Made by a program: the position numbers and the translations under genes | The notes under the pieces: model-generated | Seen by the model: only the letters and a program-made list of their open reading frames with translations | Databases searched by the model: none | Told to the model about the DNA's origin: nothing | IMG/VR virus record: IMGVR_UViG_2651869695_000012 | Strand: one strand, 5' to 3' | Length of the DNA: 38,818 bases | From: a virus | Taxonomy: Duplodnaviria > Heunggongvirae > Uroviricota > Caudoviricetes | Shown: positions 1 through 38,818 of the stretch, piece by piece | Layout of the letters: the number at the start of each line of letters is the position of its first letter | Numbering within the stretch: position 1 is the stretch's first letter

Positions 1-537
1 TTCATAAGCAATATCAATGGCCACGGATTCGGTCGGGTTAAACTGCACGCCAGCTCCCCACGCCAGAGAGGTGTCGCTGTGGCGACCGTCATCACTTCCG
101 GTCAGCACATCGTGCGTTTTCCCCTTGTTGTCAGTTACGCGAAGATAATCCCCGGAGAAAGTCGACACACGGCTGTAAGCCACACCCGCCATCGCATACG
201 CGCTGAACCATTCATTCACGCGCACAGACGGCCCCGCCATTACGCTGAACCAGCGGTTACGCACGGAATCTTCATGCCAGCGGGTATCGCTGTAACGGGT
301 AAGCTGGCGATTCTTGTCTCCTGCATAGCTGAATGACGTCACCAGCCCCAGCGTGTCCGTAAATTCATAACGGTATTTCACGTTAATCCCGTTAAGATTA
401 TCGCTACCGGGAGCGTTCGTCCGGGCATGAAGATACCCCGCGCTCAGCGTGGACTGATGTTCAGACGCCCATGCAGGCGCACCGGATACGGACAGACAAA
501 TGGCTGCGGACAAAATGGCGGCACAAACTTTACGCAT
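1..537 (-). CDS. lom: Lom-like outer membrane beta-barrel protein, 3' end truncated by window edge
   Basis: Reverse-strand ATG at 535-537; translation begins [38 protein letters not shown], closely matching lambda Lom from memory; lies directly downstream of J as in lambda. Confidence 0.8.
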
Positions 538-607
538 AATTACCTCTCGCTTTTCTGCAATAAAAAAGGCACCATTCCTGACGCCACTTATAGGGGTTAT
601 AAAAATT

Positions 608-3600
608 TCAACGAATACTGATGCCGGAAGCCGCTTTTTTGGTCACAATCACCGTACAGTCGGTGATATTACCTGCCCACTGATTGCCTTTATGGAAAAC
701 CTTAAACTCCAGAGTGACGCTACCACCACCACTAGGCATATCAATAACCGCACTGTAACTACCGGGAATGGCCCCTTTAGTTTCTCTGGATGCGATTAAT
801 ACACCGTTTTTGCGAACTTCAAAACCATAACCCGTGTAACTTGTACCTCCCGGGTTATTACCACTTCCCGGATAGCTATACGCTATTCCGTTAAAGATAA
901 TGGGCGGAATAATGATTTGACGGTCAAAGTTATGATCATCGCTGATGGTGACTGTAACCGTCCCGTTTGGTGTTTCCGTGTTACCCCACGTACCAGCCTG
1001 TTTCGGAAATGATTTGGATACAGCTTTAACGAAGTCACCTCTGACCTGAGTCGCCTCCAGCATGCCCTTAATCGTACAGTTTTCATTTACCGTGACATTG
1101 TTGAGCGTCCCGGCGTTCGCATTCACACTGCCACTGATATCCGCATTTTTAGCGGTCAGCTTTCCGTCTGATGTCAGGGAAAATGCCGGTGGATTGCCAC
1201 CACTGGTAATGGTGGGGGCCGTCAGGCGTTTCAGGAACACGTCATTCATGAATATCTGATTGCCCTGCGCCACAAACATCGGCGTTTCATTCCCGTTTGC
1301 CGGGTCAATAAACGCGATACGGTTAGCGGCAACCAGAAACTGGCTCAGTTTGCCTTCCTCCGAGTCCTCCATGCTGAGGCCAATACCCGCGACATAATGT
1401 TTGCCGTCTTTGGTCTGCTCAATTTTGACAGCCCACATGGCATTCCACTTATCGTTGGCGTCCTTCCACTCTTTCGAAAACTCCTCCAGTTTGCTGGCGT
1501 TATCCTCCGTCAGCTCGACTTTTTCCAGCAGTTCCTTGCCGAGATGGGATTCGGTTATCTGGCCTTTGAAAAAATCCAGGTAACCTTCCGCATCATCGCT
1601 CGCCCGACCGACAGCCTCCACAAATGCCGATTTGCCAACGGTGTTCACACTGCGGATATAAAAGTAATAATCATGGCCCGGTTTGATATTGATACTGGCG
1701 GCTATCCAGTACAGCGCCGTACCAAGATAACGCGCGCTGGTTTCAACCTGCCTGATATCGGCAATCCGCTTTTCCGAGAACCAGAACTCAAACTGTACCG
1801 TCGGGTCATAAACAGCAAGATGCGGCGTCGCAGTTATCTGAAAATAGCCCGGCGTCAGCTCAATCAGTGACGGCGCTGCCGGTGCGGCAATCCGGAACGA
1901 TACCGATGCCGGATCGCCCTGCTGCCCCCACGCATTTACCGCCCGGACTGTCAGCGTGTAACGCCCCAGAGCCAGTTGCGTGAAGCGGTATGTGGTTTCC
2001 GTCGTCCGGGCCGTGCTGACCAGCCGCTCACTGCCGTCGTCCGCTGCCACGGTCAGGCGAAGCAGGAAGCTCACGCCCTTCACCACCTTCGGCGTGTCCC
2101 ATCGCGCCAGCACCTGATATTCCCCGCTGTCTGCGGTGACTTCGGCAGTCAGGTGCTGCACCGCTGGCGGCGTGACACCATTCACCGTGCCGCTCTGGTC
2201 GCCGTCAAAGTGCGCCCCGTTATCCACGATGGCCTCTTTTTCCGGCACATGCTGCACGGCGGTGATGGCATACGTGCCGTCGTCGTTCTCACGGATACTC
2301 ACGCAGCGGAACAGGCGCTGGCGCAACGTCGGCAGCTTCAGCCCCCATACGCTGTATTCAGCAACGCCGTCAGGAACACGGCTCACTTTCACCTGCACGC
2401 CGTCGGTGACGGACTGAACCTCCACGCTGACCGGATTGCCACTTCCGTCAACCAGGCTTATCAGCGTGGTACCGGAGGATGGCAGCGTGATTTCACGGTC
2501 GAGCGTCAGCGTCCGGGTCTGGCTGTTCACCGCCAGCACGCGCCCGCCGGTGCTGATACCGGCATAGTCATCATCACAGATTTCAATGACATCGCCCGGC
2601 ACATGGCGAAGCCCTTCTGCACCCACGCTGAAGTCCACGGTCTGCGTTTCCAGCAGTTCTGTTTTAATCAGCCACAGCCCGGCGCGGTGTGCCTGCCCCC
2701 GGCTGGTACAGCCAAAGGCATCCATCTTCGTGACGTTACGACCGTAACGGGCAATGGCCTGCGTGTCCTCCACAAGCTCTGTCGCCGTCTCCCAGCCGTT
2801 GTCCGGGTCAATCCAGTTCACCTCAACGGCATTATGGCGGTCCTTCAGGGCGCTAAAGCTGTAGCGGAACGGCGCGCCATCATCCGGCATCACCACATTA
2901 CTGCGGTTATAGGTCCACACCTTATCCGATGGTCGGTCCTGCACGAACGTCAGCGTCTGCCCGTTCCATACCGGCATACAGCGCATCGCCGAGCAGAAAT
3001 CACTGAGCACATCCCACGCCTTGCGCTGTGTGGTCAGGTACGCATTACAGGTGATGCGCGGCTCCGTGCCGCCAAAGCCGTCCGGCACCGACTGGTCGCA
3101 GTACTGGCCGATGACATACAGCGCCCATTTATCCACATCCGCCGCACCAAGACGTTTCCCCATGCCGTAGCGCGGATGGGTCAGCATATCCCACAGACAC
3201 CAGGCCATGTTGTTGCTGTATGCCGGTTTTAACGTTCCGTCCCAGATACCGCTGTATTGCCGCGTCTGCGGGTTATAGTTCGACGGCACCTGCAGAATGC
3301 GCCCGCGAAGATGATAATTACGGCTCACCTGCTGGCTGCCGAACTGCTCCGAGTCCACCTGCACGCCAACCAGTGCCGTGTTCGGGTAGCACTGTTTCAC
3401 ATCGATGATTTCGGTGTATGACGACCAGAGCGTTTTGTTCTGCAGCTGGTCTGTGGTGCTGTCCGGCGTCATCCTGCGCATCCGGATATTGAACGGGCGC
3501 GGCGGCAGGTTATCCACCACCACCGAGGCCAGATACTGCGACGTGGTTTTGCCCTTAATGGTGATGTCTTTTTCCGTCACCCAGCCACCGTTACGTTGTA

Positions 3601-4021
3601 TCTGAACCAGCAGGCGGACTTCCGACGGATTCCGGTCACCCTTTGAGGTGGTTTCCACCAGTGCCTGCACGCCGAAAGTAAAACGCAGACGGTCAATGTT
3701 TGCCGACGTGATGGTCCGGGTGATCGGCGTGTCATATTTCACTTCCGTACCCAGCACCGTCTCGGAGCCGGAGGATTCAAAGCCCTCAGGCGGTGTCTGC
3801 TCCTGCTCACCTGCCCGGAACACCACCGTGACGCCGGAGATATTGGTATTCCCCTCACTGTCCAGCACCGGCGTACTGTTCAGCAGCACGCTTTTTAATC
3901 CATCCACCGGACCTTCAACCGGCCCTTCGCTGATGGCATCGATCACACTCAGCAGCTGCGTGGACTTCAGGTTGTCCTTCGCTTCGCGCGGGGTATGCCC
4001 CTTACTGCTACCTTTACCCAT
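608..4021 (-). CDS. J: Tail tip / host specificity protein J (central tail fibre)
   Basis: 1137-aa ORF; N-terminus [37 protein letters not shown] matches lambda J almost exactly from memory; GAGGA RBS upstream; position after I. Confidence 0.95.
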
Positions 4022-4087
4022 TCCTCACACTCCATAAACAACAAAGCCGCCCAAAAGGCGGCTCATGAGTTACGGCAGGATTAACTA

Positions 4088-4426
4088 TTATTTACATGCA
4101 TTAACACTATCAGCAAAAATTTTTGGCGTTAATGCTGGTACGCGTTCATAAAGAGTAAAACTACTGCCATTTCCTGCTTTTTTGATATCAAGCACAACAT
4201 CATACCCACCCATAGCCTGTGGAACTAAAAGGCTTACCCCATTCTCAATAGGAAGGGATGTTATAGGTGTTCCATTACCAGCCCATTGTCTGGATATGCA
4301 GCCTGACAATTCATCAATATTTTTTAATGAATTACCTTCCATTACAGGCTTGCCGGATTTTACGTAATCCAAAGATTTACATCCTGTTAAGGCAATAATC
4401 GTGCAGAATAAAATCGTTTTGTTCAT
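4088..4426 (-). CDS. Small lipoprotein moron between I and J; candidate superinfection-exclusion or envelope protein
   Basis: ATG at 4426 gives MNKTILFCTIIALTGC with a lipobox (LTGC); the longer ORF to 4438 starts with TTG; locus is visibly AT-rich compared with flanking tail genes. Confidence 0.55.
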   Translation of the reverse strand: MNKTILFCTIIALTGCKSLDYVKSGKPVMEGNSLKNIDELSGCISRQWAGNGTPITSLPIENGVSLLVPQAMGGYDVVLDIKKAGNGSSFTLYERVPALTPKIFADSVNACK

Positions 4427-4498
4427 ATAGCTAACCAACAGAATAATTATCAGTGTTCGATATAAATATTAAATCAGTTAGAACATGAGTAAATAATA

Positions 4499-5140
4499 TT
4501 ACCGCCCAATTACCACAACCTGACCACCATCCCCTTCATCTGCCGTGCTGATCTCCTGAGATGCCACACGTGACCCCACGCGCATTTCACCGTACAGAAC
4601 AGGCAGGACATTGCCCTGGGCAACCATGTTATCCAATGAGGAAAAATAGGTATTTTGCTTACCGTTATCAGTGGCTGACACTTTAGGCGTTTTGGCTTTC
4701 GGTGCCAGCATCTGCGCAACACCGCCTAAAACCATACCTGCCCCAAGAGAGAACATGAGATTACTTGCAACAATACTAAGCCCCGGCATCCAGATTGCCG
4801 TAGCAATTAGCGCCGCACCCAGCACTGCCTGAAAAATACCGCCACTTTTGGCACCCGCCAGACGCGGTACGATGTGGATCACGGCACCATTTGCCAGCGG
4901 CTCATTAAGACGGGCAGATAATTCGTTTTCGCCTGCATCACGCCCGGAAATGCGCACCTGATACCAGCCCTCATTCAGTTTCTGGCGAAACGCCGGAAGC
5001 TGCGTGGCCAGCGCCCGGATGGCTTCAGCCCCCGTTTTCACACGAAGGTCGATGCGGCGACCAAATCGTTGTAAATCCCCGTAAAGGCAGATGCGTGCCA
5101 TGCCCGGTGACGCCAGAGGGAGTGTGTGCGTCGCTGCCAT
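4499..5140 (-). CDS. I: Tail assembly protein I
   Basis: 213 aa; MAATHTLPLASPGMARICLYGDLQRFGRRIDLRVKTGAEAIRALATQLPAFRQK matches lambda I from memory; 5' end overlaps K as in lambda. Confidence 0.9.
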   Translation of the reverse strand: MAATHTLPLASPGMARICLYGDLQRFGRRIDLRVKTGAEAIRALATQLPAFRQKLNEGWYQVRISGRDAGENELSARLNEPLANGAVIHIVPRLAGAKSGGIFQAVLGAALIATAIWMPGLSIVASNLMFSLGAGMVLGGVAQMLAPKAKTPKVSATDNGKQNTYFSSLDNMVAQGNVLPVLYGEMRVGSRVASQEISTADEGDGGQVVVIGR

Positions 5141-5781
5141 TTGTCGGTATACCTCTCTCGTTTGCTCAGTTGTTCAGGAATATGGTGCAGCAGCTCGCCG
5201 TCACCACAGTAAATGGCGGCATGATTCGGCACCGATGAACCAAAACAGCACAGCAGCACATCGCCCGGCTGCGCCGCTGACAACGGCACCTGATACAGCC
5301 CTGTGGCCTCCAGATTATCCAGATAGAGATTCTGACCGTTACGCCACCAGTCATCCTCGCGATGAAAATCCGGCATCTCAATCCCCGCCAGATGGTAAGC
5401 ATCCCGGAACAGCGTGTAACAGTCCGTCACCCCGTGCTCAAAGCGCCGCCCGGTAAGATGTGGCACACAGCGGAACTTGTAAATCGCCCCCCGGCAGACC
5501 AGCCACCACGGCAAATCACTCTGCACCTGCAGCCGCCGATCGGCCTCACTCAGCCAGGGCAGACCACCGGGGTGATTGTGGACCAGCGCCACAATCTCAC
5601 CCTGCATTTCTGCCTGCAGCCAGTCCTCCGGCGACATCCGGAAATACTCCTCCGGCTCACCGGAGATATTCACGCAGGGAAAATATCTTTCCCCCTCCGG
5701 CGTTCTCACCACGAAGCCGCACGACTCCGCTGGCGCACATCGCCGGGCGTGCGCCAGAATCGCTGATTCTGTCTCTGTCAT
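5038..5781 (-). CDS. K: Tail assembly protein K
   Basis: Start taken at the ATG at 5781 (MTETESAILAHARRCAPAESCGFVV...), matching lambda K from memory; the ORF track extends further upstream into L. Confidence 0.9.
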   Translation of the reverse strand: MTETESAILAHARRCAPAESCGFVVRTPEGERYFPCVNISGEPEEYFRMSPEDWLQAEMQGEIVALVHNHPGGLPWLSEADRRLQVQSDLPWWLVCRGAIYKFRCVPHLTGRRFEHGVTDCYTLFRDAYHLAGIEMPDFHREDDWWRNGQNLYLDNLEATGLYQVPLSAAQPGDVLLCCFGSSVPNHAAIYCGDGELLHHIPEQLSKRERYTDKWQRRTHSLWRHRAWHASAFTGIYNDLVAASTFV

Positions 5782-5785
5782 GGGA

Positions 5786-6484
5786 TTACTGCGAAAGTTT
5801 GTTAATGGAAAGGAAGCCGCCAAAGTTGCCGACATTATTGCGAAACTTACAGCCACTCAGGCATTTACTGCATTTATCTTTCGTGATATCGGACGTCGGC
5901 TGGTCATATTCATCCGCGACAGCCGGACCGCTATAACCGCACTCATCACCGCGATAGGTCCAGGTACAGGTGTTGGCCAGCATGATGCGCCCCGGAAAAA
6001 CAGCGCCATCCGTTTCCGTCGGCGTGGACAGTACAAAAGAGGCGCTCACCGCGCTCAGTTCGCTGCACTGCTCGATGCGCCAGCGGCTGATCACCTCCTG
6101 CTCCGGATCGGCATCGCTATTTCCGTTGACGAAGTTCACCGCATCCAGAAAACGGGCGTAAACCTTACGCCTGACCACCGTTCCTCCGACCAGACTCTGC
6201 AGGTCTTCCACCATCCCGGTGACCATGCCGTGCAGATTAGAGACTTTCAGCGTTGGCCTTGCACTGGCTCCTTTGCCGTTCATCTCAAATCCACTTCCCT
6301 GAATGGGATAGGCCTGATACTGCCGCCCCTGCCAGGTGACTGGTTCACCTTTTTCGTTCTGCTCATTACAGAAGAAATAACGATCTCCGCCGACCTCTGT
6401 CAGATCGATTTCCCAGAGCACCACGCTGGCAGACTGCTCCGCACGGGTGCATTCATTCAGTGTTTCCTGTCGGATATTCTGCAT
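5786..6484 (-). CDS. L: Minor tail protein L
   Basis: 232 aa, same length as lambda L; C-terminal Cys-rich segment; position between M and K. Confidence 0.9.
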   Translation of the reverse strand: MQNIRQETLNECTRAEQSASVVLWEIDLTEVGGDRYFFCNEQNEKGEPVTWQGRQYQAYPIQGSGFEMNGKGASARPTLKVSNLHGMVTGMVEDLQSLVGGTVVRRKVYARFLDAVNFVNGNSDADPEQEVISRWRIEQCSELSAVSASFVLSTPTETDGAVFPGRIMLANTCTWTYRGDECGYSGPAVADEYDQPTSDITKDKCSKCLSGCKFRNNVGNFGGFLSINKLSQ

Positions 6485-6813
6485 CAGTTCACCACCTGTT
6501 CAAACTCTGCGCTGAACTCAACACGCAACACACTGACCCGCGACGACCATTTTGCGCAGGTCACCTTTATCTGCCGGTAGCCATAAGGCGGCGTCCACAG
6601 AAAGGCCTTCCAGCCCCCGTGCTCAGCCAGAAACGATTCCAGTGCCGTGGCCTCCTCGCGGGGAACAGAAAGCGTCACGCTGTACGTTTTCAGGTCAGCG
6701 TTCAGCCCGGCAGGCGCACGCTGAGAATAGCCATCACCAAAGCGCACCTTTATTACGGAAGGGGCCGAAGCCACATCCATACCGGGTTTCACTTTCCAGC
6801 GGAAGGTTTTCAT
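6484..6813 (-). CDS. M: Minor tail protein M
   Basis: 109 aa, same length as lambda M; 1-nt overlap with L and 4-nt overlap with H. Confidence 0.85.
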   Translation of the reverse strand: MKTFRWKVKPGMDVASAPSVIKVRFGDGYSQRAPAGLNADLKTYSVTLSVPREEATALESFLAEHGGWKAFLWTPPYGYRQIKVTCAKWSSRVSVLRVEFSAEFEQVVN

Positions 6814-9800
6814 CGTCCACCTCCGGAGAACAGACCACCATCACGGGACTGCTGTTGCATAAAGTCCGCTGCTGCTTTTTTCCCGAGGTCATAAACCACC
6901 TTCAGGGCAGCCGGACCTATCTGCCCGTTCGTGCCATCGTTATTGATCTCGATGTTGTACTGCGGGGCAAACATCGCCATACCTGAACCACCAATATCCG
7001 CCACAACCCCCAGCTTACCGTCAGCACCACGACGCAGAGGCAGAATGGCTTCAGGCCCAGCTTCCCCCATCACACCTGCACCTTTTGCAAAAGCAAAAAA
7101 CGTCGGACGGTTAACCACCGTGCCACTGTAGCGACTCAAATCAGCAGACTGATAAACACCACCATCAGCATTGGGCGTCACACTGGCAGTTGCTGCACTC
7201 CCCCAGCCAAACGCCGAACCAATCCCCTTAACTGCCTGCATCATGGACATCTGAGCCATGATTTTTGCCAGATCAGAAAGGAGCGAGGCGGTAAAAGATT
7301 TGAAGTTCAGTTTTCCGGTGGTACAGAATGTAGCCAGTGCATTACCTGCACTATTAAATGCCGCTGTAAGCATCTGCTCCGCAGTGCCTGCCGCATTATC
7401 CGCATCTGCCGTGAAATTCTGAAACGCCCGCATGGCACCGTTTTTCCAGTTACCCTGAGCAATTTCAAGCTGTTGCCAGTAACGGCGATTCTCATTCAGT
7501 TGCCTGTTCAGGCTCTCCGTCAGCGCCTGCTCGGCCTTTCTGTAGTCATCCGTGTTATATGTCCCTTTCTGCTCACTATCCCGCCTCAACTGCTCCAGCT
7601 GTTGCTGGTATTTCTGGCGAAGGCTCAGTTGTACCTGATATCGCTGCCGCTGCTGATCACCCATACCCACCGTGGCGATATCCAGGTCATGTTGCTGACG
7701 CTGAGCGCGCTCTTCTTCAGCCAGTTGACTGGTCAGCTGAATTGTTTTTTTCTTCAGATCGTTGAGTGCCGTCTGTTTCTGAAGCTCCTGCTGTTTTACA
7801 TCCAGCAGCGTCAGTGCCTGAATCAGTTCATCTTTACGGGCCAGCACACTCTTTTCATCTGCCGTCAGTTTTTTCCCGTCCAGGTCGCTGATGCGCTGCT
7901 GCAGAGCCAGAAGCTGTTTATGCGCTTCTGTCATCTTTTCAGTGGCAATGCCTGCTGACTGTCTTGCAGCAGCAATCTGTCCTTCCACCTGTGCCTGTTG
8001 CTGACTGTACTGCAGCAATAACCGGGTGGCCTCATCATTACGGGTTTCGCGTGTTTTTTTCTTACCGGATGCCAGGGCTTTCTCGTAACGTTCATTTTCA
8101 CGTTGTATCGCCGCATCCCTGACAGCCTGGTCGGCGTACTGCATGGCATTAATACGCGCAATTTCACGCTGATGTCGTGCTGCTTCCGTTTCATTCATCC
8201 GGTTCAGTGCAGCATTTTCAGCATTACGTCGTTTCTGTTGCTCCTGATAATTCCGCTCTGCCTGCTCTTTTGCATCCTGCAAATCCTTCTGGCGTTTTTT
8301 CTCCTGAAGCTCGTTAAGACGCTGCTGATCGTATTCAACCTGAGAAGATGATGCCGTCCAGGGGAGTCTTTTCGCCCGCGATACTTTCTCCTGCAAAGTG
8401 GCAATCTGCGCATCCAGCGAATCTTCACGACCAATATTCATGGCCGCATCCCAGAACTGCTTCCACCAGTCAGACAAGGTTTGCAGCGTACTACCCAGCG
8501 CATTGAGGTTATTATCAATATCCGCAGTACGCCGACCGGTTTCCTCTGCCAGTGCAGACATGGCTATCCGTGCCGCATCACTGGACCGCCCCTGCTCTCC
8601 AAGGATGCGTATCTGCTCAAGCTGAGTGGCAGTAAGAAAATGCAGCTCATTGTCCAGAGCCTTCGCGGCATTTACAGGATCATCCTTCAGCCGCTTAAAC
8701 TGATTTATGGTATCGCTGATCGACTGGCCAACCGATCGCTCCATCTGTGCGGCAGCTCTCGCCACCATACCGATATCGTTTCCACGAAATGCACCACTCC
8801 CCACCACCTGAGCCAGCGCACCGGCTGCAGCATGTTGCGTGATACCATTCCCGGAAATAGCACGACTGAGCGTCCACAGCTGCCCGGCAGTGACTCCGGC
8901 ATAATGCCCCGTCAGCGACAGCTGGCGGTTAAATTCTTCCCCCTCCTTCTGACCGTCATACCAGGCTTTACCCAGACCATAGACGGCCGCGGTAATACCG
9001 CCAATAACCCCGCCCAGCATCATGCCTTTCGGTGACATCAGTGTGTCTATCCATCCGGCACGGTTAGCCAGCGTTATCCCGGATCCCCTCAGCGCCCCTA
9101 AATTGCCGCGGGCCAGTTCACCTATCAGAACGCCTATCTCCTGGCGGGCCGCTGCACTTTTCAGACCCAGCGAATGCGTGGCTTTTCCTGCCCGCTCCAT
9201 TTTGCGGATATACACTTCTGCAGCACTGCTTACCCCCAGCTGGGCAGCCCTGGCACGAAGCAACTCAGAAGAAGAAAGATTCTGGCGGGTTGCCTGCTCT
9301 TTAAGCTGACGGATAAACGCCACTTTCTGTCGGGTAGCCTCTGCCTCAGCCTGCGTAAGAACACGGGTTTTCGCCGTAACCTCAGAAATCAGCGCCAGAT
9401 AATCCTGCTGACCAATCCCGCCACTGTTTCTGGCCTGTCGGATCTGCTGCTGAATACGCTGTAATTCCTGCAACCCCGCACTGGCCTGTTTCACACTGTC
9501 AATCTGACGATAAAACGCGGCAGCCGCTTTATCCTGAGCCTCCGCCAGAGCCATGGCCTGTGCCTGTTCCTCGCGCATTTTCTGGCTCAGTGCCTCCATA
9601 CGCTGGCGGGTTTGCTCCACCTCGCGGGCCATGCGTTCATGAGCCTGTGCGCTCTTCTCCACCGTCTGCGCATGGACGGATGCGGCTGTTGCAGCCGAAG
9701 AAGCCGCCTGCATTGTCTGCCGGGCGGCCTGAGTCTGACGCTCCATAAAACGCTGCATACGGGCAGAAGACCGTTCTGCATCGCTGGCTGCACCATTCAG

Positions 9801-9884
9801 AAGGTTTTTGATACGGGGAATTTCATTTTTAAACTCTGCCGCATCAATCCCCAAATCAATGACCAGGTTGGCTATCTGGTCCAT
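6810..9884 (-). CDS. H: Tail tape measure protein H
   Basis: Start placed at ATG 9884 (MDQIANLVIDLGIDAAEF, cf. lambda H MAEPVGDLVVDLSLDAARF) with GGAGGTG RBS; C-terminus NNDGTNGQIGPAALKVVYD...DGGLFSGGGR matches lambda H; long coiled-coil, Q/A/R-rich middle. Confidence 0.9.
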   Translation of the reverse strand: MDQIANLVIDLGIDAAEFKNEIPRIKNLLNGAASDAERSSARMQRFMERQTQAARQTMQAASSAATAASVHAQTVEKSAQAHERMAREVEQTRQRMEALSQKMREEQAQAMALAEAQDKAAAAFYRQIDSVKQASAGLQELQRIQQQIRQARNSGGIGQQDYLALISEVTAKTRVLTQAEAEATRQKVAFIRQLKEQATRQNLSSSELLRARAAQLGVSSAAEVYIRKMERAGKATHSLGLKSAAARQEIGVLIGELARGNLGALRGSGITLANRAGWIDTLMSPKGMMLGGVIGGITAAVYGLGKAWYDGQKEGEEFNRQLSLTGHYAGVTAGQLWTLSRAISGNGITQHAAAGALAQVVGSGAFRGNDIGMVARAAAQMERSVGQSISDTINQFKRLKDDPVNAAKALDNELHFLTATQLEQIRILGEQGRSSDAARIAMSALAEETGRRTADIDNNLNALGSTLQTLSDWWKQFWDAAMNIGREDSLDAQIATLQEKVSRAKRLPWTASSSQVEYDQQRLNELQEKKRQKDLQDAKEQAERNYQEQQKRRNAENAALNRMNETEAARHQREIARINAMQYADQAVRDAAIQRENERYEKALASGKKKTRETRNDEATRLLLQYSQQQAQVEGQIAAARQSAGIATEKMTEAHKQLLALQQRISDLDGKKLTADEKSVLARKDELIQALTLLDVKQQELQKQTALNDLKKKTIQLTSQLAEEERAQRQQHDLDIATVGMGDQQRQRYQVQLSLRQKYQQQLEQLRRDSEQKGTYNTDDYRKAEQALTESLNRQLNENRRYWQQLEIAQGNWKNGAMRAFQNFTADADNAAGTAEQMLTAAFNSAGNALATFCTTGKLNFKSFTASLLSDLAKIMAQMSMMQAVKGIGSAFGWGSAATASVTPNADGGVYQSADLSRYSGTVVNRPTFFAFAKGAGVMGEAGPEAILPLRRGADGKLGVVADIGGSGMAMFAPQYNIEINNDGTNGQIGPAALKVVYDLGKKAAADFMQQQSRDGGLFSGGGR

Positions 9885-10580
9885 AACGCACACCTCCGGA
9901 AATACCTTCCCCAAGATGCATCAGTTCTTCGTCCGTTCGCTCCGGTATCCCGTTCTCTTCCGGTAAAAGGCTGAAATCAGCCACCGCAGCATCACTGCTG
10001 CCGGACACCATTCTCACGATCAATGCCTTCAGCGAGGCAAACTGCGCATCCATCCACACATCACTGAAGCTCTGCATCCGGAAATAATCGCCCCACTCAC
10101 CAAGCTCAGTGGCCGACATTTCCGACAGCATCCGCCGCCAGTCTGCCCGCCGGAACTCCCGGGCAAGCCGCATGACAAACTGCATTTCCCGCGTCAGGAC
10201 TTTTCCGGCGTCAGCACCTCATGCTCCAAATCCCCGGCATTCTCAATGGCTCCCATACCGCTCAGCGACAGAACCATCTCCGCCCCCGCTCCCAGGGCAT
10301 CATACGACCATGTTGTAATAACGGATGCGCAAAGCGTCTCAACATCCTGAGACTGTTCCGCATTCCACAGTGAGCGGGAAACCAGCCAGGCATTGATATC
10401 CATCCCCATCCGCAGAAAAGCAATCTGTCGTTCAGCCTCCGGCAGTTCTCCCTCTTCGGCATCAAACTTTGCCGTTCGCTGCTGAACAAACGCCAGATAT
10501 TCAATTCTCTGCAGCCCGGACAGCTCACTGAGCACCACGGACTGCTTTTCATAATTAAACGTGCCCTGTTTCAGAAACAT
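9856..10580 (-). CDS. G-T tail assembly chaperone fusion via programmed -1 ribosomal frameshift (T-frame extension 9856..~10218)
   Basis: The T ORF is in the -1 frame relative to G and open from 10218 downward; the frames overlap across CCGGAAAAG near the G stop; conserved G/G-T arrangement between V and H. Confidence 0.6.
10194..10580 (-). CDS. G: Tail assembly chaperone G
   Basis: Start placed at the second ATG (10580, MFLKQ..., as lambda G begins MFLK) after a GGTGGAG RBS; the ORF-track start at 10622 is a TTG; ends TPEKS-stop at 10194. Confidence 0.8.
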   Translation of the reverse strand: MFLKQGTFNYEKQSVVLSELSGLQRIEYLAFVQQRTAKFDAEEGELPEAERQIAFLRMGMDINAWLVSRSLWNAEQSQDVETLCASVITTWSYDALGAGAEMVLSLSGMGAIENAGDLEHEVLTPEKS

Positions 10581-10640
10581 CATGTTCTCCACCTGCAAAA
10601 AAGCCCCGGATAATCGGGGCAAATGATGAGTATCGTCCTG

Positions 10641-11384
10641 TTAACCTGCGGCGCTGACGGCCACCGTAGCCACTGCCACAAAATCGCCGTCAGAAGTCAT
10701 GCCCACAATGCTGACACTGCCCTGCTTCACGCCTTTCACCGTGGCCACAAGCCCGTTCAGGGTCACCGTGGCAGTCTGTGGATCTGTCGAATGCACACTG
10801 ATCGCTTTGTCACTGGCTCCGTCAGGTTTTACTGTAAAGGTCAGCGTGGTGGTTGCTCCCACTTTTACACTGGCAGATGCCGGTGCCACCGTCAGCCCGG
10901 TAACGCCCACGGTTTCAGTGCCTTCTTCTGCCAGATACGGACGCCCCACACCGCTGATTTTCACTGTGCGGGTCATCACGTCTTTTGAGGCAATGGTTTT
11001 ACCCAGTGAACTCAGCCAGCCACGGAAAACATCAACAGTACCGTTGGGATATTTGATACGAAACGCGCAGACTTCACCGGAGTCGAACAACTGAACCAGT
11101 TTTTTCTGCCCGCTGTCACCCGGACGCCAGGCCAGCGTCGCCGAAGTATCACCGACGGATTTCTGCCCCTGGGTTGTCGTTTTCCAGTCTGCATCTTCAT
11201 CATCGAGATAAGTGTCATCTTCTGCATCAGCGGTCATTTCGCCAGGCTGCAGATCCTTCACCATCGCAAGACGCAGCCAGTCAGTGTCCGATAAAGGGTT
11301 CGCAAACGCATCGCCCTTGCCGGTGTACATCCAGAACGTCGTTCCCGCACCTTTCGTTTTTGCCAGTGGATTTGGTGTGGTCAT
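10641..11384 (-). CDS. V: Major tail protein V with C-terminal Ig-like domain
   Basis: Start at ATG 11384 (MTTPNPLAKTKGAGTTFWMY, cf. lambda V) preceded by AGGAGGTG; central YLDDEDADW motif shared with lambda V; Thr/Val-rich Ig-like C-terminus. Confidence 0.9.
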   Translation of the reverse strand: MTTPNPLAKTKGAGTTFWMYTGKGDAFANPLSDTDWLRLAMVKDLQPGEMTADAEDDTYLDDEDADWKTTTQGQKSVGDTSATLAWRPGDSGQKKLVQLFDSGEVCAFRIKYPNGTVDVFRGWLSSLGKTIASKDVMTRTVKISGVGRPYLAEEGTETVGVTGLTVAPASASVKVGATTTLTFTVKPDGASDKAISVHSTDPQTATVTLNGLVATVKGVKQGSVSIVGMTSDGDFVAVATVAVSAAG

Positions 11385-11394
11385 TGCCACCTCC

Positions 11395-11796
11395 TTAATT
11401 CGTGTACGTGATCTGGTACGTGATTTCCGCCATCGCCCAGGTGGCCATCTCATTATCACGTTGATAGTTAAAACCGAGAGGGATCAGGGTGTCGATGAGT
11501 CCGGAAAGTGCCGGTATATCATTCAGAGCCGGGAAAATGGTGCTCTCCATCCACATATCCAGCTCTGAATCCGGTGCCTGTGCCCGGATGAAGACAGCAA
11601 TATGCAGAACAGCCTGCCAGTCATCTTCATCCGTCATTTTTCCGGTGTACTGAGCATCACTCAGCCACACCGCCACGGCAGGCAGTTCCTGCGCATCAAC
11701 AAATGCCGGAAGCCCGTCAAAAAACGTGGCGCTGTCTCCACACTGTTCCCGAAGGCGTGCCAGTACGACCTGGCGGATTTGTGTATGTCGGTTCAT
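11395..11796 (-). CDS. U: Tail terminator protein U
   Basis: ATG at 11796 overlaps the Z stop (ATGA); ATFFDG...FPAVAV...PDSELD.WMES motifs resemble lambda U; an alternative start lies at 11808. Confidence 0.8.
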   Translation of the reverse strand: MNRHTQIRQVVLARLREQCGDSATFFDGLPAFVDAQELPAVAVWLSDAQYTGKMTDEDDWQAVLHIAVFIRAQAPDSELDMWMESTIFPALNDIPALSGLIDTLIPLGFNYQRDNEMATWAMAEITYQITYTN

Positions 11797-12371
11797 CGGG
11801 TCAGCCATAACCTCAGTTGTTGTTTCAGTGCATACCCCAGCTGTTTCGGCATTTCCGCAGCAATGATGCGGTCGCGGGCATCTTCAAATGCCTGTGTCAG
11901 CGGTCCGGACAGAGGGATTTTCACCACATCAATGGGGTAACGATTTTTGCCATCAATACGCCGCATCACATGCCAGCGACCATTCGCCAGTTGCTGAATA
12001 AACGCATCCCGGAAAAGATATTTACCCACCTTCAGCACGCTGCCACGGTACTGCAGTTTTCCACCACGCCGGGTCAGACTGACCCGGGCGGTCCCCAGCT
12101 TAATGGCAGGCAGATTGCCCCGGTTAACGCGGATCCTGGCCGTCATTTTTCCTGACGGACTGGCTTTAAACACCCGGACACGCTGACGTACCAGTTTCAG
12201 GGGTATCCCTTTCACTTGGTTATCTCCCGCAACGGTATTCCCGGCAACCTGCCGGGTGGCAACCGAGACCGCTTTCTGTGCCACACGGTTTATCGCCCAT
12301 GCGCTGGCCTGTGGCACCATACGGGTATCAAGGCTGTTCAGATTGCGGATGGCATTCTCAAGCCCCTTCAT
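11793..12371 (-). CDS. Z: Tail completion protein Z
   Basis: 192 aa, same length and position as lambda Z, upstream of U. Confidence 0.8.
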   Translation of the reverse strand: MKGLENAIRNLNSLDTRMVPQASAWAINRVAQKAVSVATRQVAGNTVAGDNQVKGIPLKLVRQRVRVFKASPSGKMTARIRVNRGNLPAIKLGTARVSLTRRGGKLQYRGSVLKVGKYLFRDAFIQQLANGRWHVMRRIDGKNRYPIDVVKIPLSGPLTQAFEDARDRIIAAEMPKQLGYALKQQLRLWLTR

Positions 12372-12382
12372 CCCACACCTCT

Positions 12383-12658
12383 TTACTCAATAAAGATCAT
12401 TGGCTTACCGTTAAAGCGTTCATGCCGTGTGACCGTCCAATGTTGTCCGTCATAAACAACGCGATCCCCGCGCCGTGGGCGGTATCCCGAAGAAAACACC
12501 ACCAGAGAGACCGCAGGTCCGGACAGAGCATTCAGCTCTGCCAGTGTTTCTCCCGGGATCACAGTCATATCGACATCATTAATCGAGGCTGTCTTTCCCA
12601 TCTTTCTGACCGTGATCGCATCCATACGCGCTGCCAGCCGGGAAAAGGGATCAGACAT
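12383..12658 (-). CDS. Small head-tail joining protein (FII/connector-like), function inferred from position
   Basis: 91-aa ORF between the head genes and Z; start overlaps the stop of the upstream gene; no sequence resemblance to lambda FII recognised. Confidence 0.45.
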   Translation of the reverse strand: MSDPFSRLAARMDAITVRKMGKTASINDVDMTVIPGETLAELNALSGPAVSLVVFSSGYRPRRGDRVVYDGQHWTVTRHERFNGKPMIFIE

Positions 12659-12974
12659 TGAGTTTTACCGGCACTTCTTCTGCACTGGTTCCGGCATCTG
12701 CCCAGACAACCCCGACCAGCGGATCAGAGCCGCTGTTAGTCAGCTGAACTTTTCCGGACTTCAGATAAACCTTCTTACCCGTTTTCATGTCATCCGTTTT
12801 CAGCTTAGGCAGCATAAACACACCTTCGGTCAGGCCGTCGCCTGTTTCACCCTGTGGAATATCGGTCAGCGCCACCGCAAAAACATCACCCACCTGCACC
12901 AGGTCTCCGCTGCTGATGGCTGCACTGGCAACAATCGCCACCGTTTTTCCTTCTTCTACAAAATTCTTTGCCAT
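12651..12974 (-). CDS. Small head protein (possible decoration/DUF2190-like), hypothetical
   Basis: Start at ATG 12974 (MAKNFVEEGKTVAIV...) with GGAG RBS; lies immediately after the capsid gene and its terminator-like hairpins. Confidence 0.45.
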   Translation of the reverse strand: MAKNFVEEGKTVAIVASAAISSGDLVQVGDVFAVALTDIPQGETGDGLTEGVFMLPKLKTDDMKTGKKVYLKSGKVQLTNSGSDPLVGVVWADAGTSAEEVPVKLNV

Positions 12975-12987
12975 AACTGTCTCCGCA

Positions 12988-13040
12988 CAGCCCCGTTCAG
13001 GGGCTGATTTCAGGTACAAAAAAAGCCCTTACGGGCCATC
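12988..13040 (-). terminator. Hairpins between capsid gene and downstream head gene: GCCC-GTAA-GGGC followed by U7, plus a CAGCCCC/GGGGCTG stem
   Basis: Read directly on the minus strand: GCCCGUAAGGGCUUUUUUU at 13036..13018 and a 7-bp stem hairpin at 13006..12988. Confidence 0.4.
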
Positions 13041-13060
13041 AGAGTTGTTGTCTGCGACGT

Positions 13061-15019
13061 TTACGCCGTACATTTCACCAGACCGCGGTGATCAACTGGC
13101 GCGACACCGGCGTCAATACGCACTTTCGTTGTCACGCCATCCACACTGAAGCCCTCCATCTGATCAATATATGGCGTATCCACACCGTTGAGATAAGCCA
13201 CTTCAATCGTATCGGAGCCTTTTGACGCAGCCAGGTAGAAGGTGGTCTGGCTGTTATCATCAAGACGAGGCTCTGCAATAACGGTCGCAAAATCTTTCAC
13301 CGGGTTAATAATACCGGCGTTAATGTCAGCCCCCTTGACACTTGAGGAGCGAATGACCTGGTTAGCAACAGACTCCATCGCCGTCGGTACCAGTACGAAC
13401 GCAGGACGAATATTCAGATGACGCTCCCCCTCTTTCTGAACGCGCATCAACTGGCGGGCTTTATCCAGCGATGCCACGTCCATTGCAGCGCTCTCCAGTA
13501 CGTTTGCATGTTTCGCTTTATCGAACAGACTTACATTATCTGTGGAGATTTTCGGGTTAGACGTCAGAATGGCATAAACCAGATCGGCAATAGTGGATTT
13601 CGCCGCACGGCCCAGTTTCATCGGGACATCGGTCAGCATATTCAGATCATCATTGATAATGGCCTGACGGGTGATACTGAACAGCTCGCCATAGGTCGCC
13701 AGTGCAATAGTGGCCTGTTTATCTCCGGTGGTGACGTATTTATATTCCGCCCCTTCACGCACCTGACGCAGAGCACTGAAGCCCCCCATACCCACACGAT
13801 GGGCAATTTTAAAATCAGACAACTGACCTTTCCGCGTCCACTGTTCATAGGTTTCAGGGGCATCTTCCCAGCCCTGCAGAATGGCTTTGTTCGCAACATC
13901 CAGCAGAATATTACCGAAGTCAGACGTACTGTGTGTGAACGCCGCACCGACCATCTGCATCGGGTTATAACTGGAAACCCCAATACCCCGTTCAGTCAGT
14001 GACATACGGGCATATTCACGCAGGGTCATCCCGTTGTAGACATTATCACGTTCGGTTTTTTCAAATCCGGCACGCGCCATCAGCGCCTGGCGGATCCCGT
14101 CCCCCACAAAATTACCGTTACCGGCATAAATATGAGCCGGGGTATTTTTATTGGATGGCGTGGACTCGCGCCCCATCTCGTTCAACAGCTTTTCGCGGGC
14201 CTGCTCCAGCGAACATTCAGGATCGGCAAGACACTGAGCCTGCAGCGTCTGATAACGCCCGCCAAACATGGCAAACAGATCATTAATACCGTTTACACGC
14301 GCTTTTTGCTCTGCCAGTACCTGCGCACGGATGCTGTTTTCATCCACCACGGGTGCTGCTGCCTGCACTGGCGTCCGGGAGGCTTCAGGTTCATTATCCT
14401 GTACGCGTGGAGCACTGTTGCGTGGCGGAGTAATCATGTTTCGAATGGATTCCGGCATCTTTTTAAATTCCTCTGTACGTTTTGACTGAATACATGCCAT
14501 TGCCTTAACGGCTGGCGTTACCTGATCAGCAAATCCATGTGCCAGACATTCGGCACCGGACATCCAGGTCTCATCCGCCAGCATGGCAGCAATTTCATCG
14601 GTGGTTTTCCCGGTTTTCTGTGCATAAGCGGGTAACAGAACCGCCTCAACTTTATCGAGCAGGTCGGCATAGGTGCGCATGTCCTCCGCATCACCGCCCG
14701 TAAAGCCAAATGGTTTATGAATCATCATGAAGGTGTTTTCCGGCATAATGACCGGGTTTCCTACCATCGCAATGACCGACGCCATTGACGCCGCCACACC
14801 GTCGACATAAACGGTAATGGACGCACCATGTGTTTTCAGCGCATTAAAAATGGCGATGCCTTCAAAGACATCGCCACCCGGTGAATTAATATGGAGATTA
14901 ATGTGGGTGATATCGCCCAGTGCATTCAGATCACTGATAAACTGCTTCGCTGTAACACCCCAGAAACCAATCTCGTCATAAATATAAATATCCGCGTCAC
15001 TCTGGTGACCAGCCTGCAT
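13061..15019 (-). CDS. Prohead protease (ClpP/S14-like) - scaffold - major capsid protein (HK97 fold) fusion
   Basis: Start at ATG 15019 (MQAGHQSDADIYIYDEIGF), just after the portal stop; N-terminal ClpP-like signature (HINSPGGDVFEGIAIFNALK...ASMASVIAMVG); Ala/Gln-rich linker; capsid-like C-terminal half. The ORF track extends to 15280 in a frame overlapping the portal gene. Confidence 0.8.
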   Translation of the reverse strand: MQAGHQSDADIYIYDEIGFWGVTAKQFISDLNALGDITHINLHINSPGGDVFEGIAIFNALKTHGASITVYVDGVAASMASVIAMVGNPVIMPENTFMMIHKPFGFTGGDAEDMRTYADLLDKVEAVLLPAYAQKTGKTTDEIAAMLADETWMSGAECLAHGFADQVTPAVKAMACIQSKRTEEFKKMPESIRNMITPPRNSAPRVQDNEPEASRTPVQAAAPVVDENSIRAQVLAEQKARVNGINDLFAMFGGRYQTLQAQCLADPECSLEQAREKLLNEMGRESTPSNKNTPAHIYAGNGNFVGDGIRQALMARAGFEKTERDNVYNGMTLREYARMSLTERGIGVSSYNPMQMVGAAFTHSTSDFGNILLDVANKAILQGWEDAPETYEQWTRKGQLSDFKIAHRVGMGGFSALRQVREGAEYKYVTTGDKQATIALATYGELFSITRQAIINDDLNMLTDVPMKLGRAAKSTIADLVYAILTSNPKISTDNVSLFDKAKHANVLESAAMDVASLDKARQLMRVQKEGERHLNIRPAFVLVPTAMESVANQVIRSSSVKGADINAGIINPVKDFATVIAEPRLDDNSQTTFYLAASKGSDTIEVAYLNGVDTPYIDQMEGFSVDGVTTKVRIDAGVAPVDHRGLVKCTA

Positions 15020-15032
15020 CCTGAACCAGGAA

Positions 15033-16541
15033 TTAATCTTCGGACTGGTCGTCGGTGTGCTGCGGCTCCTGTCGTTTCGTTGCGGCACTACTGCCTCCTT
15101 TATCACTGGCCGGATCGGTATCAAATACCAGATCCAGCTTGCGGTTTTCATCAATTTCGGCCTTGCGCCGACGTTTGACATCATCCGGATTACGACCACC
15201 AGCACGTACCCAGTCTGATTCTGTCGCCGCTCCACCACGAATCTGGATTTTCCAGGCCTCAGCCTCCTTAACAGGGTCAATCCACGGCATCACTGGTCCG
15301 GAATACACCGCGGTATACAGTGAAGAACGGTCAAGATCGCGGGGTAGCCTGATAACACCGGATGCCACAGCCTGTTTCAGCCAGGCACGATACATCGGGC
15401 GGGTGACGGCACCAATAAACCAGTCCTGCAGGATCAGGTAGCCATCAGTAGATTCAACCAGCTCCTGACGCTGGGCGCTGTAAGTGCCGTTATAGTTGCG
15501 CGCTGTACTGGAAAAACTCAGACGACTGCCCGCCGCCACGGCACGCAACTGACCATTACGAAAAGTTTCAAGGTTAGGATTGGGACGATCCGACTTCACC
15601 ATTCCGATTTCTTCGCCGGGTTTCAGATCGTCGTAAATAATGCCTGGCTGAATGGTAAGCTCGCGTTCATTCTCCTTGCTGCCATTACCATCCGGTTCAT
15701 AGCTCTGCCCGTCGCCTTTCCGGATGTACATCCCCAGAGCAGCGGCGATCCTTGCTGCAGTCAGCTCAGAATCTTCATACTCTTTCAGGGCACTGAGGCG
15801 GATCAGCACACCGGACAACAAAGACGTCCCGCGCATCTGGTGCAGACGGCGAACAAATTTAAGATGCAGCATTCGCTCTGCATCCACTTCTTTGGTTTCC
15901 ATCTGCCGCCCGGATACGGGACGACTTTTATACACCAGATATTTTTCGGGACGCCCCCAGTCATCAACAAACACGCCCTGATTCAGCCTGTTGCTCTCAT
16001 CACTGGTCATGGGAATAAAGTCCGGCTCGAGCGCCTCCAGCCAGAAATGAACACCGGCAGAAGGCGTCAGGCTGTTTATGCGCCCGGAAACCATCTGGGC
16101 AAACACCTCACCATCGCGCAGCCAGGTACGCAGCATCAGACGTTCCAGCATCGGACGGGTAAACTGCCCGGTGACTTCCGGACTGACAGACCATTCACTC
16201 CATCGGGTGCGTATCTCTGCTGCCAGATCACGGGCAATGGCCCCATTGCGTAATACCGGATGTGGCTCGACAATAATCCCGTTTTTCCCCACCACCCGTT
16301 CTTCCAGCTTGTCAAATACACCAATGACCAGATCGTGGTTGTTATCAAGGTAACGGGCCTGCTCACGTAACGACACGGCCCCGTACTGGCTTAACTGGTC
16401 GGCAGTTCGGTTTTCCCGCCGGGCTTTATGTGTCCGCGTCGTTTTTACGGCCTCATAAGCCTGGATCACCGCACGGGAACGCAGCCTTGCCGCTTTCCAT
16501 CCTGGTGAAAAAACGCCAATCACATCATCAAGAATTGCCAT
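15033..16541 (-). CDS. Portal protein (lambda B family)
   Basis: Start at ATG 16541 (MAILDDVIGVFSPGWKAARLR), overlapping the stop of the upstream small gene (ATGA); ~500 aa at the lambda B position between terminase and capsid. Confidence 0.85.
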   Translation of the reverse strand: MAILDDVIGVFSPGWKAARLRSRAVIQAYEAVKTTRTHKARRENRTADQLSQYGAVSLREQARYLDNNHDLVIGVFDKLEERVVGKNGIIVEPHPVLRNGAIARDLAAEIRTRWSEWSVSPEVTGQFTRPMLERLMLRTWLRDGEVFAQMVSGRINSLTPSAGVHFWLEALEPDFIPMTSDESNRLNQGVFVDDWGRPEKYLVYKSRPVSGRQMETKEVDAERMLHLKFVRRLHQMRGTSLLSGVLIRLSALKEYEDSELTAARIAAALGMYIRKGDGQSYEPDGNGSKENERELTIQPGIIYDDLKPGEEIGMVKSDRPNPNLETFRNGQLRAVAAGSRLSFSSTARNYNGTYSAQRQELVESTDGYLILQDWFIGAVTRPMYRAWLKQAVASGVIRLPRDLDRSSLYTAVYSGPVMPWIDPVKEAEAWKIQIRGGAATESDWVRAGGRNPDDVKRRRKAEIDENRKLDLVFDTDPASDKGGSSAATKRQEPQHTDDQSED

Positions 16542-16753
16542 CAGAACCTCGCCAGCCGGTACCCGGGATGCCCCCGTCGTCGTGTAATCAGAGCCGCAAG
16601 GCGGCGCTCCCACTCCTGCCGTCCCTGCCGGATCTCAGATAAGTTTTCCATGGTCATCTGCTGACCATTAAAGGTGACGGATTTTCCGTCCAGCACCGCC
16701 ATTTCAGCTTCCGTATAACGCTGAATCATGGCTTCAATATCATTCTGGTTCAT
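16541..16753 (-). CDS. gpW-like head-tail joining protein
   Basis: ~70-aa ORF between terminase large subunit and portal, as lambda W; ATG 16753 overlaps the terminase stop with GGAGG 6 nt upstream; C-terminal RRRG motif as in lambda W. Confidence 0.6.
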   Translation of the reverse strand: MNQNDIEAMIQRYTEAEMAVLDGKSVTFNGQQMTMENLSEIRQGRQEWERRLAALITRRRGHPGYRLARF

Positions 16754-18852
16754 AACCATCCTCCGGAAGTCAGCCAGGGGTTAACATCGTCAGTTACTGT
16801 TTTCTTCCGTTTTTGTTTTTTAACAGGCGTGGATACCGGTTCCGGTGAGGGTGACGGTCCGGTACTGTCCGGGACACACTCCAGCCAGGTTTCCCGGCTC
16901 GCCCACTCCGGTGCATCCGGCCAGCGGATCTTTTCGTATCCATGCAGAATGACCAGAGCCTCGGCATACACCATCAGGTCAAAGGCTTCGTTGGCACCGC
17001 GACCCGGCTTACTCCATTTCCCGTCACTGCTCCGCTCTTCATACGTCAGTTCGTCGTAAAACCAGCTCCCCAGCCAGTCAGGGAAATGCACATAGCCGGG
17101 ACCTGGAGAGTCACGCCATAACGCGTTATTCACCCGGTCTTTCAGGGCATCCGTCTGAAGAAGCCAGAGCGGCACATCACCTGCGGCCTGCGCCCGTCGG
17201 CCCGTTCGTCCGGTGTTATCAGGGAATGTACGGGTGATCAGTTTTGCGCGCCGGATGCTGTCGCCCTTAAACAGGTAAATACGTTTACCAAGGCCATCAC
17301 GACGGCAACGACGCCAGAATTTATAGGCATTATCAGTGACCCCGTCTTCACCGCCGGAGTCCACCGCCATTGCCATCAGTCGCATTTGTTGAGAAGGATC
17401 GGAGGCCAGCGGCCAGCTTTTATGAAAAACATCCGTCAGCAGGACATCCCAGTCTTCCGGATAGCTGGCCGGATCAATTCGCTGGCTCTCCCCGTCGCTG
17501 TCACCGCGCAATGACTGCGTGATGTTGTAACGATCAATAATCCAGCGTTCGCCACGGCTGCCATAGCCCGTTACCTGAACCACAAAACGGCGATGACGTC
17601 CCGCCTGCACATCCACTGTCGCCACAAGGAAATTAACGCCATCCGGCACACTGCGGGAAGGAACTGGCTCTGCCCGCTGCTCAAGCAGTTCACTTTTTCG
17701 TTGCTCCATGCTGGCGCGGGGAAGATAAGGTAATCCCCAGTCGGTATTGATAACCGTCTTGAGTGTTTCTTCACTTCCGGTTGTCTCGTATTCCTGTTCT
17801 GCAGTAAGCAGTTTGTAAACGAGTTGCGAGAGTGTCTGGTAAGCAGCTGCCGGACCCTCCATCCAGAATGACGCAATACGTGAGCGTCGGGGATCACCAT
17901 AACGACTGCCATCTGCATTGATGGATTCACCATCCCGTAACCAGACCCCACGTCCGTTCAGCTCGCGTTTTTGTTCAGGCAAAATCCGTCCTGAACAGGA
18001 AGGACACTGAATATAAGCCGCCTCACTTGCCAGCACAGGATCGGCAATATCACGGAAACCAGCAACCACATCGCCGCAGGGCTGAAAATACTCACCACAG
18101 TGTGGACAGGGCCAGTACCAGCGACGGCGATCGCCACGGTTATAGAGCGACAGGATCCCCGTGGTTGGTGGAGCCTCATGCGGTGAAGTCCGTCGCCATT
18201 TCACATCCTTCACATCCCTGCCGGGGGAACTCTCCACCAGCGTCATACCACTGGACATAAATGTGGTGGTACGTTTTGAGGCAAGAGAGAAGGCATCCCC
18301 CTCACCATCAATATCTTCCGGAAAACGGTCATAATCCGTCAGCGCCACGCATTTATAATCTGATGAAGACATGATATTGACTGACGGCCAGCCGATTTTC
18401 AGGTAGTTGCCAGCAAGGAATGTTCTGTCATAAACGTTGTTGTCATTTTTGTTCGGACTCAGGCGACTGACCACTTCCGGGCTGACGCGAAACGTTCTGG
18501 CGAGTCGTTTTTTGGAGTGTTCGCGGGCTTTTTCCTCCGTCATCTGAATGATCAGCATATCAGCAGGATCGCAAATCACGTTGTAAATCACCCAGCCGTC
18601 AATCAGGCCGATAGTCTTGCCGGTTCGTGCCGGGCCAACAAATATCACTGCGTCGTATTCACGCGAGGCCAGGCAGTTCATAGGCTCAATAACATACGGT
18701 GCCACCAGCGGATCCCACGGGACTGAGTTCCCTGCCCCCATGGGCACCCGCATATACTGAGCAACGGCATCAGCAACCCGCATTCGTCTCGGTGCGCGAA
18801 GGATATAACCTGAATCGGTTCGTGCTGCCTTTGCGGTTTCCTGATTCAGCAT
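16750..18852 (-). CDS. Terminase large subunit
   Basis: 700-aa ORF; Walker A-like VGPARTGKT near the N-terminus; Cys cluster WPCPHCGEY...CPSC; sits between small terminase and the gpW-like gene. Confidence 0.9.
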   Translation of the reverse strand: MLNQETAKAARTDSGYILRAPRRMRVADAVAQYMRVPMGAGNSVPWDPLVAPYVIEPMNCLASREYDAVIFVGPARTGKTIGLIDGWVIYNVICDPADMLIIQMTEEKAREHSKKRLARTFRVSPEVVSRLSPNKNDNNVYDRTFLAGNYLKIGWPSVNIMSSSDYKCVALTDYDRFPEDIDGEGDAFSLASKRTTTFMSSGMTLVESSPGRDVKDVKWRRTSPHEAPPTTGILSLYNRGDRRRWYWPCPHCGEYFQPCGDVVAGFRDIADPVLASEAAYIQCPSCSGRILPEQKRELNGRGVWLRDGESINADGSRYGDPRRSRIASFWMEGPAAAYQTLSQLVYKLLTAEQEYETTGSEETLKTVINTDWGLPYLPRASMEQRKSELLEQRAEPVPSRSVPDGVNFLVATVDVQAGRHRRFVVQVTGYGSRGERWIIDRYNITQSLRGDSDGESQRIDPASYPEDWDVLLTDVFHKSWPLASDPSQQMRLMAMAVDSGGEDGVTDNAYKFWRRCRRDGLGKRIYLFKGDSIRRAKLITRTFPDNTGRTGRRAQAAGDVPLWLLQTDALKDRVNNALWRDSPGPGYVHFPDWLGSWFYDELTYEERSSDGKWSKPGRGANEAFDLMVYAEALVILHGYEKIRWPDAPEWASRETWLECVPDSTGPSPSPEPVSTPVKKQKRKKTVTDDVNPWLTSGGWL

Positions 18853-19346
18853 TACTCCTCCTGCTGTAATTCCTCCTCATCATCCGCACCTGCTTCAGTC
18901 ACCCGCAGGGCTATCTGATCGCGCAGATCATCAATAATGGACTGAACACGGCTCACAGCGGCAGGCTGCAGACCGCAGTCACGTTCAAGAATATCCGGTA
19001 ATGTCTCCAGCACCTGCACGACCGCTTTTGCCCAGATGGCAAACTCCCGTCTGACATCACTGGCCGGTATGAGTTGTGCCGTTTCCTGTTCGAACTTAAG
19101 ACGCTCACGTTCAGACTGATACCAGGCTTTGCGCTCATGCGCGTCCATTTCGCCTTCTGCAACCGGCGGTGGTAATGCCAGAAATGCCGACACAATATCA
19201 ACCACCCGATAAAGCTTGAGGTTGCTTTCATGCCCCCCTGCAACGGGTAGATTTTGCAGCCTTGCCGCAGCAGTCTGGCGATGTACACCTGACAGTGCCG
19301 CCAGTTGACTGATATTCAGCGTCAGATTTTTTAACTCTCGATCCAT
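18852..19346 (-). CDS. Terminase small subunit (DNA-recognition, HTH)
   Basis: 164 aa; N-terminal HTH-like LNISQLAALSGVHRQTAAARL; acidic C-terminal tail; 1-nt overlap with the large subunit start. Confidence 0.8.
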   Translation of the reverse strand: MDRELKNLTLNISQLAALSGVHRQTAAARLQNLPVAGGHESNLKLYRVVDIVSAFLALPPPVAEGEMDAHERKAWYQSERERLKFEQETAQLIPASDVRREFAIWAKAVVQVLETLPDILERDCGLQPAAVSRVQSIIDDLRDQIALRVTEAGADDEEELQQEE

Positions 19347-19504
19347 ACCCGCTCCAGAATGTTTTAAACATGCATCTTGCGAACAACTTTAGGCAAACGG
19401 TGTTAGTGATGAACAAAAAACAATCAAAATCGACACCGTAAAAATAAAACTACTGTAATATCAATCAATTACAGCAGTGGTGATGACGAATGAAATTTCA
19501 AAAA

Positions 19505-19540
19505 CTAGCCTTTTTCCGCGACGCTCCCGCCCCGTGGCAG
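19505..19540. promoter_or_regulatory. Candidate cos cohesive-end site (cosN-like)
   Basis: ~170-190 bp upstream of the small terminase start, where lambda cosN lies; minus-strand read GGGGCGGGAGCGTCGCGG partly resembles lambda GGGCGGCGACCTCGCGGG (from memory). Confidence 0.3.
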
Positions 19541-19799
19541 GCCACCCCACCGGAAGGACCCGCCAAAATGAGAGTGATTATCACCATTGCTGATGAATAA
19601 ATTGATGAAAATCATTGAAACGCCTTTCAGCAAGATAACGGCGACGGTCGTTGTTGAACTCCGTAGCTCTGCTACTAAGGTTAAAAGCATGGCCATCTTT
19701 TGCCACCGGCAAATCTTCAATGGATTTCCCCTGCCGGTTTTTTATTCCTCACATTATCGCAGCCCCTCAGTGAAGGGCTGCTGTAATGCCTGCTCTTAC

Positions 19800-20162
19800 T
19801 CAGTAACGACCGCGCCTTCCGGTAATTTCATACCGGCAAATACCGGACAGCCCGGGGATCGTTATCTGCAGCTGGTTAGCCAGGGAGTTAATCTCAGCGA
19901 CCAACACTGGCTTCGTATAGCGCCATGCCGCCAGCCCTTGTCCACAGAAGCTCACCATATCTTTTTTCTGATCAAACTCATGACACTTCATATTGAGCTG
20001 CGCACTTAAGCTGTTGCGATGCTGAAGTTCTCCGGTGAAGTAGTCATCCAGGACTTTATAGGCTGCATATTTAAATCCGGGGTTTAGCCATGCTGCATAA
20101 TCATAAGCAACAAACTTCCCGCCATATGTTCCACCGTGTACACCGCGCTCAGTAAAAACCAC
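19800..20162 (-). CDS. Hypothetical protein with KilA-N-like motif, possibly a gene remnant
   Basis: 120-aa ORF with only a GTG start and weak RBS; contains YDYAAWLNPGFKYAAY reminiscent of the KilA-N core; occupies the bor/moron slot between Rz and cos. Confidence 0.35.
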   Translation of the reverse strand: MVFTERGVHGGTYGGKFVAYDYAAWLNPGFKYAAYKVLDDYFTGELQHRNSLSAQLNMKCHEFDQKKDMVSFCGQGLAAWRYTKPVLVAEINSLANQLQITIPGLSGICRYEITGRRGRY

Positions 20163-20183
20163 AGATTCGTGTTTTTTCTCCAG

Positions 20184-20651
20184 CTACTTAATGCGCTGGG
20201 TGCGGATATATTCCTGCGCCCCTTCCAGTTGCTTCTGCATCGTCATCAACCGTTCTCTGAGGGTGAAATAATCCCGTTCAGCGGTGTCTGCCAGTCGGGG
20301 GCTGGTTGCATTATCCATGCTGGTGGGTCCGGTGGCTTCACGCACGGCTGCGGAGCAACTGGCATTGACCCGCAGGCGCTTACGACCAGCGGCAACATCA
20401 GCGCGCAGAGTTTCATTTTCAGTTTTCGCATCGGCTAACTCCTTCGTGTATTTTGCATCGATCGCAGCAACATCACGCTGACGCTGCTGCATGTCAGCGA
20501 TGGTGGCGGTCGCCTGCTTCAGCTCACTGACTTTTTTATCACGCTGTTCTTTGTAGGCGATGGCGTTATCACGGTAATGATTGACCGCCCACGACAGGCA
20601 GACGATGATGCAGATAACCAGAGCGGAGATAATCGCGGTTACTCTGCTCAT
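20184..20651 (-). CDS. Rz: Spanin inner-membrane subunit Rz (i-spanin)
   Basis: Start at ATG 20651 ([31 protein letters not shown]...) near-identical to lambda Rz from memory; follows the endolysin. Confidence 0.9.
20246..20431 (-). CDS. Rz1: Spanin outer-membrane lipoprotein Rz1 (o-spanin), embedded in Rz in the +1 frame
   Basis: 61 aa; lipobox LVVSAC and Pro-rich [30 protein letters not shown] match lambda Rz1 from memory. Confidence 0.85.
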
Positions 20652-21145
20652 TGTTGCCCCCACAAACAGACTTCACGCTCAATCTCACGACGAGTCATCA
20701 GGCCTTTCCATTGCTTACCGCCAGCGTATGTCCAGCGACGTAGCTGGTCACATGCGCCTTTGATATCGCCCTGGTTTATTTTGCGAAGAAGCGTCGATGT
20801 TCTGAAATTGCCAGCACCCACGTTGTAGACGAACGAGTAAAGAGCGCCGCGCGTTGTTTCCGGTATATCGACTTTGATGTACGGGTTAATTTGTCTGGCG
20901 ACCGTGGCAAGGTCTTTATTCAGGAGGGCTTTGCATTCTGCTTCGGTATACGTTTTACCTAGCATGATGTCTTTTCCGGTGTGTCCGTGGCATACAGTCC
21001 ATACGCCAACGATATCTTTGTATGGTATGTAGCTGACACCTTCCAGGCCATCGTCACCACTCGGACCAGTGATGAGCACAGACGCTATGGCAACAGCCCC
21101 ACCACCAATAGCAGCAGCAACAGCCTTGCGTAATGATGGCGACAT
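20648..21145 (-). CDS. R: SAR endolysin (phage lysozyme, P21 R-type)
   Basis: N-terminal Gly/Ala-rich signal-anchor-release segment ([20 protein letters not shown]) followed by a lysozyme core; near-identical to P21 R from memory. Confidence 0.9.
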
Positions 21146-21360
21146 TATTCACCTCTCGCAGCCTTACGCTTATCTTCTTTAATCTTGAAATAAAGGTTTG
21201 TCAGATACGTCAGCAAGCCAAATACCAGACTACCCAGCACACCTATTGCCGCCCACTGTGAGGGCGTGACTTTATCGAGCAACTGTAAAAACCAGTACCC
21301 GGCACTACCTGCTGAGGTGCCATAGGCGACACCCGTTGTTAACTTATCCATGGATTTCAT
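21145..21360 (-). CDS. S: Pinholin (P21 S21-type holin)
   Basis: 71 aa; dual-start MKSMDK; two TM segments; matches S21 from memory; immediately upstream of the SAR endolysin. Confidence 0.85.
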
Positions 21361-21426
21361 AACCCCACCTCGCAGATGCGGGTGCTGTGTAATGGAAATA
21401 AAAAGGCCACCTACGTGGCCACCAGA

Positions 21427-22479
21427 TTATTTCCCCACCAGCTCGTTTATCTCTTTCACTGTCTGGTTAAACCGCTCTGACTCAAGCTCAACACCTAAGG
21501 CCCGACGCCCCAGCGCCATTGCTGCTTTTATTGTGGAACCGGATCCCATAAAAAAATCAGCAACCAGATCACCAGGTCGACTACTGGCATTGATTATTTG
21601 CCGGAGCATATCCGCAGGTTTCTCACACGGATGTTTACCCGGGTAGAACTGAACGGGTTTATGCATCCAGACATCGGTATAAGGCACGGAGACTGATACG
21701 GAGAAATAGCGCCGGAGAGATTTAAACTCATCCAGCAATTCAGAATATTTGCGATTCAGTGAATCATAAGATGCCACCAGCTGGTGGTGTGGTTGTTCCA
21801 GTTGTTGTTCCTGAAACTTCTCTGCCGCTATACGGGAAAACAGTGCCTGTAACTTCCGATAGTCAGCCTCATTCGGCAACTGCCACTGACTGGCACCAAA
21901 CCAGTGGGAAACCATATTTTTCTTACCTGTGGCTTCGGCAATTTGTTTTGCCGTTATACCCAGTTCGGCACGAGCATCCCTGAAATACGAAATCAGCGGT
22001 GCCATTATGTGCTGTTTGAGTTCCCTTTCTTTTGCCGCATAGCCGTCACTTTTGCCGCGATATGGCCCCTGGTAATGTTCAGCAAACAGAACGCGCTCTG
22101 TGGCTGGAAAATATGCACGCAGACTTTCTTTATTACACCCATTCCAACGTCCGGACGGCTTCGCCCAGATGATATGGTTAAGCACGTTGAAACGTTCACG
22201 CATCATGATCTCAATATCAGATGCCAGGCGATGCCCACAGAACAGGTAAAGGCTTCCGGCAGGTTTTAACACCCGCCAGAACTGGGCCAGACAGTGGTCC
22301 AGCCACTTAAGGTAATCTTCGTCCCCTTTCCACTGATTGTCCCAGCCGTTGGGTTTCACCTTGAAGTACGGCGGATCGGTAACAATCAGGTCAATGGAAT
22401 CATCAGGCAGGGACTGAATAAAATGCAGGCAATCAGCGTTGATTAAATCAACACTGTTTATTTTTACAGTATTTTTCAT
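21427..22479 (-). CDS. Orphan DNA methyltransferase (beta-class N6-adenine or N4-cytosine)
   Basis: 350 aa; motif IV LIVTDPPYF near the N-terminus and motif I FxGxG (DFFMGSGSTIKAA) near the C-terminus; no adjacent restriction endonuclease ORF. Confidence 0.85.
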   Translation of the reverse strand: MKNTVKINSVDLINADCLHFIQSLPDDSIDLIVTDPPYFKVKPNGWDNQWKGDEDYLKWLDHCLAQFWRVLKPAGSLYLFCGHRLASDIEIMMRERFNVLNHIIWAKPSGRWNGCNKESLRAYFPATERVLFAEHYQGPYRGKSDGYAAKERELKQHIMAPLISYFRDARAELGITAKQIAEATGKKNMVSHWFGASQWQLPNEADYRKLQALFSRIAAEKFQEQQLEQPHHQLVASYDSLNRKYSELLDEFKSLRRYFSVSVSVPYTDVWMHKPVQFYPGKHPCEKPADMLRQIINASSRPGDLVADFFMGSGSTIKAAMALGRRALGVELESERFNQTVKEINELVGK

Positions 22480-22629
22480 GGATCAGTAAGCGTAACTCTG
22501 GTAGGCTCACTCTGCTTTTGCGCTAAAGCAGTGGGCCGTGGTTCGCTTGTGACCAGTAAGCATGAGCGAATGGCTGGCAGGTGCTACCAACACCCACCAG
22601 CCGCCCATTTTCACAGCAGGAAACCGCCA

Positions 22630-22857
22630 TTACTGGCAGCGTCTGAATTTATTCCCGTACCCGCCGTTATCCTTCGCCAGACCCGCCAGAACTAACTGAG
22701 TCAGTATTAACTGGCACCGGGCTTCGCTTACTCCGGTAGTTCTCGTCATCATGCGTGGCGTTACCCACTTGTCAGCAGGTAAGAAATGAAGGACTGCGGC
22801 GGCGGTTTCTGTCATATCTTGCTGTTTTAGCATGTCTTTTTCCCTTCTGGTTAACAT
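22630..22857 (-). CDS. Small hypothetical protein with possible HTH, upstream of the methyltransferase
   Basis: 75-aa ORF with several candidate ATG starts (22857, 22833, 22815); helix-turn-helix-like VTPRMMTRTTGVSEARCQLILTQL; weak RBS. Confidence 0.3.
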   Translation of the reverse strand: MLTRREKDMLKQQDMTETAAAVLHFLPADKWVTPRMMTRTTGVSEARCQLILTQLVLAGLAKDNGGYGNKFRRCQ

Positions 22858-23103
22858 GACATACCAATAACTCTTGTCTAAAAAGCCAGCAAGATAAAAA
22901 GTCAGTATTCACGACCACCAGCGTGTTTACTGTACTGCACCAGGTTTACAGGTACAAAAAAACCGCTCAGCGGCGGGTTTAAGTTGTGTGGCGAAGTAAC
23001 CACTCTTAACAGCATATTTGATTTTTTACGATTGTAAACGGTTGATTATTCATCTCCAATAAAAATAATTGTGTGGGTATGCCCTTAACAATGGATAAGA
23101 AAC

Positions 23104-23550
23104 ATGAATAAAATGACTGTACTATTACTTAGCGCAACTATCATTTCAGGTTGTACTTCTTCCGTACCATTGATAAAGAAAACTCAATCAGGAAAACCTG
23201 AGGGGGTTTATCAAAATACGACAAAAGATAAAGTCAAAGATGCCCTTGTGAATTACTGCAATAGTAGAGGGTTGATAATTTACAACGCGGATAACAGCAG
23301 TGTTATATGTGGTAAAGAACTGGAAGGCGGCTCTGCTGTTTTTGGACAAATGTTAATCGGCAATGCCTATTCAACAACCCCGGTATCAAAAGTCAGATTT
23401 ACTATCGCTCAAGTTAATAACGATACAAAAGTGTGGGCCGATATGTGGATGGAAACTCAAATGGCAATGGGGCAAGTACAACAAATGTCTATAACAGACA
23501 ACGCAAGCAAAAACACTATCCAACAACGTCTTGATGAATTAAAACCTTAA
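23104..23550 (+). CDS. Lipoprotein moron, antisense to the late operon
   Basis: 148 aa; signal peptide with lipobox (IISGC); AT-rich island between Q and the methyltransferase; own RBS and start on the plus strand. Confidence 0.6.
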   Translation: MNKMTVLLLSATIISGCTSSVPLIKKTQSGKPEGVYQNTTKDKVKDALVNYCNSRGLIIYNADNSSVICGKELEGGSAVFGQMLIGNAYSTTPVSKVRFTIAQVNNDTKVWADMWMETQMAMGQVQQMSITDNASKNTIQQRLDELKP

Positions 23551-23588
23551 ATAAATTAAATAAAATGGGGAGAATAAATCGACTCCCC
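23546..23588 (-). terminator. Intrinsic terminator just downstream of Q (tR'-like) and just past the convergent lipoprotein gene
   Basis: Minus-strand read GGGGAG-(10 nt loop)-CUCCCC followed by AUUUUAUUUAAUUUAUUU; ~40 nt after the Q stop. Confidence 0.55.
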
Positions 23589-23630
23589 ACACATTAAACT
23601 GATTCAATTACCCCCTCAATAAGAGGTCTT

Positions 23631-24011
23631 CTAACGATCCATCTCTAGCTCAATTTCTAACATCATTAACATGCCATCAACTACACCTTCAGCCTTTTGC
23701 AATAAACGCCCAACCCAGCAATCAGAACGCCCATGTTTACGGGCAAGCGCCATAAAAGTCATACCACCTACATAATAATCCACTAATAAATCGTGCAAAT
23801 CGCTGTTGTTCTTTTTCAGGCGAGCCATGCATCCACAAATGATCATCGCGTCATCGTCACAACATTGCGGGCGGGATTTTACTTTTGAAGGGATTAGTCC
23901 TTTAAATCCTGCAGCAATAGACGACCAGGTGACATCCTCGTGATTATTTGCCACCCATGCCCCCCAACGTTCAAGAACCATTTGAATATCACGCATCAAC
24001 TTTCTCCACAA
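23631..24011 (-). CDS. Late-gene antiterminator Q (small, DLP12 quuD-like)
   Basis: 126 aa; Cys cluster [17 protein letters not shown] suggests a zinc site; position immediately upstream of the terminator and lysis cassette. Confidence 0.7.
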
Positions 24012-24013
24012 AA

Positions 24014-25009
24014 TCAGGCCAGCACGCCAATTGCCAGCGCACGATCGATAAAACGAAATATCAGCTCCAGCTGGGAGCCATACTTCTCTTCAAATGCCAC
24101 GGTATCCGCATGCAGCTCGTCGTGATGCTTTCTGCACAAAGGCAACACAAAAAGGTCATGCGCTTTTGTTCCCATTCCACCCTGACCGTGACCTATCAGG
24201 TGGTGGGGATCATCAGCGGGCTTTCCACAACATGCACACGGCTGTGTCTTAACCCAGCGCGTGTACTTTTCATTAACCCAGCGGCGACGTTTTGGGCGTA
24301 ACATAAAAGACTCCGGCGACTCCGGATCCACTTTCAGCGCCAGCACCTTTTTCGCCTTATCCTGGATGATGCTGGTGGCAGGAACCGAAGGCACAAGGTC
24401 ACTTTCCCGGGTAACAGACGGCACAACAGGCTTCGGTAATCTCAGTGCCTTACGGGCTGCACTTTCCGGTAAGGCATCCGCCAGATCATTACGAATCAGC
24501 CACCAGCACAGTTCCGGCATTGTCACAACGTGACTGTCATCAAAACCGAGATCCCGACGCACAACAGACAACACCCAGCGGGCACAGTTATCCGTTGCCA
24601 TTGATTCCAGCCGTTCCGTGAACTGATCGCGCAGCTGGTTATCGCAGTGCCAGCACAGACGGATTGCACCCGGAGCGTGTCGCATTGTGGTCATGTTCTC
24701 GCTGTGCCAGTCGGAATGAGGCCACTGGCAGCCTTTTTCACGAAGTAACCAGCTTTCAAGACATTCCACGCCACCAGCACGACGGATCACTGCCTCATTG
24801 CGGAACACGGCCCGAACGGCAGGATCATCCGCCAGCGGTTGTGATGCCGCCGGAACGGCACCACTGGCGAAAGATGAATAACGCTCCGGCTCAGGCTCCA
24901 GCAGGACACGCCCCTGCATAAACAGGGGCATCAGCTCTGAACCTGGCCTGAACAATACGATCCCCATACGCGGGGCAATTTCAGGGGTCAGTAGTGCTCT
25001 CACGGTCAC
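24014..25009 (-). CDS. DUF968-like phage protein with C-terminal HNH-like zinc motif
   Basis: 331 aa; C-terminal [43 protein letters not shown] (Cys-x2-Cys ... HH ... H). Confidence 0.6.
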
Positions 25010-25010
25010 C

Positions 25011-25820
25011 TCAATGAACGGTATCGAGCAGCTTTAACAGCTCAGAGAATCGGGATTCGAAGAAATGCGGCTGCGTCTCGCGCGGATTTGCGGGACTGGT
25101 GATGTTCTTGCCGAACATGCAGCCTTTCGCTGTCAGCGACCAGAATTTTTTGATGTTGTTAATCGCGGTACGGCTGTATCGTTCGCGCTGCTCGACGATC
25201 CCCAGTTTCACCATCTGGTGATATGCCTGATTAGCCGTCAGGCGTATACCATACTGTTTCAGCAGTGCACTCAGTGACAGTGTCGGGCGACTTGAGCCAT
25301 CGTGTGCATCAGCAGGAGCATCAATGGCATAGCGCGGTGCCAGATTCGGTAAGCCAACAGCCTCCTGGAGTTTCTGACAGGCACCAAGCACTGAAGAGTT
25401 AGACAGGTTTAACTCCCGGCGCATAAAGTCCAGCAGGATCACGCCAGCCTGCATCTTGTCAGCAGCCTGTCCGGATAATTTTTCCGGTGCGCTGGTTACC
25501 ATATCGAAAGTACGGATCACCTTCAGATGGAATGACGGGCTGATCCACATTGCATAGGCATACACCAGTTCCTTGCAGACATACGTTCCCCGTTCATTTC
25601 CCCCATGAATCACACTCACCGGGTCAACACCCAAATTCTGGGTGTTGGTCAATTCATGAACAAGCTCAACAGTTTGTTGGCTGGAAAGAAACTTTCCCGG
25701 CTCCTTGGTTCTGGCATTTGCACCAGATGCTACTGCTGCGCGATGCAGATCGTTCAGGCTGTAACGCCCATAAGCATCACGACGAACTTCAATACCATCA
25801 ATGACCATCAGATTATTCAT
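25011..25820 (-). CDS. KilA-N domain protein (antirepressor/regulatory family)
   Basis: Start at ATG 25820 with GGAG RBS; N-terminal domain with GTYVCKELVYAYAMWISPSFHLKVIRTF, the KilA-N signature. Confidence 0.7.
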   Translation of the reverse strand: MNNLMVIDGIEVRRDAYGRYSLNDLHRAAVASGANARTKEPGKFLSSQQTVELVHELTNTQNLGVDPVSVIHGGNERGTYVCKELVYAYAMWISPSFHLKVIRTFDMVTSAPEKLSGQAADKMQAGVILLDFMRRELNLSNSSVLGACQKLQEAVGLPNLAPRYAIDAPADAHDGSSRPTLSLSALLKQYGIRLTANQAYHQMVKLGIVEQRERYSRTAINNIKKFWSLTAKGCMFGKNITSPANPRETQPHFFESRFSELLKLLDTVH

Positions 25821-25839
25821 ACTTCGTTTCTCCTCTTGA

Positions 25840-26229
25840 TCAGGCGGCTGCACCCGCCGTTTTCTCGTACTTACTGATAGTGATCTCGACCTTCCCTTTC
25901 GGGATAACCGGTCCCCACTCCACCAGCATTCTTTTCACCTGACTGTCGTCTTCCCACACACCCGCATGGGTCAGGGCGTCAAACAGCGCCTTGTTATAGT
26001 TGTCCAGATCGCGGATCCGGTTATCCGGAGGAAACAACACGATCTCCACTGAAGCAGGTGCCGACGTTGGTTTCGGCAGACGACGTAACTGCTCAACTAT
26101 TGCTGCGCACGCCGCGCTCTGGAATTTTCGCCCCGCCGAGCTTATCAGGCTCTTACCAGCAAACGCCCCTTTGTTGGGGTGTCGCCAGTACGTGTTCACG
26201 CTGGGCGGAAAAGGCAGGATCAGCTTCAT
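25840..26229 (-). CDS. rusA: RusA-family Holliday junction resolvase
   Basis: 129 aa; LPFPPSVNTYWRH and DLDNYNKALFDALT motifs typical of RusA. Confidence 0.85.
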   Translation of the reverse strand: MKLILPFPPSVNTYWRHPNKGAFAGKSLISSAGRKFQSAACAAIVEQLRRLPKPTSAPASVEIVLFPPDNRIRDLDNYNKALFDALTHAGVWEDDSQVKRMLVEWGPVIPKGKVEITISKYEKTAGAAA

Positions 26230-26552
26230 GCTTTCAGGCCTCTCTCATGTAACCAGTGGGTTGCACGCAGCCTTGCGTTTTCCTCACCGGCAAGCAGTGA
26301 GCGGATAATCCCGACCGCCTCGCTGTCGTCGTCCTTCACCGCGGTATGAAGCGTGATCCCCCGGGCCACGCCACGCTTTATCGTGATGACGCCTTTTTTC
26401 TCCAGTGCGCGAAGATGCTCCACCGCTGCATTCACTGAACGGTATCCCAGCATGGTTGCCACCTCCTGATTGGTTGGCGGGAAGCCACGTTCTTTCTGAT
26501 AAGAAATCAGCATATCCAGCACCTGCTGCTGGCATTGAGTTAACGTCGTCAT
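26226..26552 (-). CDS. LexA-N-terminal-like winged-helix DNA-binding protein
   Basis: 108 aa; LTQCQQQVLDMLISYQKERGFPPTNQEVATMLGYRSVNAAVEHLRALEKKGVI resembles the LexA DNA-binding domain; no peptidase domain. Confidence 0.6.
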   Translation of the reverse strand: MTTLTQCQQQVLDMLISYQKERGFPPTNQEVATMLGYRSVNAAVEHLRALEKKGVITIKRGVARGITLHTAVKDDDSEAVGIIRSLLAGEENARLRATHWLHERGLKA

Positions 26553-27202
26553 GCCGCCATCTCCCTGACCAGTTTTTCTGCCTGCTGGCGAACCTGCGCC
26601 AGAAACGCCTCACCACATGCCTCAAGTTCATCGCGCCCGATGTAGCTGATTGCCGGTCCCTTCCAGGTCTTGTCGAAAACAGCAATAGCACCAGCGAAGA
26701 AAGCGCCTGTCGGCACCTGCTTCTCATCTTTCGGGATAAACCAGGCAGGCAGTTCAAAACCAATACGCCCGCGAATAAAAGCAATATGATCTGCATCTTC
26801 CGGCCACCACACTTCGCAGGTGGCAGCTTTGATCAGGAAAACATAGCGCCCGCCTTTATCACGCATGGCACTGGCATGTTTCATGATGTAACGCATGCCG
26901 GTGATGTATTGCCCCTCATGCTGACTGGCGCGGCTGTATGGGGGATTACCAAAGGCAGCACCTTTAAGCTCCGCAAGACGTTCTGACCAGTCATGCGCCA
27001 GCGCGTTGTCTTCCGCCGTGTAATACGCGGTACATTTGGCGTTATCACCGTCAGTAAACAGATCCAGGACAAACGGGCCAAACAGGGTGTTAATTCCCCA
27101 GAAAATGTTATCCGGCGTGCGCCACTGATCGCCCACTTCCTTCAGTTCATGGGCTGGTTTGTTCCGCAGTTCCACCAGCGCCCGGCAATATTTATTACTC
27201 AT
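26549..27202 (-). CDS. Phage Dam-type N6-adenine DNA methyltransferase (orphan)
   Basis: Start at ATG 27202 (MSNKYCRAL...), 1-nt overlap with the upstream stop; catalytic NPPY motif (GNPPYS). Confidence 0.8.
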   Translation of the reverse strand: MSNKYCRALVELRNKPAHELKEVGDQWRTPDNIFWGINTLFGPFVLDLFTDGDNAKCTAYYTAEDNALAHDWSERLAELKGAAFGNPPYSRASQHEGQYITGMRYIMKHASAMRDKGGRYVFLIKAATCEVWWPEDADHIAFIRGRIGFELPAWFIPKDEKQVPTGAFFAGAIAVFDKTWKGPAISYIGRDELEACGEAFLAQVRQQAEKLVREMAA

Positions 27203-27690
27203 TAAGCCCCCACGTAATTCCCTGACAGATACCACTCTTCACCCGATGCAGCGCGCTTGCTGCTTTTCCGTAAGCACCGCTCACGACGTGCCAGAAAATT
27301 GTTTCGTTCTGGCTGGGAGTGGCTTTCACGGAATGCCGCCATCCACACGGTTGCAGCACGACGGTATAAGCCCCTTGACTCCAGTTCTTCCGCCTGGCGG
27401 GTCAGGCACAAAATCACCCGCGGGTCGTTAGTGCCGACATAGAAATTGCGCACAGGTCTGGTTTCACGAACTGGTTGTGGTTCCAGCTCCTGCGCTCTCT
27501 CAGTCAGGCGCGGGAAATGTCTGCGTGTATCTCCTTCACAACGGTGAGCCACACGCCCACTCTGACGTAACTTGCTTGCATACTGCAGAACGCGCTGCCG
27601 TGAGTAACCTGCAAAAGCATCCGCAATGTCTCCGGAAGTACACCCCGGATGGGCTTCAATGAATTTCTGAACTTCATTCAAAAGACTCAT
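27202..27690 (-). CDS. PerC/ANR-like regulatory protein
   Basis: Start at ATG 27690; C-terminal segment LTRQAEELESRGLYRRAATVWMAAF resembles the PerC family. Confidence 0.5.
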   Translation of the reverse strand: MSLLNEVQKFIEAHPGCTSGDIADAFAGYSRQRVLQYASKLRQSGRVAHRCEGDTRRHFPRLTERAQELEPQPVRETRPVRNFYVGTNDPRVILCLTRQAEELESRGLYRRAATVWMAAFRESHSQPERNNFLARRERCLRKSSKRAASGEEWYLSGNYVGA

Positions 27691-27692
27691 GA

Positions 27693-28511
27693 TCACCCCC
27701 TGAATCCTGCCGGGATCTGGCTGTAGTCCACGTTGTCGTAACTGGCTTTGAAGTACGGGTCCTCACGTCTGGCTGCAGATACCGCAGGAACTTCCCAGGA
27801 TTCTTCGAAATGACGATCCGGACCAAAGAACGTGACAGCCTGTTTCACAAATTGTGTGCCGCTGTTACCCATCGCAGATACCCAGCCCGCGTAGCGTTTC
27901 ACACCTTCCAGCATGGTTTCGGGGTTTACCCCCTCATTCAAACGGGCTTTCCAGGCTTTGAAGGCTGCAGATTTTGAATTGCCACCAGCACGTTTGGGAT
28001 ATGCCAGCCATGCCTGCTCAAACTCCGGAGAGTATTCCGGTCGGTTTGAACGAACTCGCACAGACTCATCAACTGATGCACCAACAGCTATTGGTTCATT
28101 GACTGGTTCTTTGACTGGTTCAAAAGAGTGACTGGTTCTGGGTGAATCTCCTGCACTACCCCCTGGTGCAACTCCTGCACTACCTGGTGAATTTGCTGCG
28201 CCAGATAGTGAATTATTTGCACTACCCCCTAGTGAATCTCCTGCACCATCCAGATGAAGGAGATAGATATTACTTGAGTTACCTTTTTCACCTTTCCGGG
28301 TGACTTTTTTTACCAGCCCGGACTCACAAAGGGCCGCAATATGATTCATCACAGAACGTTTGCTAATCTCGCACTGGTCAGCAATATGCTGGTAGCTGGG
28401 CCAGCACTCCCCCTGATCGCTGGCATTATCAGCCAGCTTGATCAGAACCAGTTTTCGCAATGGATTACCCACTCGAATTTTCATCGCTTTAACCATCAGC
28501 TCCATACTCAT
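27693..28511 (-). CDS. Replication initiator (lambda O-like organisation) with origin iterons inside the coding sequence
   Basis: 272 aa; N-terminal HTH (VGNPLRKLVLIKLADNASDQGECWPSYQHIADQCEISKRSVMNHIAAL); low-complexity Gly/Ser/Ala/Pro linker whose DNA carries direct repeats; C-terminal domain. Confidence 0.7.
   Translation of the reverse strand: MSMELMVKAMKIRVGNPLRKLVLIKLADNASDQGECWPSYQHIADQCEISKRSVMNHIAALCESGLVKKVTRKGEKGNSSNIYLLHLDGAGDSLGGSANNSLSGAANSPGSAGVAPGGSAGDSPRTSHSFEPVKEPVNEPIAVGASVDESVRVRSNRPEYSPEFEQAWLAYPKRAGGNSKSAAFKAWKARLNEGVNPETMLEGVKRYAGWVSAMGNSGTQFVKQAVTFFGPDRHFEESWEVPAVSAARREDPYFKASYDNVDYSQIPAGFRG
28090..28260. repeat. Iteron array (candidate origin of replication) inside the replication initiator gene
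   Basis: Three copies of TGACTGGTTC (28099-28138) and about five degenerate ~21-24-bp repeats of the form AATCTCCTGCACTACCCCCTGGTG (28143-28255), read directly. Confidence 0.55.
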
Positions 28512-28732
28512 GCAGCACCTCCGAGATGCTTCATGTTTTTTCCGGAGCGAAAGGCTATAAGCGGCATACTGACGCGGTAATTACGGCCCAGCGGTTCACA
28601 AATCACCTTCTGACATTCACGGTCAACCAGGCTAACACGTAGAACATGCCCTGCAGGTGTGGTGTACCACTGACCCGGACGAGGACAACGGAAAGTCTGA
28701 TTGGTAAACCGTTTGAAAATATTCCGGATCAT
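28508..28732 (-). CDS. Small hypothetical phage protein
   Basis: 74-aa ORF with start overlapping the upstream stop (ATGA) and stop overlapping the replication gene start; no family recognised. Confidence 0.4.
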   Translation of the reverse strand: MIRNIFKRFTNQTFRCPRPGQWYTTPAGHVLRVSLVDRECQKVICEPLGRNYRVSMPLIAFRSGKNMKHLGGAA

Positions 28733-29889
28733 TTGCGCCCCCTTACCTCTGAAGGGTTCAGCGACAAATTTATGAGGCAGGCCAGCGCCGAAGCATCATT
28801 AATATAATCATATAAGCTAACAGCCAGCGGAGATTCAGCTTTTGCCAACATAGGATAAAGCTGCTGCAGCCAGACCTTGTGGATTACCGACAGGTGGGAG
28901 TAAAGCACGCTGGCGTTATCTGCGGCATCGCTCAGCGTGGATGGCTTTGAAAGCAGTTTTTCCATCTGGTTAAAGGCATTGATGTATGCCTCTTTGAACC
29001 GGGCAGCACGTTTACCCGTGAAACCCATAGCAAGAAACGCAAAACCGTCTCGTGTGATTTGATAGCAAGGGAGCTTGCGTGTACCACCGTTCGGTTGATT
29101 TACCGAAATCGATGTCTCCGCAAAATTGCGGGCACAAAACTCAGGGGAACAATCCAGAGTGCGGATCTTTTTCAGCACATCGTCGTGACGCTTGGAGAAG
29201 AAGTTGGCAACAGCCAAAGAAGTGGTAACGGCCTGGCCGTTGTCAATGGTGATTTCAGGTTGAGTGAGGGCTTGGATCGTAGCCATGATGGCAGCCTCCG
29301 TTGACAGTGAAAAACTTCCACCACCGGAAACGCCAATTTCACTGGTGGTGAACTGGACGGGGTTGGCGTAACCGGCGTCAACGGAGACCGGCGCACCTTT
29401 CGGTGCCCCCGCCCAGCCCACCATAATCTGGATGTGAGCAAATGCGGACGATAAAAAAGACGCTGGCGCGTCATACATCGCCGTTGACAATTTCAGGACG
29501 CCAATCCCGGCACCCGCTTTATAAGGTGCCTGAACAGTGTAACGTCCCGGAATTGCAGAATCAATATGCTGGTGGTCCTTCACACTCAACAAAATCACGC
29601 CTGAATTTCCACAAAGGACTAAAGCACTCATGCGGGTAGTCTTTGCGAAGATAGATAACGCGCTGTGTTTCTGGCTCCCAACGAATAACATGAACATAAA
29701 GTCCTCTTCCGTCACGAAACCAGCGGTTAAGTTCCTGCACAACTCGCCCCCCACAGTCAGGTAAAGTTCTCTGTGGTTACTTACAGCCAGGTGATTTGGT
29801 AATCTGCATTCATGCCGTAACAACAGGTGTGCAGCGACACTGACCACCAGCTGTTGCGACAAACGGTTATTTGCCGTTAAACTGTTCAT
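28729..29889 (-). CDS. Protein with C-terminal Rha-like phage regulatory domain; possible internal start at 29286
   Basis: 386-aa ORF whose ATG at 29889 overlaps the CII-like stop (ATGA); C-terminal half carries a Rha-like segment (VTTSLAVANFFSKRHDDVLKKIRTLD); strong GGAGG RBS precedes internal ATG 29286. Confidence 0.5.
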   Translation of the reverse strand: MNSLTANNRLSQQLVVSVAAHLLLRHECRLPNHLAVSNHRELYLTVGGELCRNLTAGFVTEEDFMFMLFVGSQKHSALSIFAKTTRMSALVLCGNSGVILLSVKDHQHIDSAIPGRYTVQAPYKAGAGIGVLKLSTAMYDAPASFLSSAFAHIQIMVGWAGAPKGAPVSVDAGYANPVQFTTSEIGVSGGGSFSLSTEAAIMATIQALTQPEITIDNGQAVTTSLAVANFFSKRHDDVLKKIRTLDCSPEFCARNFAETSISVNQPNGGTRKLPCYQITRDGFAFLAMGFTGKRAARFKEAYINAFNQMEKLLSKPSTLSDAADNASVLYSHLSVIHKVWLQQLYPMLAKAESPLAVSLYDYINDASALACLINLSLNPSEVRGRK

Positions 29890-30437
29890 GCGTTAGTTTC
29901 TCCACAGACACAAAACGCCACGACGCCCGGAGCTGCACACTCGCGGGCGTTACTCTTTTCTGGAGCGCAGAAGATTTTGTAGACCAGTGCTGCATGCTCC
30001 TGGAGCTTCGAAATTGACAGATACAACTCATCATTAATTGCTGTCTGCTCGTGTGGCTCCACTACCCCATCTTCGATTGCCGAACGAATCTGCTTTGAGT
30101 AACTCCCGATCTGTTCGATGACTTCCAGCAGGCGCTGGTTTATATCGGCGTTCTCTACTTCCTCAATTTCTGGAAGTGATACAAACACCCCACCAGCAGA
30201 CTGTGCGACAGCATCCGCAATGTGGTGAGTACCAGCCGCACGCTGTAAAACCATTGCCCATCCCAACGGAAAAAACTGATCGCCATCGGCACGAAGGCGG
30301 TTGAATAAAGCGTTCTCTGTTACATCCAGCCACTCAGCAGCTTCAGCGTAACCCCCCGGCAACACCGCGATAGTTTTTCTGACAGCTTTCACGTACCACT
30401 CAGGCTGTTTTTCCACTTTCCAGTGATGCTTACCCAC
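29886..30437 (-). CDS. CII-like regulatory protein (CP76-type)
   Basis: 183 aa, second gene of the cro-side operon, overlapping the cro stop; family assignment from memory of the CP76 pattern. Confidence 0.5.
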   Translation of the reverse strand: MGKHHWKVEKQPEWYVKAVRKTIAVLPGGYAEAAEWLDVTENALFNRLRADGDQFFPLGWAMVLQRAAGTHHIADAVAQSAGGVFVSLPEIEEVENADINQRLLEVIEQIGSYSKQIRSAIEDGVVEPHEQTAINDELYLSISKLQEHAALVYKIFCAPEKSNARECAAPGVVAFCVCGETNA

Positions 30438-30690
30438 GGCTTACCTCCTGTTCCTGTGGTTTTAACTCATTCCGGTTTTGACTAGATTGAAAGCGTGCAG
30501 GATAGAGAATCTGCATTTCGCTGATTTCTCCCTTAAAAAAATTGGCCAGACGTTCTGCAAGCTCGATAGATGGAATTTGTTCCAGTCTTTCAATACGACT
30601 CAGCGTCGCTGGATTGACCTGAACGCCCGCAGCAACATGCTGCAAAGTAAATCCGTGCGCCTTACGCACATTCCGTAATGGTGATTGCAT
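30430..30690 (-). CDS. Cro-like HTH (XRE family) repressor
   Basis: 86 aa; HTH LQHVAAGVQVNPATLSRIE; GGAGG RBS; divergent from the CI-like gene across an operator-rich spacer. Confidence 0.8.
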   Translation of the reverse strand: MQSPLRNVRKAHGFTLQHVAAGVQVNPATLSRIERLEQIPSIELAERLANFFKGEISEMQILYPARFQSSQNRNELKPQEQEVSRG

Positions 30691-30787
30691 ATAACCTCCA
30701 CATATTGCGTGATGAGCATATTATTTCACGCAAATATTTTGCGCAAGTTGATTTGCTTAACGCGCAATAAAGAAATGTAATAAACGC
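30691..30787. promoter_or_regulatory. Immunity switch region: divergent promoters and operators between cro-like and CI-like genes
   Basis: 97-bp spacer with dyads: TTGCGTGA (30705-30712) / TCACGCAA (30726-30733), palindromic TTGCGCAA (30739-30746), and TTGC-N7-GCAA site TTGCTTAACGCGCAA (30753-30767). Confidence 0.65.
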
Positions 30788-31480
30788 ATGAACATAGGAA
30801 ATCGAGTCAGACAACTTCGCCAGGCGAAGAACATGAAAATCGCCGATCTCGCTGAAGCAATAGGAGTGGATGCGGCGAATATCTCGCGCCTCGAAACAGG
30901 TAAGCAGAAACAATTCACTGAACAAGCCCTGAGTAATATTGCCAGGAGCTTAGGTGTTGATATTGCTGATCTCTTTACCTCAGACCTCAAAAGTAATACT
31001 GTATGTAAAAACAGTATTAGTGAGGATGTTGCGCAGGTGAAGGATGTATTCCGTATTGAAATGCTGGATGTCAGTGCCAGTGCGGGAAATGGCCTTATCC
31101 AGGGCGGTGATGTCATTGATGTGATTCATGCCATTGAATACAGAACTGATAATGCTGTATCGATGTTTGGTGGACGACCAGCAAATCACATTAAAGTTAT
31201 CAACGTTCGTGGGGACAGTATGTGTCCAACCATTGAGCCAGGAGATCTCATCTTCGTTGATATCAGTATCAATCAGTTTGATGGGGATGGTATATATGTA
31301 TTTGGTTTTGATGATAAAATTTACGTCAAACGACTGCAAATGATACCTGATAAACTGCTGGTAATTTCTGATAATCAGATTTACCGCGAATGGGGAATTA
31401 CCAGCGAAAACGAACATCGGTTTATGGTCTTTGGAAAGGTCTTAATCAGTCAGTCACAAACCCTTAAGCGACACAATTAA
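30788..31480 (+). CDS. CI-like repressor: N-terminal XRE HTH plus C-terminal S24 (LexA-like) autopeptidase
   Basis: 230 aa; HTH VRQLRQAKNMKIADLAEAIGVDAANISRLE; Ala-Gly cleavage site (SASAGNG); Ser nucleophile in GDSM and Lys in VKRL. Confidence 0.9.
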   Translation: MNIGNRVRQLRQAKNMKIADLAEAIGVDAANISRLETGKQKQFTEQALSNIARSLGVDIADLFTSDLKSNTVCKNSISEDVAQVKDVFRIEMLDVSASAGNGLIQGGDVIDVIHAIEYRTDNAVSMFGGRPANHIKVINVRGDSMCPTIEPGDLIFVDISINQFDGDGIYVFGFDDKIYVKRLQMIPDKLLVISDNQIYREWGITSENEHRFMVFGKVLISQSQTLKRHN

Positions 31481-31501
31481 CCCCCTACCTCAACATCAAT
31501 T

Positions 31502-31526
31502 AGCCACCAGAAGGTGGCTTTTCATT
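31502..31526 (+). terminator. Intrinsic terminator after the CI-like gene
   Basis: AGCCACC-AGAA-GGTGGCT followed by TTTCATT, read directly. Confidence 0.6.
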
Positions 31527-31536
31527 ACCCACCAAA

Positions 31537-31575
31537 TTGCATATCTCGCAATAAAAACACTTGCATAATGCGCAA
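31537..31575. promoter_or_regulatory. Candidate OL/PL: two TTGC-N7-GCAA operator-like sites with an overlapping promoter-like hexamer
   Basis: TTGCATATCTCGCAA (31537-31551) and TTGCATAATGCGCAA (31561-31575) share the form of the 30753-30767 site; TTGCAT resembles a -35 hexamer, with TATCTT 17 nt downstream. Confidence 0.35.
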
Positions 31576-31989
31576 CTTCATTTTATCTTTCTTTCCAGAC
31601 CTACAAACAAGGTACTAACAAAATTTGGTTGTAACACGGCGTATGGCACATGCGTCGTTAGCGGTCTGGGGACGTTAAAGGGGACAATCCACTCCTTGCT
31701 CGGGCAAACAAACCAGGTAGCCGGAATGTGCAAGTCAATGAGGATGCTGATAAGACGCCTAACCAGCGTGGCGATTCGGTTTGACGCCTGGGAAGAGACC
31801 AGGGTGCAACGATGAGGGCATTTATGGAACCGCGACAAAGTGTGGTGCCGTAACTGGCTAAGTGCTCTCAGCGTTGTGGTAATCCGCGAAATGGCGCGGC
31901 GGTAAGTATGGCGGGGTTATTCCTTCCCCGTTGAGGACACCGGGTTGTCAGGTTGACCATACGCTTAAGTGACAAGCCCACCACAACAG

Positions 31990-32046
31990 CCACTGCTTTG
32001 GCGGTACCAGTTTGTACACTTGCTTCCGGCTGGTACCGCTCTTTTT
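31990..32046 (+). ncRNA. Candidate DicF-like small RNA / terminator hairpin in the leader
   Basis: 10-bp perfect stem GCGGTACCAG / CTGGTACCGC (32001-32010 / 32030-32039) then TCTTTTT; the 5' part UUUGGCGGUACCAGUUUGUAC resembles E. coli DicF (UUUGGCGGUAUCAGUUUUAC) as recalled from memory. Confidence 0.35.
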
Positions 32047-32135
32047 ACAAAACAGAGAAGAGCATCACCGGACGACGGGCTCATAACCCAATCCACCCGG
32101 GCGGCTGCCACCGCAGGTGTTCTTCTCTGTTTTGT
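32047..32135 (+). other. Long perfect inverted repeat (14-bp stem around a ~61-nt interior); candidate RNase III processing site or attenuator
   Basis: ACAAAACAGAGAAG (32047-32060) is the exact reverse complement of CTTCTCTGTTTTGT (32122-32135); sits immediately before the RBS of the first downstream gene. Confidence 0.45.
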
Positions 32136-32183
32136 GGAGAAACCAACCGACCTTGCAGGGTCGATATGATGAGGAGCAGCAAA

Positions 32184-32546
32184 ATGGCTAGCGAACGCAG
32201 TACTGATGTGCAGGCATTTATCGGGGAGCTGGACGGCGGCGTATTTGAAACCAAAATCGGCGCTGTTCTCAGTGAAGTCGCTTCCGGTGTGATGAACACG
32301 AAAACCAAAGGTAAGGTCTCGCTCAACCTGGAAATCGAACCGTTTGATGAGAACCGTGTGAAAATCAAACACAAACTCTCATATGTTCGCCCGACTAACC
32401 GCGGGAAAATTTCTGAAGAAGACACCACCGAAACGCCGATGTATGTCAATCGCGGTGGTCGCCTGACTATTCTGCAGGAAGACCAGGGACAATTACTGAC
32501 TCTTGCCGGTGAACCTGACGGAAAACTTCGCGCAGCAGGTTATTAA
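32184..32546 (+). CDS. Hypothetical protein, first gene of the plus-strand accessory operon (possibly YfdP-like)
   Basis: ATG 32184 preceded by GAGGAG at 7 nt spacing; 120 aa; the longer ORF-track start at 31953 is not supported by any RBS. Confidence 0.55.
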   Translation: MASERSTDVQAFIGELDGGVFETKIGAVLSEVASGVMNTKTKGKVSLNLEIEPFDENRVKIKHKLSYVRPTNRGKISEEDTTETPMYVNRGGRLTILQEDQGQLLTLAGEPDGKLRAAGY

Positions 32547-32611
32547 TATCGTTCTTAATTAACTGATTATTTATCTCATCACTGAATATCTTTATATAGT
32601 GAGGACTTATT

Positions 32612-33436
32612 ATGTCTCAGAACTTAGACGCAACCGCAATTAATCAAATCCATGCTCTTATTTCTGCTCAGGGTGTTAATGAAATTATCAGTAAGATTGG
32701 TGCCGATGCTGTGGCATTGCCTGAGAATTTCCGCATTCATGATCTGGAAAAATTTAATTTAAATCGCTTCCGTTTCCGTGGTGCGCTTTCCACTGCCAGC
32801 ATCGATGACTTTACCCGTTATTCTAAAGATCTTGCAGATGAAGGCACCCGCTGCTTTATCGATGCCGATAATATGCGAGCCGTCAGTGTGCTTAACCTAG
32901 GTACTATTGATGAACCAGGTCACGCAGATAACACCGCCACTCTTAAACTGAAAAAGACAGCACCGTTCTCTGCTCTGTTGTCTGTTAATGGCGAGCGTCA
33001 TTCCCAGAAGTCACTGGCAGAATGGATTGAAGACTGGGCCGACTACCTTGTGGGCTTTGATGCTAATGGTGACGCTATTCAGGCAACAAAAGCGGCTGCG
33101 GCTGTCCGTAAAATCACGATTGAAGCAAACCAGACCGCTGATTTTGAAGATAATGACTTCAGCGGCAAACGCTCCCTGATGGAATCTGTCGAAGCGAAAA
33201 CCAAAGATATTATGCCAGTGGCATTTGAATTTAAATGCGTTCCGTTTGAAGGTCTGAAAGAACGTCCATTTAAATTACGCCTCAGCATTATCACTGGCGA
33301 TCGTCCTGTACTGGTTCTGCGCATTATTCAGATGGAGGCGGTGCAGGAAGAAATGGCTAACGAATTTCGTGATCTGCTTGTTGAGAAATTCAAAGACAGC
33401 AAAGTAGAAACCTTTATTGGTACTTTCACCGCCTGA
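32612..33436 (+). CDS. DUF2303/YfdQ-like phage protein
   Basis: 274 aa, GAGGA RBS; length and composition recall CPS-53 YfdQ (from memory, not verified). Confidence 0.55.
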
Positions 33437-33563
33437 TTTCATTACTGCAAATGCCCCTGCGGGGGCATTTATGGAAACGTAATTGACTCAATAATCGCCG
33501 GATGGTGAGGGCTTCCTTTTACCAGAATTCAGCGTGGTGCAGCACATATACGCGGAGAACAAA

Positions 33564-34100
33564 ATGTCATTTATTAAAACTTTTTCCGGGAAGCATTTTT
33601 ATTATGACAGGATAAATAAAGACGACATCGTGATTAACGATATCGCGGTTTCCCTTTCAAATATCTGTCGCTTTGCCGGTCATCTTTCACACTTCTACAG
33701 TGTCGCCCAACATGCGGTGCTTTGCAGCCAGCTGGTGCCGCAGGAATTTGCTTTTGAAGCGTTAATGCATGATGCAACAGAAGCATATTGCCAGGACATC
33801 CCCGCGCCACTGAAACGCCTTCTTCCTGACTATAAACGGATGGAAGAAAAAATAGACGCCGTAATCCGTGAGAAATACGGGTTACCTCCTGTTATGAGCA
33901 CGCCAGTGAAATATGCCGATCTCATTATGCTGGCAACCGAACGCCGCGATCTCGGGCTTGATGATGGCTCTTTCTGGCCGGTACTGGAAGGCATCCCGGC
34001 AACAGAGATGTTCAAAGTGATTCCACTGTCACCAGGCCATGCCTACGGGGTGTTTATGGAACGTTTTAACGAGTTATCGGAGTTACGCAAATGCGCATGA
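33564..34100 (+). CDS. HD-domain phosphohydrolase (YfdR-like 5'-deoxynucleotidase)
   Basis: ATG 33564 with GGAG RBS; HD motifs (SVAQHAVLCS ... ALMHDATEAY); ~178 aa. Confidence 0.7.
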   Translation: MSFIKTFSGKHFYYDRINKDDIVINDIAVSLSNICRFAGHLSHFYSVAQHAVLCSQLVPQEFAFEALMHDATEAYCQDIPAPLKRLLPDYKRMEEKIDAVIREKYGLPPVMSTPVKYADLIMLATERRDLGLDDGSFWPVLEGIPATEMFKVIPLSPGHAYGVFMERFNELSELRKCA

Positions 34101-34453
34101 ATGTTTTCGAAATGGAAGGGTTTCTTCGCGGGAAATGTGTACCGCGTGATCTGAAAGTGAACGAAACAAATGCTGAGTACCTGGTACGTAAATTCGATGC
34201 GCTTGAAGCTAAATGTGCGGCACTGGAAAACAAAATAATACCAGTGTCAGCTGAACTGCCACCAGCAAATGAAAGTGTTCTGTTATTTGATGCTAACGGA
34301 GAAGGCTGGCTAATTGGCTGGCGTTCTCTCTGGTACACCTGGGGACAAAAAGAAACCGGAGAATGGCAGTGGACATTTCAGGTCGGGGACCTTGAAAACG
34401 TCAATATCACTCACTGGGCAGTAATGCCGAAAGCACCGGAGGCAGGAGCATAA
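34091..34453 (+). CDS. DUF551-like phage protein (YfdS-like)
   Basis: 120 aa; C-terminal W-rich segment ending ITHWAVMP typical of DUF551; start overlaps the previous gene. Confidence 0.5.
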   Translation: MRMNVFEMEGFLRGKCVPRDLKVNETNAEYLVRKFDALEAKCAALENKIIPVSAELPPANESVLLFDANGEGWLIGWRSLWYTWGQKETGEWQWTFQVGDLENVNITHWAVMPKAPEAGA

Positions 34454-35097
34454 TGATCACGTTTACCGACAAAGAACTGATTAAAGAAATCAAAGAGCGC
34501 ATAGGAAGCCTGGATGTGAGAGACAATATTGAACGCCGTGCTTATGAAATCGCACTGGCATCGCTGGAAGAGGATCCGGTGGCATGGCTGCATTCAGACA
34601 ATGGATTAGGTATTCCGGCAATAACCAGGAGTAAAAAAATTGCTGACAGTTGGTTATCGAAGGGCTGGTATGTTCAGCCGCTATATATAGCTCAGCCAGT
34701 ACACGTGCCGGAGGAAATGAATCTGGCACGCGCACAGAAAGAGGTGGGTTTTAATCGATATATCAGGGCTGGGTATGTTGATGGCTGGAACGCCTGCCGC
34801 GCCACCATGCTTCATGGTGCCAAACCTGTAAGCCAGACTTACAAGTTGAACAAGCTGTCGGGCAACTCTCCGGTAACTCCGGATGGCTGGATAAGCTGTA
34901 GTGAGCGAATGCCGAACGATAAACAGTATGTTTGGTGTTGGGGTAAGTCTTACGGCTGGACTGAGTGCGATACCTTCGAAGGGTATTATGATTGTTCGAG
35001 AAACAAATGGTGGGCAGTTACTGACAATGGGGAAGAACCGGCATCGAAAGTAACCCACTGGATGCCGCTACCGGAACCGCCGCAGGAGGTGAAGTAA
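34453..35097 (+). CDS. DUF551-like phage protein (YfdT-like)
   Basis: 214 aa; C-terminal VTHWMPLPEPP; translationally coupled to the upstream gene (TAATG). Confidence 0.5.
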   Translation: MITFTDKELIKEIKERIGSLDVRDNIERRAYEIALASLEEDPVAWLHSDNGLGIPAITRSKKIADSWLSKGWYVQPLYIAQPVHVPEEMNLARAQKEVGFNRYIRAGYVDGWNACRATMLHGAKPVSQTYKLNKLSGNSPVTPDGWISCSERMPNDKQYVWCWGKSYGWTECDTFEGYYDCSRNKWWAVTDNGEEPASKVTHWMPLPEPPQEVK

Positions 35098-35291
35098 TGA
35101 ACAACTTAATGACAACTAAACAAGTCGCCGACTTCTGTGGCGTTTCAGTATCGACAGTTCTTCGCTGGAACAGCGTAAACCGGAGAACTGGCCAGAAGTA
35201 CAGGCCTGATTTTCCAGATCCTGATATTAAATCATGCCCAAATAAATGGGCTTCACGCAAGATTTACAGGTTTGCAGGAGTTATTGAATGA
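35097..35291 (+). CDS. Excisionase / AlpA-family HTH DNA-binding protein
   Basis: 64 aa; MTTKQVADFCGVSVSTVLRWN is the AlpA/Xis-type HTH; GGAGGTG RBS; lies between the accessory operon and the integrase-proximal locus. Confidence 0.7.
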   Translation: MNNLMTTKQVADFCGVSVSTVLRWNSVNRRTGQKYRPDFPDPDIKSCPNKWASRKIYRFAGVIE

Positions 35292-35635
35292 CGTATGTGA
35301 ACAGACACGTCTATGGCACGGTAAGCGTCTGTCTGAGCGATACAGGCACGGACGTTGCTATCCACAAGCATTAATTATCAGGAAACGGGGACCGCTCCCC
35401 AAGCATGATGTATTGAAACGAAGACATTTACACAATGATAGAAAAAATACTAAAATAATGATTCAACTCAAAGAGTTGATGTACATAAAATGCCTCACCA
35501 GCCTAGGTGAACATTTTCATGGGTGGGAAAAAACATGATGTGGACCACACTTCCCCCTCTAAAATGAGGGGAAAGAGTATGGTTTTGTTGTACACTAAAG
35601 GCCATATGGTTTTTTATTATGTTTGGATAAGATAA

Positions 35636-35821
35636 ATGAATGTAATAGCATTTAATGAAATAGAATCGAGCATCGCCGCCAATGATCAGGTTGATTCTAT
35701 CTGCATTGAATTAACAACATTTAATCAAGATAATGTCATTTCATTTGAAAGTAAAAAGAAAAATAAAGAAATTCTTGATGCATTTTTTGAAATAATAAAT
35801 ACTGATATAGTTTTCGACTAG
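35636..35821 (+). CDS. Small acidic ORF immediately upstream of the deaminase gene (may be part of a non-coding leader instead)
   Basis: 61 codons, ATG at 35636 with a weak GGATAAG context; very AT-rich; ends 10 nt before the deaminase start. Confidence 0.3.
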   Translation: MNVIAFNEIESSIAANDQVDSICIELTTFNQDNVISFESKKKNKEILDAFFEIINTDIVFD

Positions 35822-35831
35822 GTAATTAGCA

Positions 35832-37427
35832 ATGGCTGAAGCAGCAAAAAAAAACCCACAAAAGCTGAATGAAAAAAAAGGCTCAACATCGGCATCATCA
35901 CTTGATATTGTGAATTCACGACAATCAAAGGATATTTATCTTGGATTGTGTGGATATGTTGGATGTGGCATGAGAACGATAAACAAAATTATCGAAGAGA
36001 TATCCAAAGAATGGGGGTATAATGTTGTACACATCCGCATAAGTGCGCTTATGGAAAACCCATTATATTTTGAGCCAGCAGCACTGAAGGTATCCGAAAG
36101 CACACAAGTTAATAGACATTTAAAACTCCAGGATATTGCCAATAAACTTCGTAAACATTACAAAAAAAATGAGTTGCTTGCAGAAGCTGCTATTGCAGCA
36201 ATCGCAGCAGAGAAAAATAATATTGTTTATAATAATGATGAATATAAAGGTACTGTCTTCATCATTGATCAATTCAAAAGGCCGGAAGAAATAGAGTTAT
36301 TCAGAGTTATATATCAGCATAATTTCTATTTGTTAGGAGTTTTGCGCGATTTAGATTACCGAATTCAGAATCTCATTGATGACGAATCGACAAAGAACGA
36401 TCTTCATTTAATTATCAATATTGATAATAAATCCTCTGATCCGTATGGACAAAGAACCGGGGAAACCATTCTTGATTCAGATTTTTTTATTAAAAATAAC
36501 TTCAGCCAAAAAAGTGAATTAAAGAAGAAGATTGATCGGTTTTTCGGTCTTATTCATGGCAAAAATGGTTTAACACCAACTTTTAACGAGAAAGGTATGT
36601 ATGCTGCCTTTTCAACATCATTACAATCAGCTTGTTTATCACGTCAAGTAGGGGCTGCACTGTTTGATGATGAAGGGAATTTGCTTGCCGTGGGTAAGAA
36701 CGACGTACCTAAAGCTGGTGGCGGGTTGTATAGCAGTGATGATTTTGATAACGATCATCGATGCGTTCACAAAAGTGGTAAGTGTTATAATGATGCAAAC
36801 AAGCTAAAAATTAAAGACCGTATAAAAAGCATATTATCAACCGAAGTAAGAACTGTATTAGGTATTTCCGCAGGACAAACTGTTGCCGATATTAATATAA
36901 CACGACTTCTAAACAAATTAGATAATATTGCAGAAGGCATTTACAAAGACAGCAAAATATCAAGTGTAATGGAATACTCCAGATCAATTCATGCTGAAAT
37001 GGACGTCATTACATCAATGGCTAGAAAACAAAACGGCGATACTAAAGATAAAATTCTTTTTACGACAACCTATCCCTGCCACAACTGTGCAAGGCATATT
37101 GTCGCAGCTGGAATAAAAAAAGTAGTATATATAGAGCCATTTGATAAAAGCCTTGCTCTTGATCTGCATAATGATGCAATAACAAAGAACGAAGAATCTT
37201 CCAAAGTAATATTTTGTGATTTTGAGGGGGTATCACCCCGCCGCTACCATAAATTTTTCAGACCAACGGATGAACGTAAAGATGATAAAACAGGGGCTGC
37301 AAATAAATTTAATGCTCGCTACGAAAATCATATAGATGTTCAATATCTTGATGATTATAGAAAGTATGAGACTGTTGTAGCTAAGAAATTTATAAACGAG
37401 ATTGCTAAACCAGAGTCTCAGCCATAA
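35832..37427 (+). CDS. Two-domain P-loop-like NTPase + zinc dCMP/cytidine deaminase protein; candidate AvcD/DCD-type nucleotide-depletion anti-phage protein
   Basis: 531 aa; N-terminal Gly-rich loop LGLCGYVGCGMRT; C-terminal deaminase signature: CLSRQVGAALF, zinc ligands HAE (SIHAEMDV) and PCxxC (TYPCHNCARH); AT-rich; terminator hairpin directly downstream. Confidence 0.75.
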   Translation: MAEAAKKNPQKLNEKKGSTSASSLDIVNSRQSKDIYLGLCGYVGCGMRTINKIIEEISKEWGYNVVHIRISALMENPLYFEPAALKVSESTQVNRHLKLQDIANKLRKHYKKNELLAEAAIAAIAAEKNNIVYNNDEYKGTVFIIDQFKRPEEIELFRVIYQHNFYLLGVLRDLDYRIQNLIDDESTKNDLHLIINIDNKSSDPYGQRTGETILDSDFFIKNNFSQKSELKKKIDRFFGLIHGKNGLTPTFNEKGMYAAFSTSLQSACLSRQVGAALFDDEGNLLAVGKNDVPKAGGGLYSSDDFDNDHRCVHKSGKCYNDANKLKIKDRIKSILSTEVRTVLGISAGQTVADINITRLLNKLDNIAEGIYKDSKISSVMEYSRSIHAEMDVITSMARKQNGDTKDKILFTTTYPCHNCARHIVAAGIKKVVYIEPFDKSLALDLHNDAITKNEESSKVIFCDFEGVSPRRYHKFFRPTDERKDDKTGAANKFNARYENHIDVQYLDDYRKYETVVAKKFINEIAKPESQP

Positions 37428-37433
37428 CTGTTT

Positions 37434-37474
37434 CCACTCCTTATTTCTGTAAGGATAAGGAGTGGTGTTTTTAT
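37434..37474 (+). terminator. Intrinsic terminator after the deaminase gene, between the convergent deaminase and integrase genes
   Basis: 11-bp perfect stem CCACTCCTTAT / ATAAGGAGTGG (37434-37444 / 37455-37465) followed by TGTTTTT. Confidence 0.65.
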
Positions 37475-37579
37475 AAGTATAATGACCGTCTCTTCATAAA
37501 TCGGCAAATCGAAATATCAGCAACCAGTTAATTATAATCCAAGAATCATTACTATTTTCTTACTCTGTATGTCTATTCA

Positions 37580-38818
37580 TTATTCAATAGGCTGTCTGTT
37601 GGAACCTAAATTAGTGTAAGTAAGAATCGAATCAACCCTATCCCACCATGCCTGATAGGCTTTACGCTGTTCTTCTAGATAATCGCTCTTATCATAAACT
37701 TGCCATACCCCTGGCAGTTTATGACCGAGCATTATTTCAGCAATATGAGGCGCAGTAAGATCAGAAAAGTTTGTTCGTGCTGTTCGTCTCAAATCATGAA
37801 GAGACCAATGAGGAAATTGATACCCCAAACGCCGCCATGCGTACTGCATTAAATTGTAAGGCAGCGACTGCAATGATGTTCGACCAACTGGCTCCTTGCT
37901 TCCTTCCTTGGTAAAAAGCATATCGGAACCGTTGTTCATAGAGATAACGTATTTTATAAGCTCTTCAACCGGTTCAATAATGGGGCGCTTTAGCGGTTCG
38001 CCTGTTATATCACCTGTCTTATGTCGTTCTGGCGGTACAGTCCATACCTTATTAATGAAATCAAAATCATCCACCCTGGCAGTAATCAGCTCTGAACTAC
38101 GACAGCCGAAATGCAGCAATAGTTTAATGAAGGCCCGGTATTTGGGAACCATTCGAGAACCATCGATCGCAGCATAAAGAATTTTAATTTCATCGTGTGT
38201 CAGAAACCGTTTCTTCTGACCTTTACGGATATCCATATCTTTCCCCGTGATGTCCGACAGCGGGCGAGTTTCAATAAACTTTCTCTTATACGCCCAGACA
38301 TGGGCCTGCTTTGCGTTAATTAGCAATCGGTCTGCTATTGCTGGAGTCTTAGTGCTAAGAGGCTCCAGGACCTCTAACCAATCATGCAATGTAGCTGCAT
38401 CGTGAGGGATACTCCCGATTTTAGAGAACAGATGCAGTTCAAATGAGCGGAGTATCTGCTCAGAACCTTTTTTATTTTTTACACAATATGCTTCATACCA
38501 GGCACGGATCACAGACTCTACCGTCATGGCTTCAGTAGCTTTGCGTTTTTCTGCCTGCCTGACCAATCGTGGATTGCGGTTTGACTCAAGTTCACCACGA
38601 AGACGGATAACTTCTTCTCTGGCCTCTTTTAATCCAGTTGCCGGGTAAGTTCCGATATCAAGTCGCTCGCCTTTCCCTGCCCATTGATAACGATATTGGA
38701 ACACTACGCGACCTTTCGGTGATACTCTGACAGACAGACCATCACGATCTGATTTAACCAAAACCTTATCGCGTTCCTTTCCAACGACTGAACGCAACCA
38801 CGCATCAGACAGCGCCAT
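37580..38818 (-). CDS. int: Tyrosine recombinase / integrase (P4-type with N-terminal arm-binding domain)
   Basis: 412 aa; start ATG at the last three bases of the window; C-terminal catalytic motifs HDLRRT and LGHK...Y; N-terminal MALSDAWLRSV typical of P4-like integrases. Confidence 0.9.
   Translation of the reverse strand: MALSDAWLRSVVGKERDKVLVKSDRDGLSVRVSPKGRVVFQYRYQWAGKGERLDIGTYPATGLKEAREEVIRLRGELESNRNPRLVRQAEKRKATEAMTVESVIRAWYEAYCVKNKKGSEQILRSFELHLFSKIGSIPHDAATLHDWLEVLEPLSTKTPAIADRLLINAKQAHVWAYKRKFIETRPLSDITGKDMDIRKGQKKRFLTHDEIKILYAAIDGSRMVPKYRAFIKLLLHFGCRSSELITARVDDFDFINKVWTVPPERHKTGDITGEPLKRPIIEPVEELIKYVISMNNGSDMLFTKEGSKEPVGRTSLQSLPYNLMQYAWRRLGYQFPHWSLHDLRRTARTNFSDLTAPHIAEIMLGHKLPGVWQVYDKSDYLEEQRKAYQAWWDRVDSILTYTNLGSNRQPIE

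Follow-up and report, generated by a model that had tools for sequence, protein, structure and literature searches.

Exclusion factors encoded beside the tail-tip genes of siphoviruses have precedents in Cor, Llp and the mEp lipoproteins (PMC11990801; PMC11893012). Cor (phages phi80 and T1, and gp24 of N15) and Llp (T5) are small phage outer-membrane lipoproteins whose genes lie next to tail-tip or receptor-binding genes, and they inactivate FhuA. Bor and plasmid Iss (serum resistance) are likewise small lipoproteins, cargo of lambdoid prophages. The closest described proteins to the one considered here are phiKO2 Gp19 (YP_006599), Fraca VUF53278 and p54 of Serratia phage vB_SspS_OS31, ∼112-aa lipoproteins of the PHROG 914 family with a shared triad of cysteines. 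Gp19 is annotated in GenBank as a 'putative moron' with its own putative terminator, and p54 was suggested to be an analogue of Cor (PMC7556043). We found in the literature neither experimental results on any family member nor a paper naming phrog_914 or the RefSeq identifiers given below.

The window (the whole 38,818-nt stretch of phage DNA analysed), a lambda-like prophage of E. coli, carries a further member of this family, which was already known and flagged as 'putative moron' and whose function is putative. A preliminary description had placed a gene for a ∼112-aa protein with lipobox LTGC between tail genes I and J; the ORF is indeed there, on the minus strand and in the same direction as the tail operon, and its 112-aa product has L-T-G-C ending at Cys16. 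The ORF starts with ATG at 4426; initiation at a TTG further upstream, at 4438, would lengthen the product to 116 aa. The same 339-nt CDS appears in RefSeq as a hypothetical protein (WP_001332187.1 and WP_153274582.1). The product matches phrog_914 over its full length (residues 1–112 on profile positions 1–118 of 118, E-value 7.3e-33). A tblastn search against the phage collection gave no match at 1e-5 and only distant relatives at E≤10; the alignment with Fraca VUF53278 (31.5% identity over residues 1–89, E-value 3e-5) leads on to the rest of the described group, since VUF53278 is 48.6% identical to phiKO2 Gp19 and 44% to OS31 p54. The dN/dS values are 0.06–0.3 in the comparisons with unsaturated dS, and the variable sites within E. 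coli comprise 11 synonymous and 6 non-synonymous ones. We conclude that this is an intact accessory gene under selection. Some genomes contain frameshifted alleles, therefore the gene is dispensable. Two ORFs on the plus strand (4182–4367 and 4267–4398) were rejected as genes; they are antisense by-products of the lipoprotein gene.

The N-terminus, MNKTILFCTIIALTGC, has all elements of a bacterial lipoprotein signal: a Lys in the n-region, a hydrophobic core and a lipobox of the type [LVI][ASTVI][GAS]C. The strict lipobox is found in 43 of 47 members of PHROG 914, exactly three Cys in the mature protein in 39 of 44, and Asp at +2 in none of the 44 members scored. C16, the lipid-bearing Cys, and two further residues, C43 and C111, are invariant across the family. 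With its signal evident from the sequence, the product is a prolipoprotein of the Sec/Lgt/Lsp type that would be processed accordingly. Outer-membrane localisation by Lol sorting is predicted from Lys-Ser at +2/+3, as it is from the lack of Asp at +2 across the members scored. C43 and C111 probably form a disulfide, which would put the domain outside the cytoplasm. The AF2 model (pLDDT 83.7) has an alpha+beta fold; a tether of ∼12 residues would be followed by a compact alpha+beta domain of ∼85 residues.

The gene had also been described as sitting in an AT-rich pocket where lambda has no gene, and both points hold. GC content in 200-nt intervals is 0.30–0.41 over positions 4001–4600 vs 0.53–0.60 on either side; for the gene itself it is 0.37 vs 0.57 for 3 kb of flanks, and relatives of the gene show the same tendency (0.37–0.45 vs 0.50–0.57). 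Lambda, PhiR49_1 and N15 have at this junction no gene but a short spacer of ∼50–60 nt, part of which, in lambda and PhiR49_1, is replaced in the window by the insert. Thus, the locus has two of the marks of a moron, understood after Juhala and Hendrix as an additional transcription unit within a phage operon: a position that is empty in close relatives and a composition unlike the surroundings. The last 200 aa of gpJ are 97–98% identical to J of Stx1a/Stx2c phages and of PhiR49_1. No credible RNA was found with Rfam within 3800–4800. The features of the junction and the arrangements in which family members occur are collected in Table 1.

Table 1. Features of the I–J junction of the window and gene arrangements around PHROG 914 lipoprotein (Lpp) genes
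Feature	Position or locus	Strand	Basis
Tail tip / host-specificity protein gpJ, downstream neighbour	608..4021	-	Six J-specific Pfam domains
Terminator-like hairpin GAGCCGCC-TTTT-GGGCGGCTT with T-rich tail	4044..4064	-	Scan; fold
Inserted segment vs lambda and PhiR49_1, ∼432 nt	4067..4498	-	Pairwise and multiple junction alignment
Lipoprotein CDS, 112 aa (mature ∼97 aa)	4088..4426	-	ORF and translation; phrog_914 match; homologues; purifying selection; AF2
Signal peptide with lipobox LTGC (residues 13–16), then Lys at +2	4379..4426	-	Read from sequence
AT-rich 72-nt spacer, I stop codon to lipoprotein start	4427..4498	-	PWM scan
Tail protein gpI, upstream neighbour	4499..5140	-	PF06805 at 1.7e-23
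I>Lpp>J arrangement	Window locus		
K>Lpp>I arrangement	Fraca, phiKO2, Klebsiella phage ST846-OXA48phi9.1, L062, L070, L071, L075, L090, L092–L097		
Chaperone>Lpp>tape-measure arrangement	L063, L066–68		
Prophage early region, opposite strand	L080		
Satellite-like element	L082		
Island	L078		

No terminator precedes the lipoprotein gene, which is co-directional with the late operon; judging from this architecture, its transcription in the lytic cycle should therefore accompany that of the tail genes. In the lysogen, a weak promoter in the AT-rich spacer may also drive the gene, with transcripts ending at the hairpin before J. The best sigma-70-like site in the spacer is TTTACT (4493–4488) and TAATAT (4471–4466) separated by 16 nt; its PWM score is within the top ∼4% of window segments, and 110 of 500 shuffles (22%) of the same 110 nt reach it. 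A consensus promoter scan found no promoter on the minus strand. The Shine-Dalgarno sequence in the spacer is weak. The hairpin (−21.4 kcal/mol, z = −4.8) sits directly before the ribosome-binding site of J. Homologous I–J hairpins exist in lambda, PhiR49_1, N15 and phiKO2, those of N15 and phiKO2 being annotated as putative terminators, and all four phages carry theirs with no lipoprotein gene at that junction. By this comparison, the hairpin of the window is a conserved native hairpin of the I–J junction and no part of the insert, and we rejected it as the moron's own terminator. A promoter-like site no better than AT-rich background, a weak Shine-Dalgarno and a hairpin that is not cargo are points against the exclusion or protection function that we consider below. 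Elsewhere in the family the picture is different: most copies at the K–I and chaperone–tape-measure junctions bring their own hairpin, and most tail-module copies have GC below that of their flanks and a hairpin with a T-run right 3′ of the stop codon. A terminator within an antiterminated late operon makes sense only given Q-independent transcription.

Among complete E. coli genomes, 337 of 5426 (∼6%) have the gene, always annotated as 'hypothetical', and 4286 match its flanks. Its carriers include O104:H4, O55:H7, NU14 and an avian pathogenic (APEC) O1 strain; uropathogenic (UPEC) strains are represented too. A profile scan of genome contigs yielded one locus, and an exhaustive profile search ∼125 representative PHROG 914 clusters. 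Homologues 48–62% identical occur in other Enterobacteriaceae (Kluyvera, Klebsiella, Enterobacter and Jejubacter); together with the E. coli clade they make a distinct sub-branch apart from the phiKO2, Fraca and OS31 members. Relatives are also found in prophages of Klebsiella, Enterobacter, Citrobacter, Serratia and Pseudomonas. All family members were found in phage and mobile-element contexts, including mobile elements of distant Proteobacteria, with several distant members known from contigs of 1–2 kb that give little context. In the lineages with the K>Lpp>I order the lipoprotein copies are ∼25–50% identical to each other vs 46–92% for K and 47–68% for I, and the copies have short spacers and strong AAGGAG-type ribosome-binding sites. 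As far as these identities tell, the lipoprotein evolves faster than K and I, a pattern typical of host–phage interface proteins. Pseudomonas phage phiAH14a carries in its early region an intact pair of the lipoprotein gene and a second I-like gene. An obligate two-gene cassette of lipoprotein and gpI was rejected as a rule: other copies lie before the tape-measure gene or outside tail modules with no I-like neighbour.

Comparison with profile databases added little. No family was found in Pfam, NCBIfam or PADLOC; the sole NCBIfam match, to VirB7 (E-value 0.08), covers the signal peptide only, and two profiles run against PDB sequences brought up no meaningful match. The PADLOC anti-phage defence profiles gave no family at E≤1, which, like the dispensability seen in the frameshifted alleles, counts against an exclusion function. 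In hhalign comparisons, the family profile aligns with N15 gp24 over residues 2–32, the region of the signal peptide, and with lambda Bor over residues 1–29; the protein has no Pfam match at all, and tblastn of the phage collection gave no match to N15, phi80 or T1. With T5 Llp (PDB 8A60) there is similarity neither in fold nor, past the signal peptide, in sequence, and a structure search with the predicted fold did not retrieve it. By these sequence comparisons, none of Cor, Llp, Bor and mEp021 Lpp is a homologue of the lipoprotein, and whatever similarity there is lies in the signal peptide.

What the gene does can be read in several ways. The weak Shine-Dalgarno and an annotation nowhere beyond 'hypothetical' are what one might expect of a chance ORF or a pseudogene in an AT-rich spacer, with no functional gene at all; a phrog_914 match at 7e-33, 125 representative clusters sharing the invariant Cys triad, dN/dS well below 1 and a confident AF2 fold leave such a reading a practically nil probability, and on sequence conservation we regard it as already refuted. 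A blocker of the Cor/Llp type, which would bind and inactivate the outer-membrane protein recognised by the prophage's own gpJ, agrees with the position of a predicted outer-membrane lipoprotein gene directly upstream of J, with the common use of this strategy next to receptor-binding genes (Cor, Llp and the mEp lipoproteins, PMC11990801, PMC11893012; the cor gene of N15) and with the proposal made for OS31 p54 (PMC7556043). A protein of the Cor type would be expected to be linked to a matching receptor-binding protein, and no such linkage was found here. An identical lipoprotein allele lies beside at least four J C-terminal clusters, which are 41–45% identical or unrelated, and the J C-terminal type of the window occurs in 74 phage records at 90–98% identity, all of them lacking a close copy of the lipoprotein gene; strict blocking of the phage's own receptor is therefore unlikely. 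Signal-peptide-only similarity to Cor, Bor, mEp021 Lpp and T5 Llp speaks against it as well, as do the tail module of Fraca, which has a family member plus a separate cor gene, and the fact that most relatives adjoin K/I or the tape-measure gene rather than J.

The gene could instead serve lysogenic conversion and promote fitness or virulence of the host, with no relation to phages; its role would be similar to that of Bor and Iss and confer, for example, resistance to serum or envelope stress. Lambda does carry the Bor lipoprotein and the Lom protein as host-benefit cargo, the gene occurs in the pathogenic lineages named above, a generic envelope function would fit a family so widely spread over mobile elements of distant Proteobacteria, and the closest structural analogue, Flpp3, bears a PDB title that calls it a Francisella virulence determinant. 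That match is weak, however (6–9% identity, TM ∼0.5), homology to Bor is lacking, and the tail-module copies always run in the direction of the late genes and sit tightly among them, some with strong ribosome-binding sites, which favours expression in lytic growth, when host fitness is irrelevant; we consider a fitness role improbable. Late transcription is what a helper of the lytic cycle would need. Such a protein, no moron at all, might alter the envelope to aid lysis or release, or keep new tails from being triggered prematurely, and would explain both the stable K>Lpp>I place, kept while the lipoprotein itself diverged, and the short spacers and strong ribosome-binding sites of these copies. 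Yet lambda, N15 and PhiR49_1 have no such gene and the Stx-phage records with the same J type no close copy of it, therefore neither tail assembly nor lysis requires it; tail assembly takes place in the cytoplasm, where an exported lipoprotein cannot join in, low GC and variable positions indicate horizontal acquisition, and frameshifted alleles persist, all of which makes a lytic helper quite unlikely. A bolder proposal, and a long shot in our estimate, is that the lipoprotein masks no receptor and instead acts on the conserved machinery with which lambda-like tails penetrate the envelope. Recent cryo-EM and tomography work describes this machinery as a plug of gpI, possibly inserting into the outer membrane, and a periplasmic channel of gpH* (PMC12617516). 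Tied by its short tether to the periplasmic side of the outer membrane, the lipoprotein would keep any incoming phage with such a tail from forming its channel, whatever receptor the J of that phage binds. A block of penetration would explain the linkage to K, I and the tape-measure gene instead of the J C-terminus, the indifference to the type of receptor-binding domain, the rapid divergence and the phiAH14a pair.

The overall explanation that we prefer, an accessory lipoprotein gene with an exclusion or protection function exerted at the cell envelope, has in our judgement an even chance of being right. It is favoured because the gene is real and has a lipoprotein signal, its composition is foreign and it is absent from the junction of lambda, PhiR49_1 and N15; because the family is confined to phages and mobile elements, at varied tail-module junctions and mostly as low-GC copies with a hairpin after the stop codon; and because Gp19 is flagged as a putative moron and the lipoprotein evolves faster than its neighbours. 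The functional part, action on the envelope that protects the lysogen or the infected cell and its progeny, we hold tentatively, at somewhat less than even. The lipoprotein would bind some component of the envelope on the periplasmic side of the outer membrane and protect by excluding superinfecting phages or by preventing loss of progeny on debris; it would not be tuned to the receptor-binding domain of the phage's own J, and its relation to Cor and Llp would be one of analogy rather than homology. As the gene does not co-vary with the J C-terminus, the simplest logic for exclusion falls away. The inference of an exclusion or envelope-modifying factor made in the preliminary description is thus retained in part. 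An accessory, compositionally foreign, predicted outer-membrane lipoprotein does lie in the tail module, absent from the junction in close relatives, and depositors and authors independently flagged relatives as 'putative moron' or possible Cor analogue; the J comparisons argue against own-receptor exclusion of the Cor/Llp type, and expression from the prophage stays putative. If exclusion is true, this would be a new, widespread exclusion family, relevant to phage host range and phage therapy, and its target might be a post-adsorption step common to lambda-like tails; if not, it is one more uncharacterised moron. In either case, ∼6% of complete E. coli genomes, pathogens included, carry in a lambdoid prophage a conserved predicted envelope lipoprotein.

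Set beside the known systems, the lipoprotein of the window may plausibly work as Cor and Llp do, on the outer membrane and from its periplasmic face. It differs from them in mature size (97 aa vs ∼60) and in the absence of co-variation with a receptor-binding domain. The bor gene, unlike the window gene, lies by the lysis genes and on the opposite strand. Francisella Flpp3 and the N-terminal domain of BamC are structural analogues at 6–10% identity with no Pfam match, the profile of DUF3568 (Flpp3-like lipoproteins) included; judging from the predicted model, the resemblance would be one of common fold and carries no functional inference. Another accessory gene in a lambdoid tail operon is the moron of HK97, whose product gp15 was reportedly described by Cumby et al. 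in 2012 as an exclusion protein of the inner membrane whose gene lies within the tail cluster. Compared by description only, gp15 is said to be no lipoprotein and to offer a precedent for exclusion at DNA entry instead of at the receptor; its gene presumably occupies the same chaperone–tape-measure junction as the family members of L063 and L066–68. The genes of phiKO2 Gp19, Fraca VUF53278 and OS31 p54 lie, like the window gene, in lambda-like tail modules, co-directional and followed by a hairpin, and differ in lying between K and I, whereas the window copy lies between I and J.

This lambdoid prophage, located between yjjG and prfC in near-identical E. coli genomes, has its late operon on the minus strand; the operon carries a gene for a 112-aa prolipoprotein between tail genes I and J, a junction without any gene in lambda, PhiR49_1 and N15. 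The preliminary description had noticed an AT-rich lipoprotein gene with lipobox LTGC at this place and its absence from lambda, without giving the strand; ORF, signal, GC content and junction alignments all agree with it. The N-terminus, MNKTILFCTIIALTGC, reads as a textbook lipoprotein signal: Lys3 is followed by a hydrophobic core and the lipobox L-T-G-C, and positions +2/+3 are Lys-Ser. GC content is 0.30–0.41 over 4001-4600 versus 0.53–0.60 on either side, and that of the gene itself is 0.37 versus 0.57 in the flanks. Aligned with the junctions of lambda and PhiR49_1, the inserted segment starts directly after the I stop codon (4501-4499) and ends directly before a hairpin common to both phages. 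The I-J junction of mEp021 holds an HNH endonuclease gene and that of Pseudomonas phage phiAH14a two small ORFs; in lambda-type tail operons, I-J (and K-I) junctions appear to act as general hot spots for insertion.

Coordinates of features in the window and in the phages compared (L-numbers denote the compared loci)
Feature	Source	Position	Strand	Remarks
Lipoprotein ORF	window	4426..4088	minus	112 aa counted from ATG
gpI, upstream neighbour	window	4499-5140		PF06805 at 1.7e-23
gpJ, downstream neighbour	window	608-4021		six J-specific Pfam domains
Inserted segment	window	~4067-4498		from junction alignments
Best sigma-70-like site	window	4493-4466		TTTACT-16-TAATAT
I-J hairpin	window	4064..4044	minus	fold -21.4 kcal/mol, z = -4.8; then TTTGTTGTTT
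I-J hairpin	lambda (L084)	2465-2490
I-J hairpin	N15 (L099)	3808-3831
I-J hairpin	phiKO2 (L098)	6007-6029
Fused ClpP-protease/major-capsid protein	window	13061-15280	minus	PF00574 + PF25209
DNA methylase gene	window	21427-22479	minus	PF01555, 2.2e-42
531-aa protein	window	35832-37427	plus	cytidine/dCMP deaminase Pfam domain, 6.9e-15; PADLOC 'dCTPase' defence model, 1.1e-164
Integrase	window	37580-38818	minus	adjoins the 531-aa protein
HNH endonuclease gene	mEp021 (L085, MH706966)	45958-46524
Family member	phiAH14a (L074, KU708004)	4962-5309		full-length, start MRIAALGLAVALLSGC; recorded split/truncated as p34/p33
p32, second I-like 'tail assembly protein'	phiAH14a	5367-5948		PF06805 at 21.4 bits, just under cut-off

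A hairpin with a T-run stands directly before the J ribosome-binding site in lambda, PhiR49_1, N15, phiKO2 and the window prophage. The window hairpin is homologous to those of lambda and PhiR49_1, with a compensatory A-U to G-C change at the stem base; the equivalent hairpin of N15 and phiKO2 has a different stem sequence and is annotated as a putative rho-independent terminator. Thus the hairpin is a conserved junction feature used by the insert, and its status as insert cargo was rejected, since lambda and PhiR49_1 have it without the gene. These comparisons point to a terminator-like or RNA-stability element conserved inside the late operon. No terminator was found between I and the lipoprotein gene, which is co-directional with the late operon, so late lytic transcription must include it. 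The 72-nt spacer upstream of the gene has a very high AT content. Its best sigma-70-like site falls within the top ~4% of window segments of equal size, yet shuffling the 110 nt concerned gave a site as good in 110 of 500 cases, and a consensus promoter scan returned no site on the minus strand at this locus. An independent promoter is plausible. The Shine-Dalgarno sequence is weak at the window gene; in several relatives it reads GGAG or AAGGAG.

The protein matches phrog_914 ('unknown function') over its full length (7.3e-33). Relatives with 48–62% identity were found in Jejubacter, Kluyvera, Klebsiella and Enterobacter by a word-indexed search, and an exhaustive profile search over 1.84 billion representatives yielded 125 clusters at E ≤ 1e-3, nearly all of 105–125 aa. 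In an alignment of 47 sequences the lipid Cys, C43 and C111 are invariant, and P27, K35, W48 and G63 nearly so. A strict lipobox is present in 43 of the 47 family members, Asp at +2 in none of those scored, and exactly three Cys in the mature protein of 39 out of 44. The dN/dS ratio between clades is 0.06–0.31 (comparisons with unsaturated dS only), and the variable sites among E. coli haplotypes are 11 synonymous and six non-synonymous. The AlphaFold2 model is confident (pLDDT 83.7, pTM 0.76): signal and tether are disordered and lead into a beta-alpha-beta4-alpha domain, whose first long helix holds C43 and whose last helix has C111 at its end. Sequence comparisons establish the gene as real, intact, under selection and horizontally mobile, with a canonical lipoprotein signal and no Lol-avoidance residue.

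Of 5426 complete E. coli genomes, 337 carry the 433-nt insert at 95–100% identity, among them O104:H4, O55:H7 CB9615, NU14 and an APEC (avian pathogenic) O1 strain; in every record listed its annotation is 'hypothetical protein'. The flanks by themselves have 8656 matches, spread over 4286 genomes; the insert therefore occupies just a few per cent of lambda-type I-J junctions. The exact protein occurs on at least 1000 contigs of a large collection, where it has no names other than 'hypothetical', 'Lipoprotein' or 'Phage protein'. Among 50,697 deposited phage records there is no close copy of the gene. A few alleles are frameshifted: in the E. coli copies concerned (IMG/VR loci L058, L059 and L060, predicted proteins P0002 and P0018) the tblastn match comes in two or three pieces that overlap, and the C-termini of the predicted proteins are aberrant. 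The gene is thus dispensable and occasionally decaying.

In the 59 near-identical IMG/VR loci checked (L002–L060; 98–100% identity except for three frameshifted copies) J directly follows the gene, and the four shown in full have the order L-K-I-lipoprotein-J. In more distant relatives the gene is found at other junctions. In phiKO2, Escherichia phage Fraca, Klebsiella phage ST846-OXA48phi9.1 and loci L062, L070, L071, L075, L090 and L092–L097 the order is K-lipoprotein-I-J with an almost fixed geometry (K end ~4955, lipoprotein gene 5001 to ~5340, I start ~5395); these lipoproteins are ~25–50% identical to one another, while K and I are 46–92% and 47–68% identical to the reference proteins. 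Other members lie between chaperone and tape-measure genes (L063, L066–68) or outside tail modules: the L080 copy is on the opposite strand in a prophage early region, that of L082 belongs to a small satellite-like element that encodes a capsid, and that of L078 to an integrative island. Such a spread across tail junctions and other elements indicates an accessory gene that moves among phages and other elements, with lambda-type tail operon junctions as a favoured home. Tail-module copies have GC below that of their flanks and, except in ST846-OXA48phi9.1 and L061, are followed at once by a hairpin and T-run, after which comes the next tail gene with its ribosome-binding site. The phiAH14a member, followed by a hairpin and p32, belongs to the early/immunity region and is remote from the tail genes; p32 is ~46–52% identical to I proteins of the enterobacterial K-lipoprotein-I modules, and the pair looks like a transplanted lipoprotein-I fragment, kept intact.

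Elsewhere in the prophage, the slot of the 531-aa protein holds an AIPR-family protein in the otherwise near-identical prophage of E. coli strain E2, and this int-side slot is therefore a variable defence-cargo position. The DNA methylase gene of the window sits in a slot which, in the near-identical E2 prophage, is flanked by the antiterminator and the lysis genes. The head module has the fused ClpP-protease/major-capsid protein, not lambda-type head genes, which makes the phage a mosaic of a non-lambda head and a lambda tail.

The preliminary description had proposed a candidate exclusion or envelope-modifying factor, with Cor as an example; an accessory lipoprotein in the tail module is what we find, without homology to Cor beyond the signal peptide. 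A Cor/Llp-type blocker of the phage's own receptor is expected to travel with its own receptor-binding domain. However, the identical allele lies beside at least four clusters of the J C-terminal 160 aa, which are 41–45% identical to that of the window or unrelated, and none of the 74 phage records with the window J C-terminus (90–98% identity; among them PhiR49_1, with a plain, lambda-like junction, and Stx1a/Stx2c phages) has a close lipoprotein copy. Moreover, Fraca carries a family member together with a separate cor gene. Given this lack of linkage, the signal-peptide-only likeness and Fraca cor, strict blocking of the own receptor is unlikely; the proposal as a whole is supported in part. 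The last 200 aa of the window J (608-1210, minus) share 97–98% identity with the same part of J in PhiR49_1 (from ECOR13) and in many Stx1a- and Stx2c-converting phages, but the last 160 aa are only ~37% identical to lambda J. The receptor is probably the one used by those Stx phages and probably other than LamB.

We tentatively favour a protective role in the lysogen or infected cell: the lipoprotein would alter a component of the envelope and thereby make incoming phages fail or spare progeny from loss on debris. It may exclude other phages, or exclude at another step. By established lipoprotein biology the protein would be anchored in the outer membrane with its domain at most ~12 residues from the lipid, and the conserved Cys pair is consistent with an oxidising location, periplasmic or surface. 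The architecture suggests expression with the late genes; in the lysogen a weak promoter could add to it, and the I-J hairpin would stop such transcripts before J. A block of the gpI/gpH* penetration apparatus common to lambda-like tails (PMC12617516) would fit the linkage to K, I and H and the indifference to the J C-terminus, and we consider it quite improbable, as we do a non-essential helper function in the lytic cycle. A Bor-like contribution to host fitness is about as unlikely as own-receptor blocking, and a gene without function is hardly credible. The worth of the finding lies in the prevalence of the gene and the ease of testing.

The window gene belongs, at a new junction, to a family of putative phage lipoprotein morons that had been noticed before. 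In the phiKO2 record, Gp19 is described as 'putative moron gene product; similar to Xanthomonas gene XCC2962', and for p54 of Serratia phage OS31 a lipobox was noted and a Cor analogue suggested (PMC7556043); our literature search found no experiment on any family member. Another lipoprotein, of 140 aa, described between K and I of phiAH14a (PMC4936722), resembles the family in its signal peptide only. The mEp phage lipoproteins, which exclude OmpA- or LamB-dependent phages, are 72 aa long, encoded downstream of J and unrelated to the family (PMC11893012). In profile comparisons, the likeness of the family to N15 Cor, to lambda Bor and to the experimentally validated exclusion lipoprotein of mEp021 is confined to the signal peptide.

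Follow-up and report, generated by a model that had tools for sequence, protein, structure and literature searches.

A phage gene for a DNA methyltransferase that has no endonuclease beside it raises two questions, namely what its product modifies and how a lysogen can tolerate it. We addressed both for a 350-residue reading frame in the late region of a caudovirus sequence of 38,818 nucleotides, the whole of which is referred to below as the window.

Family and expected specificity of the methyltransferase

The coding sequence lies on the minus strand (21427..22479), running from an ATG at 22479 to a stop at 21427, and was assigned from the open reading frame itself, Pfam PF01555, the PADLOC model MTase_II and identity to orf56 of phage cdtI. 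A longer N-terminus or an upstream coupling ORF was ruled out, as an in-frame TGA is found 6 nt 5' of the ATG and no start codon lies between it and the prior stop. The translated protein carries the catalytic motif IV, DPPY, at residues 35–38 (22366..22377, minus strand) and the AdoMet-binding motif I, FMGSG, at residues 310–314 (21538..21552, minus strand), the latter inside the segment DFFMGSGST. Because motif IV is N-terminal to motif I, the order is that of the beta class, as the original prediction had stated, and the Pfam profile N6_N4_Mtase (PF01555) agrees with this assignment: it matches residues 29–341 over profile positions 1–220 of 221 with 145.9 bits (cut-off 26.7; E = 2e-42), which is far above chance level. 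The PADLOC model (PDLC03265) matches at E = 3e-152. The order is the reverse of that in Dam-type, GATC-specific alpha-class enzymes, in which motif I precedes motif IV, and the ORF shows DPPY and PF01555 only, rather than the DPPW motif and MT-A70 domain of enzymes of the phiPA8 type.

The gene is already known and annotated, and belongs to the M.EcoGII family, of which it is a very common prophage representative. M.EcoGII was described together with M.EcoGI from E. coli O104:H4 C227-11 (PMC5778455) and methylates adenine in any DNA context, and RNA more weakly (Murray et al. 2018, PMC5778455). It is prophage-encoded and unexpressed in the lysogen, and its constitutive production slows growth (PMC5778455). 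The window protein resembles it in length (349–350 aa), beta-class motif order and carriage by lambdoid prophages. Compared with the M.EcoGII sequence of Supplementary Table S1 of the SUPREM paper (PMC11551740), which was machine-read from a PDF and likely contains reading errors, 281 of 349 residues are identical (80–81%), about 69 differ, and the two proteins are colinear with two single-residue gaps. The window protein is nearer the reconstructed ancestor Anc291 (88.6%) than M.EcoGII itself, and shares 86.3% identity with the ancestor Anc289. Its target-recognition domain, a predicted four-helix segment at residues 160–237, is 77% identical to that of M.EcoGII (18 of 78 residues differ); this value matches the rest of the protein and indicates that no domain swap took place. 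In the dimer-interface segments (residues 97–110 and 116–140, as defined in PMC11551740), 36 or 37 of 39 positions agree with M.EcoGII; those that differ are N98 (S in M.EcoGII, N in Anc291), V130 (I in M.EcoGII) and possibly I103, which is probably a PDF reading error. At position 179 the protein has Q, which it shares with the M.EcoGII clade.

Since characterised relatives bracket the window protein, non-specific adenine methylation is its best-supported activity, and we infer this lack of specificity by homology. In enzymes of this class, the sequence does not reveal the specificity, and 20% of the residues differ from M.EcoGII. The enzyme could instead be a sequence-specific orphan adenine methyltransferase with a discrete motif, guarding the phage against one restriction system or regulating phage genes. 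This would agree with the name that databases give, among others, to the exact protein, “site-specific DNA-methyltransferase (adenine-specific)”, with the divergence from M.EcoGII, which extends into the target-recognition domain, and with the nearest solved structures, which are of site-specific enzymes such as M.RsrI, M.MboIIA and CcrM. We nevertheless consider it rather unlikely. The database names are automatic family labels, and “site-specific” is probably wrong for the family. The target-recognition domain shows neither replacement nor a change in length, and the solved structures match the catalytic core only, at E ~1e-24 or weaker, and were set aside as a guide to specificity. Moreover, the bracketing members M.EcoGII, Anc291, Anc289 and Anc284 all methylate DNA and RNA, as do all the reconstructed ancestors (PMC11551740), and the three enzymes examined for site preference, M.EcoGII, Anc291 and Anc284/SUPREM, act on RNA with no discernible motif (for the latter two, PMC11551740). 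For a non-specific enzyme, the recognition motif and REBASE-style motif call that the original prediction anticipated are not the expected outcome. As the characterised relative has no recognition motif, taking the failure to find an attributable motif as a refutation, as was proposed there, would wrongly refute a true function.

A structured leader and a small ORF for a predicted winged helix

Directly upstream of the methyltransferase AUG lies a conserved segment of about 130 nt (22480..22611, minus strand), which folding, a covariance model and covariation identify as a leader that is apparently an undescribed structured RNA. Its predicted fold (MFE −55.4 kcal/mol, z = −3.67) comprises a three-way junction, P1–P3, at about 22607–22532, followed by the hairpins P4 (22531–22512) and P5 (22511–22485). 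P1 is formed by UGGGC/GCCCA, P2 is a hairpin of 12–14 bp, and P3 completes the junction. In an unguided MAFFT alignment of 45 distinct sequences, many of which are closely related and one of which provided the structure, double-sided changes were present at 19 pairs, compared with 9.9 +/− 1.8 in shuffled alignments and at most 13 when the structures were slid by 1–3 columns. RNAalifold independently finds P1 and P2, and recovers only a partial fold from the raw MAFFT alignment because a register shift of 1 nt in P2 puts rows out of alignment. Re-alignment with the covariance model corrected this shift; 91.7% of cells then pair and 17 pairs show double changes, against 8.6 in shuffles and at most 10 with slid structures. 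In Proteus and Gilliamella, the P2 helix is formed anew by different sequences, and the P3 pair 49–73 is seen as CG, AU, UA and UG. P5, and partly P4, are not maintained in Proteus and Morganella (Morganellaceae), and we therefore claim only P1–P3 as robust. Within P2, G-U pairs outnumber A-C mismatches by 29 to 7, and the covariance model scores 146 bits on the sense strand versus at most 19 bits on the reverse strand; together, these values point to an RNA that is read in the methyltransferase sense.

The leader is closely tied to the methyltransferase gene. The covariance model gives a single match per locus that always abuts the methyltransferase start, at 50 loci with E < 1e-11, and five further Photorhabdus loci match weakly. 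A pattern-first scan of IMG/VR placed the start of a methyltransferase homolog 129–131 nt downstream at 114 of the 118 sites that had room for it; the four exceptions keep P2 alone, followed by other cargo. Genes that are 93–95% identical to M.EcoGII bear the same leader, together with the small ORF described below. A Shine–Dalgarno sequence before the methyltransferase AUG is absent in every group. A scan of 21300–23700 against Rfam 15 returned no family at E <= 1 and only chance-level opposite-strand matches at E <= 10, and a search of a literature library found no paper that links EcoGII with a leader, UTR or riboswitch. The possibility that the segment is a small coding ORF was rejected, as its 33-codon ATG frame stops after 7 codons in one related locus (L005) and its conservation is not codon-like.

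Upstream of the leader is a small ORF (22630..22833, minus strand; PHROG 331), which starts at an ATG at 22833 with a good ribosome-binding site and encodes 67 residues; the longest reading, from 22857, gives 75 residues. Of 79 loci, 58 have a homolog 100–150 bp ahead of the methyltransferase gene, in genera ranging from Escherichia to Photorhabdus, Xenorhabdus and Proteus. It is missing from the other 21, most of which keep the leader and the methyltransferase, and about 13 loci of this kind are among the matches of the leader model. The leader is more conserved than the small ORF itself. Searches of the small protein against Pfam, NCBIfam and PADLOC gave no match, PHROG 331 is listed as of unknown function, and NCBI names its relatives “TrmB family transcriptional regulator”. 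An AlphaFold (AF2) model (pLDDT 88) has an H-H-H-beta-beta topology, and its best fold matches are stand-alone winged-helix domains with weak E-values, which suggests that the protein is a generic stand-alone winged helix. Its reading as a Zalpha domain was rejected: the best superposition reaches TM 0.84, but at E ~4e-3 and 15% identity, and the residues that we take to be the Zalpha contacts, N173, Y177 and W195, are absent. The stop codon of the small ORF lies in the loop of a terminator-like hairpin, T2 (22612..22640, minus strand), which has a 7-bp stem (−11.9 kcal/mol) and is followed by a U-rich run. T2 directly precedes the leader; an equivalent hairpin with a T-run is found in other loci, and is stronger in several of them.

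The small protein also bears on what the enzyme modifies. Its main target could be RNA, such as rRNA or mRNA, or it could act in gene regulation, with the winged-helix protein serving as a specificity or activity subunit. The phiPA8 pair M.EcoPA8orf6770P and PNB-2 offers a precedent, in which a prophage enzyme resembling adenine methyltransferases, encoded just downstream of a small winged-HTH protein, is reported to prefer 16S rRNA, and induction frequency is altered (PMC10810198). That enzyme is of another family, however, with a DPPW motif and an MT-A70 domain, and is encoded in another genome region, at gp5–gp7 rather than in a late operon (PMC10810198). M.EcoGII and its relatives do methylate RNA in vitro, and the small ORF directly precedes the gene in many genera, but M.EcoGII alone is fully active on DNA, the small ORF is dispensed with in more than a quarter of the loci, and T2 stands between it and the methyltransferase. 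Furthermore, Q at position 179 is the state tied to lower RNA activity. A primary role in RNA modification or gene regulation is thus quite unlikely in our view, and we retain non-specific modification of DNA as the expected activity.

A parallel to the arrangement as a whole is provided by com-mom of phage Mu, a late, lysogen-silent and host-toxic DNA-modification gene with a very small ORF and a folded mRNA at its translation start. Mom is an acetyltransferase-like enzyme and Com a zinc-finger RNA binder. In both cases, a very small ORF and a folded stretch of mRNA come before a modification gene; there is no kinship in sequence or fold, as the module in the window combines an AdoMet methyltransferase with a winged helix. 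An EcoSal review groups Mom and M.EcoGII together as toxic modification functions that are silent in lysogens (PMC12707154). We hypothesise that the small ORF, the leader and the methyltransferase are linked by regulation, in the manner of the translational gating of com-mom. More specifically, and tentatively, the leader RNA may act in cis as a gate on the translation or processing of a non-specific methyltransferase that is toxic to the host, perhaps with the 67-residue protein in most loci; it would then do the work of com-mom with unrelated components, a possibility that we hold at somewhat less than even chances.

A conserved module between Q and the lysis genes

The methyltransferase is encoded on the late strand, with Q on one side and the lysis cassette on the other, in agreement with the original prediction. 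Upstream lies the late antiterminator gene Q (23631..24011; Pfam PF06530, E = 2e-51; PHROG 79). Directly downstream is an S21-type holin gene (21145..21360; PF04971), which forms part of a lysis cassette (20184..21360; assigned from the ORF list and Pfam, as are the other genes in it) with a lysozyme (20648..21145) and Rz (20184..20663) with an embedded Rz1 (20246..20431). All of these genes are on the minus strand. The methyltransferase is not directly beside Q, as ORFs at 23104–23550 (plus strand) and 22630–22857 (minus strand) intervene. The latter is the longest reading of the small winged-helix ORF, and the former (23104..23550; 148 aa; PHROG 3152) encodes a lipoprotein-like protein in a variable slot between Q and the module, which holds other genes in cdtI, mEp460 and Ayreon.

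The original prediction had further placed the gene in a “moron” slot for cargo, and this part did not hold up. Terminator-like sites flank the small ORF, leader and methyltransferase on both sides. T1 (22955..22974, minus strand), found by a terminator scan and by phage comparison, marks the upstream edge, and T3 (21396..21420, minus strand) resembles an intrinsic terminator between the methyltransferase stop and holin S (GGCCAC-GUAG-GUGGCC followed by U5; −12.3 kcal/mol, z = −3.4) and is the strongest of the three hairpins. The record of phage Ayreon annotates terminators at the positions of T1 and T3. Homology among five phages with differing Q alleles and upstream genes starts exactly at the T1 hairpin, so that T1 to T3 make up one conserved module. 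The phages cdtI, mEp460, Ayreon, SfV, PhiR40_1 and phiP27 and the Stx2a and Stx2c phages share the order small ORF, methyltransferase, terminator and holin with the window, but differ from it in the Q allele and in what lies between Q and the module. Stx phages carry tRNA genes and stx as an insertion that separates the methyltransferase from the lysis genes, which is not the case in the window, where no tRNA gene was found; in the Stx2a phage 1447, for example, the same module lies upstream of ileZ-argN-argO-stx2AB. The recurrence of the module beside different Q alleles and upstream of stx cargo indicates that the variable slots flank it, and the tRNA-stx cargo of Stx2 phages lies downstream of it.

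A consensus scan found no convincing sigma-70 promoter just upstream of the methyltransferase. The late promoter pR' was not located: the scan gave two weak options, TTGGAG-17-TACAAT at 23058–23031, upstream of T1, and a promoter near the end of Q, upstream of a hairpin at 23588–23569, and comparison among phages did not separate them. A comparative paper on pR' of Stx phages makes no mention of the methyltransferase.

The gene is widespread. The window protein is 100% identical to cdtI orf56, annotated as “DNA methylase”, and at the DNA level the gene is 97–99% identical to that gene and to the likewise annotated genes of mEp460 (053), Ayreon, SfV (orf48) and PhiR40_1, among others. At E <= 1e-40, 95 phage records contained homologs, among them phiP27, Stx2a and Stx2c phages, N15 (gene 52), phiKO2 and VHML, and the gene was found in 1266 of 5426 complete E. 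coli genomes. The exact protein occurs on at least 1000 contigs, and its cluster has 4060 members. Gene order is the same in the induced or isolated phages cdtI, mEp460, Ayreon, PhiR40_1 and Stx2a_1447. An enzyme of the M.EcoGII family is sold commercially, and M.EcoGII is used as a reagent for chromatin footprinting and RNA labelling. It is very improbable that the gene is an inactive relic in a decaying prophage: M.EcoGI and M.EcoGII are inactive in their native lysogens, but the ORF is intact with all its motifs, it is this abundant, it is carried by phages isolated or induced as viable particles, and cloned M.EcoGII is highly active.

The methyltransferase is an orphan and has no conserved Type II restriction-modification partner. 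A survey of 84 loci (80 species-representative loci and four phage records) found Q, DUF968/YdfU and RusA as recurrent neighbours upstream and holin, lysozyme and Rz downstream, and no nuclease was conserved beside the methyltransferase across these related loci. The PADLOC models of defence systems gave no match among the neighbouring genes. The claim that no endonuclease neighbours the gene thus stands with one qualification, which is that a nin-region gene 1.5 kb upstream, beyond Q (24014..25009, minus strand), encodes a DUF968/YdfU-family protein labelled “HNH endonuclease” in PHROGs. This gene was rejected as the cognate endonuclease, and the adjacent partner that was sought on re-annotation was not found; DUF968/YdfU is unlinked to the methyltransferase and is present in 187 phage records, including those of Vibrio phages in which the methyltransferase has distant relatives at most. 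That the protein is the modification half of a restriction-modification system with an overlooked endonuclease is next to negligible, since the PHROGs label and the PADLOC classification as a Type II methyltransferase, which would favour it, are set against a DUF968 gene that itself has no PADLOC match and is missing from many methyltransferase loci, against immediate neighbours that are the 67-residue winged-helix ORF and the holin, and against a non-specific methyltransferase that would have no meaningful cognate endonuclease.

Proposed role in the phage cycle

Taken together, these results make it likely that, late in the cycle and in dependence on Q, the locus yields a burst of non-specific adenine methyltransferase, which modifies phage DNA before packaging, blunts restriction by the next host and is kept off in the lysogen. 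The product would be an AdoMet-using N6-adenine methyltransferase that acts in essentially any sequence context, probably as a homodimer. Its gene, upstream of holin S, would be among the first of the Q-dependent late operon. With terminator-like hairpins on both sides and no convincing promoter of its own, the gene is expected to be silent in the lysogen, held off by the terminators and probably also by the leader, and it would be transcribed only after induction, through read-through by Q-modified RNA polymerase. An AUG that lacks a Shine–Dalgarno sequence and lies behind a folded leader, which in most loci follows the small winged-helix gene, probably adds post-transcriptional control of an enzyme whose unrestrained expression does harm. 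In this scheme, phage DNA would acquire broad m6A modification as it replicates, before it is packaged, and the modification would blunt adenine-sensitive Type I, II and III restriction in the next host. We infer late-only expression and an anti-restriction role here; expression restricted to induction and protection of progeny DNA have likewise been proposed for M.EcoGII (PMC5778455; EcoSal review, PMC12707154). Heavy m6A modification also exposes the phage to m6A-dependent Type IV enzymes, which makes the net benefit host-dependent.

For the prediction of host range, the gene would therefore count both ways, as escape from classical restriction and as exposure to m6A-dependent Type IV enzymes, and methylome studies should expect no motif from this enzyme. 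The gene itself adds nothing new to a well-known family; it is the leader and the small winged-helix ORF that merit modest follow-up. If they control expression, this would explain how lysogens tolerate a dangerous gene, and the two elements may constitute a compact natural off-switch.

Slot between Q and the late module

The late module, which comprises a small ORF, a structured leader RNA and the methyltransferase gene (21427-22479, - strand), is separated from Q by an insertion, a 148-aa ORF on the opposite strand (23104-23550, +; PHROG 3152). This ORF carries a lipoprotein-type signal (..IISGC) and lies beside a promoter-like site at 23042-23069. The original prediction had placed the methyltransferase in the "moron" slot; the real variable position is instead the slot of the 148-aa ORF between Q and the late module, since it is occupied by different reverse-strand genes in other phages.

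For pR'/tR', the late promoter and terminator, there are two candidate arrangements, both on the - strand. The first (23011-23058), which lies upstream of the terminator-like site T1, consists of TTGGAG-17-TACAAT followed by a -10-like TATGCT. The second (23569-23588) is a strong hairpin plus a U-run, 43 nt past the Q stop codon.

Within the module, the small ORF (22630-22833, -; PHROG 331) is predicted to encode a stand-alone winged-helix protein of 67 aa, and its stop codon falls within a terminator-like hairpin, in the loop. Of 79 loci with M.EcoGII-family genes, 58 have a small winged-helix ORF ahead of the gene.

Methyltransferase gene in public databases

The exact methyltransferase protein is publicly named "site-specific DNA-methyltransferase (adenine-specific)". 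In light of the data on M.EcoGII, the label "site-specific" is probably misleading for the entire cluster of 4060 members. E. coli strain E1620 (NZ_CM180509.1, 4415704-4415785) has no more of the gene than its first 82 nt, which are 100% identical to window positions 22398-22479 and are annotated there within a feature named terminase gpA; its prophage has probably undergone a deletion or fusion.

Early-region Rfam matches and the ORF downstream of Rz

Rfam matches to C4 antisense RNA (29341-29428, -; 81 bits) and the Hfq-binding RNA isrK (29453-29529, -; 62 bits) both exceed their gathering scores, suggesting that the prophage's early region carries an antirepressor control element like that of P1/P7. 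Downstream of Rz, a 120-aa ORF (19800-20162, -; PHROGs 10441 and 129) shows similarity to the central part of KilA-N/Rha-type regulators and looks like a partial paralogue of a 280-aa ORF (25011-25853). For its counterpart in phage cdtI, orf60, the annotation reads "start codon not identified".

Leader RNA and hairpin P2

The conserved structured leader (22480-22611, -), which spans about 130 nt and folds into a three-way junction plus hairpins, lies directly 5' of the methyltransferase start codon, an AUG without a Shine-Dalgarno sequence. The leader matched no Rfam family, and its covariation spans Enterobacteriaceae, Morganellaceae and Gilliamella. Leader sites lacking the methyltransferase are found in four IMG/VR contigs (L101, 2062; L139, 13180; L165, 6579; L184, 2200), in which the leader ends right behind hairpin P2 and an unrelated ORF of about 240 aa with tRNA-like DNA replaces the gene. 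This truncation just past P2, followed by other cargo, suggests that P2 is a breakpoint for recombination between late-region modules.

Follow-up and report, generated by a model that had tools for sequence, protein, structure and literature searches.

The lambdoid prophage analysed here (IMG/VR record IMGVR_UViG_2651869695_000012; the window denotes the whole stretch of 38,818 nucleotides) encodes a small lipoprotein downstream of the antiterminator gene Q. The integrase gene (37580-38818) and the replication, nin, Q, lysis, methylase, terminase, head and tail genes are all located on the minus strand, while the lipoprotein gene, like the gene of the S24/HTH repressor (30788-31480), is located on the plus strand. 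This arrangement raises the question of whether the lipoprotein gene is crossed by late transcription upon induction, as a preliminary description of the locus had proposed, or whether it forms a unit of its own, and which role its product might play in the envelope of the lysogen. The reading we favour, with a probability of roughly 0.6, is a self-contained moron cassette for a lipid-anchored envelope protein, inserted between Q and the late promoter pR' and likely expressed in the lysogen.

The lipoprotein gene and its product

The lipoprotein gene (23104-23550, plus strand) is present in the list of open reading frames with an ATG start and encodes 148 amino acids followed by the stop codon at 23548-23550; the mature protein comprises approximately 131 residues. 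The signal peptide together with the lipobox I-S-G-C, as read off the sequence, is encoded at 23104-23154, and the precursor starts with MNKMTVLLLSATIISGC followed by TSS in the ORF translation. This N-terminus follows the pattern of signal peptidase II (SPase II) substrates with a basic n-region (MNK), a hydrophobic h-region (MTVLLLSATI) and a lipobox (ISGC) that agrees with [LVI][ASTVI][GAS]C. The acylation site is Cys17, encoded by codon 23152-23154, and it is followed by threonine at position +2 and serine at position +3, i.e., there is no aspartate at +2. According to the Lol sorting rule lipoproteins without an aspartate at +2 are directed to the outer membrane, and we infer from the threonine at this position that the protein is sorted there. 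Since the protein carries an export signal, a role in the virion is, judged from the sequence, excluded. The GC content of the gene is 0.38 compared to 0.52 in the flanks, a foreign composition as expected for a moron. The preliminary description of a 148-residue lipoprotein with an IISGC lipobox, encoded in an AT-rich island on the strand opposite to the late operon, is borne out in all these points, with Q and all late genes on the minus strand and with Cys17 being conserved among the homologues.

The protein matches phrog_3152 with an E-value of 3e-104, the only PHROG matched and one of unknown function. Searches in Pfam (E <= 0.01) and NCBIfam (E <= 0.1) assigned it to no family, a sequence profile search of the PDB gave no match and Foldseek reported nothing significant against viral models. 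PADLOC returned only PbeC with an E-value of 0.014 and 11.9 bits, which is noise, and recognized no defence or exclusion family in the protein. Searches of the literature by accession, PHROG identifier and phage name retrieved nothing on the lipoprotein gene, and those on lc of phage PA-2 retrieved nothing useful. A scan of 1.84 billion cluster representatives with a hidden Markov model showed the family to be widespread, with 823 clusters, defined at 50% identity, at E <= 0.001 and 408 at E <= 1e-10. Some of the distant bacterial relatives are fused C-terminally to PDZ, TPR (YfiO-like) or SHOCT domains.

AlphaFold2, supplied with an alignment of 21 sequences, gave a confident model (pLDDT 85, pTM 0.75) with the predicted order of elements beta-alpha-beta-beta-alpha-beta-beta-beta-alpha. 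The modelled fold appears to resemble lipid- or ligand-binding helix-grip/KA1 modules and the lipoproteins BamC and Flpp3; DUF4468 and SRPBCC/Bet v 1 proteins were named alongside the model. A periplasmic binding module is suggested by the pair of conserved cysteines and by the PDZ and TPR fusions of distant relatives.

Conservation and integrity of the gene

A word-indexed homologue search yielded 31 relatives with identities down to 50% in the genera Escherichia, Shigella, Salmonella, Jejubacter, Citrobacter, Enterobacter, Phytobacter, Xenorhabdus and Morganella; a second search of this type with a broad alignment contributed only few further named proteins and no annotation. In an alignment of 21 homologues 25 columns are invariant, including Cys17 and the motifs GNxYS and KVWxDxWxExQM, and in a sample of 41 sequences reaching down to approximately 30% identity Cys17, Cys52 and Cys69 are each conserved in at least 90%. 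Between genera, homologues at 30-72% identity show saturated dS and a dN of 0.2-0.4. Where dS is measurable, omega is in the range of 0.07-0.2, with 0.07 for the comparison of Salmonella and Jejubacter. Judged from these substitution patterns the gene is real and under purifying selection and not a chance ORF, because homologues as divergent as 30-72% identity combine saturated dS with a dN of 0.2-0.4.

The E. coli cassette is found in 186 of 5426 complete genomes (approximately 3%), in every case on the chromosome, and its carriers are common among genomes of ExPEC, APEC and STEC such as UTI89 and O157:H7. One of the O157:H7 carriers has an otherwise different late region, and Q, the lipoprotein gene and pR' therefore travel together. 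Disruption of the reading frame in close relatives, a point on which the preliminary description had made its proposal depend, was encountered in part. At least 104 contigs from draft assemblies represent a lineage in which the Cys17 codon TGT is changed to TGA, and sporadic frameshifted or fused variants of the gene also occur, while the TGA allele is absent from all 185 complete RefSeq genomes and from each of the 48 scorable loci among 50 closely related loci in IMG/VR. Decay of the gene is largely rejected by this confinement of the TGA allele to draft genomes. As the draft-genome lineage carries the stop codon at Cys17, the gene is, on the evidence of these alleles, dispensable yet generally maintained.

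Q and the late promoter pR'

The antiterminator gene Q (23631-24011, minus strand) belongs to the PF06530 family (Pfam E-value 2e-51). The protein is 80% identical to Q of VT1-Sakai (97 of 122 positions in BLASTP), but it does not have the C-terminal extension of the VT1-Sakai protein. The stop codon of Q at 23631 and that of the lipoprotein gene are separated by a spacer of 80 bp, and the two genes are convergent. A late promoter within this spacer was considered and rejected, as the spacer contains no promoter-like site and has no homology to any pR'.

The late promoter was instead identified on the other side of the lipoprotein gene by a promoter scan and by homology. The predicted pR' (23011-23038, minus strand) consists of a -35 element TTTACA (23038-23033), a 16-nt spacer and a -10 element TATGCT (23016-23011), and it is followed by a conserved initial transcribed element, TAAGAGTGGTTAC (22996-23008, minus strand), which was recognized by cross-phage identity and is a putative pause/qut region. 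A first terminator after pR', consisting of a hairpin and seven T residues, was placed at about 22952-22974 on the minus strand by a terminator scan and by homology to VT1-Sakai; the consensus scan found the same promoter and terminator independently. In a sensitive DNA search the stretch 23103-22950 (minus strand) matched the Q-proximal region of the Stx phages H-19B, 933W-type and VT1-Sakai at 80% identity. In VT1-Sakai, with which pR' and the first hairpin align base for base, this matched stretch is annotated as putative late promoter, Q-utilisation site and rho-independent terminator for the pR' transcript; in Ss-VASD it is annotated as PR', and in phage Ayreon a terminator is annotated at the homologous post-pR' hairpin. 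The element TAAGAGTGGTTAC is shared without change by the window, VT1-Sakai, Ss-VASD and 2G7b, and its end shares two nucleotides (TT) with the start of the putative Q-utilization site of VT1-Sakai, which is located just downstream (L007 1243-1250). A PF06530-type Q is thus accompanied by homologous -35 and -10 elements, initial transcribed sequence and terminator, and pR' appears to be the cognate promoter type because Q is a PF06530 protein with 80% identity to Q of VT1-Sakai.

The pR'-qut-tR' region of the Stx phages H-19B, 933W and VT1-Sakai is approximately 80% identical to positions 23038-22955 of the window. The pR' promoter of Stx phages is constitutively active, and the small RNA StxS arises from its terminated transcript (PMC7547250). 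In these phages Q overlaps pR' with no gene in between, whereas the window contains the lipoprotein gene at this position, and the similarity of the window to the StxS region is lost beyond the first hairpin. An Rfam search of positions 22400-23800 gave no match, including none to a StxS-type family.

Based on these sequence matches, pR' is located beyond the 5'-end of the lipoprotein gene and fires away from it, so that the gene is divergent from pR' and convergent with Q. As pR' lies past the 5'-end of the gene and points away, the Q-modified RNA polymerase never crosses the lipoprotein gene. The claim of the preliminary description that the gene is antisense to the Q-antiterminated late transcript and overridden upon induction is contradicted by the direction of pR' and its terminator (23038-22955), both of which aim away from the gene. 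Transcription antisense to the gene could only be early transcription that derives from pR and continues beyond Q.

The interval between Q and pR' as insertion slot

A comparison of phages whose Q genes are closely related (82-86% identity at the DNA level) delimits a variable moron slot that reaches from the last Q codons to the -35 element of pR' (23039-23635). On its left side homology ends at the ...EMD codons of Q and on its right side it returns exactly at GTTTAC of the pR' -35 element. In VT1-Sakai the slot is empty and Q overlaps pR', and Q of Ss-VASD also abuts pR'. The lipoprotein gene is hence a sharply bounded insertion that is absent at the same site in related phages, which is the behaviour of a moron.

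In other phages the slot is filled differently. Phage 2G7b shares the PF06530 Q (82% DNA identity) and the pR' core with the window and it carries in its slot an OmpD/NmpC-type porin gene on the opposite strand, with the pR' element downstream of the porin gene. As in the window, the slot is taken by an envelope gene whose orientation is opposite to that of Q and the lysis genes, but the product is a 16-strand porin without sequence relation to the lipoprotein, and the 3' spacer and the terminators are unrelated. In Lambda_ev066 the slot contains the gene of the lipocalin Blc, again on the opposite strand, with the pR' core further downstream. Blc is an outer-membrane lipoprotein, as is predicted for the protein studied here, and its gene also lies between pR' and a related Q to which it is convergent. 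It differs in being annotated as a lipocalin, with beta-barrel fold and family, and in showing no sequence similarity to the lipoprotein, and ev066 has a further plus-strand gene between blc and pR', which the window does not have. The classical cases of genes in this slot are the porin genes lc of the lambdoid phage PA-2 and nmpC of DLP12, of which 2G7b is a representative here, and lc is a lysogen-expressed conversion gene. An opposite-strand envelope gene between Q and pR' is, from these sequence comparisons, an already known arrangement in a recurrent slot.

The small prophage lipoprotein Bor/Iss of phage lambda (PF06291) is also encoded opposite to the late genes near the lysis region and is expressed in lysogens. 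It differs from the lipoprotein in its site, which is after Rz in lambda, and in size and predicted fold, and PF06291 was not matched in the Pfam scan of the lipoprotein.

Putative promoter and 3' hairpin of the cassette

A consensus scan identified a putative sigma-70 promoter for the lipoprotein gene at 23042-23069 (plus strand), TTGATT and AATAAT separated by 16 nt, with 9 of 12 consensus matches. It is the only plus-strand promoter-like site upstream of the gene that leaves room for a 5'-UTR, and it is located back to back with the -35 element of pR' with a gap of 4 bp. Neither hexamer varies among about 49 related loci, in contrast to positions between the -10 element and the ribosome-binding site. 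In total, 8 promoter-like sites were counted versus 3.1 expected from shuffling, and 7 terminator-like sites versus 1.8.

Folding revealed a hairpin between the lipoprotein gene and Q at 23566-23589. It consists of a 7-bp stem, GGGGAG(T)/(A)CTCCCC (23566-23572/23583-23589), with a 10-nt loop and has a folding energy of -11.8 kcal/mol on the plus strand. After the hairpin the minus strand continues with the T-rich ATTTTATTTAATTTATTT, the T-tract being located at 23565-23548, whereas the plus strand continues with ACACATTAAAC and has no U-tract; the terminator scan reports the hairpin for the minus strand only. Among about 49 related viral contigs the stem does not vary, in contrast to the loop and the A/T tract. 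Since homology to one contig (L055), in which an extra 1.8 kb separates the hairpin from Q, breaks off just past the hairpin, this structure is part of the cassette. By the usual rules for such structures, the hairpin would be a terminator of transcripts leaving Q and not a canonical one for the lipoprotein gene. Termination of the lipoprotein transcript by the hairpin is doubtful because its plus-strand side has no U-tract, and the upstream A-tract may nevertheless enable it to end transcription both ways. Where termination in the plus direction is weak, an antisense Q RNA would possibly be formed. The terminator hairpin that the preliminary description had placed between the gene and Q is therefore present, with its T-tract on the strand of Q and not on that of the lipoprotein gene. 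The label of a moron that the gene had been given is supported by the absence of the gene from the same site in related phages, its foreign composition, the promoter-like site, the hairpin and the occurrence of homologous cassettes at many other sites in other prophages.

Relatives in other phages

A scan of IMG/VR retrieved 76 loci with a member of the family, which were classified by tblastn with reference neighbours. All 50 of the copies with at least 97% identity occupy the Q slot in opposite orientation. The divergent copies are placed differently, with 22-23 of 25 being co-oriented inside the H-M-L-K-I-J tail-tip cluster, where the intergenic gaps are only 70-130 bp. Every site of a divergent homologue that was looked up lies on a prophage or phage contig. 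Homologues occupy the junction of the tail genes K and I in Salmonella, Jejubacter and metagenomes and that of the tape-measure gene and M in Citrobacter and others. Further homologues separate the tail chaperone from the tape-measure gene, lie in the nin region in Phytobacter or reside on a P1-like element in Enterobacter. The GC content is below that of the flanks in 19 of 20 divergent copies, a canonical GC hairpin with a T-run follows at most 110 nt downstream in 15 of 20, and the lipobox is kept in every divergent homologue. By these sequence features the divergent copies are to be regarded as behaving like typical morons, with a striking preference for the tail-tip module. The C-termini of J in the carrier phages are of several unrelated types, such as HK225/HK022-like and lambda-like or Stx-siphophage-like, so that no single receptor is implied.

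Proposed mode of action and alternative explanations

In the model that we propose, the lipoprotein gene would be transcribed from its own sigma-70 promoter (23042-23069) without involvement of the prophage repressor, and the protein would hence be made in the lysogen. The precursor would be exported, acylated at Cys17 and sorted by the Lol system to the inner leaflet of the outer membrane, so that its compact alpha/beta domain would face the periplasm with the two conserved cysteines likely forming a disulfide. The hairpin at 23566-23589 would stop early transcripts that run past Q, thereby shielding the gene from antisense transcription and at the same time keeping early read-through out of the late operon. 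Upon induction the Q-modified polymerase would start at pR' and move off, leaving the lipoprotein gene not overridden. Most likely, the protein would then protect the lysogen or the infected cell at the level of the envelope.

For the kind of protection, the relatives offer a clue. Cor of the phages phi80, N15 and HK022 and Llp of T5 are small lipoproteins encoded beside tail or receptor-binding genes, and they block the entry of related phages. Ltp of phage TP-J34 is likewise a small exclusion lipoprotein that is encoded beside entry genes and blocks the entry of related phages (PMC3952083). The divergent homologues resemble the genes of Cor, Llp and Ltp in being embedded among tail-tip genes, whereas neither sequence nor fold of these proteins has a detectable similarity to the lipoprotein. 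Superinfection exclusion, by which incoming tailed phages would be blocked at the outer membrane or in the periplasm, is suggested by this analogy and by the gene neighbourhoods, and we consider it a serious candidate that falls somewhat short of even odds. It is favoured because the family is found outside E. coli almost always in tail-tip clusters of lambda-like siphophages, and an entry-blocking role in particular because this neighbourhood recalls Cor, Llp and Ltp. A more far-reaching proposal, which we put forward tentatively and regard as rather doubtful, is that the protein belongs to a widespread but unnamed family of periplasmic or lipoprotein domains, of which it would be the first member to be examined, and that the phage branch of this family constitutes a new superinfection-exclusion or entry-blocking class that recurs at the H/M, M/L and K/I junctions of lambda-like siphophages and moved to the Q-pR' slot in E. 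coli.

The same tail-tip placement could be explained by a mainly lytic role as known for Llp of T5, i.e., a masking of receptor or envelope that would save the progeny from binding to debris or block superinfection, with the copy in the Q slot being a displaced gene of the tail operon. Since 22-23 of 25 divergent loci are co-oriented in tail-tip clusters with gaps of 70-130 bp, these copies would be transcribed together with the late genes by the terminator-resistant polymerase. However, the gene in the window is outside of the late operon and opposite to it, and most of the tail-embedded copies have their own strong terminator and a low GC content as lysogen-expressed morons do, which makes this explanation unlikely.

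Improbable to a similar degree is that the protein is a conversion factor for fitness or virulence of the host, conferring serum resistance in the manner of Bor/Iss or binding proteins or lipids in the envelope. The slot otherwise harbours a porin or the lipocalin Blc, carriers are common in genomes of ExPEC, APEC and STEC such as UTI89 and O157:H7, the modelled fold would fit through its likeness to helix-grip/KA1 modules and to the BamC and Flpp3 lipoproteins, and PDZ or YfiO-like TPR fusions occur in distant bacterial relatives. The protein has, however, no homology to Bor/Iss or to any virulence family, and the strong association with tail modules is more typical of entry-related functions.

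That the gene is antisense within the late unit, expressed in the lysogen and silenced upon induction by collision or antisense pairing is very unlikely, for although it lies opposite to all late genes downstream of Q and early transcripts escaping the hairpin would be antisense to it, pR', the initial transcribed element and the first terminator (23038-22955) face away, the 80-bp spacer has neither a promoter-like site nor pR' homology, and the order of Q, opposite-strand gene and pR' is also found in 2G7b and ev066. In phage lambda the antisense promoter paQ damps leaky expression of Q, and a corresponding regulatory role of lipoprotein transcription running antisense into Q in the lysogen would agree with the convergence of the two genes 80 bp apart and with the missing U-tract on the plus-strand side of the hairpin, but it is highly improbable given that conservation acts on the protein, that most homologues are nowhere near Q and that the hairpin with its upstream A-tract may still terminate in both directions.

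Implications for lambdoid prophages

The analysis corrects the local map in that the late promoter is located after the lipoprotein gene and not before it. With the moron cassette as the preferred reading, the interval between Q and pR' would not be a region of transcriptional conflict but an insulated docking site for lysogen-expressed envelope genes, which may encode a porin, a lipocalin or a lipoprotein. What is new is an uncharacterised lipoprotein in a known class, namely that of the lysogenic-conversion envelope genes of the Q-pR' slot. Of greater interest is the unexplained affinity of the family for tail-tip gene clusters, and it is the near-exclusive placement in these clusters in prophages of other Enterobacterales that leads to the hypothesis of an entry block. 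If the hypothesis is false, the lipoprotein gene would be an ordinary moron; if it is true, the family would represent a new exclusion family with relevance for the host range of phages and for phage therapy.

Homologues of the lipoprotein and the lipobox allele

Divergent homologues of the 148-aa lipoprotein, compared at the IMG/VR loci L077-L100 and additionally at L002, L003, L011, L013, L014 and L021-L023, are nearly always located within the tail-tip cluster (genes H-M-L-K-I-J) of lambda-like siphophages and are encoded in the same orientation as the tail genes. They were found inserted between K and I, between H and M, between M and L, and between the chaperone and the tape measure gene, and the majority possess a strong terminator of their own, midway along the tail operon. 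The N-terminal domain of the lipoprotein is also present in longer bacterial proteins, in which profile-search matches show it fused to PDZ, TPR/YfiO-like or SHOCT domains (the matches listed for the domain and its fusions are P0106, P0142, P0187, P0115, P0116, P0100 and P0131). Two other longer matches, P0051 and P0054, carry a Cys-rich C-terminal extension that is without Pfam match. The lipoprotein domain has no Pfam model, although the family encompasses 823 clusters.

In the draft E. coli genomes L017-L019, the TGT codon of the lipobox residue Cys17 is changed to TGA at the position equivalent to 23154 of the window, and this lineage is represented by at least 104 contigs. For the TGA allele, gene callers give a 126-aa product that starts at an internal TTG. 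The allele was found in none of 185 complete RefSeq genomes and in none of the 48 close IMG/VR relatives in which this codon was scorable.

Candidate accessory and regulatory regions of the prophage

Rfam matches at gathering level were obtained on the minus strand for the C4 antisense RNA (29341-29428, 81 bits) and the Hfq-binding RNA isrK (29453-29529, 62 bits). Both fall within a mechanically called 386-aa Rha/Ash ORF, 28729-29889(-), in which Pfam domains begin only from residue 117; this ORF was probably called with too early a start, and the region resembles an immunity module of the isrK-C4-antirepressor type.

The end of a prophage beside the integrase is a typical place for an accessory or defence gene. 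Here, the gene adjoining the integrase, 35832-37427(+), encodes a 531-aa protein that matches the zinc-binding domain of cytidine/dCMP deaminases as well as MafB19- and Bd3614-like deaminases.

The Q-pR' slot and the first late genes

The interval between Q and pR', which holds the lipoprotein gene, is able to accept a second insertion, as L055 (IMGVR_UViG_2778261122_000001) contains ~1.8 kb of additional DNA between the hairpin of the lipoprotein cassette and Q. The short pR'-proximal transcript region, 23004-22955(-), has no Rfam match and shows ~80% identity to the 5' portion of the segment from which the sRNA StxS is produced in Stx phages (PMC7547250), but the window sequence diverges past the first hairpin.

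Downstream of pR' and its terminator, the first genes are a small ORF of phrog_331, 22630-22857(-), to which no function is assigned, and an N6/N4 DNA methyltransferase, 21427-22479(-) (PADLOC Type II MTase, E 3e-152). Both precede the holin gene. By its position the methylase is thus a predicted Q-dependent late gene, as in mEp460, cdtI and Stx2c phages.

Follow-up and report, generated by a model that had tools for sequence, protein, structure and literature searches.

Related adenine methyltransferases

The closest characterised relative of the protein described here, at 33% identity, is M.Phi93DAM of Lactococcus phage Phi93, a small, single-domain phage orphan of the Pfam family PF05869 (E=6e-34) that methylates GATC, as seen by DpnI/DpnII digestion and SMRT sequencing (PMC4190342). 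M.EcoVT2Dam of Stx2 phages (VT2-Sakai orf32/933W type) belongs to the same family and is described as a GATC methylase in a passage of PMC6602927 that cites Radlinska & Bujnicki 2001. We infer that this enzyme is VT2-Sakai orf32 (PF05869 E=6e-65), the sole methylase-like ORF annotated within the initial 50 kb of a record that is 60.9 kb long. T1 Dam, another orphan of the family (PF05869 E=1.7e-70), reportedly has GATC specificity, and the Dam protein of H. influenzae phage HP1 is likewise said to be a GATC methylase. E. coli Dam, T4 Dam and DpnM, which are alpha-class enzymes (PF02086), have DPPY and a separate recognition domain, and M.EcoGII and M.EcoGI are non-specific adenine methyltransferases of E. 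coli prophages.

In E. coli K-12, yfdM (b2356) lies in the cryptic prophage CPS-53/KpLE1 and encodes a 91-aa remnant that ends just past NPPY. Proteins of 217 aa named 'phage N-6-adenine-methyltransferase', identical in length to ours, are encoded by phages cdtI, SfII and 1720a-02 and by Stx2c phages, and both cdtI (AB285204) and 1720a-02 carry two methyltransferases in the same order as in the DNA analysed here; in cdtI both are annotated. The early methyltransferase and the two-methyltransferase layout reported below are, accordingly, already known.

Genomic context of the early methyltransferase

The analysed stretch of DNA (the window, 38,818 nucleotides) is a cdtI/mEp460-like lambdoid prophage. 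Its rightward early operon runs in the order CII-like protein, Rha/Ash, replication protein, YfdN, methyltransferase, LexA-N-domain protein, RusA, KilA-N, DUF968 and Q, and the features considered here are as follows.

27202..27696, minus strand: YfdN/PerC-family protein, 164 aa, the upstream neighbour (PF06069 E=7.6e-9; named yfdN or PerC in RefSeq genomes)
27200..27204, minus strand: TAATG, in which the yfdN/PerC stop overlaps the methyltransferase start by one base, with a G5 run (GTGGGGGCTTAATG) before it
26549..27202, minus strand: orphan phage N6-adenine DNA methyltransferase gene (ORF; PF05869, TIGR01712 and PADLOC matches)
27059..27073, minus strand: codons F44-V-L-D47-L48, predicted first beta strand (strand 44-48 in the AlphaFold model)
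26933..26950, minus strand: catalytic motif IV (NPPY), codons G85-N86-P87-P88-Y89-S90, reading GGTAATCCCCCATACAGC
26816..26818, minus strand: codon 129, TGC (Cys), the allele-specific S129C; Ser fills at least 90% of this family column
26549..26552, minus strand: ATGA, in which the start of the LexA-N-domain gene overlaps the methyltransferase stop, as read from the sequence
26226..26552, minus strand: downstream neighbour, 108 aa, a LexA DNA-binding domain alone (PF01726 E=2.9e-19, residues 1-65)
25840..26229: RusA (Pfam)
25011..25853: KilA-N (Pfam)
23631..24011, minus strand: antiterminator Q, the end of the methyltransferase's early operon (PF06530 E=2.1e-51)

The methyltransferase ORF encodes 217 aa between an ATG at 27202..27200 and a TGA at 26551..26549. 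An alternative reading of 228 aa is possible from a GTG at 27235; for a near-identical genome, PGAP, the annotation of RefSeq, chose the ATG and 217 aa. The TAATG overlap suggests that yfdN and the methyltransferase gene are translationally coupled. No promoter-like site was found on the minus strand from about 30700 to 23800, and the 108-aa LexA-N-domain protein gave no Pfam match to peptidase S24.

A first-pass annotation, made from the sequence alone, had placed the gene as an orphan in a nin-like region beside RusA and KilA-N. Both neighbours are where it put them, and the gene does lie between the replication gene and Q, in what corresponds to the nin region. Since Pfam and PADLOC searches of the flanking genes found no nuclease family and no restriction-enzyme match, and hence no nuclease partner, the description of the methyltransferase as an orphan also stands.

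Judged by its sequence, the gene is an intact, full-length homologue of K-12 yfdM and an ordinary, common prophage gene. The K-12 protein is 98% identical over residues 1-89 but is a truncated remnant, whereas ours is complete and has the S129C change; the cdtI, 1720a-02 and SfII proteins are 98% identical across all 217 residues. The K-12 yfdM and phage 1720a-02 copies also share its flanks, with yfdN upstream and the LexA-like gene and rusA downstream. M.EcoVT2Dam likewise occupies the interval between the replication genes and Q of a lambdoid phage, but it has 175 aa, is 28-29% identical and is flanked by ninB/ninE instead of yfdN and the LexA-like gene.

Family membership and predicted fold

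Profile searches against phage Dam families, which had been proposed as a check, placed the 217-aa protein well above both relevant cut-offs. The PF05869 'Dam' profile matched at E=1.1e-44 and 152.5 bits (Pfam cut-off 28.1), and the NCBIfam equivalog TIGR01712, 'phage N-6-adenine-methyltransferase', matched at E=2.9e-75 and 251.3 bits (curated cut-off 97.05 bits) over positions 1-165 of the 165-position profile. Scores so far above the curated cut-offs indicate that GNPPYS, which was correctly picked out in the initial reading and occupies residues 85-90, is not a chance motif. The PADLOC MTase_II model PDLC03263 (type II methyltransferase) matched residues 1-217 of 217 (E=5.9e-157), and PHROG 111 'DNA methyltransferase' was matched as well.

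The term 'Dam-type', used at first for this protein, holds only in part. It is apt if taken to mean the small phage family PF05869 (HP1/T1/VT2 type), but not if taken to mean that of E. coli Dam, T4 Dam or DpnM: the Pfam search at E<=0.1 gave PF05869 alone and hence no PF02086, kinship with these alpha-class enzymes is absent at the sequence level (8-13% identity in structural alignments), and E. coli Dam is only a distant fold neighbour. Neither does the protein belong to MT-A70, for which there was no Pfam match; its motif is NPPY, not DPPW. As identities, M.EcoGV and M.EcoPA8orf6770P were rejected as MT-A70 enzymes with DPPW, and M.EcoGIX as plasmid-borne and single-strand specific. M.EcoMIV, the ST131 prophage 'Dam homolog', was set aside as a member of PF02086, a family other than PF05869.

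Conservation within PF05869 extends well beyond the catalytic motif. Among 46 family members, N86 and Y89 are invariant and P87 and P88 at least 90% conserved. All 21 invariant columns in an alignment of the 217-aa protein with three characterised members are kept, including D25, W27, T29, P30, L46, D47, N54, C57, W72, NPPY, G145, R146 and F149; the protein thus has the DxWxTP near the N-terminus, the LD after strand 1, NxxC, W72 and GR..F. Of the nearly invariant columns, only position 129 deviates (S129C). L46 and D47 are conserved or invariant in the family, and the F44-L48 strand ending in D47 may correspond to a motif I-like, SAM-binding element.

With M.Phi93DAM the protein shares NPPY as the one recognisable classical motif and a G-x-A-x-F-x segment near residues 166-171. 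The lactococcal enzyme comes from a virulent phage that infects a Gram-positive host, where its gene lies in the packaging module; it is shorter (140 versus 217 aa) and has neither the NPPY-flanking insertions nor the C-terminal helix. T1 Dam, also from a virulent phage, is 23% identical; it is extended by 48 residues at the N-terminus and has 15 extra residues inserted elsewhere.

Lack of a SAM-binding fold would have counted against the methyltransferase assignment, but the AlphaFold model, of moderate confidence, has a class I SAM-dependent methyltransferase fold resembling N6-adenine methyltransferases. The prediction is a single compact Rossmann-type domain in which D47 ends the first strand and NPPY (86-89) follows the fourth, and a separate target-recognition domain is absent from the 217-aa protein and from the PF05869 family. 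No solved structure matches closely (best Foldseek E 2.4e-3). Among the fold matches, PCIF1, an RNA cap m6A enzyme, ranks first, and the rRNA methyltransferases Erm, KsgA and METTL5 also appear. A phmmer search against all PDB chains returned noise alone (E about 1), so that sequence comparison points to no solved relative.

Proposed function and target specificity

Taken together, we consider it very likely that the gene encodes an active orphan DNA N6-adenine methyltransferase of the PF05869/TIGR01712 family, expressed from the early operon. Because of its early-operon position and the start and stop overlaps with its neighbours, it would be silent in the lysogen and made only after induction or infection, during phage DNA replication and coupled to the adjacent genes. 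The enzyme would then methylate adenines of the replicating phage genome, most probably in GATC, topping up host Dam when replication outruns it or, where the host has no Dam, providing the mark itself. The phage would probably be shielded in this way from restriction enzymes that cut at GATC and from the treatment given to under-methylated DNA.

GATC is the probable target by analogy, because the PF05869 members with measured specificity methylate this sequence. An enzyme specific for GATC seems superfluous in E. coli that is Dam+. This apparent redundancy would be lifted if the protein, while still a working DNA N6-adenine methyltransferase with this fold, belonged to a clade with a non-GATC, relaxed or degenerate target, adding a mark beyond that of host Dam, a reading that we regard as a serious but distinctly less probable alternative. 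In its favour, the protein is the most divergent member compared, with 23-33% identity to VT2 Dam, Phi93 DAM and T1 Dam versus 32-37% among those three. Its clade-specific insertions could plausibly form DNA-contact loops; they comprise ERLAE ahead of NPPY, some 10 residues following NPPYSR, and extra length in the 150-170 segment. The window, moreover, is neither specially enriched in GATC nor depleted of it: its 140 sites give observed/expected ratios of 0.93 (base composition) and 0.74 (Markov estimate), with no signal of avoidance or enrichment beyond the range of other 4-base palindromes. Against a changed target, however, GATC specificity holds over very distant members of PF05869, from coliphage T1, a VT2 phage and a lactococcal phage; a distinct recognition domain that could be exchanged is lacking in the family, and the invariant polar and aromatic residues of PF05869 are all retained in our protein.

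Distribution, selection and the S129C allele

Copies of the gene with 95-99% identity are found in 42 phage records. Of 5426 complete E. coli genomes, 2120 (~39%) contain the gene, 1725 of them at near full length. The exact 217-aa sequence is already public in NCBI under the name 'phage N-6-adenine-methyltransferase'. Values of dN/dS were 0.08 against cdtI, 0.19 against 1720a-02 and 0.08 against ST64B, and by this sequence measure the gene is under purifying selection.

S129C is the single difference from the closest complete-genome copy, and this raises the alternative that the window allele is catalytically weak or dead, a decaying prophage gene disabled by S129C or other changes. Position 129 is Ser in all 157 retrieved homologues matched by motif search, in keeping with its conservation in at least 90% of the family, and prophage copies do decay: K-12 yfdM is cut right after NPPY, and about 400 E. 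coli genomes have partial copies only. We nonetheless consider an inactive allele unlikely, since the ORF has lost neither length nor any invariant residue, the Ser to Cys change is conservative, the same C129 allele occurs on 49 public contigs, and overall dN/dS is 0.08-0.19.

Possible partners and substrates other than DNA

The active DNA methyltransferase favoured here also has to be set against an enzyme that mainly methylates RNA, or one that needs a partner subunit from next door, either the YfdN/PerC or the LexA-N-domain protein. There is a precedent in M.EcoPA8orf6770P, the MT-A70 prophage enzyme of Stx phages, which was annotated as 'Dam' but proved to be an rRNA methyltransferase and needs PNB-2 to target 16S rRNA (PMC10810198); 'Dam' labels can therefore mislead. 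The resemblance of the predicted fold to PCIF1, Erm, KsgA and METTL5 points the same way, as do the tight coupling to the neighbours and the natural occurrence of YfdN-methyltransferase fusions of 380-382 aa. The 91-aa N-terminal fragment that is K-12 YfdM, moreover, has a reported phage phenotype, being needed by a T1-like phage (bioRxiv 10.1101/413146), and it is unlikely to be catalytic because the C-terminal half of the domain is missing. The protein, however, belongs to a family other than MT-A70, with NPPY rather than DPPW and PF05869 as its sole Pfam match, and the measured members of that family methylate DNA at GATC unaided when cloned. The fusions are accounted for by one extra G in the G5 run. 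Neither neighbour is conserved with the gene, as yfdN is absent in cdtI, the LexA-like gene in ST64B and both in phage Chi, and an obligate partnership with either protein is rejected on these grounds. We therefore regard a primary role in RNA methylation, or dependence on a partner, as quite improbable.

That the methyltransferase is not an orphan but supplies the modification function in a restriction-modification or other defence system is hardly credible: the PADLOC model is filed under 'MTase_II' and DUF968, three genes downstream, has a weak HNH-nuclease-like match (PF16784, 26.9 bits versus a cut-off of 26.6), but the flanking genes hold no restriction endonuclease family, DUF968 has no PADLOC match and adjoins Q in cdtI and 1720a-02 too, the methyltransferase occurs without DUF968 immediately downstream in ST64B and Chi, and a repressed lytic operon is incompatible with continuous host protection.

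A second methyltransferase in the late region

The prophage had also been said to carry an independent methyltransferase in its late region. One is indeed present and is unrelated to the early enzyme, so that the element carries two.

21427..22479, minus strand: second methyltransferase, 350 aa, beta-class N6/N4 type (PF01555 E=2.2e-42), between Q and the lysis genes

Lysozyme and Rz genes lie downstream of it, terminator-like hairpins are found nearby at 22974..22962 and 21420..21405, and no tRNA genes were found between Q and the late region. The late gene is carried by 2027 of 5426 E. coli genomes and has 99% nucleotide identity to those of cdtI, mEp460 and Ayreon; O104:H4 genomes were absent among the best 60 of 2034 E. 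coli matches.

The late ORF has the features of an M.EcoGII-like beta-class enzyme, namely a PF01555 match, DPPY near the N-terminus (residues 34-37), a central recognition region, a C-terminal FxGxG (FMGSGS near residue 311) and a prophage location. M.EcoGII and M.EcoGI are likewise prophage-borne beta-class enzymes with an N-terminal DPPY and a C-terminal FxGxG, and M.EcoGII has 349 aa to the 350 of the late ORF. The protein is 81% identical in amino acids to the methyltransferase of phage 1720a-02, which is very similar to M.EcoGII (PMC5778455, Murray et al.). On this comparison of sequences, the late enzyme is related to M.EcoGII, the link being an indirect one through the 1720a-02 homologue. 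By analogy it may be non-specific, and if so it would cover GATC too.

The suggestion that two independent methyltransferases provide layered anti-restriction or epigenetic control is a plausible guess. It is conceivable, though we hold the idea only tentatively, that the yfdM-type clade does more than duplicate host Dam, by virtue of a non-GATC or relaxed target, a second, non-catalytic role of its N-terminal half or a two-step programme shared with the late enzyme. A second role of this kind is hinted at by the report on the K-12 YfdM fragment (bioRxiv 10.1101/413146). The two-step programme would consist of early specific methylation followed by late blanket methylation by the M.EcoGII-like enzyme.

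Implications for the yfdM-type family

The early gene in itself has little discovery value, as it has a correct NCBI family name, is carried by roughly four of every ten complete E. coli genomes, and has its companion late methyltransferase in published phages. Several RefSeq phage records label it 'phosphoadenosine phosphosulfate reductase', which is very probably wrong: we rejected this label, as the match to phrog_33262 covers positions 283-492 only of a 495-position profile, and the name most likely stems from the part of that profile that the methyltransferase does not match.

In the literature, STEC and ST131 methylome studies included, we found no measured activity or target for the yfdM-type clade, so the 'Dam/GATC' labels attached to its members amount to inference. 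The specificity of this clade bears on thousands of annotations. The pairing of an early enzyme of the specific type with a late M.EcoGII-like enzyme also makes a tidy system in which to ask why temperate coliphages carry two adenine methylases.

A Dam-family methyltransferase in the early region

The open reading frame at 26549..27202 (-) comprises 217 codons from ATG to TGA, and its GNPPYS motif occupies residues 85-90 (codons at 26933..26950), exactly as reported in the first-pass annotation. That annotation had read it as a Dam-type methyltransferase and called for a profile search, the results of which support the reading. The protein matched PF05869 with E=1.1e-44 (152.5 bits against a gathering score of 28.1), no other Pfam family matching at E<=0.1, and covered the full profile of the NCBIfam equivalog TIGR01712, 'phage N-6-adenine-methyltransferase' (251 bits against a cut-off of 97). 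It also matched PHROG 111 ('DNA methyltransferase') and, end to end, the 217-position PADLOC type II methyltransferase model PDLC03263 (E=5.9e-157). Alignments that included three characterised members, plus 45 relatives drawn from three subclades, showed that all the invariant residues were retained: D25, W27, T29, P30, L46, D47, N54, C57, W72, N86-Y89, L123, G145, R146 and F149. Judged by its sequence, the protein clearly belongs to the small phage 'Dam' family.

An alternative GTG start at 27235 would give a protein of 228 aa; the ATG is used by the RefSeq annotation of a copy differing by one residue, and it overlaps the stop codon of the upstream gene (TAATG), just as the TGA overlaps the ATG of the next gene (ATGA). 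In phages SfII (NC_021857), Chi (NC_021315), Kati (PP925833) and Stx2a_WGPS2 (NC_049941), the gene is labelled 'phosphoadenosine phosphosulfate reductase'. The source of this label is phrog_33262, a 495-position profile that our protein matched at positions 283-492 only, and the label looks like a propagated mis-annotation.

A sequence-based search detected no solved structure for the protein. An AlphaFold2 model calculated from a 46-sequence alignment (mean pLDDT 70.6, pTM 0.73) has an alternating strand/helix core, and its structural matches were PCIF1 (9.7), MmeI (8.5), E. coli Dam (8.3), PacII (7.9), M.TaqI (7.9), DpnM (7.7) and T4 Dam (7.7), with a best Foldseek E-value of just 2.4e-3. 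The fold class is thus supported, although without a close solved relative, and so the lack of a SAM-binding fold, named beforehand as grounds for rejecting the assignment, was not what structural prediction returned. The conserved D47 lies at the end of the first strand of the model and NPPY comes after the strand at 82-85; motif I would precede motif IV in linear order, without a separate recognition domain.

Genomic context of the early methyltransferase

The genes between 23631 and 30437 are all - strand genes, the stop codon of one overlapping or abutting the start codon of the next, and no promoter-like site was found on this strand between ~30700 and 23800. The methyltransferase gene is therefore part of the rightward early operon, where lambda has its nin region, with RusA and KilA-N nearby as first described.

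Features of the early operon and the adjoining repressor gene
30788..31480, strand opposite to the operon, cI-type repressor
29886..30437, -, CII-like regulator
28729..29889, -, Rha/Ash
27693..28511, -, HTH_36/DnaD-like replication protein
27202..27696, -, YfdN (PerC family)
26549..27202, -, early methyltransferase
26816..26818, -, codon 129 of the early methyltransferase, Cys (S129C) in a family column at least 90% Ser
26226..26552, -, LexA DNA-binding domain only
25840..26229, -, RusA
25011..25853, -, KilA-N
24014..25009, -, DUF968
23631..24011, -, antiterminator Q

By analogy with established lambdoid biology, the early methyltransferase would be repressed in the lysogen and expressed upon induction. 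Neither Pfam nor PADLOC matched a restriction endonuclease family in the flanking genes, which justifies calling it an orphan.

The downstream LexA-type protein (108 aa) matched PF01726 over residues 1-65 and has no S24 peptidase domain in Pfam; by its domain content it would be a non-cleavable LexA look-alike. In RefSeq it is named 'LexA repressor' or 'LexA family transcriptional regulator'. This gene is missing next to the ST64B and Cronobacter/Atlantibacter homologues of the methyltransferase, which instead carry a C-terminal extension of 70-110 aa. Fusion proteins of 380-382 aa that join YfdN (PerC) in frame to the methyltransferase are numerous in the databases, two of them (P0012 and P0137) being found on 12 and 28 contigs, respectively. 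Their junction, ...VGGLMSNKY, is that expected from a +1 G in the G5 run of the window (GTGGGGGCTTAATG), at the boundary between the two genes (27195..27215, -), and the fusion may reflect either natural variation at a slippage-prone site or a sequencing error that recurs. The DUF968 protein, encoded directly 5' of Q, had a borderline match to the HNH-nuclease-like PF16784 (26.9 bits against a cut-off of 26.6); its homologue is labelled as a second 'antitermination protein Q' in the 1720a-02 record, probably an annotation slip.

Distribution and selection

The early methyltransferase is an ordinary prophage gene that is already annotated: NCBI and UniRef list the identical 217-aa protein under the name 'phage N-6-adenine-methyltransferase [Escherichia coli]'. 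Copies of the gene with 95-99% identity occur in 42 phage records, among them those of Stx2c phages, 1720a-02, cdtI and SfII. Of 5426 complete E. coli genomes, 2120 have the gene, and 1725 of these carry at least 80% of it. YfdM of K-12 (b2356, cryptic prophage CPS-53; 'putative methyltransferase') corresponds to the N-terminal 89 residues at 98% identity, ending just past NPPY, with yfdN upstream as in the window. The leftward early region (32612..35097, +) encodes DUF2303 (YfdQ), a YfbR-like 5'-deoxynucleotidase (YfdR) and two DUF551 proteins (YfdS/YfdT type), and because of these shared homologues the prophage looks like an intact relative of CPS-53. Near the prophage end, a 531-aa open reading frame (35832..37427, +) matched the PADLOC dCTP-deaminase anti-phage defence model PDLC02373 (E=1.1e-164) and the cytidine/deoxycytidylate deaminase domain PF00383 (E=6.9e-15), and looks like a prophage-borne nucleotide-depletion defence gene.

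Values of dN/dS (Nei-Gojobori, purpose-written script) were 0.08 against the cdtI copy, 0.19 against the 1720a-02 copy and 0.08 against ST64B gene Sb44 (69% identical), indicating purifying selection. Position 129 is Ser in 157/157 of the retrieved homologues that the motif search could match, and S129C is the sole difference between our protein and the nearest complete-genome copy. Because Ser to Cys is a conservative replacement and 49 public contigs carry the identical allele, inactivation is unlikely.

The late methyltransferase

The claim that the prophage carries two independent DNA-modification enzymes also held. The second, at 21427..22479 (-), has 350 aa, matched PF01555 (E=2.2e-42) and shows the motif order of the beta class, with DPPY at residues 34-37 and FMGSGS towards the C-terminus. 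A strong terminator-like hairpin (21420..21405) lies 3' of the gene, followed by the lysis genes. At the DNA level, the gene is 99% identical to methylase genes of cdtI, mEp460 and Ayreon. The protein is 81% identical to the 1720a-02 methyltransferase, itself very similar to M.EcoGII (Murray et al., PMC5778455), a prophage-encoded protein of 349 aa that modifies adenine irrespective of sequence context and stays silent in lysogens (PMC5778455); the homology-based link to M.EcoGII is thus indirect. Of the 5426 complete E. coli genomes, 2027 contain relatives of the 1720a-02 late gene, and a single genome may hold as many as seven.

A 19.8-kb stretch of the window is 96% identical to phage cdtI across 73% of its length. 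The cdtI record places 'dam' (orf47) and 'putative DNA methylase' (orf56) at positions corresponding to those of the two genes here, and 1720a-02 has both enzymes in the same order. Between Q and the late gene lies a 1.15-kb gap (22480..23630) comprising a non-coding stretch with a terminator-like hairpin (22974..22962), which may be a Q-dependent terminator, and a + strand open reading frame (23104..23550, 148 aa) with no Pfam match. No tRNA genes were found in this gap, whereas VT2-Sakai and similar Stx phages have tRNA genes past Q.

Predicted target and role

The three PF05869 members with measured targets that we compared are GATC methylases. T1 Dam (PF05869 E=1.7e-70) methylates GATC. 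The nin-region orf32 of VT2-Sakai (E=6e-65) is taken to be M.EcoVT2Dam, described as a GATC enzyme in a passage of PMC6602927 citing Radlinska & Bujnicki (2001), and for lactococcal M.Phi93DAM (E=6e-34) the target was established by digesting phage and plasmid DNA with DpnI and DpnII and by SMRT sequencing (PMC4190342). These enzymes share 32-37% mutual identity, whereas the early methyltransferase is 23-33% identical to them and has insertions of its own flanking NPPY and in the 150-170 segment. Family membership suggests that it probably targets GATC as well; given this divergence, we hold that preference with some reserve and regard another or relaxed target as unlikely, if worth keeping in view. 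The window contains 140 GATC sites, with neither avoidance nor enrichment beyond other 4-base palindromes.

Far less probable is a partner-dependent or RNA enzyme, for which M.EcoPA8orf6770P, a prophage protein annotated as a GATC Dam, offers a precedent as a 16S rRNA methyltransferase needing a partner protein (PMC10810198); it is, however, an MT-A70 protein with DPPW related to M.EcoGV (PMC10810198), a family unrelated to ours, and the early gene occurs elsewhere without its present neighbours (yfdN is absent from cdtI, the LexA-like gene from ST64B and both from Chi). The sole experimental phenotype tied to the lineage is propagation of the T1-like phage SW1, which is reported to require the truncated K-12 YfdM (bioRxiv 10.1101/413146), a propagation rather than a methylation phenotype; cut off at NPPY, this fragment is probably not a full enzyme.

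The observations of the first-pass annotation are thus confirmed and its interpretation is supported. As a putative GATC methylase, and by analogy with T1, P1 and lactococcal phage, the early enzyme would likely methylate replicating phage DNA faster than limited host Dam, or do so in Dam-less hosts. Such methylation would protect the DNA from MboI/DpnII-type restriction and from the processing of under-methylated DNA. Before packaging, adenines would then be methylated broadly by the late M.EcoGII-like enzyme, a role that Murray et al. (PMC5778455) proposed for M.EcoGII, and the suggestion that the two methyltransferases act in layers is compatible with such an early/late scheme.

What the first reader, a model, noticed from the sequence alone, without database searches (positions are those of the whole stretch)
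28090..28260. Origin-like iteron array inside the replication initiator gene
Seen in sequence: three TGACTGGTTC repeats and about five degenerate ~21-24-bp direct repeats (consensus roughly AATCTCCTGCACTACCCCCTGGTG) lie within the region encoding the low-complexity linker of the HTH replication protein (27693..28511). Established knowledge: lambda ori consists of iterons inside the O gene. Inference: this is the prophage replication origin bound by its own initiator.
Basis: partly seen in the sequence, partly recalled or inferred. Interest (0 to 1): 0.5.

Follow-up and report, generated by a model that had tools for sequence, protein, structure and literature searches.

The report
Phage replication origin inside initiator gene
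The repeats are real and are very probably the replication origin of this lambda-like prophage, built like the classic lambda origin (initiator-binding repeats inside the initiator's own gene) but in a different protein family and next to a short DNA box kept letter-for-letter in phages from Haemophilus to Pseudomonas.

Summary
Observation confirmed. The array has five 19-bp repeats, each an imperfect 7-N5-7 inverted repeat (TRGTGMA-N5-TKCACYA), spaced 24/21/21/24 bp at 28140-28248. Next to it lie three exact and one degenerate GAACCAGTCA units, mostly 12 bp apart (28088-28139). Both sit in the part of gene 27693..28511 (-) that encodes a predicted disordered linker between a winged-helix N-domain (Pfam HTH_36) and a helical C-domain.

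The repeats are not a codon by-product. Synonymous-codon resampling never reproduces them (P<5e-5).

In more than 200 related phage and prophage loci, the same slot holds 3-8 dyad repeats. Their sequence differs between phages and tracks the HTH recognition helix, not the C-domain.

The GAACCAGTCA box is identical even at synonymous sites, whatever the iteron class, C-domain type, neighbouring helicase or loader gene, or host.

Some relatives join this N-domain, iterons and box to a lambda-O-type C-domain followed by a P-like gene.

Interpretation supported: a lambda-type intragenic origin, in an "O-only" replication module (Stx-phage type Eru6; also SfV and ST64B) whose replication has not been studied experimentally. 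What the conserved box does (unwinding or helicase-loading zone) is inferred, not shown. This is a new member of a known kind; the box is the potentially new part.

The parts
27693..28511 (-). Replication initiator gene (272 aa): N-terminal winged helix, disordered linker, helical C-domain.
   Evidence: The ORF is listed. It matches Pfam HTH_36 at 1.8e-11 and DnaD_N weakly. It matches PHROG 270 'replication initiation protein' at 1.7e-88. The protein is 100% identical to SfV orf39 and 98.8% identical in DNA to the Eru6 reference phage Stx2a_WGPS2.
28260..28511 (-). Coding region of the winged-helix DNA-binding domain (aa 1-84). The recognition helix, aa 50-63, is encoded at 28323-28364.
   Evidence: The AF2 model has pLDDT 83-92 here, with helices H39-46 and H50-63 and wing strands E66-72 and E78-84. 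Mutual information with iteron class peaks at residues 49-56, 59-64 and 71-79.
28230..28248 (-). Iteron 1, TGGTGCAGGAGATTCACTA (gene strand), 5 of 7 dyad positions.
   Evidence: it sits in register -109 from the box start.
28206..28224 (-). Iteron 2, TAGTGCAAATAATTCACTA, 6 of 7 dyad positions.
   Evidence: register -85.
28185..28203 (-). Iteron 3, TGGCGCAGCAAATTCACCA, 5 of 7 dyad positions.
   Evidence: register -64.
28164..28182 (-). Iteron 4, TAGTGCAGGAGTTGCACCA, 6 of 7 dyad positions.
   Evidence: register -43.
28140..28158 (-). Iteron 5, TAGTGCAGGAGATTCACCC, which abuts the box.
   Evidence: register -19. This register is conserved across relatives.
28088..28139 (-). Conserved box AGAACCAGTCACTCTTTTGAACCAGTCAAAGAACCAGTCAATGAACCAATAG. 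It holds four phased GAACC units starting at gene nt 374, 391, 403 and 415. It is the candidate unwinding or helicase-loading zone.
   Evidence: locate the units. The box keeps one codon at 5 of 5 invariant residues, against 1 of 33 in the N-domain. In 10 protein-selected phages the consensus is CCAGAAcCagTCACtCTTttGAAcCAGTCAa.GAacC, with sharp edges. It is present in at least 120 viral contigs and 89 stretches of the species-representative genome collection. It is the least stable 30-40 bp on the family average.
28260..28289 (.). Least stable 30-mer of the gene in this window (GAAAAAGGTAACTCAAGTAATATCTATCTC on the gene strand), on the other flank of the iterons. It is a second candidate soft spot.
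   Evidence: The nearest-neighbour stability profile is. GC is 0.40-0.43 around 28240-28319.
27696..28043 (-). C-terminal helical domain (aa 157-272), the presumed helicase or loader recruitment domain.
   Evidence: It matches PHROG 26426 'replication protein' and PHROG 1701 'DnaD-like helicase loader'. It has no Pfam, NCBIfam or PDB match. The same domain family occurs next to DnaC-like (49), P-like (26) or no loader gene (29).
27202..27696 (-). PerC/YfdN-like gene, in the slot where relatives carry a helicase loader or helicase. This makes the module 'initiator only'.
   Evidence: It matches Pfam PerC at 7.6e-09. Downstream gene families are tabulated. The 'O-only' class is described in PMC12315714.
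28508..28732 (-). 74-aa ORF of unknown function whose stop overlaps the initiator start (ATGA), so the two are probably co-translated.
   Evidence: it matches PHROG 1153, unknown function, at 1.3e-45.

Best explanation
This is the replication origin of a lambdoid prophage, embedded in its own initiator gene, and it works like ori-lambda.

Shown:
- There are five 19-bp dyad-symmetric iterons, followed by a conserved box of four phased GAACC units (starts 17, 12 and 12 bp apart).
- Both are under DNA-level constraint that the encoded peptide does not explain.
- Iteron sequence co-varies with the recognition helix and wing of the N-terminal winged helix.
- The N-domain, iteron and box unit is combined in nature with at least 10 different C-terminal domains, including the lambda O C-domain, and with P-like, DnaC-like or DnaB-like neighbours.

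Inferred:
- After prophage induction, the 272-aa initiator is made from the rightward early operon.
- Dimers of its winged-helix domain occupy the five iterons, all roughly on one face of the helix. They form an O-some-like nucleoprotein complex.
- The strain opens the adjacent, less stable box (or possibly the soft 30-mer on the other flank).
- The C-terminal domain then brings in the host DnaB-DnaC complex directly, because this phage carries no loader of its own.

The linker peptide (GAGDSLGGSANNSL...PRTSHSFEPVKEPVNEP) is largely a passenger of the DNA signal.
For: - Chance is excluded. The iteron pattern gives 8 strand-hits against 0.71 expected, and 0 of 100 shuffles reach that.
- A codon by-product is excluded. 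In 20,000 synonymous recodings of the same peptide, dyad 19-mers average 0.12 against 4 observed, and pattern hits average 0.06 against 5 observed (both P<5e-5). Three GAACCAGTCA copies have P=5e-5.
- The geometry equals lambda's. Both use 7-N5-7 19-mers. Starts are 20-24 bp apart in lambda and 21-24 bp apart here.
- Position is conserved. In 107 non-redundant relatives the dyads sit at fixed registers (-109, -85/-88, -64, -43, -19) from the box. There are 2.2 dyads per linker, against 0.51 in the N-domain and 0.17 in the C-terminal coding DNA.
- Specificity co-varies. Six iteron classes each have their own recognition-helix motif, for example GTGMA with EIS[KR]RSVMNH, TGCCR with ECSK[ST]AVRxH, GGGCA with EIGRSTVKxH and TAGGC with EIDRSTVR[KR]H. 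Class is independent of C-domain family.
- The box is constrained at DNA level. One codon is kept at 5 of 5 invariant residues, against 1 of 33 in the N-domain. In its first nine codons all 6 variants seen in 10 protein-selected phages change the amino acid (F to S or L, S to Y or P, T to I, P to T) and none is synonymous.
- The initiator role is supported. PHROG calls the family a replication initiation protein. One sister C-domain family is homologous to lambda O residues encoded at 39221-39496 (41% identity, E=2e-17). Downstream genes include lambda P (PF06992), IstB/DnaC-like and DnaB.
- The linker is predicted disordered.
- Iteron number varies in whole units among near-identical relatives: 3 to 7, and 8 in phage cdtI.
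Against: - There is no experiment. Neither binding nor origin activity has been shown for any member. The 'O-only' class is stated to be unstudied (PMC12315714).
- The flanking element is only moderately AT-rich: GC ~0.42 here, against 0.25-0.33 in lambda.
- Two soft spots flank the iterons, so the unwinding site is not determined.
- Most of the >200 loci were retrieved by searching for the box itself. Their box conservation is therefore by construction. The unbiased support rests on 10 phages found by protein similarity.
- The mutual-information result is not corrected for shared ancestry.
- The C-domain has no characterised homologue, so helicase recruitment is conjecture.
- The prophage in this window may be defective.
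Confidence: 0.8

Rival explanations
1. The repeats are only a by-product of a repetitive, low-complexity peptide linker (Gly/Ser/Ala/Pro repeats and EPVx repeats) and have no DNA-level function.
For: The region encodes a repetitive peptide that AF2 predicts as disordered. Repeat number varies in frame.
Against: Synonymous recoding of the same peptide never gives the observed dyads or repeats (P<5e-5). An amino-acid repeat gives no reason for inverted-repeat DNA. Different phages encode quite different linker peptides yet keep the 7-N5-7 geometry and the registers. Box codons are invariant at synonymous sites while amino-acid-changing variants are tolerated.
Confidence: 0.02
2. The dyad repeats are binding sites of the HTH protein but serve regulation rather than initiation: autorepression, a transcription roadblock, titration, or exclusion of related phages. 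The origin lies elsewhere.
For: Iterons in plasmids also act in copy control and autoregulation (general knowledge). Cloned lambda ori iterons inhibit rep-lambda phages (PMC3349717, listed; I read only its abstract). No strongly AT-rich tract is adjacent.
Against: No other repeat array or initiator-type gene is evident in the early region. The array has the same position and geometry as the proven lambda origin. The module travels with helicase and loader genes and with lambda-O C-domains. A conserved low-stability box is always attached.
Confidence: 0.08
3. The GAACCAGTCA box is conserved because it is a recombination joint: a short shared sequence at which N-domain-plus-iteron units and C-domain units are shuffled between phages. 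It has no role in replication.
For: The box lies exactly at the junction where one N-domain family meets at least 10 unrelated C-domain families. Its conservation has sharp edges. Lambdoid phages are known mosaics (PMC9836094, title and abstract only).
Against: A joint maintained only by occasional recombination should decay. Instead it is identical in hosts ranging from Haemophilus to Pseudomonas. Distant N-domain relatives, and an unrelated initiator (Eru7), carry different phased 11-12-bp repeats in the same slot. That points to a functional requirement for phased repeats rather than for shared homology. The two ideas are not exclusive.
Confidence: 0.1
4. The box is conserved for its peptide (P-R-T-S-H-S-F-E-P-V), a short docking motif for a host protein such as DnaB or another replisome factor. 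The DNA sequence is incidental.
For: The peptide is recognisable in all close relatives and lies in a disordered linker, where short linear motifs are typical.
Against: Codons, including the 6-fold degenerate Arg as AGA, are invariant where N-domain codons are saturated with synonymous change. The variants that do occur are radical amino-acid changes with minimal nucleotide change.
Confidence: 0.05

Closest known systems
ori-lambda inside gene O of phage lambda (and the homologous origins of phi80, 21, 933W-type Stx phages)
   Same: The origin is an array of 19-bp iterons with 7-N5-7 dyad symmetry, spaced 20-24 bp, inside the initiator gene. It lies between the DNA-binding N-domain and the C-domain, followed in the direction of transcription by a less stable tract. 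I read this from a lambda record and compared it. Iteron specificity resides in the N-domain. Some relatives of this gene carry a lambda-O-type C-domain and a P-like neighbour.
   Different: The N-domain belongs to a different Pfam family: HTH_36/DnaD_N here, Phage_rep_O in lambda. hhalign finds no similarity. There are five iterons instead of four. The flanking element is a sequence-conserved box of phased GAACC units (GC ~0.4), not a 25-33% GC tract. This phage has no P gene.
Origins inside gene 18 of P22 and phage L
   Same: These are different iteron sets inside distantly related origin-binding genes of lambdoid phages. P22 has four ~20-bp repeats and L has six 11-bp repeats, as described in PMC8022706.
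   Different: Those phages pair the initiator with a DnaB-type helicase (gene 12). Their repeat sequences and protein families differ. In phage L the origin is likewise only predicted.
'O-only' replication modules of lambdoid phages (phage LLS class; Stx-phage type Eru6; SfV orf39, ST64B sb42)
   Same: This window is a member of that class. Its initiator protein is identical to SfV orf39, 88% identical to the ST64B protein, and its gene is 98.8% identical in DNA to the Eru6 reference phage. A single initiator gene is followed by PerC, Dam, a LexA-like gene and RusA.
   Different: The papers I could read classify the genes but do not mention iterons or an origin. One states that replication of this type is not understood. 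The origin anatomy given here is therefore an addition, as far as the held literature shows.
Iteron-type plasmid origins (RK2 oriV/TrfA, F/RepE, pPS10/RepA) with phased 13-mer repeats in the unwinding element
   Same: Both have initiator-binding iterons next to a zone of short phased repeats where the duplex opens. In those plasmids Rep proteins also contact one strand of that zone; I state this from general knowledge and did not check it here.
   Different: Plasmid iterons are usually asymmetric sites bound by Rep monomers, and their origins commonly include DnaA boxes. Here the iterons are dyads, and no DnaA box or IHF site lies in the gene.
DnaD of Bacillus subtilis (N-terminal winged helix)
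   Same: There is a weak Pfam DnaD_N match below the family cut-off (24.3 against 27 bits). Foldseek hits to DnaD-N structure 2v79 appear among many winged-helix folds.
   Different: The matches are not significant. DnaD is a host primosome adaptor, not an iteron-binding initiator. No DnaD C-domain was detected.

Membership tests
Lambda-type intragenic iteron origin (architecture) | An array of at least 3-4 direct repeats of ~19 bp, each with internal dyad symmetry, spaced about two helical turns apart. | tested here: met
   There are five 7-N5-7 19-mers with starts 24/21/21/24 bp apart. Lambda measured the same way gives four such repeats with starts 20/24/23 bp apart.
Lambda-type intragenic iteron origin (architecture) | The array lies inside the initiator gene, between the DNA-binding N-domain and the C-terminal domain. 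| tested here: met
   The iterons occupy gene nt 264-372 (aa 88-124). The winged helix spans aa 1-84 and the C-domain starts near aa 157.
Lambda-type intragenic iteron origin (architecture) | Repeat sequence co-varies with the initiator's DNA-binding domain, not with its C-domain. | tested here: met
   Six iteron classes each have their own recognition-helix motif. Mutual information peaks at residues 49-56, 59-64 and 71-79. Class is independent of C-domain family. Shared ancestry was not corrected for.
Lambda-type intragenic iteron origin (architecture) | An adjacent AT-rich, easily unwound tract downstream of the iterons. | tested here: inconclusive
   The box is the least stable stretch on the family average (GC 0.38-0.41). 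In this window its GC is ~0.42, and the softest 30-mer lies on the other flank at 28260-28289. The lambda tract has GC 0.25-0.33.
Lambda-type intragenic iteron origin (architecture) | The initiator binds the repeats, and the segment supports initiator-dependent replication. | not testable with these tools
   This needs EMSA or footprinting and a plasmid replication assay or marker-frequency analysis.
Lambda O protein family | The N-terminal domain matches Phage_rep_O (PF04492). | tested here: not met
   The window protein matches HTH_36, not PF04492. Lambda O matches PF04492 at 5.7e-36. hhalign of the two gives probability 4%.
Lambda O protein family | A C-terminal domain homologous to the P-binding domain of lambda O, with a P-like loader gene downstream. 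| tested here: not met
   The window C-domain belongs to family 0, not the lambda-like family 3. The downstream gene is PerC-like. Both features are met in some relatives that have the same N-domain and box.
HTH_36-type phage replication initiators with the conserved box (SfV/ST64B/Eru5/Eru6 group) | An HTH_36 N-domain homologous to the group. | tested here: met
   The HTH_36 match is 1.8e-11. One N-domain family of 185 members was found.
HTH_36-type phage replication initiators with the conserved box (SfV/ST64B/Eru5/Eru6 group) | The box AGAAYCWRTCACYCTTYNGAACCAGTCA lies in frame (R-T-S-H-S-F-E-P-V) directly after the last iteron. | tested here: met
   In the window the box is at 28112-28139. 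All 218 box-bearing loci read the R-T-S-H-S-F-E-P-V type peptide in this frame; in the 187 complete ORFs the box sits at a median of aa 124 of 263. Ten of 10 protein-selected phages with at least 47% N-domain identity carry the box.
Iteron plasmid origins (Rep_3 / RepA-type) | DnaA boxes and/or IHF sites accompany the iterons. | tested here: not met
   No TTATNCACA match (up to 1 mismatch) and no WATCAANNNNTTR match falls within 27693-28511.

The most novel reading that the evidence does not exclude
The ~37-bp box (CCAGAACCAGTCACTCTTTTGAACCAGTCAANGAACC) may be an undescribed, nucleotide-invariant core of a portable origin module. It is shared by hundreds of gammaproteobacterial phages, whatever their iteron specificity, C-terminal domain or helicase and loader genes. 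On this reading, its phased GAACC units are read in single-stranded or distorted form, either by the conserved part of the initiator or by a conserved host replisome component. That would make it the place where DnaB is loaded. If so, it would explain how 'O-only' lambdoid phages start replication without a loader of their own. The same element would double as the joint at which origin-recognition and helicase-recruitment halves of initiators are exchanged.
Probability: 0.35. Interest if true: 0.7.

Novelty: new member of a known kind. Interest (0 to 1): 0.5.

Why it matters
This replication module has one initiator gene and no helicase or loader. The same or a near-identical initiator gene is carried by Shiga-toxin phages (Eru6 type, Stx2c phages), serotype-converting phage SfV, Salmonella phage ST64B and many E. 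coli prophages: 897 of 5,426 complete E. coli genomes hold a near-full-length copy.

A 2025 survey states that none of the phages with such O-only modules has been studied experimentally and that their replication is not understood (PMC12315714).

Pinning the origin to 28088-28248 gives a defined DNA fragment and a defined protein domain for binding, unwinding and plasmid replication assays. It also gives a table of natural helix-to-iteron pairs for specificity swaps.

Replication level affects toxin gene dosage in Stx phages, so the origin is also a practical target. The conserved box, if functional, would be a sequence signature for finding origins of this phage group in genomes.

Tried and rejected
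- A protein-pattern scan of viral contigs with an N-domain alignment returned only near-identical E. coli copies. It served for iteron copy-number counts but not as an unbiased diverse sample.
- Two searches of the large protein collection returned mostly truncated 'partial' proteins ending in the repeat zone. They were useful only for building the structure alignment.
- The C-terminal domain has no Pfam, NCBIfam or PDB sequence match, even with a profile. Foldseek on the model gave only generic winged-helix hits for the N-domain, all with E>0.01. The mode of helicase recruitment therefore stays open.
- I considered a programmed -1 frameshift at CAC TCT TTT GAA (a -1 frame TGA follows). I rejected it because the site is not a canonical slippery heptamer and many relatives have TCT TCT or CCT TCT there.
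- I considered an internal promoter in the box (TTGACT on the + strand). The consensus scan finds none in 27600-28800.
- I considered DnaA or IHF binding. No sites lie in the gene.
- Full-text searches for the box DNA or peptide found only unrelated primers. The SfV genome paper (PMC134923) is not held.
- From memory only, not verified: Weigel and Seitz (FEMS Microbiol Rev 2006) classified 'initiator-solo' phage replication modules and may already have predicted origins in such genes.
Full report
**What is there**

ORF 27693..28511 (minus strand, 272 aa) lies in the rightward early operon of a lambdoid prophage. The gene order on the minus strand is:
- a cro-like gene (30430-30690), opposite a cI-like gene on the plus strand (30788-31480)
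- a cII/CP76-like gene
- a Rha/Ash fusion gene
- a 74-aa ORF
- this gene
- a PerC/YfdN-like gene
- Dam
- a LexA-N-like gene
- RusA

This order comes and from the PGAP annotation of a 99.8% identical copy.

The protein matches Pfam HTH_36 at aa 17-67 (1.8e-11) and DnaD_N weakly. It matches PHROG 270 'replication initiation protein' at 1.7e-88. It is 100% identical to orf39 of Shigella phage SfV and 88% identical to the ST64B protein. Its gene is 98.8% identical to that of Stx2a_WGPS2, the reference phage for replication type Eru6 (PMC8951638).

The AlphaFold2 model shows three parts:
- a confident winged helix at aa 1-84, with the recognition helix at aa 50-63
- a disordered stretch at aa 90-156
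- a helical C-domain at aa 161-221

TRF finds a 24-bp-period array at 28142-28246 and a 12-bp-period array at 28092-28122. GAACCAGTCA (gene strand) occurs exactly at 28129-28138, 28112-28121 and 28100-28109. A degenerate fourth unit lies at 28088-28097.

Read on the gene strand, the longer repeats are five 19-mers of the form TRGTGMA-N5-TKCACYA, at 28230-28248, 28206-28224, 28185-28203, 28164-28182 and 28140-28158. Each is an imperfect inverted repeat. Their starts are 24, 21, 21 and 24 bp apart.

The core pattern GYGCANNNNNTKCAC gives 8 strand-hits in the window against 0.71 expected. None of 100 shuffles reaches 8. The only site outside the array is an unrelated palindrome at 7337.

**The repeats are not a by-product of codon repeats**

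I recoded the same peptide 20,000 times with synonymous codons drawn from local codon usage.

| Measure | Observed | Mean in recodings | P |
|---|---|---|---|
| Dyad 19-mers | 4 | 0.12 | <5e-5 |
| Core pattern hits | 5 | 0.06 | <5e-5 |
| GAACCAGTCA copies | 3 | not computed | 5e-5 |

A peptide repeat also gives no reason for inverted-repeat DNA.

**Comparative evidence from a protein-selected sample**

A tblastn search of annotated phages with the protein gave relatives in E. coli, Salmonella, Klebsiella, Pectobacterium, Aeromonas, Vibrio and Pseudomonas phages. I fetched 16 of them.

In every relative with at least 47% N-domain identity, the linker holds 3-8 direct repeats that differ from phage to phage. 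All have the 7-N5-7 dyad form. Examples are TATGCCA-N5-TGGCACA in a Klebsiella phage, TGGGGCA-N5-TGCCCYA in the Eru5 phage F403, and TAGTGAC-N5-GTCACCA in Vibrio phage D67.

The repeats are followed immediately by one and the same sequence, CCAGAAcCagTCACtCTTttGAAcCAGTCAa.GAacC. Its conservation has sharp edges.

Among seven non-redundant phages, only 1 of 33 invariant degenerate residues of the N-domain keeps a single codon. In the box, 5 of 5 do: R=AGA, H=CAC, E=GAA, P=CCA, V=GTC. In the first nine box codons, the six variants seen in ten phages all change the amino acid (T to I, S to Y, S to P, F to S, F to L, P to T). None is synonymous. The constraint is therefore on the DNA, not on the peptide.

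More distant N-domain relatives (30-55% identity: PotUPM1, Va_PF430-3_p42, 1.042.O, mEp013, D96a) keep iterons plus a diverged run of 11-12-bp phased units. Most of these units contain AACC, for example GAACCGTAAT and AACCATCA; D96a has CTAACA units instead.

The Eru7 initiator has an unrelated N-domain. It carries 23-bp repeats (2.7 copies) and then TACAGAGAATAC (3.7 copies) in the same slot.

**Comparative evidence from a box-selected sample**

The hosts include many Enterobacterales, Pseudomonas, Shewanella, Aeromonas, Photobacterium, Haemophilus, Cardiobacteriaceae and one Thalassospira. Box conservation in this set is by construction. What surrounds the box is informative:

- In all 218 loci the box reads the R-T-S-H-S-F-E-P-V type peptide in frame. 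In the 187 complete ORFs it lies at a median position of aa 124 in a 263-aa ORF.
- One N-domain family (185 members) is joined at the box to at least 10 unrelated C-domain families.
- One of those C-domain families is homologous to the C-terminal domain of lambda O (41% identity, E=2e-17, lambda coordinates 39221-39496) and to phi80 gene 15.
- The next gene downstream is DnaC/IstB-like in 56 loci, lambda-P-like (PF06992) in 39, PerC-like in 29 (no loader, as in this window) and DnaB-like in 9. Smaller groups have a DUF968 gene or a primase-helicase gene.
- In 107 non-redundant loci the dyads sit at fixed registers from the box: -109, -85/-88, -64, -43 and -19. There are 2.2 dyads per linker, against 0.51 in the N-domain and 0.17 in C-terminal coding DNA.
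- Iterons fall into classes GTGMA (41), TGCCR (21), TAGGC (13), GGGCA (11), GTGAC (3) and GTGTA (3).
- Mutual information between class and protein column peaks at residues 49-56, 59-64 and 71-79. These are the recognition helix and wing of the model.
- Each class has its own helix motif, and class is independent of C-domain family. I did not correct this for shared ancestry.

**Comparison with lambda, measured rather than recalled**

In a lambda record the same dyad scan finds ATCCCTC-N5-GAGGGAW iterons. The four copies start at 39035, 39055, 39079 and 39102, inside gene O. They are followed by a tract with GC 0.25-0.33. Geometry, spacing, order and position within the gene match the window.

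The proteins do not match. Lambda O is Pfam Phage_rep_O, and hhalign finds no similarity to this N-domain. This is therefore the lambda way of building an origin, in a different initiator family.

The flanking element also differs. On the family average the box is the least stable 30-40 bp (GC 0.38-0.41). In this window its GC is about 0.42, and the softest 30-mer is on the other side of the iterons at 28260-28289. No sigma-70 promoter, DnaA box or IHF site lies in the gene.

**Mechanism**

Shown:
- DNA-level constraint on the iterons and the box
- dyad geometry
- fixed register of the iterons relative to the box
- co-variation of iteron sequence with the recognition helix
- modular association with helicase and loader genes

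Inferred:
- Dimers of the winged helix bind the five iterons.
- The resulting complex opens the adjacent phased-repeat box.
- The C-domain recruits host DnaB-DnaC, because this phage has no loader of its own.

The same C-domain family is found next to DnaC-like, P-like or no loader genes. This is compatible with the domain contacting either the helicase or a loader, but nothing here tests that.

**Literature**

The two Eru papers classify this gene type but mention no iterons or origin. A 2025 Genome Research paper reports that 34 of 314 lambdoid phages have only an O homologue. It says none has been studied experimentally and that their replication is not understood. The phage L paper describes the analogous predicted iterons in gene 18. 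Full-text searches for the box DNA or peptide found nothing relevant. Older subscription literature could not be checked.

**Verdict**

The feature is a new member of a known kind: a lambda-type intragenic origin. The nucleotide-invariant box is the part that may be new.

Noticed in passing
window 28140-28248; loci L221-L300; L001 4001-4885: Iteron copy number is polymorphic among otherwise near-identical initiator genes. Most have 5; some have 3-4, 6 (+21 bp) or 7 (+42 bp). Phage cdtI has 8 (+66 bp). Database alleles of 250 aa are 22 aa shorter than the window protein, consistent with three fewer units. All changes keep the reading frame.
   Followed up: partly
proteins P0001-P0240; L301 (Klebsiella phage phiKp_30): A large share of database proteins of this family are 'partial' and end in the repeat zone. 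The phiKp_30 genome record itself ends inside its iteron array. Short-read assemblies apparently break at these origins.
   Followed up: no
L010 2374-2492 (Stx2a phage Stx2_14040, Eru7 type): This initiator has an unrelated N-domain but the same C-domain family. It carries its own 23-bp repeats (2.7 copies) followed by TACAGAGAATAC (3.7 copies) at the equivalent place. This suggests that 'iterons plus phased 12-bp repeats' is a general design.
   Followed up: partly
window 27202-27696 (-) and 31953-34100 (+): A PerC/YfdN-like gene sits where relatives have a helicase loader. In the near-identical O157:H7 prophage copy (L307), the leftward early operon carries yfdP/yfdQ/yfdR-type genes, as in ST64B, CPS-53 and phage LLS. 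That is the 'no Rec module, O-only' class of PMC12315714.
   Followed up: partly
window 28508-28732 (-): A 74-aa ORF of unknown function (PHROG 1153) has a stop that overlaps the initiator start codon. It is also present upstream of the initiator in cdtI, ST64B-like phages, ZF40 and the Eru7 phage. It could be a replication accessory protein.
   Followed up: no
window 28729-29889 (-): A 386-aa protein combines an Ash domain and a Rha domain. It lies between the cII-like gene and the replication gene. This is the feature used to define Eru6, Eru7 and Eru9 in PMC8951638.
   Followed up: no
window 26226-26552 (-): A 108-aa ORF resembles only the N-terminal DNA-binding domain of LexA (RefSeq names it a LexA family transcriptional regulator). 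It sits between Dam and RusA in the nin-like region and has no protease domain.
   Followed up: no
plasmid records NZ_CP148393.1 (L309), NZ_CP019281.1, CP077666.1, NZ_CP118695.1 and others: Several 33-54-kb circular, non-mobilizable 'plasmids' in complete assemblies carry this replication module. NZ_CP148393.1, the one inspected, shows the phage early-gene order around it and has no plasmid replicon typed. The others, from E. coli, Salmonella, Klebsiella, Shewanella, Microbulbifer and Pasteurella, were not examined. They may be phage genomes persisting or replicating extrachromosomally.
   Followed up: partly
window 7337-7351 and 6337-6346: There is one isolated perfect palindrome matching the iteron core (GTGCATTACCTGCAC) and one isolated GAACCAGTCA, both in the late gene region. 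Both are within chance expectation.
   Followed up: no

Follow-up and report, generated by a model that had tools for sequence, protein, structure and literature searches.

Earlier work took DicF to be a single, nearly invariant 53-nt small RNA (sRNA) of defective prophages; phage genome databases contained no DicF according to a 2016 study. Dependence on RNase III as well as RNase E has been published for its processing: RNase III makes the 5' end of a 190-nt DicF species and the 3' end of a 72-nt species, and the single-stranded 5' segment of DicF, UUUCUGGUGAC, has an RNase E-generated end and pairs with xylR (PMC5069750). Two further systems bear on the locus described here. The leader of the ban operon of P1 (AF234172) carries an annotated 'dicF-like region', which is likewise preceded by a promoter under repressor control and has a terminator hairpin of its own behind it. 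In E. coli K1 RS218, a 193-nt RNA termed sRNA-17 was mapped by RACE and Northern to an mEp460-type prophage (Sun et al. 2020, PMC7719688), and was considered by its authors to be novel, with no Rfam homologue and its own ArcA-controlled promoter (PMC7719688). Deletion of sRNA-17, made by replacement with a Cm-resistance cassette, raised yfdP by log2 6.6 (about 95-fold) and yfdR as well, and the up-regulated genes tabulated in that study show no ftsZ effect (PMC7719688).

We analysed a 38,818-nt stretch of Caudoviricetes DNA (IMG/VR record IMGVR_UViG_2651869695_000012; hereafter the window), which belongs to an SfV/mEp460/cdtI-type lambdoid prophage. The region of interest, 31527-32183, lies between the end of the cI-like gene at 31480 and the yfdP ATG at 32184, and is flanked by genes for a cI-like S24 repressor, Cro, a CII-like protein and Rha/Ash proteins; there is no N-like gene between cI and yfdP. 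The present analysis itself establishes homology, synteny, covariation in each of the helices, strandedness and the absence of coding. We consider it likely that the region comprises an operator/promoter and a ~590-nt untranslated leader of a repressor-controlled early-left operon (yfdP-yfdQ-yfdR...), organized as a chain of exchangeable RNA modules and working by the mechanism set out below. In the proposed arrangement the parts would run in the order O_L/P_L, B1, long hairpin, dicF-like 5' domain, slot terminator hairpin, ~25-bp duplex and yfdP ribosome-binding site (Table 1). Instead of the single leader described in the first-pass annotation, the 650 nt combine, as a mosaic, four or more RNA modules that are conserved independently of one another. 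The Qin dicBF operon has the same order, with a repressor gene, a same-strand early promoter, a long hairpin, a ~110-nt domain, a slot hairpin with U-tract, a ~25-bp duplex that begins in this U-tract and an ORF, but it carries the upstream ORFs ydfABC where the window has non-coding B1, and dicB where the window has yfdP.

Table 1 Features between the repressor gene and yfdP, in window coordinates
Feature	Position	Strand	Basis
Hairpin terminating the cI-like repressor gene (AGCCACC-AGAA-GGTGGCT)	31502-31519	+	Terminator scan
Two operator-like 15-mers, TTGC-N7-GCAA, O_L-type pair, 24 bp apart	31537-31551, 31561-31575	.	Repeat search
Putative P_L-type early promoter: -35 TTGCAT (31561-31566), 17-nt spacer, -10 TATCTT (31584-31589)	31561-31589	+	By eye
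Module B1: structured RNA, five helices, possible pseudoknot	31623-31803	+	Homologues and covariation
Long hairpin, base conserved (CAACGAUGAGgGC / GCuCUCAGCGUUG), apex variable; probable RNase III site	31807-31876	+	Fold z = -2.4
'dicF-like' block: conserved DicF-precursor 5' domain, closed by GUUGUGGU/ACCACAAC	31873-31987	+	Sequence identity and covariation
Predicted ~173-nt processed sRNA, counterpart of 190-nt DicF and 193-nt sRNA-17	31873-32045	+	Homology of both ends
DicF-slot hairpin and U-tract: predicted intrinsic terminator and sRNA 3' end	32000-32046	+	Fold, covariation, sRNA-17 identity
~25-bp long duplex with three-way junction and near-invariant loop GCUCAUAACCCAAUC (32079-32093); probable RNase III site, yfdP leader element	32042-32140	+	Fold, covariation
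Small variable hairpin (32148-32163), SD GAGGAG (32172-32177), yfdP start codon (32184)	32148-32186	+	Fold; ORF list; RefSeq yfdP annotation

That ~650 nt here are without a credible ORF had been noticed on first reading and is borne out, as the intervening ORFs begin with TTG or GTG and are not conserved. A coding role for the region, with one small protein or several as in the annotations of mEp460 and other phages (minus-strand PHROG 3651 among them), is extremely improbable. Two minus-strand ORFs are annotated here in mEp460. Two frames also have PHROG matches, with phrog_3651 for the antisense ORF 31965-32372 (E = 5.5e-87) and phrog_33599 for the plus-strand ORF 31969-32166, but these PHROG families are without known function and could be the product of automatic gene calling repeated on near-identical DNA. 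In most other genera the antisense ORF is reduced to 54-96 aa and the in-frame extension 5' of the yfdP ATG is shut within 1-13 codons. B1 has no conserved reading frame, with any frame stop-free in at most 9 of 28 representatives; its lengths fall in all three residues modulo 3, its indels break the frame, and substitutions track base-pairing, not codons. Coding potential for 31527-32183 was rejected and the PHROG matches were judged to be spurious ORF families. A DNA-level element (origin, pac site or binding-site array) was likewise ruled out, because the conserved helices hold invariant U-G pairs on the plus strand, which on the other strand would be A-C mismatches.

The site homologous to the repressor-gene terminator is annotated in SfII as a rho-independent terminator, and the small hairpin before the yfdP ribosome-binding site changes in sequence between genera with its pairing kept (CGACC/GGUCG, GGCGG/CCGCC and GGCUG/CAGCC; by eye). 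The operator-like motif also occurs at 30753-30767, in the cro-cI gap. We infer the placement of the P_L-type promoter, which scores below the threshold of the promoter scan; supporting it are its overlap with the operators and the analogy of dicBp and Pban.

B1 has homologues in P1, P7, epsilon15-like and lambdoid phages and is found in 34% of E. coli genomes. Its invariant motifs are GGUAGCCGGAAUGUGCAAG (31716-31734), GGCGAU.CGGU.UGAC and GGAAGAG. The fold is strongly covarying and well supported: pairing is 92.6%, compared with 79.4% in shuffles (0/500), and falls to 32-44% when the partners are slid, and there are 89 double-change cells against 26 expected, with one covarying pair in the possible UCACC/GGUG pseudoknot. 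A long-range GCACAU/AUGUGC helix suggested by RNAalifold was not retained; its columns are invariant and give evidence neither way, and a local 5' hairpin covaries instead. A covariance-model search of Rfam 15 with B1 and the dicF-like block returned no family at E<=10 save a chance hairpin-ribozyme match (E = 1.5), and both modules were negative for tRNA-likeness by ARAGORN and the Rfam tRNA model. B1 is often arrayed with rare-codon tRNA genes. In P1 a copy lies between trnI and ban, where B1 and the dicF-like region are 2 kb apart with tRNA genes and tciABC between them. As a predicted RNA, B1 may have a biochemical function of its own, for example in protein binding, molecular mimicry or catalysis.

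The long hairpin behind B1 keeps its base in B1-anchored loci, with a variable apical insert, and in Qin the 5' end of the 190-nt DicF species falls approximately in the 3' strand homologous to this hairpin. Over 104 nt (31873-31976) the window shows ~97% identity to the DNA immediately 5' of dicF, which is comprised in the 190-nt species; the K-12 Qin stretch matching the dicF-like block at ~97% is L115:2755-2862. The block also corresponds to the annotated 'dicF-like region' of P1, which is homologous to 31873-31987 and has compensatory changes in three helices. Across 13 variants the pairing of the block is 92%, compared with 33-53% when slid. Covariation is moderate, with 8 pairs carrying double changes against 3.7 expected among these shallowly diverged variants. 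Two of the helices interleave, probably as a pseudoknot.

Next comes the hairpin in which a likeness to DicF had first been seen. The 10-bp stem is as described, with GCGGTACCAG (32001-32010) pairing to CTGGTACCGC (32030-32039), preceded by a G32000-U32040 wobble and followed by C and TTTTT to 32046. Its energy is -21.2 kcal/mol (z = -4.0), and among 26 alleles the pairing is 83% compared with 72% in shuffles (0/500), with 37 double-change cells against 14 expected. The layout is that of an intrinsic terminator, with a GC-rich stem leading directly into a U-tract on the strand that is transcribed. The terminator scan passed it over because its 19-nt loop is longer than that of typical terminators. 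K-12 dicF and the window indeed have in common TTTGGCGGTA[C/T]CAGTTT and CCGC[T/C]CTTTTTA, and we take this likeness to be more than chance because of the ~97% identical 104 nt upstream and because a hairpin is present at all 126 loci anchored on the block. At every one of these loci (126/126) the hairpin UUUGGCGG...CCGCC-CUUUUU comes next, with UUUGGCGG...CCGCCCUUUUU always kept. The 126 loci fall into 46 distinct downstream 125-mers with at least nine clearly different slot alleles, canonical DicF among them. The slot hairpin of P1 (GCCCAUCUUCGGGUGGGC) is without the GGCGG base. A boxA/nut reading of CGCUCUUUUUACAA was considered and rejected, as other alleles read GCCCUUUUUAAAG or GCAAUUUUUUACA, the motif is not conserved and there is no N-like gene.

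Set against DicF itself, the window allele sits at the same place, with the precursor domain directly 5' and a long duplex 3' of it, and has the same GGCGG/CCGCC hairpin base with U-tract (the first pair being G-U). Within the 53-nt core, however, the loop and 3' arm differ, the window stem being perfect; the 5' seed UUUCUGGUGAC and nt 1-11 are absent and the A/U-rich single-stranded stretch cleaved by RNase E is missing. A search with the Rfam DicF covariance model (RF00039) gave no match at E<=10 in 31400-32300 (901 nt). On 86 nt the same model scored 12.2 bits (E = 1.4) against a gathering threshold of 48, although it aligned in register over positions 12-52. Canonical copies reach 76.7-77 bits, whereas a further six slot alleles likewise stay below the threshold.

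A true DicF would act in trans as an sRNA, preventing translation of ftsZ and making cells filament when the prophage is induced. We regard this as very improbable for the window allele, despite the shared genomic slot, 5' domain, hairpin base and in-register alignment: besides the low model score and the missing 5' segment, it is the ftsZ-pairing loop and the 3' arm that differ. A full-length RNAduplex comparison with ftsZ was uninformative owing to unrealistically large loops, and windowed and exact-run tests were used instead. The windowed test recovers the known DicF site on ftsZ, and the best duplex of the window allele was no better than shuffles (25/40), in a test of low power in which true DicF itself gave only 6/40. 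The longest Watson-Crick run between the window allele and ftsZ is 7 nt, at -73 and far from the ribosome-binding site (RBS). Since the window allele is without ftsZ complementarity, a filamentation phenotype is not expected, and ftsZ is not among the up-regulated genes tabulated for the sRNA-17 deletion. Of the DicF-family sRNA proposed in the first-pass annotation there hence remains a positional homologue in the same repressor-side early operon; Rfam membership, DicF nt 1-11 and ftsZ complementarity fall away.

The dicF slot may be a swappable cassette, in which a variable targeting loop sits between two constant parts, a 5' domain that is probably pseudoknotted and the base of the terminator. 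If this is true, different prophages deploy different sRNAs from one scaffold, with DicF and another allele, a6, reaching the ftsZ RBS through different sequences and the window allele (sRNA-17 type) directed elsewhere. We link this reading to that of B1 as an undescribed structured RNA class of about 170 nt, possibly pseudoknotted, that may be carried by many Enterobacterales temperate phages (P1, epsilon15-like and lambdoid); the two together are put forward tentatively, with chances slightly below even.

Another reading is a leader that acts purely in cis. The hairpin would be a terminator only, the duplexes would be processing or stability signals, the RNAs would be by-products, and the alleles would drift neutrally under pairing. 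The slot alleles do vary in the loop and upper stem with the GC base and U-tract fixed, in the manner of a terminator, and the strongest effects of the sRNA-17 deletion are on the adjacent yfdP and yfdR. In addition, searches of ftsZ and of the phage itself found no target for the window allele, the matches within its own phage being only 10-11-mers in about the chance number (~4 expected for 10-mers). We nevertheless find this account rather unlikely: canonical DicF, which occupies the same slot, has proven trans targets, and the 5' block is ~97% conserved between Qin and this phage, far beyond the need of a spacer. Moreover, in a6 a different loop sequence is perfectly complementary to the ftsZ SD over 11 nt, which suggests selection on loop content.

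The case for a discrete RNA comes from sRNA-17, which on sequence grounds belongs to the DicF-related family, a kinship previously unnoticed. It lies in the same type of prophage and at the same position upstream of yfdP, and its probe and RACE primers show that the RNA has the same sense as yfdP. It runs from GUUGUGG to the U-tract; the window has the same 5' end sequence, and the last ~70 nt of sRNA-17, with the whole hairpin and U-tract, are identical to 31978-32045. In contrast, its central ~110 nt are unrelated to the dicF-like block and cannot be aligned to it: mEp460 and RS218 carry a different middle module where the window has the Qin/P1-type block, so that sRNA-17 is only partly the same RNA. 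The 'promoter' fragment of the sRNA-17 study corresponds to transcribed B1 and long hairpin, and the qRT-PCR amplicon covers B1 into the sRNA, so the mapped 5' end is likely a processing site. The rise of yfdP on deletion fits an attenuator, although it could reflect read-through from the resistance cassette instead of loss of the terminator. Overall, the attenuator or processing module that had been suggested for this region is partly supported, by that rise, by a discrete homologous RNA and by flanking long duplexes like the RNase III sites of the DicF precursor.

The second of these duplexes was first described as a shorter long-range stem. The stem is real and exceeds that length: it spans 32042-32140 with about 25 pairs, the first of them already in the U-tract. 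Its fold is strong (z = -5.5 and -6.7), and across 21 sequences from about 10 genera it is 97.8% paired, compared with 91.5% in shuffles (0/500), with 13 pairs carrying double changes against 4.1 expected and U-G pairs on the plus strand only. Qin has an analogous duplex where the 3' end of the 72-nt DicF species arises. Both this duplex and the long hairpin at 31807-31876 have the size of an RNase III substrate (a near-perfect duplex of at least 20 bp, roughly two helical turns), and RNase III cleavage at both is probable by analogy, the sites being placed from that analogy and from RNA length.

Published work on the homologues contributes the discrete 193-nt and 190-nt RNAs, the RNase III and RNase E dependence and the yfdP rise on deletion to the mechanism that we propose. 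When the repressor leaves the operators, transcription would begin from a putative start near 31596. Most polymerases would halt at the slot hairpin and U-tract, which would hold yfdP and the genes behind it low (attenuation); by analogy, termination at this hairpin in vivo, lowering yfdP, is probable. RNase III cleavage at the base of the long hairpin would create a 5' end at G31873 and hence a ~173-nt sRNA, in which the DicF-precursor 5' domain is joined to the sRNA-17 hairpin, and would leave B1 as a separate 5' fragment. In read-through transcripts the U-tract would pair into the 32042-32140 duplex, and an RNase III cut there would part the sRNA from the yfdP mRNA. The released sRNA may act in trans, though not on ftsZ. 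In this scheme we infer the efficiency of the terminator, the cleavage sites in this phage and any trans target.

The position of the modules also invites comparison with cis-acting processive antitermination RNAs such as HK022 put and Bacillus EAR, and B1 and/or the dicF-like block could act in this way, letting RNA polymerase pass the slot and later terminators. In Qin, P1 and the window alike, the block is just 3' of a repressor-controlled early promoter and directly 5' of an intrinsic terminator, the folds of B1 and the block are both compatible with a pseudoknot, and an N-like gene is lacking from cI to yfdP. We consider such a role improbable, as transcripts do end at the DicF and sRNA-17 hairpins, and in TL-2011b B1 lies beside a tRNA, on the strand opposite to its protein-coding neighbours and without a downstream operon. 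The HK022 early region shows no similarity, blastn giving nothing beyond chance matches (E >= 2.8) and nhmmer no match at E<=10. With HK022 put and other cis-acting antiterminator RNAs, position alone is alike (past the early promoter and before terminators), whereas the size and fold of HK022 put differ from those of the window modules.

Returning to the chain of exchangeable modules, its implication for DicF is that the canonical sRNA is one allele of a wider modular family, present in functional temperate phages (mEp460, cdtI, SfII, Stx2c phages and P1). The link to DicF now extends to sRNA-17, described by its authors as a novel sRNA associated with virulence in meningitis E. coli, and it suggests a re-reading of that study, since deletion acted most strongly on adjacent genes and the fragment taken as a 'promoter' is itself transcribed. 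The Rfam DicF model covers the canonical allele only, the other slot alleles tested all scoring too low for it. Many E. coli genomes carry B1 and the dicF-like block, both very common there and unannotated, which makes them ready candidates for new RNA families and useful for studying the processing of phage early transcripts.

RNase III processing stems are familiar from phage early transcripts, in the lambda N leader and the T7 early region. These stems are likewise long near-perfect duplexes between an upstream RNA and the RBS of the next gene, but they have no sequence relationship to the duplex of the window. The window duplex differs further in that its 5' arm begins in the U-tract of a terminator and in that it encloses a conserved three-way junction and an invariant loop.

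The window is a lambdoid E. coli prophage of the SfV/SfII/mEp460/cdtI type. Its cI-like repressor is followed by yfdP, so the studied region (31527-32183) separates the repressor gene from the gene that opens the 'early-left' operon. O111 and related strains share 100% identity over 704 nt around this region, and phages PhiR47_1, mEp460, cdtI, 2H10 and Ayreon and Stx2c phages share 88-98% identity over the same 704 nt. Assemblies labelled Fredinandcohnia humi, Martelella alba and Chryseobacterium sp. also contain yfdP-type enterobacterial prophage sequence (L014, L017/L018 and L023), probably through contamination. Operator-like 15-mers, TTGC-N7-GCAA, lie at 31537 and 31561 with a spacing of 24 bp and match a 15-mer at 30753 in the cro-cI gap. 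The second overlaps a -35 TTGCAT / -10 TATCTT pair, read by eye and below the promoter-scan threshold, giving the putative layout of a repressor-controlled P_L that resembles Qin dicBp adjoining dicA and the C1-controlled Pban of P1. Elsewhere in the window, Rfam identifies C4 antisense RNA (81.4 bits) and isrK (62.2 bits) in tandem at 29341-29529 on the minus strand, inside or just upstream of a Rha/Ash-type antirepressor gene (28729-29889). The pair recurs in two fetched loci (L153 and L173) and amounts to RNA control of the P1/P7 immI type over an antirepressor, here in a lambdoid prophage.

Features of the yfdP leader and its surroundings (window positions unless stated).
Feature	Position	Strand or direction	Basis or remark
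Cro-like gene	30430-30690	minus	
CII-like gene		leftward, as Cro-like gene	
cI-like repressor	30788-31480	rightward	HTH + S24-peptidase
cI terminator	31502-31519		terminator scan
Operators + promoter			mosaic piece
Module B1	~31623-31803		mosaic piece
Long hairpin	31807-31876		mosaic piece
~115-nt block	31873-31987		mosaic piece
Slot hairpin	32000-32046		mosaic piece
yfdP-proximal element	31998-32184		mosaic piece
yfdP	32184-32546	as cI-like repressor	3' of repressor
yfdQ (DUF2303), yfdR-like protein, DUF551 proteins	after yfdP	as cI-like repressor	
Allele a6 slot hairpin	~90 nt downstream of block motif 5672-5693 of IMG/VR contig 3300036778_000215 (locus L137)	minus	

All features described in the first-pass annotation are present in the sequence. 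It had reported a gap with no credible ORF, and between 31520 and 32183 ORFs indeed start with TTG or GTG only; the DicF-like hairpin occupies 32000-32040 (-21.2 kcal/mol, z = -4.0) and is followed by CUUUUU to 32046. The long-range stem also exists and exceeds the length first given, with ~25 pairs (32042-32140, z = -5.5 to -6.7). A coding function was rejected, as the ORFs are not conserved across genera. ORFs at 31965-32372 (minus) and 31969-32166 (plus) match PHROG families 3651 and 33599, respectively, which have no functional annotation, on near-identical DNA; both families probably arose because automatic annotation repeatedly called ORFs across the yfdP leader and the strand antisense to yfdP.

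The whole region folds better than shuffles on both strands (z = -3.7 on plus, -2.9 on minus). As this result is not decisive by itself, the argument is built on comparative data. Dissection by BLAST against phages and 114 fetched loci revealed a mosaic leader whose pieces occur independently of each other. The yfdP-proximal element accompanies yfdP in Mangrovibacter, Enterobacter, Kosakonia, Phytobacter, Leclercia, Superficieibacter, Scandinavium and Pseudocitrobacter, and in reduced form in Providencia. In two Phytobacter ursingii loci (L019:2222-2300 and L024:1186-1264) a tRNA-Ile gene (anticodon AAU) replaces the block, directly 5' of the slot hairpin and a long stem of the yfdP type; this leader can thus exchange structured RNA modules for tRNA genes and vice versa.

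The hairpin lies in the slot occupied elsewhere by dicF. Window positions 31873-31976 are ~97% identical to the DNA immediately 5' of genuine dicF, and both loci continue with TTTGGCGGTAyCAGTTT and CCGCyCTTTTTA, thus making the window hairpin a positional homologue of DicF. Using the block as an anchor in IMG/VR and listing the downstream sequence at 126 loci, we obtained 46 distinct 125-mers with at least nine clearly different hairpin alleles, each retaining UUUGGCGG...CCGCC-CUUUUU; the most frequent of them is canonical DicF, and the window allele occurs at six loci. Over 26 alleles the slot stem is 83% paired; the corresponding values are 72% for shuffles (0/500) and 30-50% after sliding. 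Double-change cells number 37, where 14 were expected, and the five basal base pairs are nearly invariant.

A true ftsZ-targeting DicF is nevertheless unlikely. The Rfam DicF model gave no match to the window at its gathering threshold and none at E<=10 in a 901-nt search; restricted to 86 nt it scored 12.2 bits, the threshold being 48, and its alignment kept register across model positions 12-52. The same model scores canonical DicF at 76.7-77 bits and recognizes none of six other alleles. Nucleotides 1-11, the loop and the 3' arm of Qin DicF differ from the window hairpin. In published work the 3' part of DicF pairs with ftsZ and pykA and the 5' end with xylR. Our windowed duplex test does find the known DicF-ftsZ site (-22.9 kcal/mol, -32 to -7), whereas the score of the window allele falls among those of shuffles (25/40) and its site is away from the RBS; the longest stretch of Watson-Crick pairing that it forms with ftsZ (-100..+60) is 7 nt, at -73. 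Inside the phage itself no target scored above chance. The window RNA is therefore not a DicF, because model, seed and target all fail, and the family name first proposed falls; the interpretation was largely right in kind, as the RNA would be a module that serves as attenuator and processed sRNA and occupies the place of DicF in the early-left leader. The loop of allele a6, AGUUUCUCUCC, differs in sequence from DicF and complements the ftsZ SD region GGAGAGAAACU perfectly over 11 nt, which may represent convergent targeting of ftsZ.

The processing architecture resembles that of Qin, where DicF has a 190-nt form with a 5' end made by RNase III, a 53-nt form with a 5' end made by RNase E and a 72-nt form with a 3' end made by RNase III. 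Placed by RNA length rather than by a mapped site, the 190-nt 5' end, counted back from the annotated dicF 3' end (L115:2935 in the K-12 Qin locus), lies at ~L115:2746, within the 3' arm of a hairpin of ~22 bp that sits just 5' of the block. Its window homologue is the long hairpin (z = -2.4), with a base conserved and an apex variable in many loci. Downstream, a ~28-bp Qin duplex (z = -4.4) begins in the DicF U-tract, ends just 5' of the dicB SD and holds the 72-nt end (~L115:2954) in its 5' arm; the long-range stem is its analogue in the window. Over 21 sequences this stem is 97.8% paired, compared with 91.5% in shuffles (0/500) and 43-62% when slid; both partners have changed in 13 pairs, where 4.1 were expected (0/500), and three U-tract positions form U-G pairs in 18-19 of the sequences. 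It is therefore a plus-strand RNA helix, able to form only on read-through transcripts. A purely cis-acting leader, a reading that overlaps with the processed sRNA and attenuator module, is rather unlikely. The interior of the stem is a three-way junction with the loop GCUCAUAACCCAAUC (32079-32093), which hardly changes between E. coli and Kosakonia or Mangrovibacter though predicted to be unpaired, and may bind a protein or RNA.

In the P1 record, positions 68791-68892 of the leader preceding the C1-controlled ban operon carry the label 'dicF-like region'; this stretch is alignable with the block rather than with the 53-nt DicF and has its own terminator hairpin 3' of it. Across 13 variants the block forms two hairpins, a helix that closes the domain, and an interleaved pair of helices, GUAUGG/CCAUAC and GGGUUGUCA/UGACAACCC, which indicates a pseudoknot. 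It is 92% paired compared with 33-53% when slid, and eight pairs changed on both sides against 3.7 expected (4/500), moderate evidence given the small and shallow sample.

Of the two unannotated modules, B1 is the best supported and most novel. Homologues with 72-88% identity, all in unannotated intergenic DNA, occur in P1 (between trnI and ban), P7, D6, SJ46 and RCS47, in epsilon15/phiV10-like podoviruses (TL-2011b, O157 typing phages and SPN1S), in Enterobacter and Klebsiella phages and in Kosakonia and Phytobacter prophages. An exact-motif scan of IMG/VR yielded 123 unique copies (49 clusters at 93% identity), and 1,833 of 5,426 complete E. coli genomes carry B1, including 554 plasmid copies. 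None of the records listed annotates it, and neither Rfam nor a literature search by sequence gave a match. In 28 representatives its five helices are 92.6% paired; shuffles give 79.4% (0/500) and slid partners 32-44%. Changes on both sides affect 15 pairs (10 expected) and 89 cells (26 expected), and no reading frame is open in more than nine copies. Invariant U-G pairs fall on the plus strand, and as such strand-specific pairs occur both here and in the long-range stem, a DNA-level element was rejected. A possible pseudoknot would join the UCACCA loop to GGUGUGA; it is 98% paired, and its covariation rests on essentially one event: one pair is C-G in 26 copies and A-U in two, the window among the latter. 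The positions of B1 and the block would fit a put/EAR-like antitermination RNA, which we regard as unlikely for either.

Among 103 distinct B1 cores, tRNA(CAU) lies 5' in 13, the block 3' in 16 and a same-strand tRNA-Arg(UCU) within 400 nt 3' in 20. One of these is TL-2011b (L003:2742-2815), in which B1 and the tRNA lie on the strand opposite to the flanking protein-coding genes, suggesting a stand-alone transcription unit. A recurrent non-coding segment 3' of B1 in five loci (L019, L265, L266, L303 and L325), AUCAGCCAUUCACGYUAAGCAUC...GGGACUGGAAGAGUUACCACUUGGAGACGGUCC..., may be a further RNA module of B1 arrays.

Sun et al. 2020 mapped 'sRNA-17' by 5'/3' RACE and Northern blotting in an mEp460-type prophage of E. 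coli K1 RS218, a 193-nt RNA that is up in stationary phase and lower with ArcA (PMC7719688). Rebuilt from mEp460, it starts GTTGTGGTGAATG... and ends ...CTGGTACCGCTCTTTT; its last ~70 nt are identical to window 31978-32045, and the Northern probe and RACE primers (PMC7719688) give it the sense of yfdP. Its 5' end, GUUGUGG at the foot of the long hairpin, is likely a processing site. In the window, GUUG at this end (31873-31876) can pair with CAAC in the long-hairpin base (31807-31810) or in the block closing helix (31984-31987); these predicted pairings are mutually exclusive and could switch between the states before and after RNase III cleavage. The qRT-PCR amplicon runs from B1 into the sRNA (PMC7719688 Table S2), and B1 is therefore co-transcribed with it. 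The authors' 'promoter' EMSA fragment corresponds to B1 and the long hairpin, window 31623-31868 (PMC7719688 Table S2); since this is transcribed sequence, ArcA may act on the entire early-left transcript instead of an sRNA-specific promoter. When a Cm-resistance cassette took the place of sRNA-17, yfdP rose by log2 6.6 and yfdR also increased (PMC7719688), which is compatible with loss of an attenuator, but the cassette confounds the comparison.

The sRNA-17 authors reported no Rfam homologue and did not note kinship with DicF (PMC7719688), and a 2025 review of phage sRNAs lists canonical DicF only. The hairpin allele is thus already in the literature within sRNA-17, unconnected to DicF; new here are their kinship within one family, a series of alleles on a constant scaffold, an RNase III-type architecture held in common, and two structured RNA modules that lack annotation. 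In its middle ~110 nt sRNA-17 bears no relation to the window's block, and the window RNA would thus be a natural chimera of a DicF-precursor 5' domain and the sRNA-17 hairpin.

Follow-up and report, generated by a model that had tools for sequence, protein, structure and literature searches.

The locus studied here raises two questions: what is carried in the AT-rich gap between the excisionase and the integrase of a prophage, and how is the product of this gap kept in check? The window, i.e., the whole 38,818-nt stretch of viral DNA that was analysed (IMG/VR record IMGVR_UViG_2651869695_000012), encodes the excisionase (phrog_1553) at 35097..35291 and, on the minus strand, the integrase at 37580..38818, and the two genes flank a cargo (moron) slot at 35292..37579 with a two-gene avcI-avcD cassette. 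A first-pass annotation, made from the letters alone, had placed prophage cargo in an AT-rich stretch ending in a strong terminator convergent with the integrase, and each element of this description was recovered. The GC content was 0.351 in 35292-37579, compared with 0.519 across the remaining window. Homology to lambdoid phages broke off at about 35293, just past the excisionase, and picked up again in the integrase, while in phage 2H10 an unrelated gene occupies the equivalent xis-int slot. A terminator scan identified the intrinsic terminator of the cassette at 37434..37475 on the plus strand, consisting of a 13-bp stem (37434-37465) with a 6-nt loop followed by a T-run, and this lies between avcD and the convergent integrase gene. 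A gene for a 5′-deoxynucleotidase (YfdR) is present elsewhere nearby in the prophage. Copies of the cassette locus with ~99% identity are found in 41 complete E. coli genomes and bear the RefSeq label 'anti-phage dCTP deaminase'. Thus, the locus is an ordinary, already-annotated AvcID/dCTP-deaminase anti-phage system carried as cargo of an E. coli prophage; the avcD gene call itself is already known and adds nothing new, apart from being a further case of nucleotide-depletion immunity in a prophage xis-int moron slot.

The larger gene, avcD (35832..37427, plus strand), starts with ATG and encodes an anti-phage dCTP/dCMP deaminase of 531 aa. The protein was assigned by the NCBIfam equivalog NF041025 (465.1 bits against a cutoff of 400, with residues 35-483 aligned to model positions 2-437 of 437), the PADLOC dCTPase model PDLC02373 (547.8 bits, E 1.1e-164), Pfam PF00383 and the RefSeq annotation. 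The AvcD/DCD family membership put forward by the first-pass annotation was therefore confirmed by a whole-protein model above its curated cutoff, and the proposed profile search returned both the deaminase domain and the anti-phage dCTP deaminase models. All the motifs listed there were found and their coordinates verified. The zinc-dependent CMP/dCMP deaminase domain spans residues 252-434 (36585..37133) and carries SRQVGA at residues 270-275 (36639-36656), the catalytic HAE at residues 387-389 (36990-36998) and the zinc-binding PCHNC at residues 415-419 (37074-37088). Upstream, an NMP-kinase-like domain (about residues 30-245) contains the Gly-rich, non-canonical P-loop LGLCGYVGCGMRT at residues 37-49 (35940..35978) and a Walker-B-like IDQ (D146 and Q147; 36264..36272). 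The lack of the canonical Walker-A lysine, correctly noticed at first sight, turned out to be a trait of the whole AvcD family and not a peculiarity of this copy. In the AlphaFold2 model of AvcD (pLDDT 83.9), an N-terminal NMP-kinase-like fold is joined to a C-terminal dCMP deaminase fold, and the structural neighbours nearest to the deaminase domain are dCMP deaminases, some of them from phages (4p9c, 1vq2 and 7fh4). A sequence search of the PDB found no solved AvcD structure, and its top matches were single-domain dCMP deaminases.

We then compared the protein with AvcD enzymes that have been characterised experimentally. It shares 61% identity over its full length with the tested AvcD of ETEC H10407, and 44-45% with those of V. 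parahaemolyticus and V. cholerae; the alignment to V. cholerae that had been suggested also showed that the mutagenised residues are conserved. V. cholerae S52, D162/Q163, E384 and C411/C414 correspond to T49, D146/Q147, E389 and C416/C419 in the window, and G29/C30 in the kinase motif of the E. coli AW1.7 homologue correspond to G44/C45. Every residue proven essential by mutagenesis of AvcD/DCD is thus kept. Mutation of D162/Q163 abolished the activity in V. cholerae (bioRxiv 10.1101/2021.03.31.437871), and among AvcD relatives the equivalent Q147 is invariant and D146 almost invariant. AvcD deaminates both dCTP and dCMP, and both of its domains are required (bioRxiv 10.1101/2021.03.31.437871; bioRxiv 10.1101/2021.04.26.441389). 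Depletion of dC and phage protection have been established for the ETEC, V. parahaemolyticus, V. cholerae and AW1.7 homologues. Taken together, these comparisons indicate that the window AvcD is a member of the AvcD/DCD defence family, and by analogy it would deaminate dCTP and dCMP, deplete dC and protect the cell from phage.

Two other functions were considered for the deaminase and rejected. The enzyme might be a metabolic dCMP deaminase that feeds dTTP synthesis of the prophage, like T4 Cd, instead of serving in defence. Its deaminase domain is indeed structurally nearest to dCMP deaminases (4p9c, 1vq2, 7fh4), and YfdR is encoded nearby. However, the protein passed the anti-phage equivalog and failed the ComEB model TIGR02571 (40.1 bits against a cutoff of 219.45), it carries an additional kinase-like domain and an upstream inhibitor gene as is typical of AvcID, and it sits in a cargo slot on the lysogeny side with its own terminator. 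Moreover, its close homologues cause filamentation, dC depletion and phage protection, and we regard a metabolic role as very improbable. A similarly slim chance is left to the proposal that AvcD acts as an APOBEC-like mutator, editing cytosines in phage DNA or RNA rather than draining the free nucleotides. Weak matches to Pfam polynucleotide deaminases were the observation in its favour (MafB19 at 31 bits, above the cutoff; SNAD4, APOBEC2 and NAD1 below), while mononucleotide deaminases gave the best structural matches and Tal et al. saw dCTP depletion by the AW1.7 homologue but no editing of DNA or RNA (bioRxiv 10.1101/2021.04.26.441389). The metabolic enzymes, namely T4 Cd (1vq2), S-TIM5 (4p9c), the PBCV-1 bi-DCD (7fh4) and ComEB, share the zinc-deaminase fold and the HxE and PCxxC motifs with the window protein. 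Unlike the window protein, which adds a kinase-like domain to the deaminase and has an inhibitor gene as its partner, they are single-domain proteins of about 140-190 aa under allosteric control by dCTP/dTTP.

The second question concerns the DNA upstream of avcD. This stretch had been described as ~540 nt with only one marginal 61-codon ORF that might encode a regulator. The 61-codon ORF (186 nt; 35636..35821, plus strand) is present, but it is conserved rather than marginal, and the mechanical ORF list holds two further ORFs, an 88-codon ORF starting with TTG (35272..35538) and a 42-codon ORF (35507..35635), both outside the stretch conserved among related cassettes. The 61-codon ORF shares its strand with avcD and ends 10 nt before it; tested systems have AvcI at this place, and the suggestion of an upstream regulator was supported in this respect. 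By position and peptide family, we assigned it as the counterpart of the AvcI locus. Its product is acidic (net charge −8) and matches phrog_9966 (1.9e-43), whose function is listed as unknown in PHROGs; Pfam, NCBIfam and PADLOC searches with this protein and four other AvcI-ORF products returned no family. Homologues in Enterobacterales form 29 protein clusters, most of them with a length of 61 aa, and across many genomes the ORF keeps its length, its position and its amino-acid sequence. The peptide family alignment joins the window protein to the ETEC H10407 ORF via intermediates (L006 and L104); a direct BLAST comparison between the window small protein and that of ETEC was not significant (E 0.79), so the relation is visible only through these intermediates, and at the DNA level only the 3′ third of the two small ORFs aligns. 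Modelled by AlphaFold without a partner, the small protein reached a pLDDT of 47, too low for a fold search.

The arrangement of the two genes is equally conserved. At the junction (35816..35834), which reads GAC-TAG-G...ATG, the stop codon of the small ORF overlaps the AGG Shine-Dalgarno core of avcD, and GAY-TAG-G was invariant in 13 of the 13 distinct clade sequences aligned; translation of avcD is probably coupled to that of the small ORF via this overlap. Most clade members also carry an SD-like GGA/AGGA 8-12 nt upstream of the small-ORF ATG. The layout of the closest relatives, 61 codons, a gap of about 10 nt and avcD, is kept in prophages, satellites and plasmids, and the small ORF and avcD move together through unrelated mobile elements. 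No terminator was found in the 10-nt gap, which is compatible with co-transcription of the two genes.

We found that the small ORF bears the marks of a coding sequence. In frame, dN/dS ranged from 0.05 to 0.9 with a median of 0.29, and most of the closer pairs fell between 0.05 and 0.4, while the medians in the two shifted frames were 1.12 and 0.82. The alignment contained no stop codons in frame, compared with 40 and 65 in the shifted frames. Family-wide, codon positions 1-2 are fixed and third positions are free. The Vibrio-type AvcI ORFs behaved in the same way, with dN/dS of 0.11-0.42 and with Ala codons conserved at positions 1-2 and carrying ~2 bits of entropy at position 3. Further, an ORF of at least 50 codons is kept on the plus strand in 84% of 80 diverse loci and on the minus strand in 24%. 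These patterns indicate purifying selection on the amino acids of the small ORF throughout the family, with the Vibrio AvcI loci among its members. The new point of this analysis is that the AvcI partner published as 'non-coding' shows the evolution of a protein-coding gene.

Signals at the RNA level were fewer. A candidate hairpin with an 8-bp stem (ATAGAATC / GATTCTAT) and a 25-nt loop lies inside the small ORF at 35660..35700 on the plus strand; 91% of cells were paired, compared with 78.5% in shuffles (0/500) and 32-44% when the stem was slid, and compensatory changes, which represent few independent events, occurred at 4 of the 8 pairs. RNAalifold recovered one short hairpin only in the avcI region, and folding of this region was not better than shuffled (z +0.74 with flanks, −0.8 for the ORF alone), nor did single-sequence folding of either strand gain over shuffles. 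An Rfam search of 34500-38818 at E <= 1 found no RNA family over the AvcI region, its sole match being a chance miRNA-like one inside the integrase. When tandem repeats were sought in 35200-35900, none appeared apart from one imperfect 17-nt two-copy repeat. An antisense-RNA reading of AvcI was dropped, as published work locates AvcI on the strand of avcD and the minus strand has no ORF or structure signal.

A candidate promoter of the cassette was also located. The conserved block TTTTGTTGTACACTAAAG at 35583..35600 on the plus strand contains a −10-like hexamer, TACACT (35591-35596), and the block TTTTGTAGTAnAnT is shared by six cassettes whose DNA further upstream is unrelated. We infer that the promoter lies here, ~40 nt before the small ORF. 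A simple promoter scan did not call the −10-like element near 35591; the promoter that a scan predicted at 35427-35456 was set aside, as it falls outside the block conserved among cassettes.

How, then, might the upstream gene restrain AvcD? In our reading, ribosomes translate the avcI transcript, and its acidic 61-aa product takes part in the control of AvcD, either together with the RNA or in its place; translation and a role for the protein are proposed because the 61-aa product is also under selection. In this form, AvcI would be a conserved micro-protein gene helping to control AvcD, either as a dual-function RNA or within a protein-antitoxin system misclassified as type III, and we consider the chances for and against this proposal to be evenly balanced. 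It has to be weighed against AvcI as published, a purely non-coding RNA whose ORF is translated incidentally, or for coupling to or stabilising avcD, and whose peptide has no function. The published genetics and the in vitro AvcI-AvcD complex speak for the RNA, a 2025 review keeps AvcI as an ncRNA, the overlap of stop codon and Shine-Dalgarno core fits a coupling role, and the hairpin at 35660..35700 is a candidate conserved structure. However, neither a coupling-only leader ORF nor constraint on RNA would preserve the amino-acid sequence. In-frame dN/dS is 0.05-0.4 in most closer pairs with third positions free and positions 1-2 fixed, shifted frames give about 1 and many stops, and ORFs of at least 50 codons favour the plus strand (84% vs 24% of the 80 diverse loci). 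In the clade of the window, moreover, folding did not exceed shuffles and RNAalifold gave a single short hairpin. A functionless peptide is on this evidence rather unlikely, though a serious alternative.

The opposite extreme, in which the inhibitor here is the 61-aa acidic protein acting as a conventional (type II-like) antitoxin and the transcript is merely its mRNA, appears doubtful to a slightly greater degree. The strong in-frame purifying selection, the strict length of 61 codons in most clade members, the prior existence of phrog_9966 as a protein family, the SD-like GGA/AGGA 8-12 nt ahead of the ATG in most of the clade and the weak RNA-structure signal would all fit a protein. In addition, the shortest V. 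cholerae AvcI that still functions (~171-174 nt) covers the same stretch as the ORF, and the ETEC and P. mirabilis AvcI were assayed as whole ORF regions only, leaving RNA and peptide unseparated for this clade (preprint). However, in V. cholerae, start-to-stop and no-RBS constructs expressed from Ptac still neutralise AvcD, a complex of AvcI RNA with AvcD has been reported in vitro, and on infection the AvcI RNA drops in step with AvcD activation. The hairpin with compensatory changes inside the ORF and the poor model of the 61-aa protein alone (pLDDT 47) also count against a protein inhibitor. In the micro-protein reading that we prefer, the ORF of ~55-65 codons coinciding with AvcI across the AvcID family would encode a product in which two strands, M-V-I-x-F at the N-terminus and N/K-V-I-x-F after it, are followed by a patch rich in K/R and an amphipathic helix at the C-terminus.

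Comparison with known systems places the cassette close to tested AvcID members. The ETEC H10407 system (plasmid p58, NC_017723.1; tested by Hsueh et al.) likewise consists of a 186-nt small ORF, a short gap and the deaminase, with a gap of 12 nt and an AvcD of 532 aa compared with 10 nt and 531 aa in the window. Both cassettes are AT-rich and both are on mobile elements, a 5.8-kb mobilisable plasmid in ETEC and a prophage here. The P. mirabilis cassette L107, an allele which may not be that of the tested AR379, has the identical layout (61 aa, 10 nt, 531 aa) in a different genomic context, with 88% identity in AvcD and 79% in the small protein (P0135). The upstream ORF regions of ETEC and P. 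mirabilis neutralised their cognate AvcD only (Hsueh et al.), and, by analogy with this lack of cross-inhibition, none is expected between the window and ETEC systems. The AvcID (DcdV-DifV) systems of V. cholerae VSP-1 and V. parahaemolyticus share the domain architecture and the essential residues with the window, and their inhibitor gene lies directly 5′ on the same strand and overlaps a 56-58-codon ORF that is also under protein-level selection; their gap, however, is 77 nt instead of 10 nt. The small protein of the Vibrio/Pseudomonas type is basic and ends in ...A.KL.W, whereas that of the Enterobacterales type, including the window, is acidic and ends in ...IIFD. A profile comparison of the two types by hhalign (P 0.002, probability 14%) was only suggestive of homology.

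The E. coli AW1.7/U09 DCD (Tal et al. 2022) is 576 aa long compared with 531 aa, and has the GC of the kinase motif and the zinc cysteines in common with the window protein. That study presented the system as one gene, cloned together with the native promoter region, and did not take a small upstream gene into account (bioRxiv 10.1101/2021.04.26.441389). ToxIN-type (type III) systems resemble AvcID in that a labile, upstream-encoded inhibitor is co-transcribed with the toxin, which is activated by phage-induced transcription shut-off. However, the ToxIN antitoxin consists of tandem RNA repeats that the toxin, an endoribonuclease, processes, whereas the antitoxin region of the window lacks tandem repeats and holds a conserved protein-coding ORF, and the toxin is a deaminase.

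Overall, the locus is very probably a two-gene AvcID ('DCD') cassette between xis and int of a lambdoid E. coli prophage, with a mechanism proposed by homology to the systems of ETEC H10407, P. mirabilis, V. cholerae, V. parahaemolyticus and E. coli AW1.7. The cassette would probably be transcribed as a single unit from the conserved −10-like element near 35591 to the terminator at 37434-37475, the small-ORF transcript being the presumed AvcI antitoxin RNA. AvcD would be produced constitutively and kept inactive by the labile product of avcI (35636..35821) directly upstream. AvcI has been found to decay upon transcription shut-off, after which AvcD is active (PMC10511110). Lytic phage infection would likewise shut off host transcription, the inhibitor would decay and the freed AvcD would convert dCTP and dCMP to dUTP and dUMP; with the dC pool thus collapsed, replication of phage DNA would stall or give rise to defective particles. 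The prophage may thereby shield its host and itself against superinfection.

AvcID has been classed in the literature with the type III (RNA-antitoxin) systems, and its infection sensing is modelled as resting on the decay of an RNA. Should the 61-aa product (56-58 aa in Vibrio) be made and have a function, sensing could involve protein turnover or translation shut-off as well, and the cognate specificity between AvcI and AvcD could be one of protein-protein recognition. In that case, defence-system finders should treat AvcID as a two-gene system.

We compared the window protein with profile libraries and with experimentally studied homologues, as the first-pass annotation had proposed. The ORF at 35832..37427 (+) starts with ATG and encodes 531 aa, which matched the NCBIfam equivalog NF041025, 'anti-phage dCTP deaminase' (465.1 bits, cutoff 400), the PADLOC dCTPase profile (547.8 bits, E 1.1e-164) and, at residues 252-434, Pfam PF00383 (E 6.9e-15), so that three independent libraries agree on its predicted identity. 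All the motifs named at first pass were present at the expected coordinates, namely the P-loop-like segment LGLCGYVGCGMRT (residues 37-49), SRQVGA (270-275), HAE (387-389) and PCHNC (415-419). Every residue with activity-abolishing mutations in studied homologues was conserved in the alignments: S52, D162/Q163, E384 and C411/C414 of V. cholerae AvcD (bioRxiv 10.1101/2021.03.31.437871) correspond to T49, D146/Q147, E389 and C416/C419, and G29/C30 of the E. coli AW1.7 protein (bioRxiv 10.1101/2021.04.26.441389) to G44/C45. The canonical lysine is missing from the P-loop-like segment, as had been pointed out, but the Walker-A lysine is absent across the whole AvcD family and its loss is therefore not a defect of the window copy. 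Identity was 88% to a P. mirabilis AvcD, 61% over the full length to ETEC H10407 AvcD, 45% to V. cholerae AvcD and 44% to V. parahaemolyticus AvcD; a PDB sequence search found no AvcD structure.

About 5,600 AvcD homologues were found at E <= 1e-20, and one IMG/VR contig carries an AvcD of identical amino-acid sequence. Forty-one complete E. coli genomes carry the whole 2.7-kb stretch at ~99% identity, in the same prophage setting adjoining yjjG-rimI-holD, and there PGAP names the gene 'anti-phage dCTP deaminase'. Interpreting avcD as an AvcD/DCD defence gene was thus correct, and the gene is an already-annotated member of this known family. IS1 or IS421 insertions interrupt or flank avcI-avcD in several E. 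coli genomes from cattle and pigs (L004, H45-H48); the annotated avcD start of L004 (E. coli OkiPb01701) lies further downstream, and its match lacks the 3' end, beside an IS421 copy. Such cassettes illustrate how the system decays or is inactivated.

The prophage-cargo setting of avcD is ordinary. The window is a lambdoid prophage with genes for tail assembly protein I, antiterminator Q, a CI-like S24 repressor, CII and Rha/Ash, and 35292-37579 has 35.1% GC vs 51.9% for the remaining window. Similarity to other lambdoid phages ends directly after the excisionase gene xis (35097..35291, 64 codons, phrog_1553 match) and restarts in the integrase gene int (37580..38818), and in phage 2H10 the same xis-int slot is occupied by an unrelated 239-aa gene; avcD thus does sit, as first described, in an AT-rich cargo slot next to the integrase. 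The strong terminator described between avcD and the convergent integrase gene was also found (13-bp stem and T-run, 37434-37475). A second AT-rich pocket (GC ~0.39), adjoining the antiterminator Q gene, holds a 148-aa ORF (23104-23550, +) that matched phrog_3152 (unknown function) end to end and nothing in Pfam or PADLOC, possibly another moron. About 1.7 kb upstream of avcD, a second deoxynucleotide-acting enzyme, a YfdR/YfbR-like 5'-deoxynucleotidase, is indicated at 33534-34100 (+) by a weak Pfam match and by the RefSeq annotation of the corresponding E. coli 1303 prophage.

In published work AvcI (first named DifV) is encoded directly 5' of avcD, in the same orientation, and is co-transcribed with it; it overlaps a small ORF annotated as 'hypothetical'. 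Such an ORF is also present in the homologous systems of V. parahaemolyticus, P. mirabilis and ETEC H10407, and each ORF region neutralises the cognate AvcD (bioRxiv 10.1101/2021.03.31.437871). On ETEC H10407 plasmid p58 a 186-nt ORF is followed after 12 nt by a 532-aa avcD, while the window has a 186-nt ORF, 10 nt and a 531-aa avcD. From this layout and the published position we infer that the 61-codon ORF at 35636..35821 (+) is the AvcI locus of the cassette, in line with the earlier suggestion of a regulator encoded upstream. The small ORF and avcD move as a unit: the arrangement, with 61-84 codons in the small ORF and its end 3-12 nt ahead of avcD, recurred adjoining integrases (L101, L102), within tra regions (L103-L105), in P4-like satellites (L109, L112), and on both a ParM/StbA element (L111) and small plasmids. 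About one-sixth of avcD homologues, mostly beta-proteobacterial plus other distant ones, had no recognisable conserved-type small ORF upstream (L016, L039, L041, L057-L059, L067, L071, L074, L078, L079, L082, L083) and may be regulated differently; in L041 and L058 a ~600-aa same-strand gene ends 60-65 nt before avcD.

The block TTTTGTAGTAnAnT (35583-35597), ~40 nt before the small ORF, is common to cassettes with unrelated further-upstream DNA and contains a putative -10-like element, TACACT (35591-35596). Just upstream, an inverted repeat, CCCCTC-TAAAAT-GAGGGG (35545-35575), kept in the window, L005 and L101 (CCCTTC...AAGGGG), might serve as an operator or terminate a transcript arriving from upstream. 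Most members of the window's Enterobacterales-type clade have GGA/AGGA 8-12 nt before the small-ORF ATG. The ORF end, GAY-TAG-G, is invariant in the window (35816-35834), L002, L005, L006, L101-L104, L106, L107, L109, L111 and L112, and an AGG Shine-Dalgarno core, 7-12 nt ahead of the avcD ATG, falls on its stop codon, an arrangement that suggests that avcD translation is coupled to that of the small ORF. With the terminator after avcD, these elements would make up the predicted expression signals of the cassette.

We then surveyed 80 diverse avcD loci (L005-L084, genome_contigs) for the longest ORF in the 330 nt preceding avcD. The median was 60 codons on the plus strand, 37.5 on the minus strand and 36.5 in shuffles, and 84% of loci (+) vs 24% (-) had an ORF of 50 codons or more (Wilcoxon p 3e-10), indicating that open frames exceed chance. 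Family-wide, these ORFs have ~50-80 codons and their products end in a conserved amphipathic helix. The ending ...A-x3-[IVL]-L-x2-A-x-K-L-x-W-stop (W type, Vibrio/Pseudomonas) occurred in 39 of 68 peptides, about 10 more showed the same helix with another ending (...LPGK) in Xanthomonadales-like loci, and the window's clade ends in ...K-E-x-L-[DE]-A-F-x-E-I-x-N-T-[DE]-I-I-F-D-stop. The experimentally studied Vibrio AvcI loci coincide with the small ORF, whose product ends in ...ATRALLEQAKQLGW-stop in V. cholerae (L085 2253-2423) and ...ATQSLIDQASKLGW-stop in V. parahaemolyticus (L087 2248-2424).

Conservation of the ORF has codon periodicity. Anchored on the stop codon, two conserved Ala positions gave entropies of 0.68/0.48/1.87 and 0.48/0.17/1.99 bits at codon positions 1/2/3, and at conserved Leu and Ile/Val positions the middle base alone was fixed. 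Within the window's clade, dN/dS was below 1 in 32/32 defined pairs (0.05 for L102-L103; 0.14, 0.17 and 0.26 for the window against L103, L102 and L005), and pairwise differences summed to 825/767/1240 at codon positions 1/2/3. The annotated frame had a median dN/dS of 0.29 with 0 stops, while the shifted frames gave 1.12 and 0.82 with 40 and 65 stops. W-type pairs ranged from 0.11 to 0.42 (V. cholerae vs V. parahaemolyticus, 0.39). Homologues of the small protein, mostly exactly 61 aa and, where named, 'hypothetical protein', occur in Klebsiella, Salmonella, Proteus, Yersinia, Serratia, Morganella, Cronobacter and others; the window protein matched phrog_9966 (unknown function) end to end and no Pfam or NCBIfam family. 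Both peptide types share the order M-V-I-x-F strand, linker, N/K-V-I-x-F strand, basic patch and terminal helix, and hhalign aligned them in register (P 0.002, only 14% probability); their charges are opposite, -5 to -8 in the window's clade vs a mean of +4.5 in the W type. An imperfect 17-nt direct repeat, TAAYARCATTTAATSAA (35643-35659 / 35712-35728, 82% identical, 69 nt apart), matches two I-x-F-N peptide segments (IAFNE / TTFNQ) and may reflect chance or internal duplication.

RNA-level evidence in the avcI stretch was weaker than this protein-level evidence. With its flanks, the region folded no better than shuffles (z +0.74), and for the ORF alone z was -0.8 in the window and averaged -0.56 across the W type (p 0.02). 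RNAalifold gave one short hairpin, 8 bp within the small ORF (35660-35667 / 35693-35700), paired in 91% of cells of ten sequences vs 78.5% for shuffled sequences (0/500) and 32-44% for slid controls. Compensatory changes occurred in 4/8 of its pairs in these sequences; independent events are few because the main swaps are common to one sub-clade. An Rfam search of the region matched no family. No tandem repeats were found there, and a ToxI-like antitoxin was therefore rejected.

An RNA role of AvcI in Vibrio is nevertheless supported by experiment: in V. cholerae, neutralisation of AvcD by Ptac-driven constructs is reported to survive both a start-to-stop change and loss of the RBS, and the ~174-nt ORF to lose activity on trimming 18 nt (5') or 4 nt (3') (bioRxiv 10.1101/2021.03.31.437871). 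A 2025 review still calls AvcI an ncRNA. In the texts available, the AvcID authors' comparison was limited to four small ORFs, among which they saw no similarity (bioRxiv 10.1101/2021.03.31.437871), and for the window's clade the literature searched, partly accessible, yielded no experiment separating AvcI RNA from peptide. Yet neither a function as RNA nor coupling of translation alone can account for selection at the amino-acid level. Taken with the Vibrio RNA data, it makes a translated transcript with a protein product that also matters the most economical reading. The comparative evidence speaks for 'AvcI' being (also) a conserved micro-protein, a view that we did not find stated in the literature searched. 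The remaining interest of the locus lies in the partner gene avcI, and the micro-protein view is directly testable.
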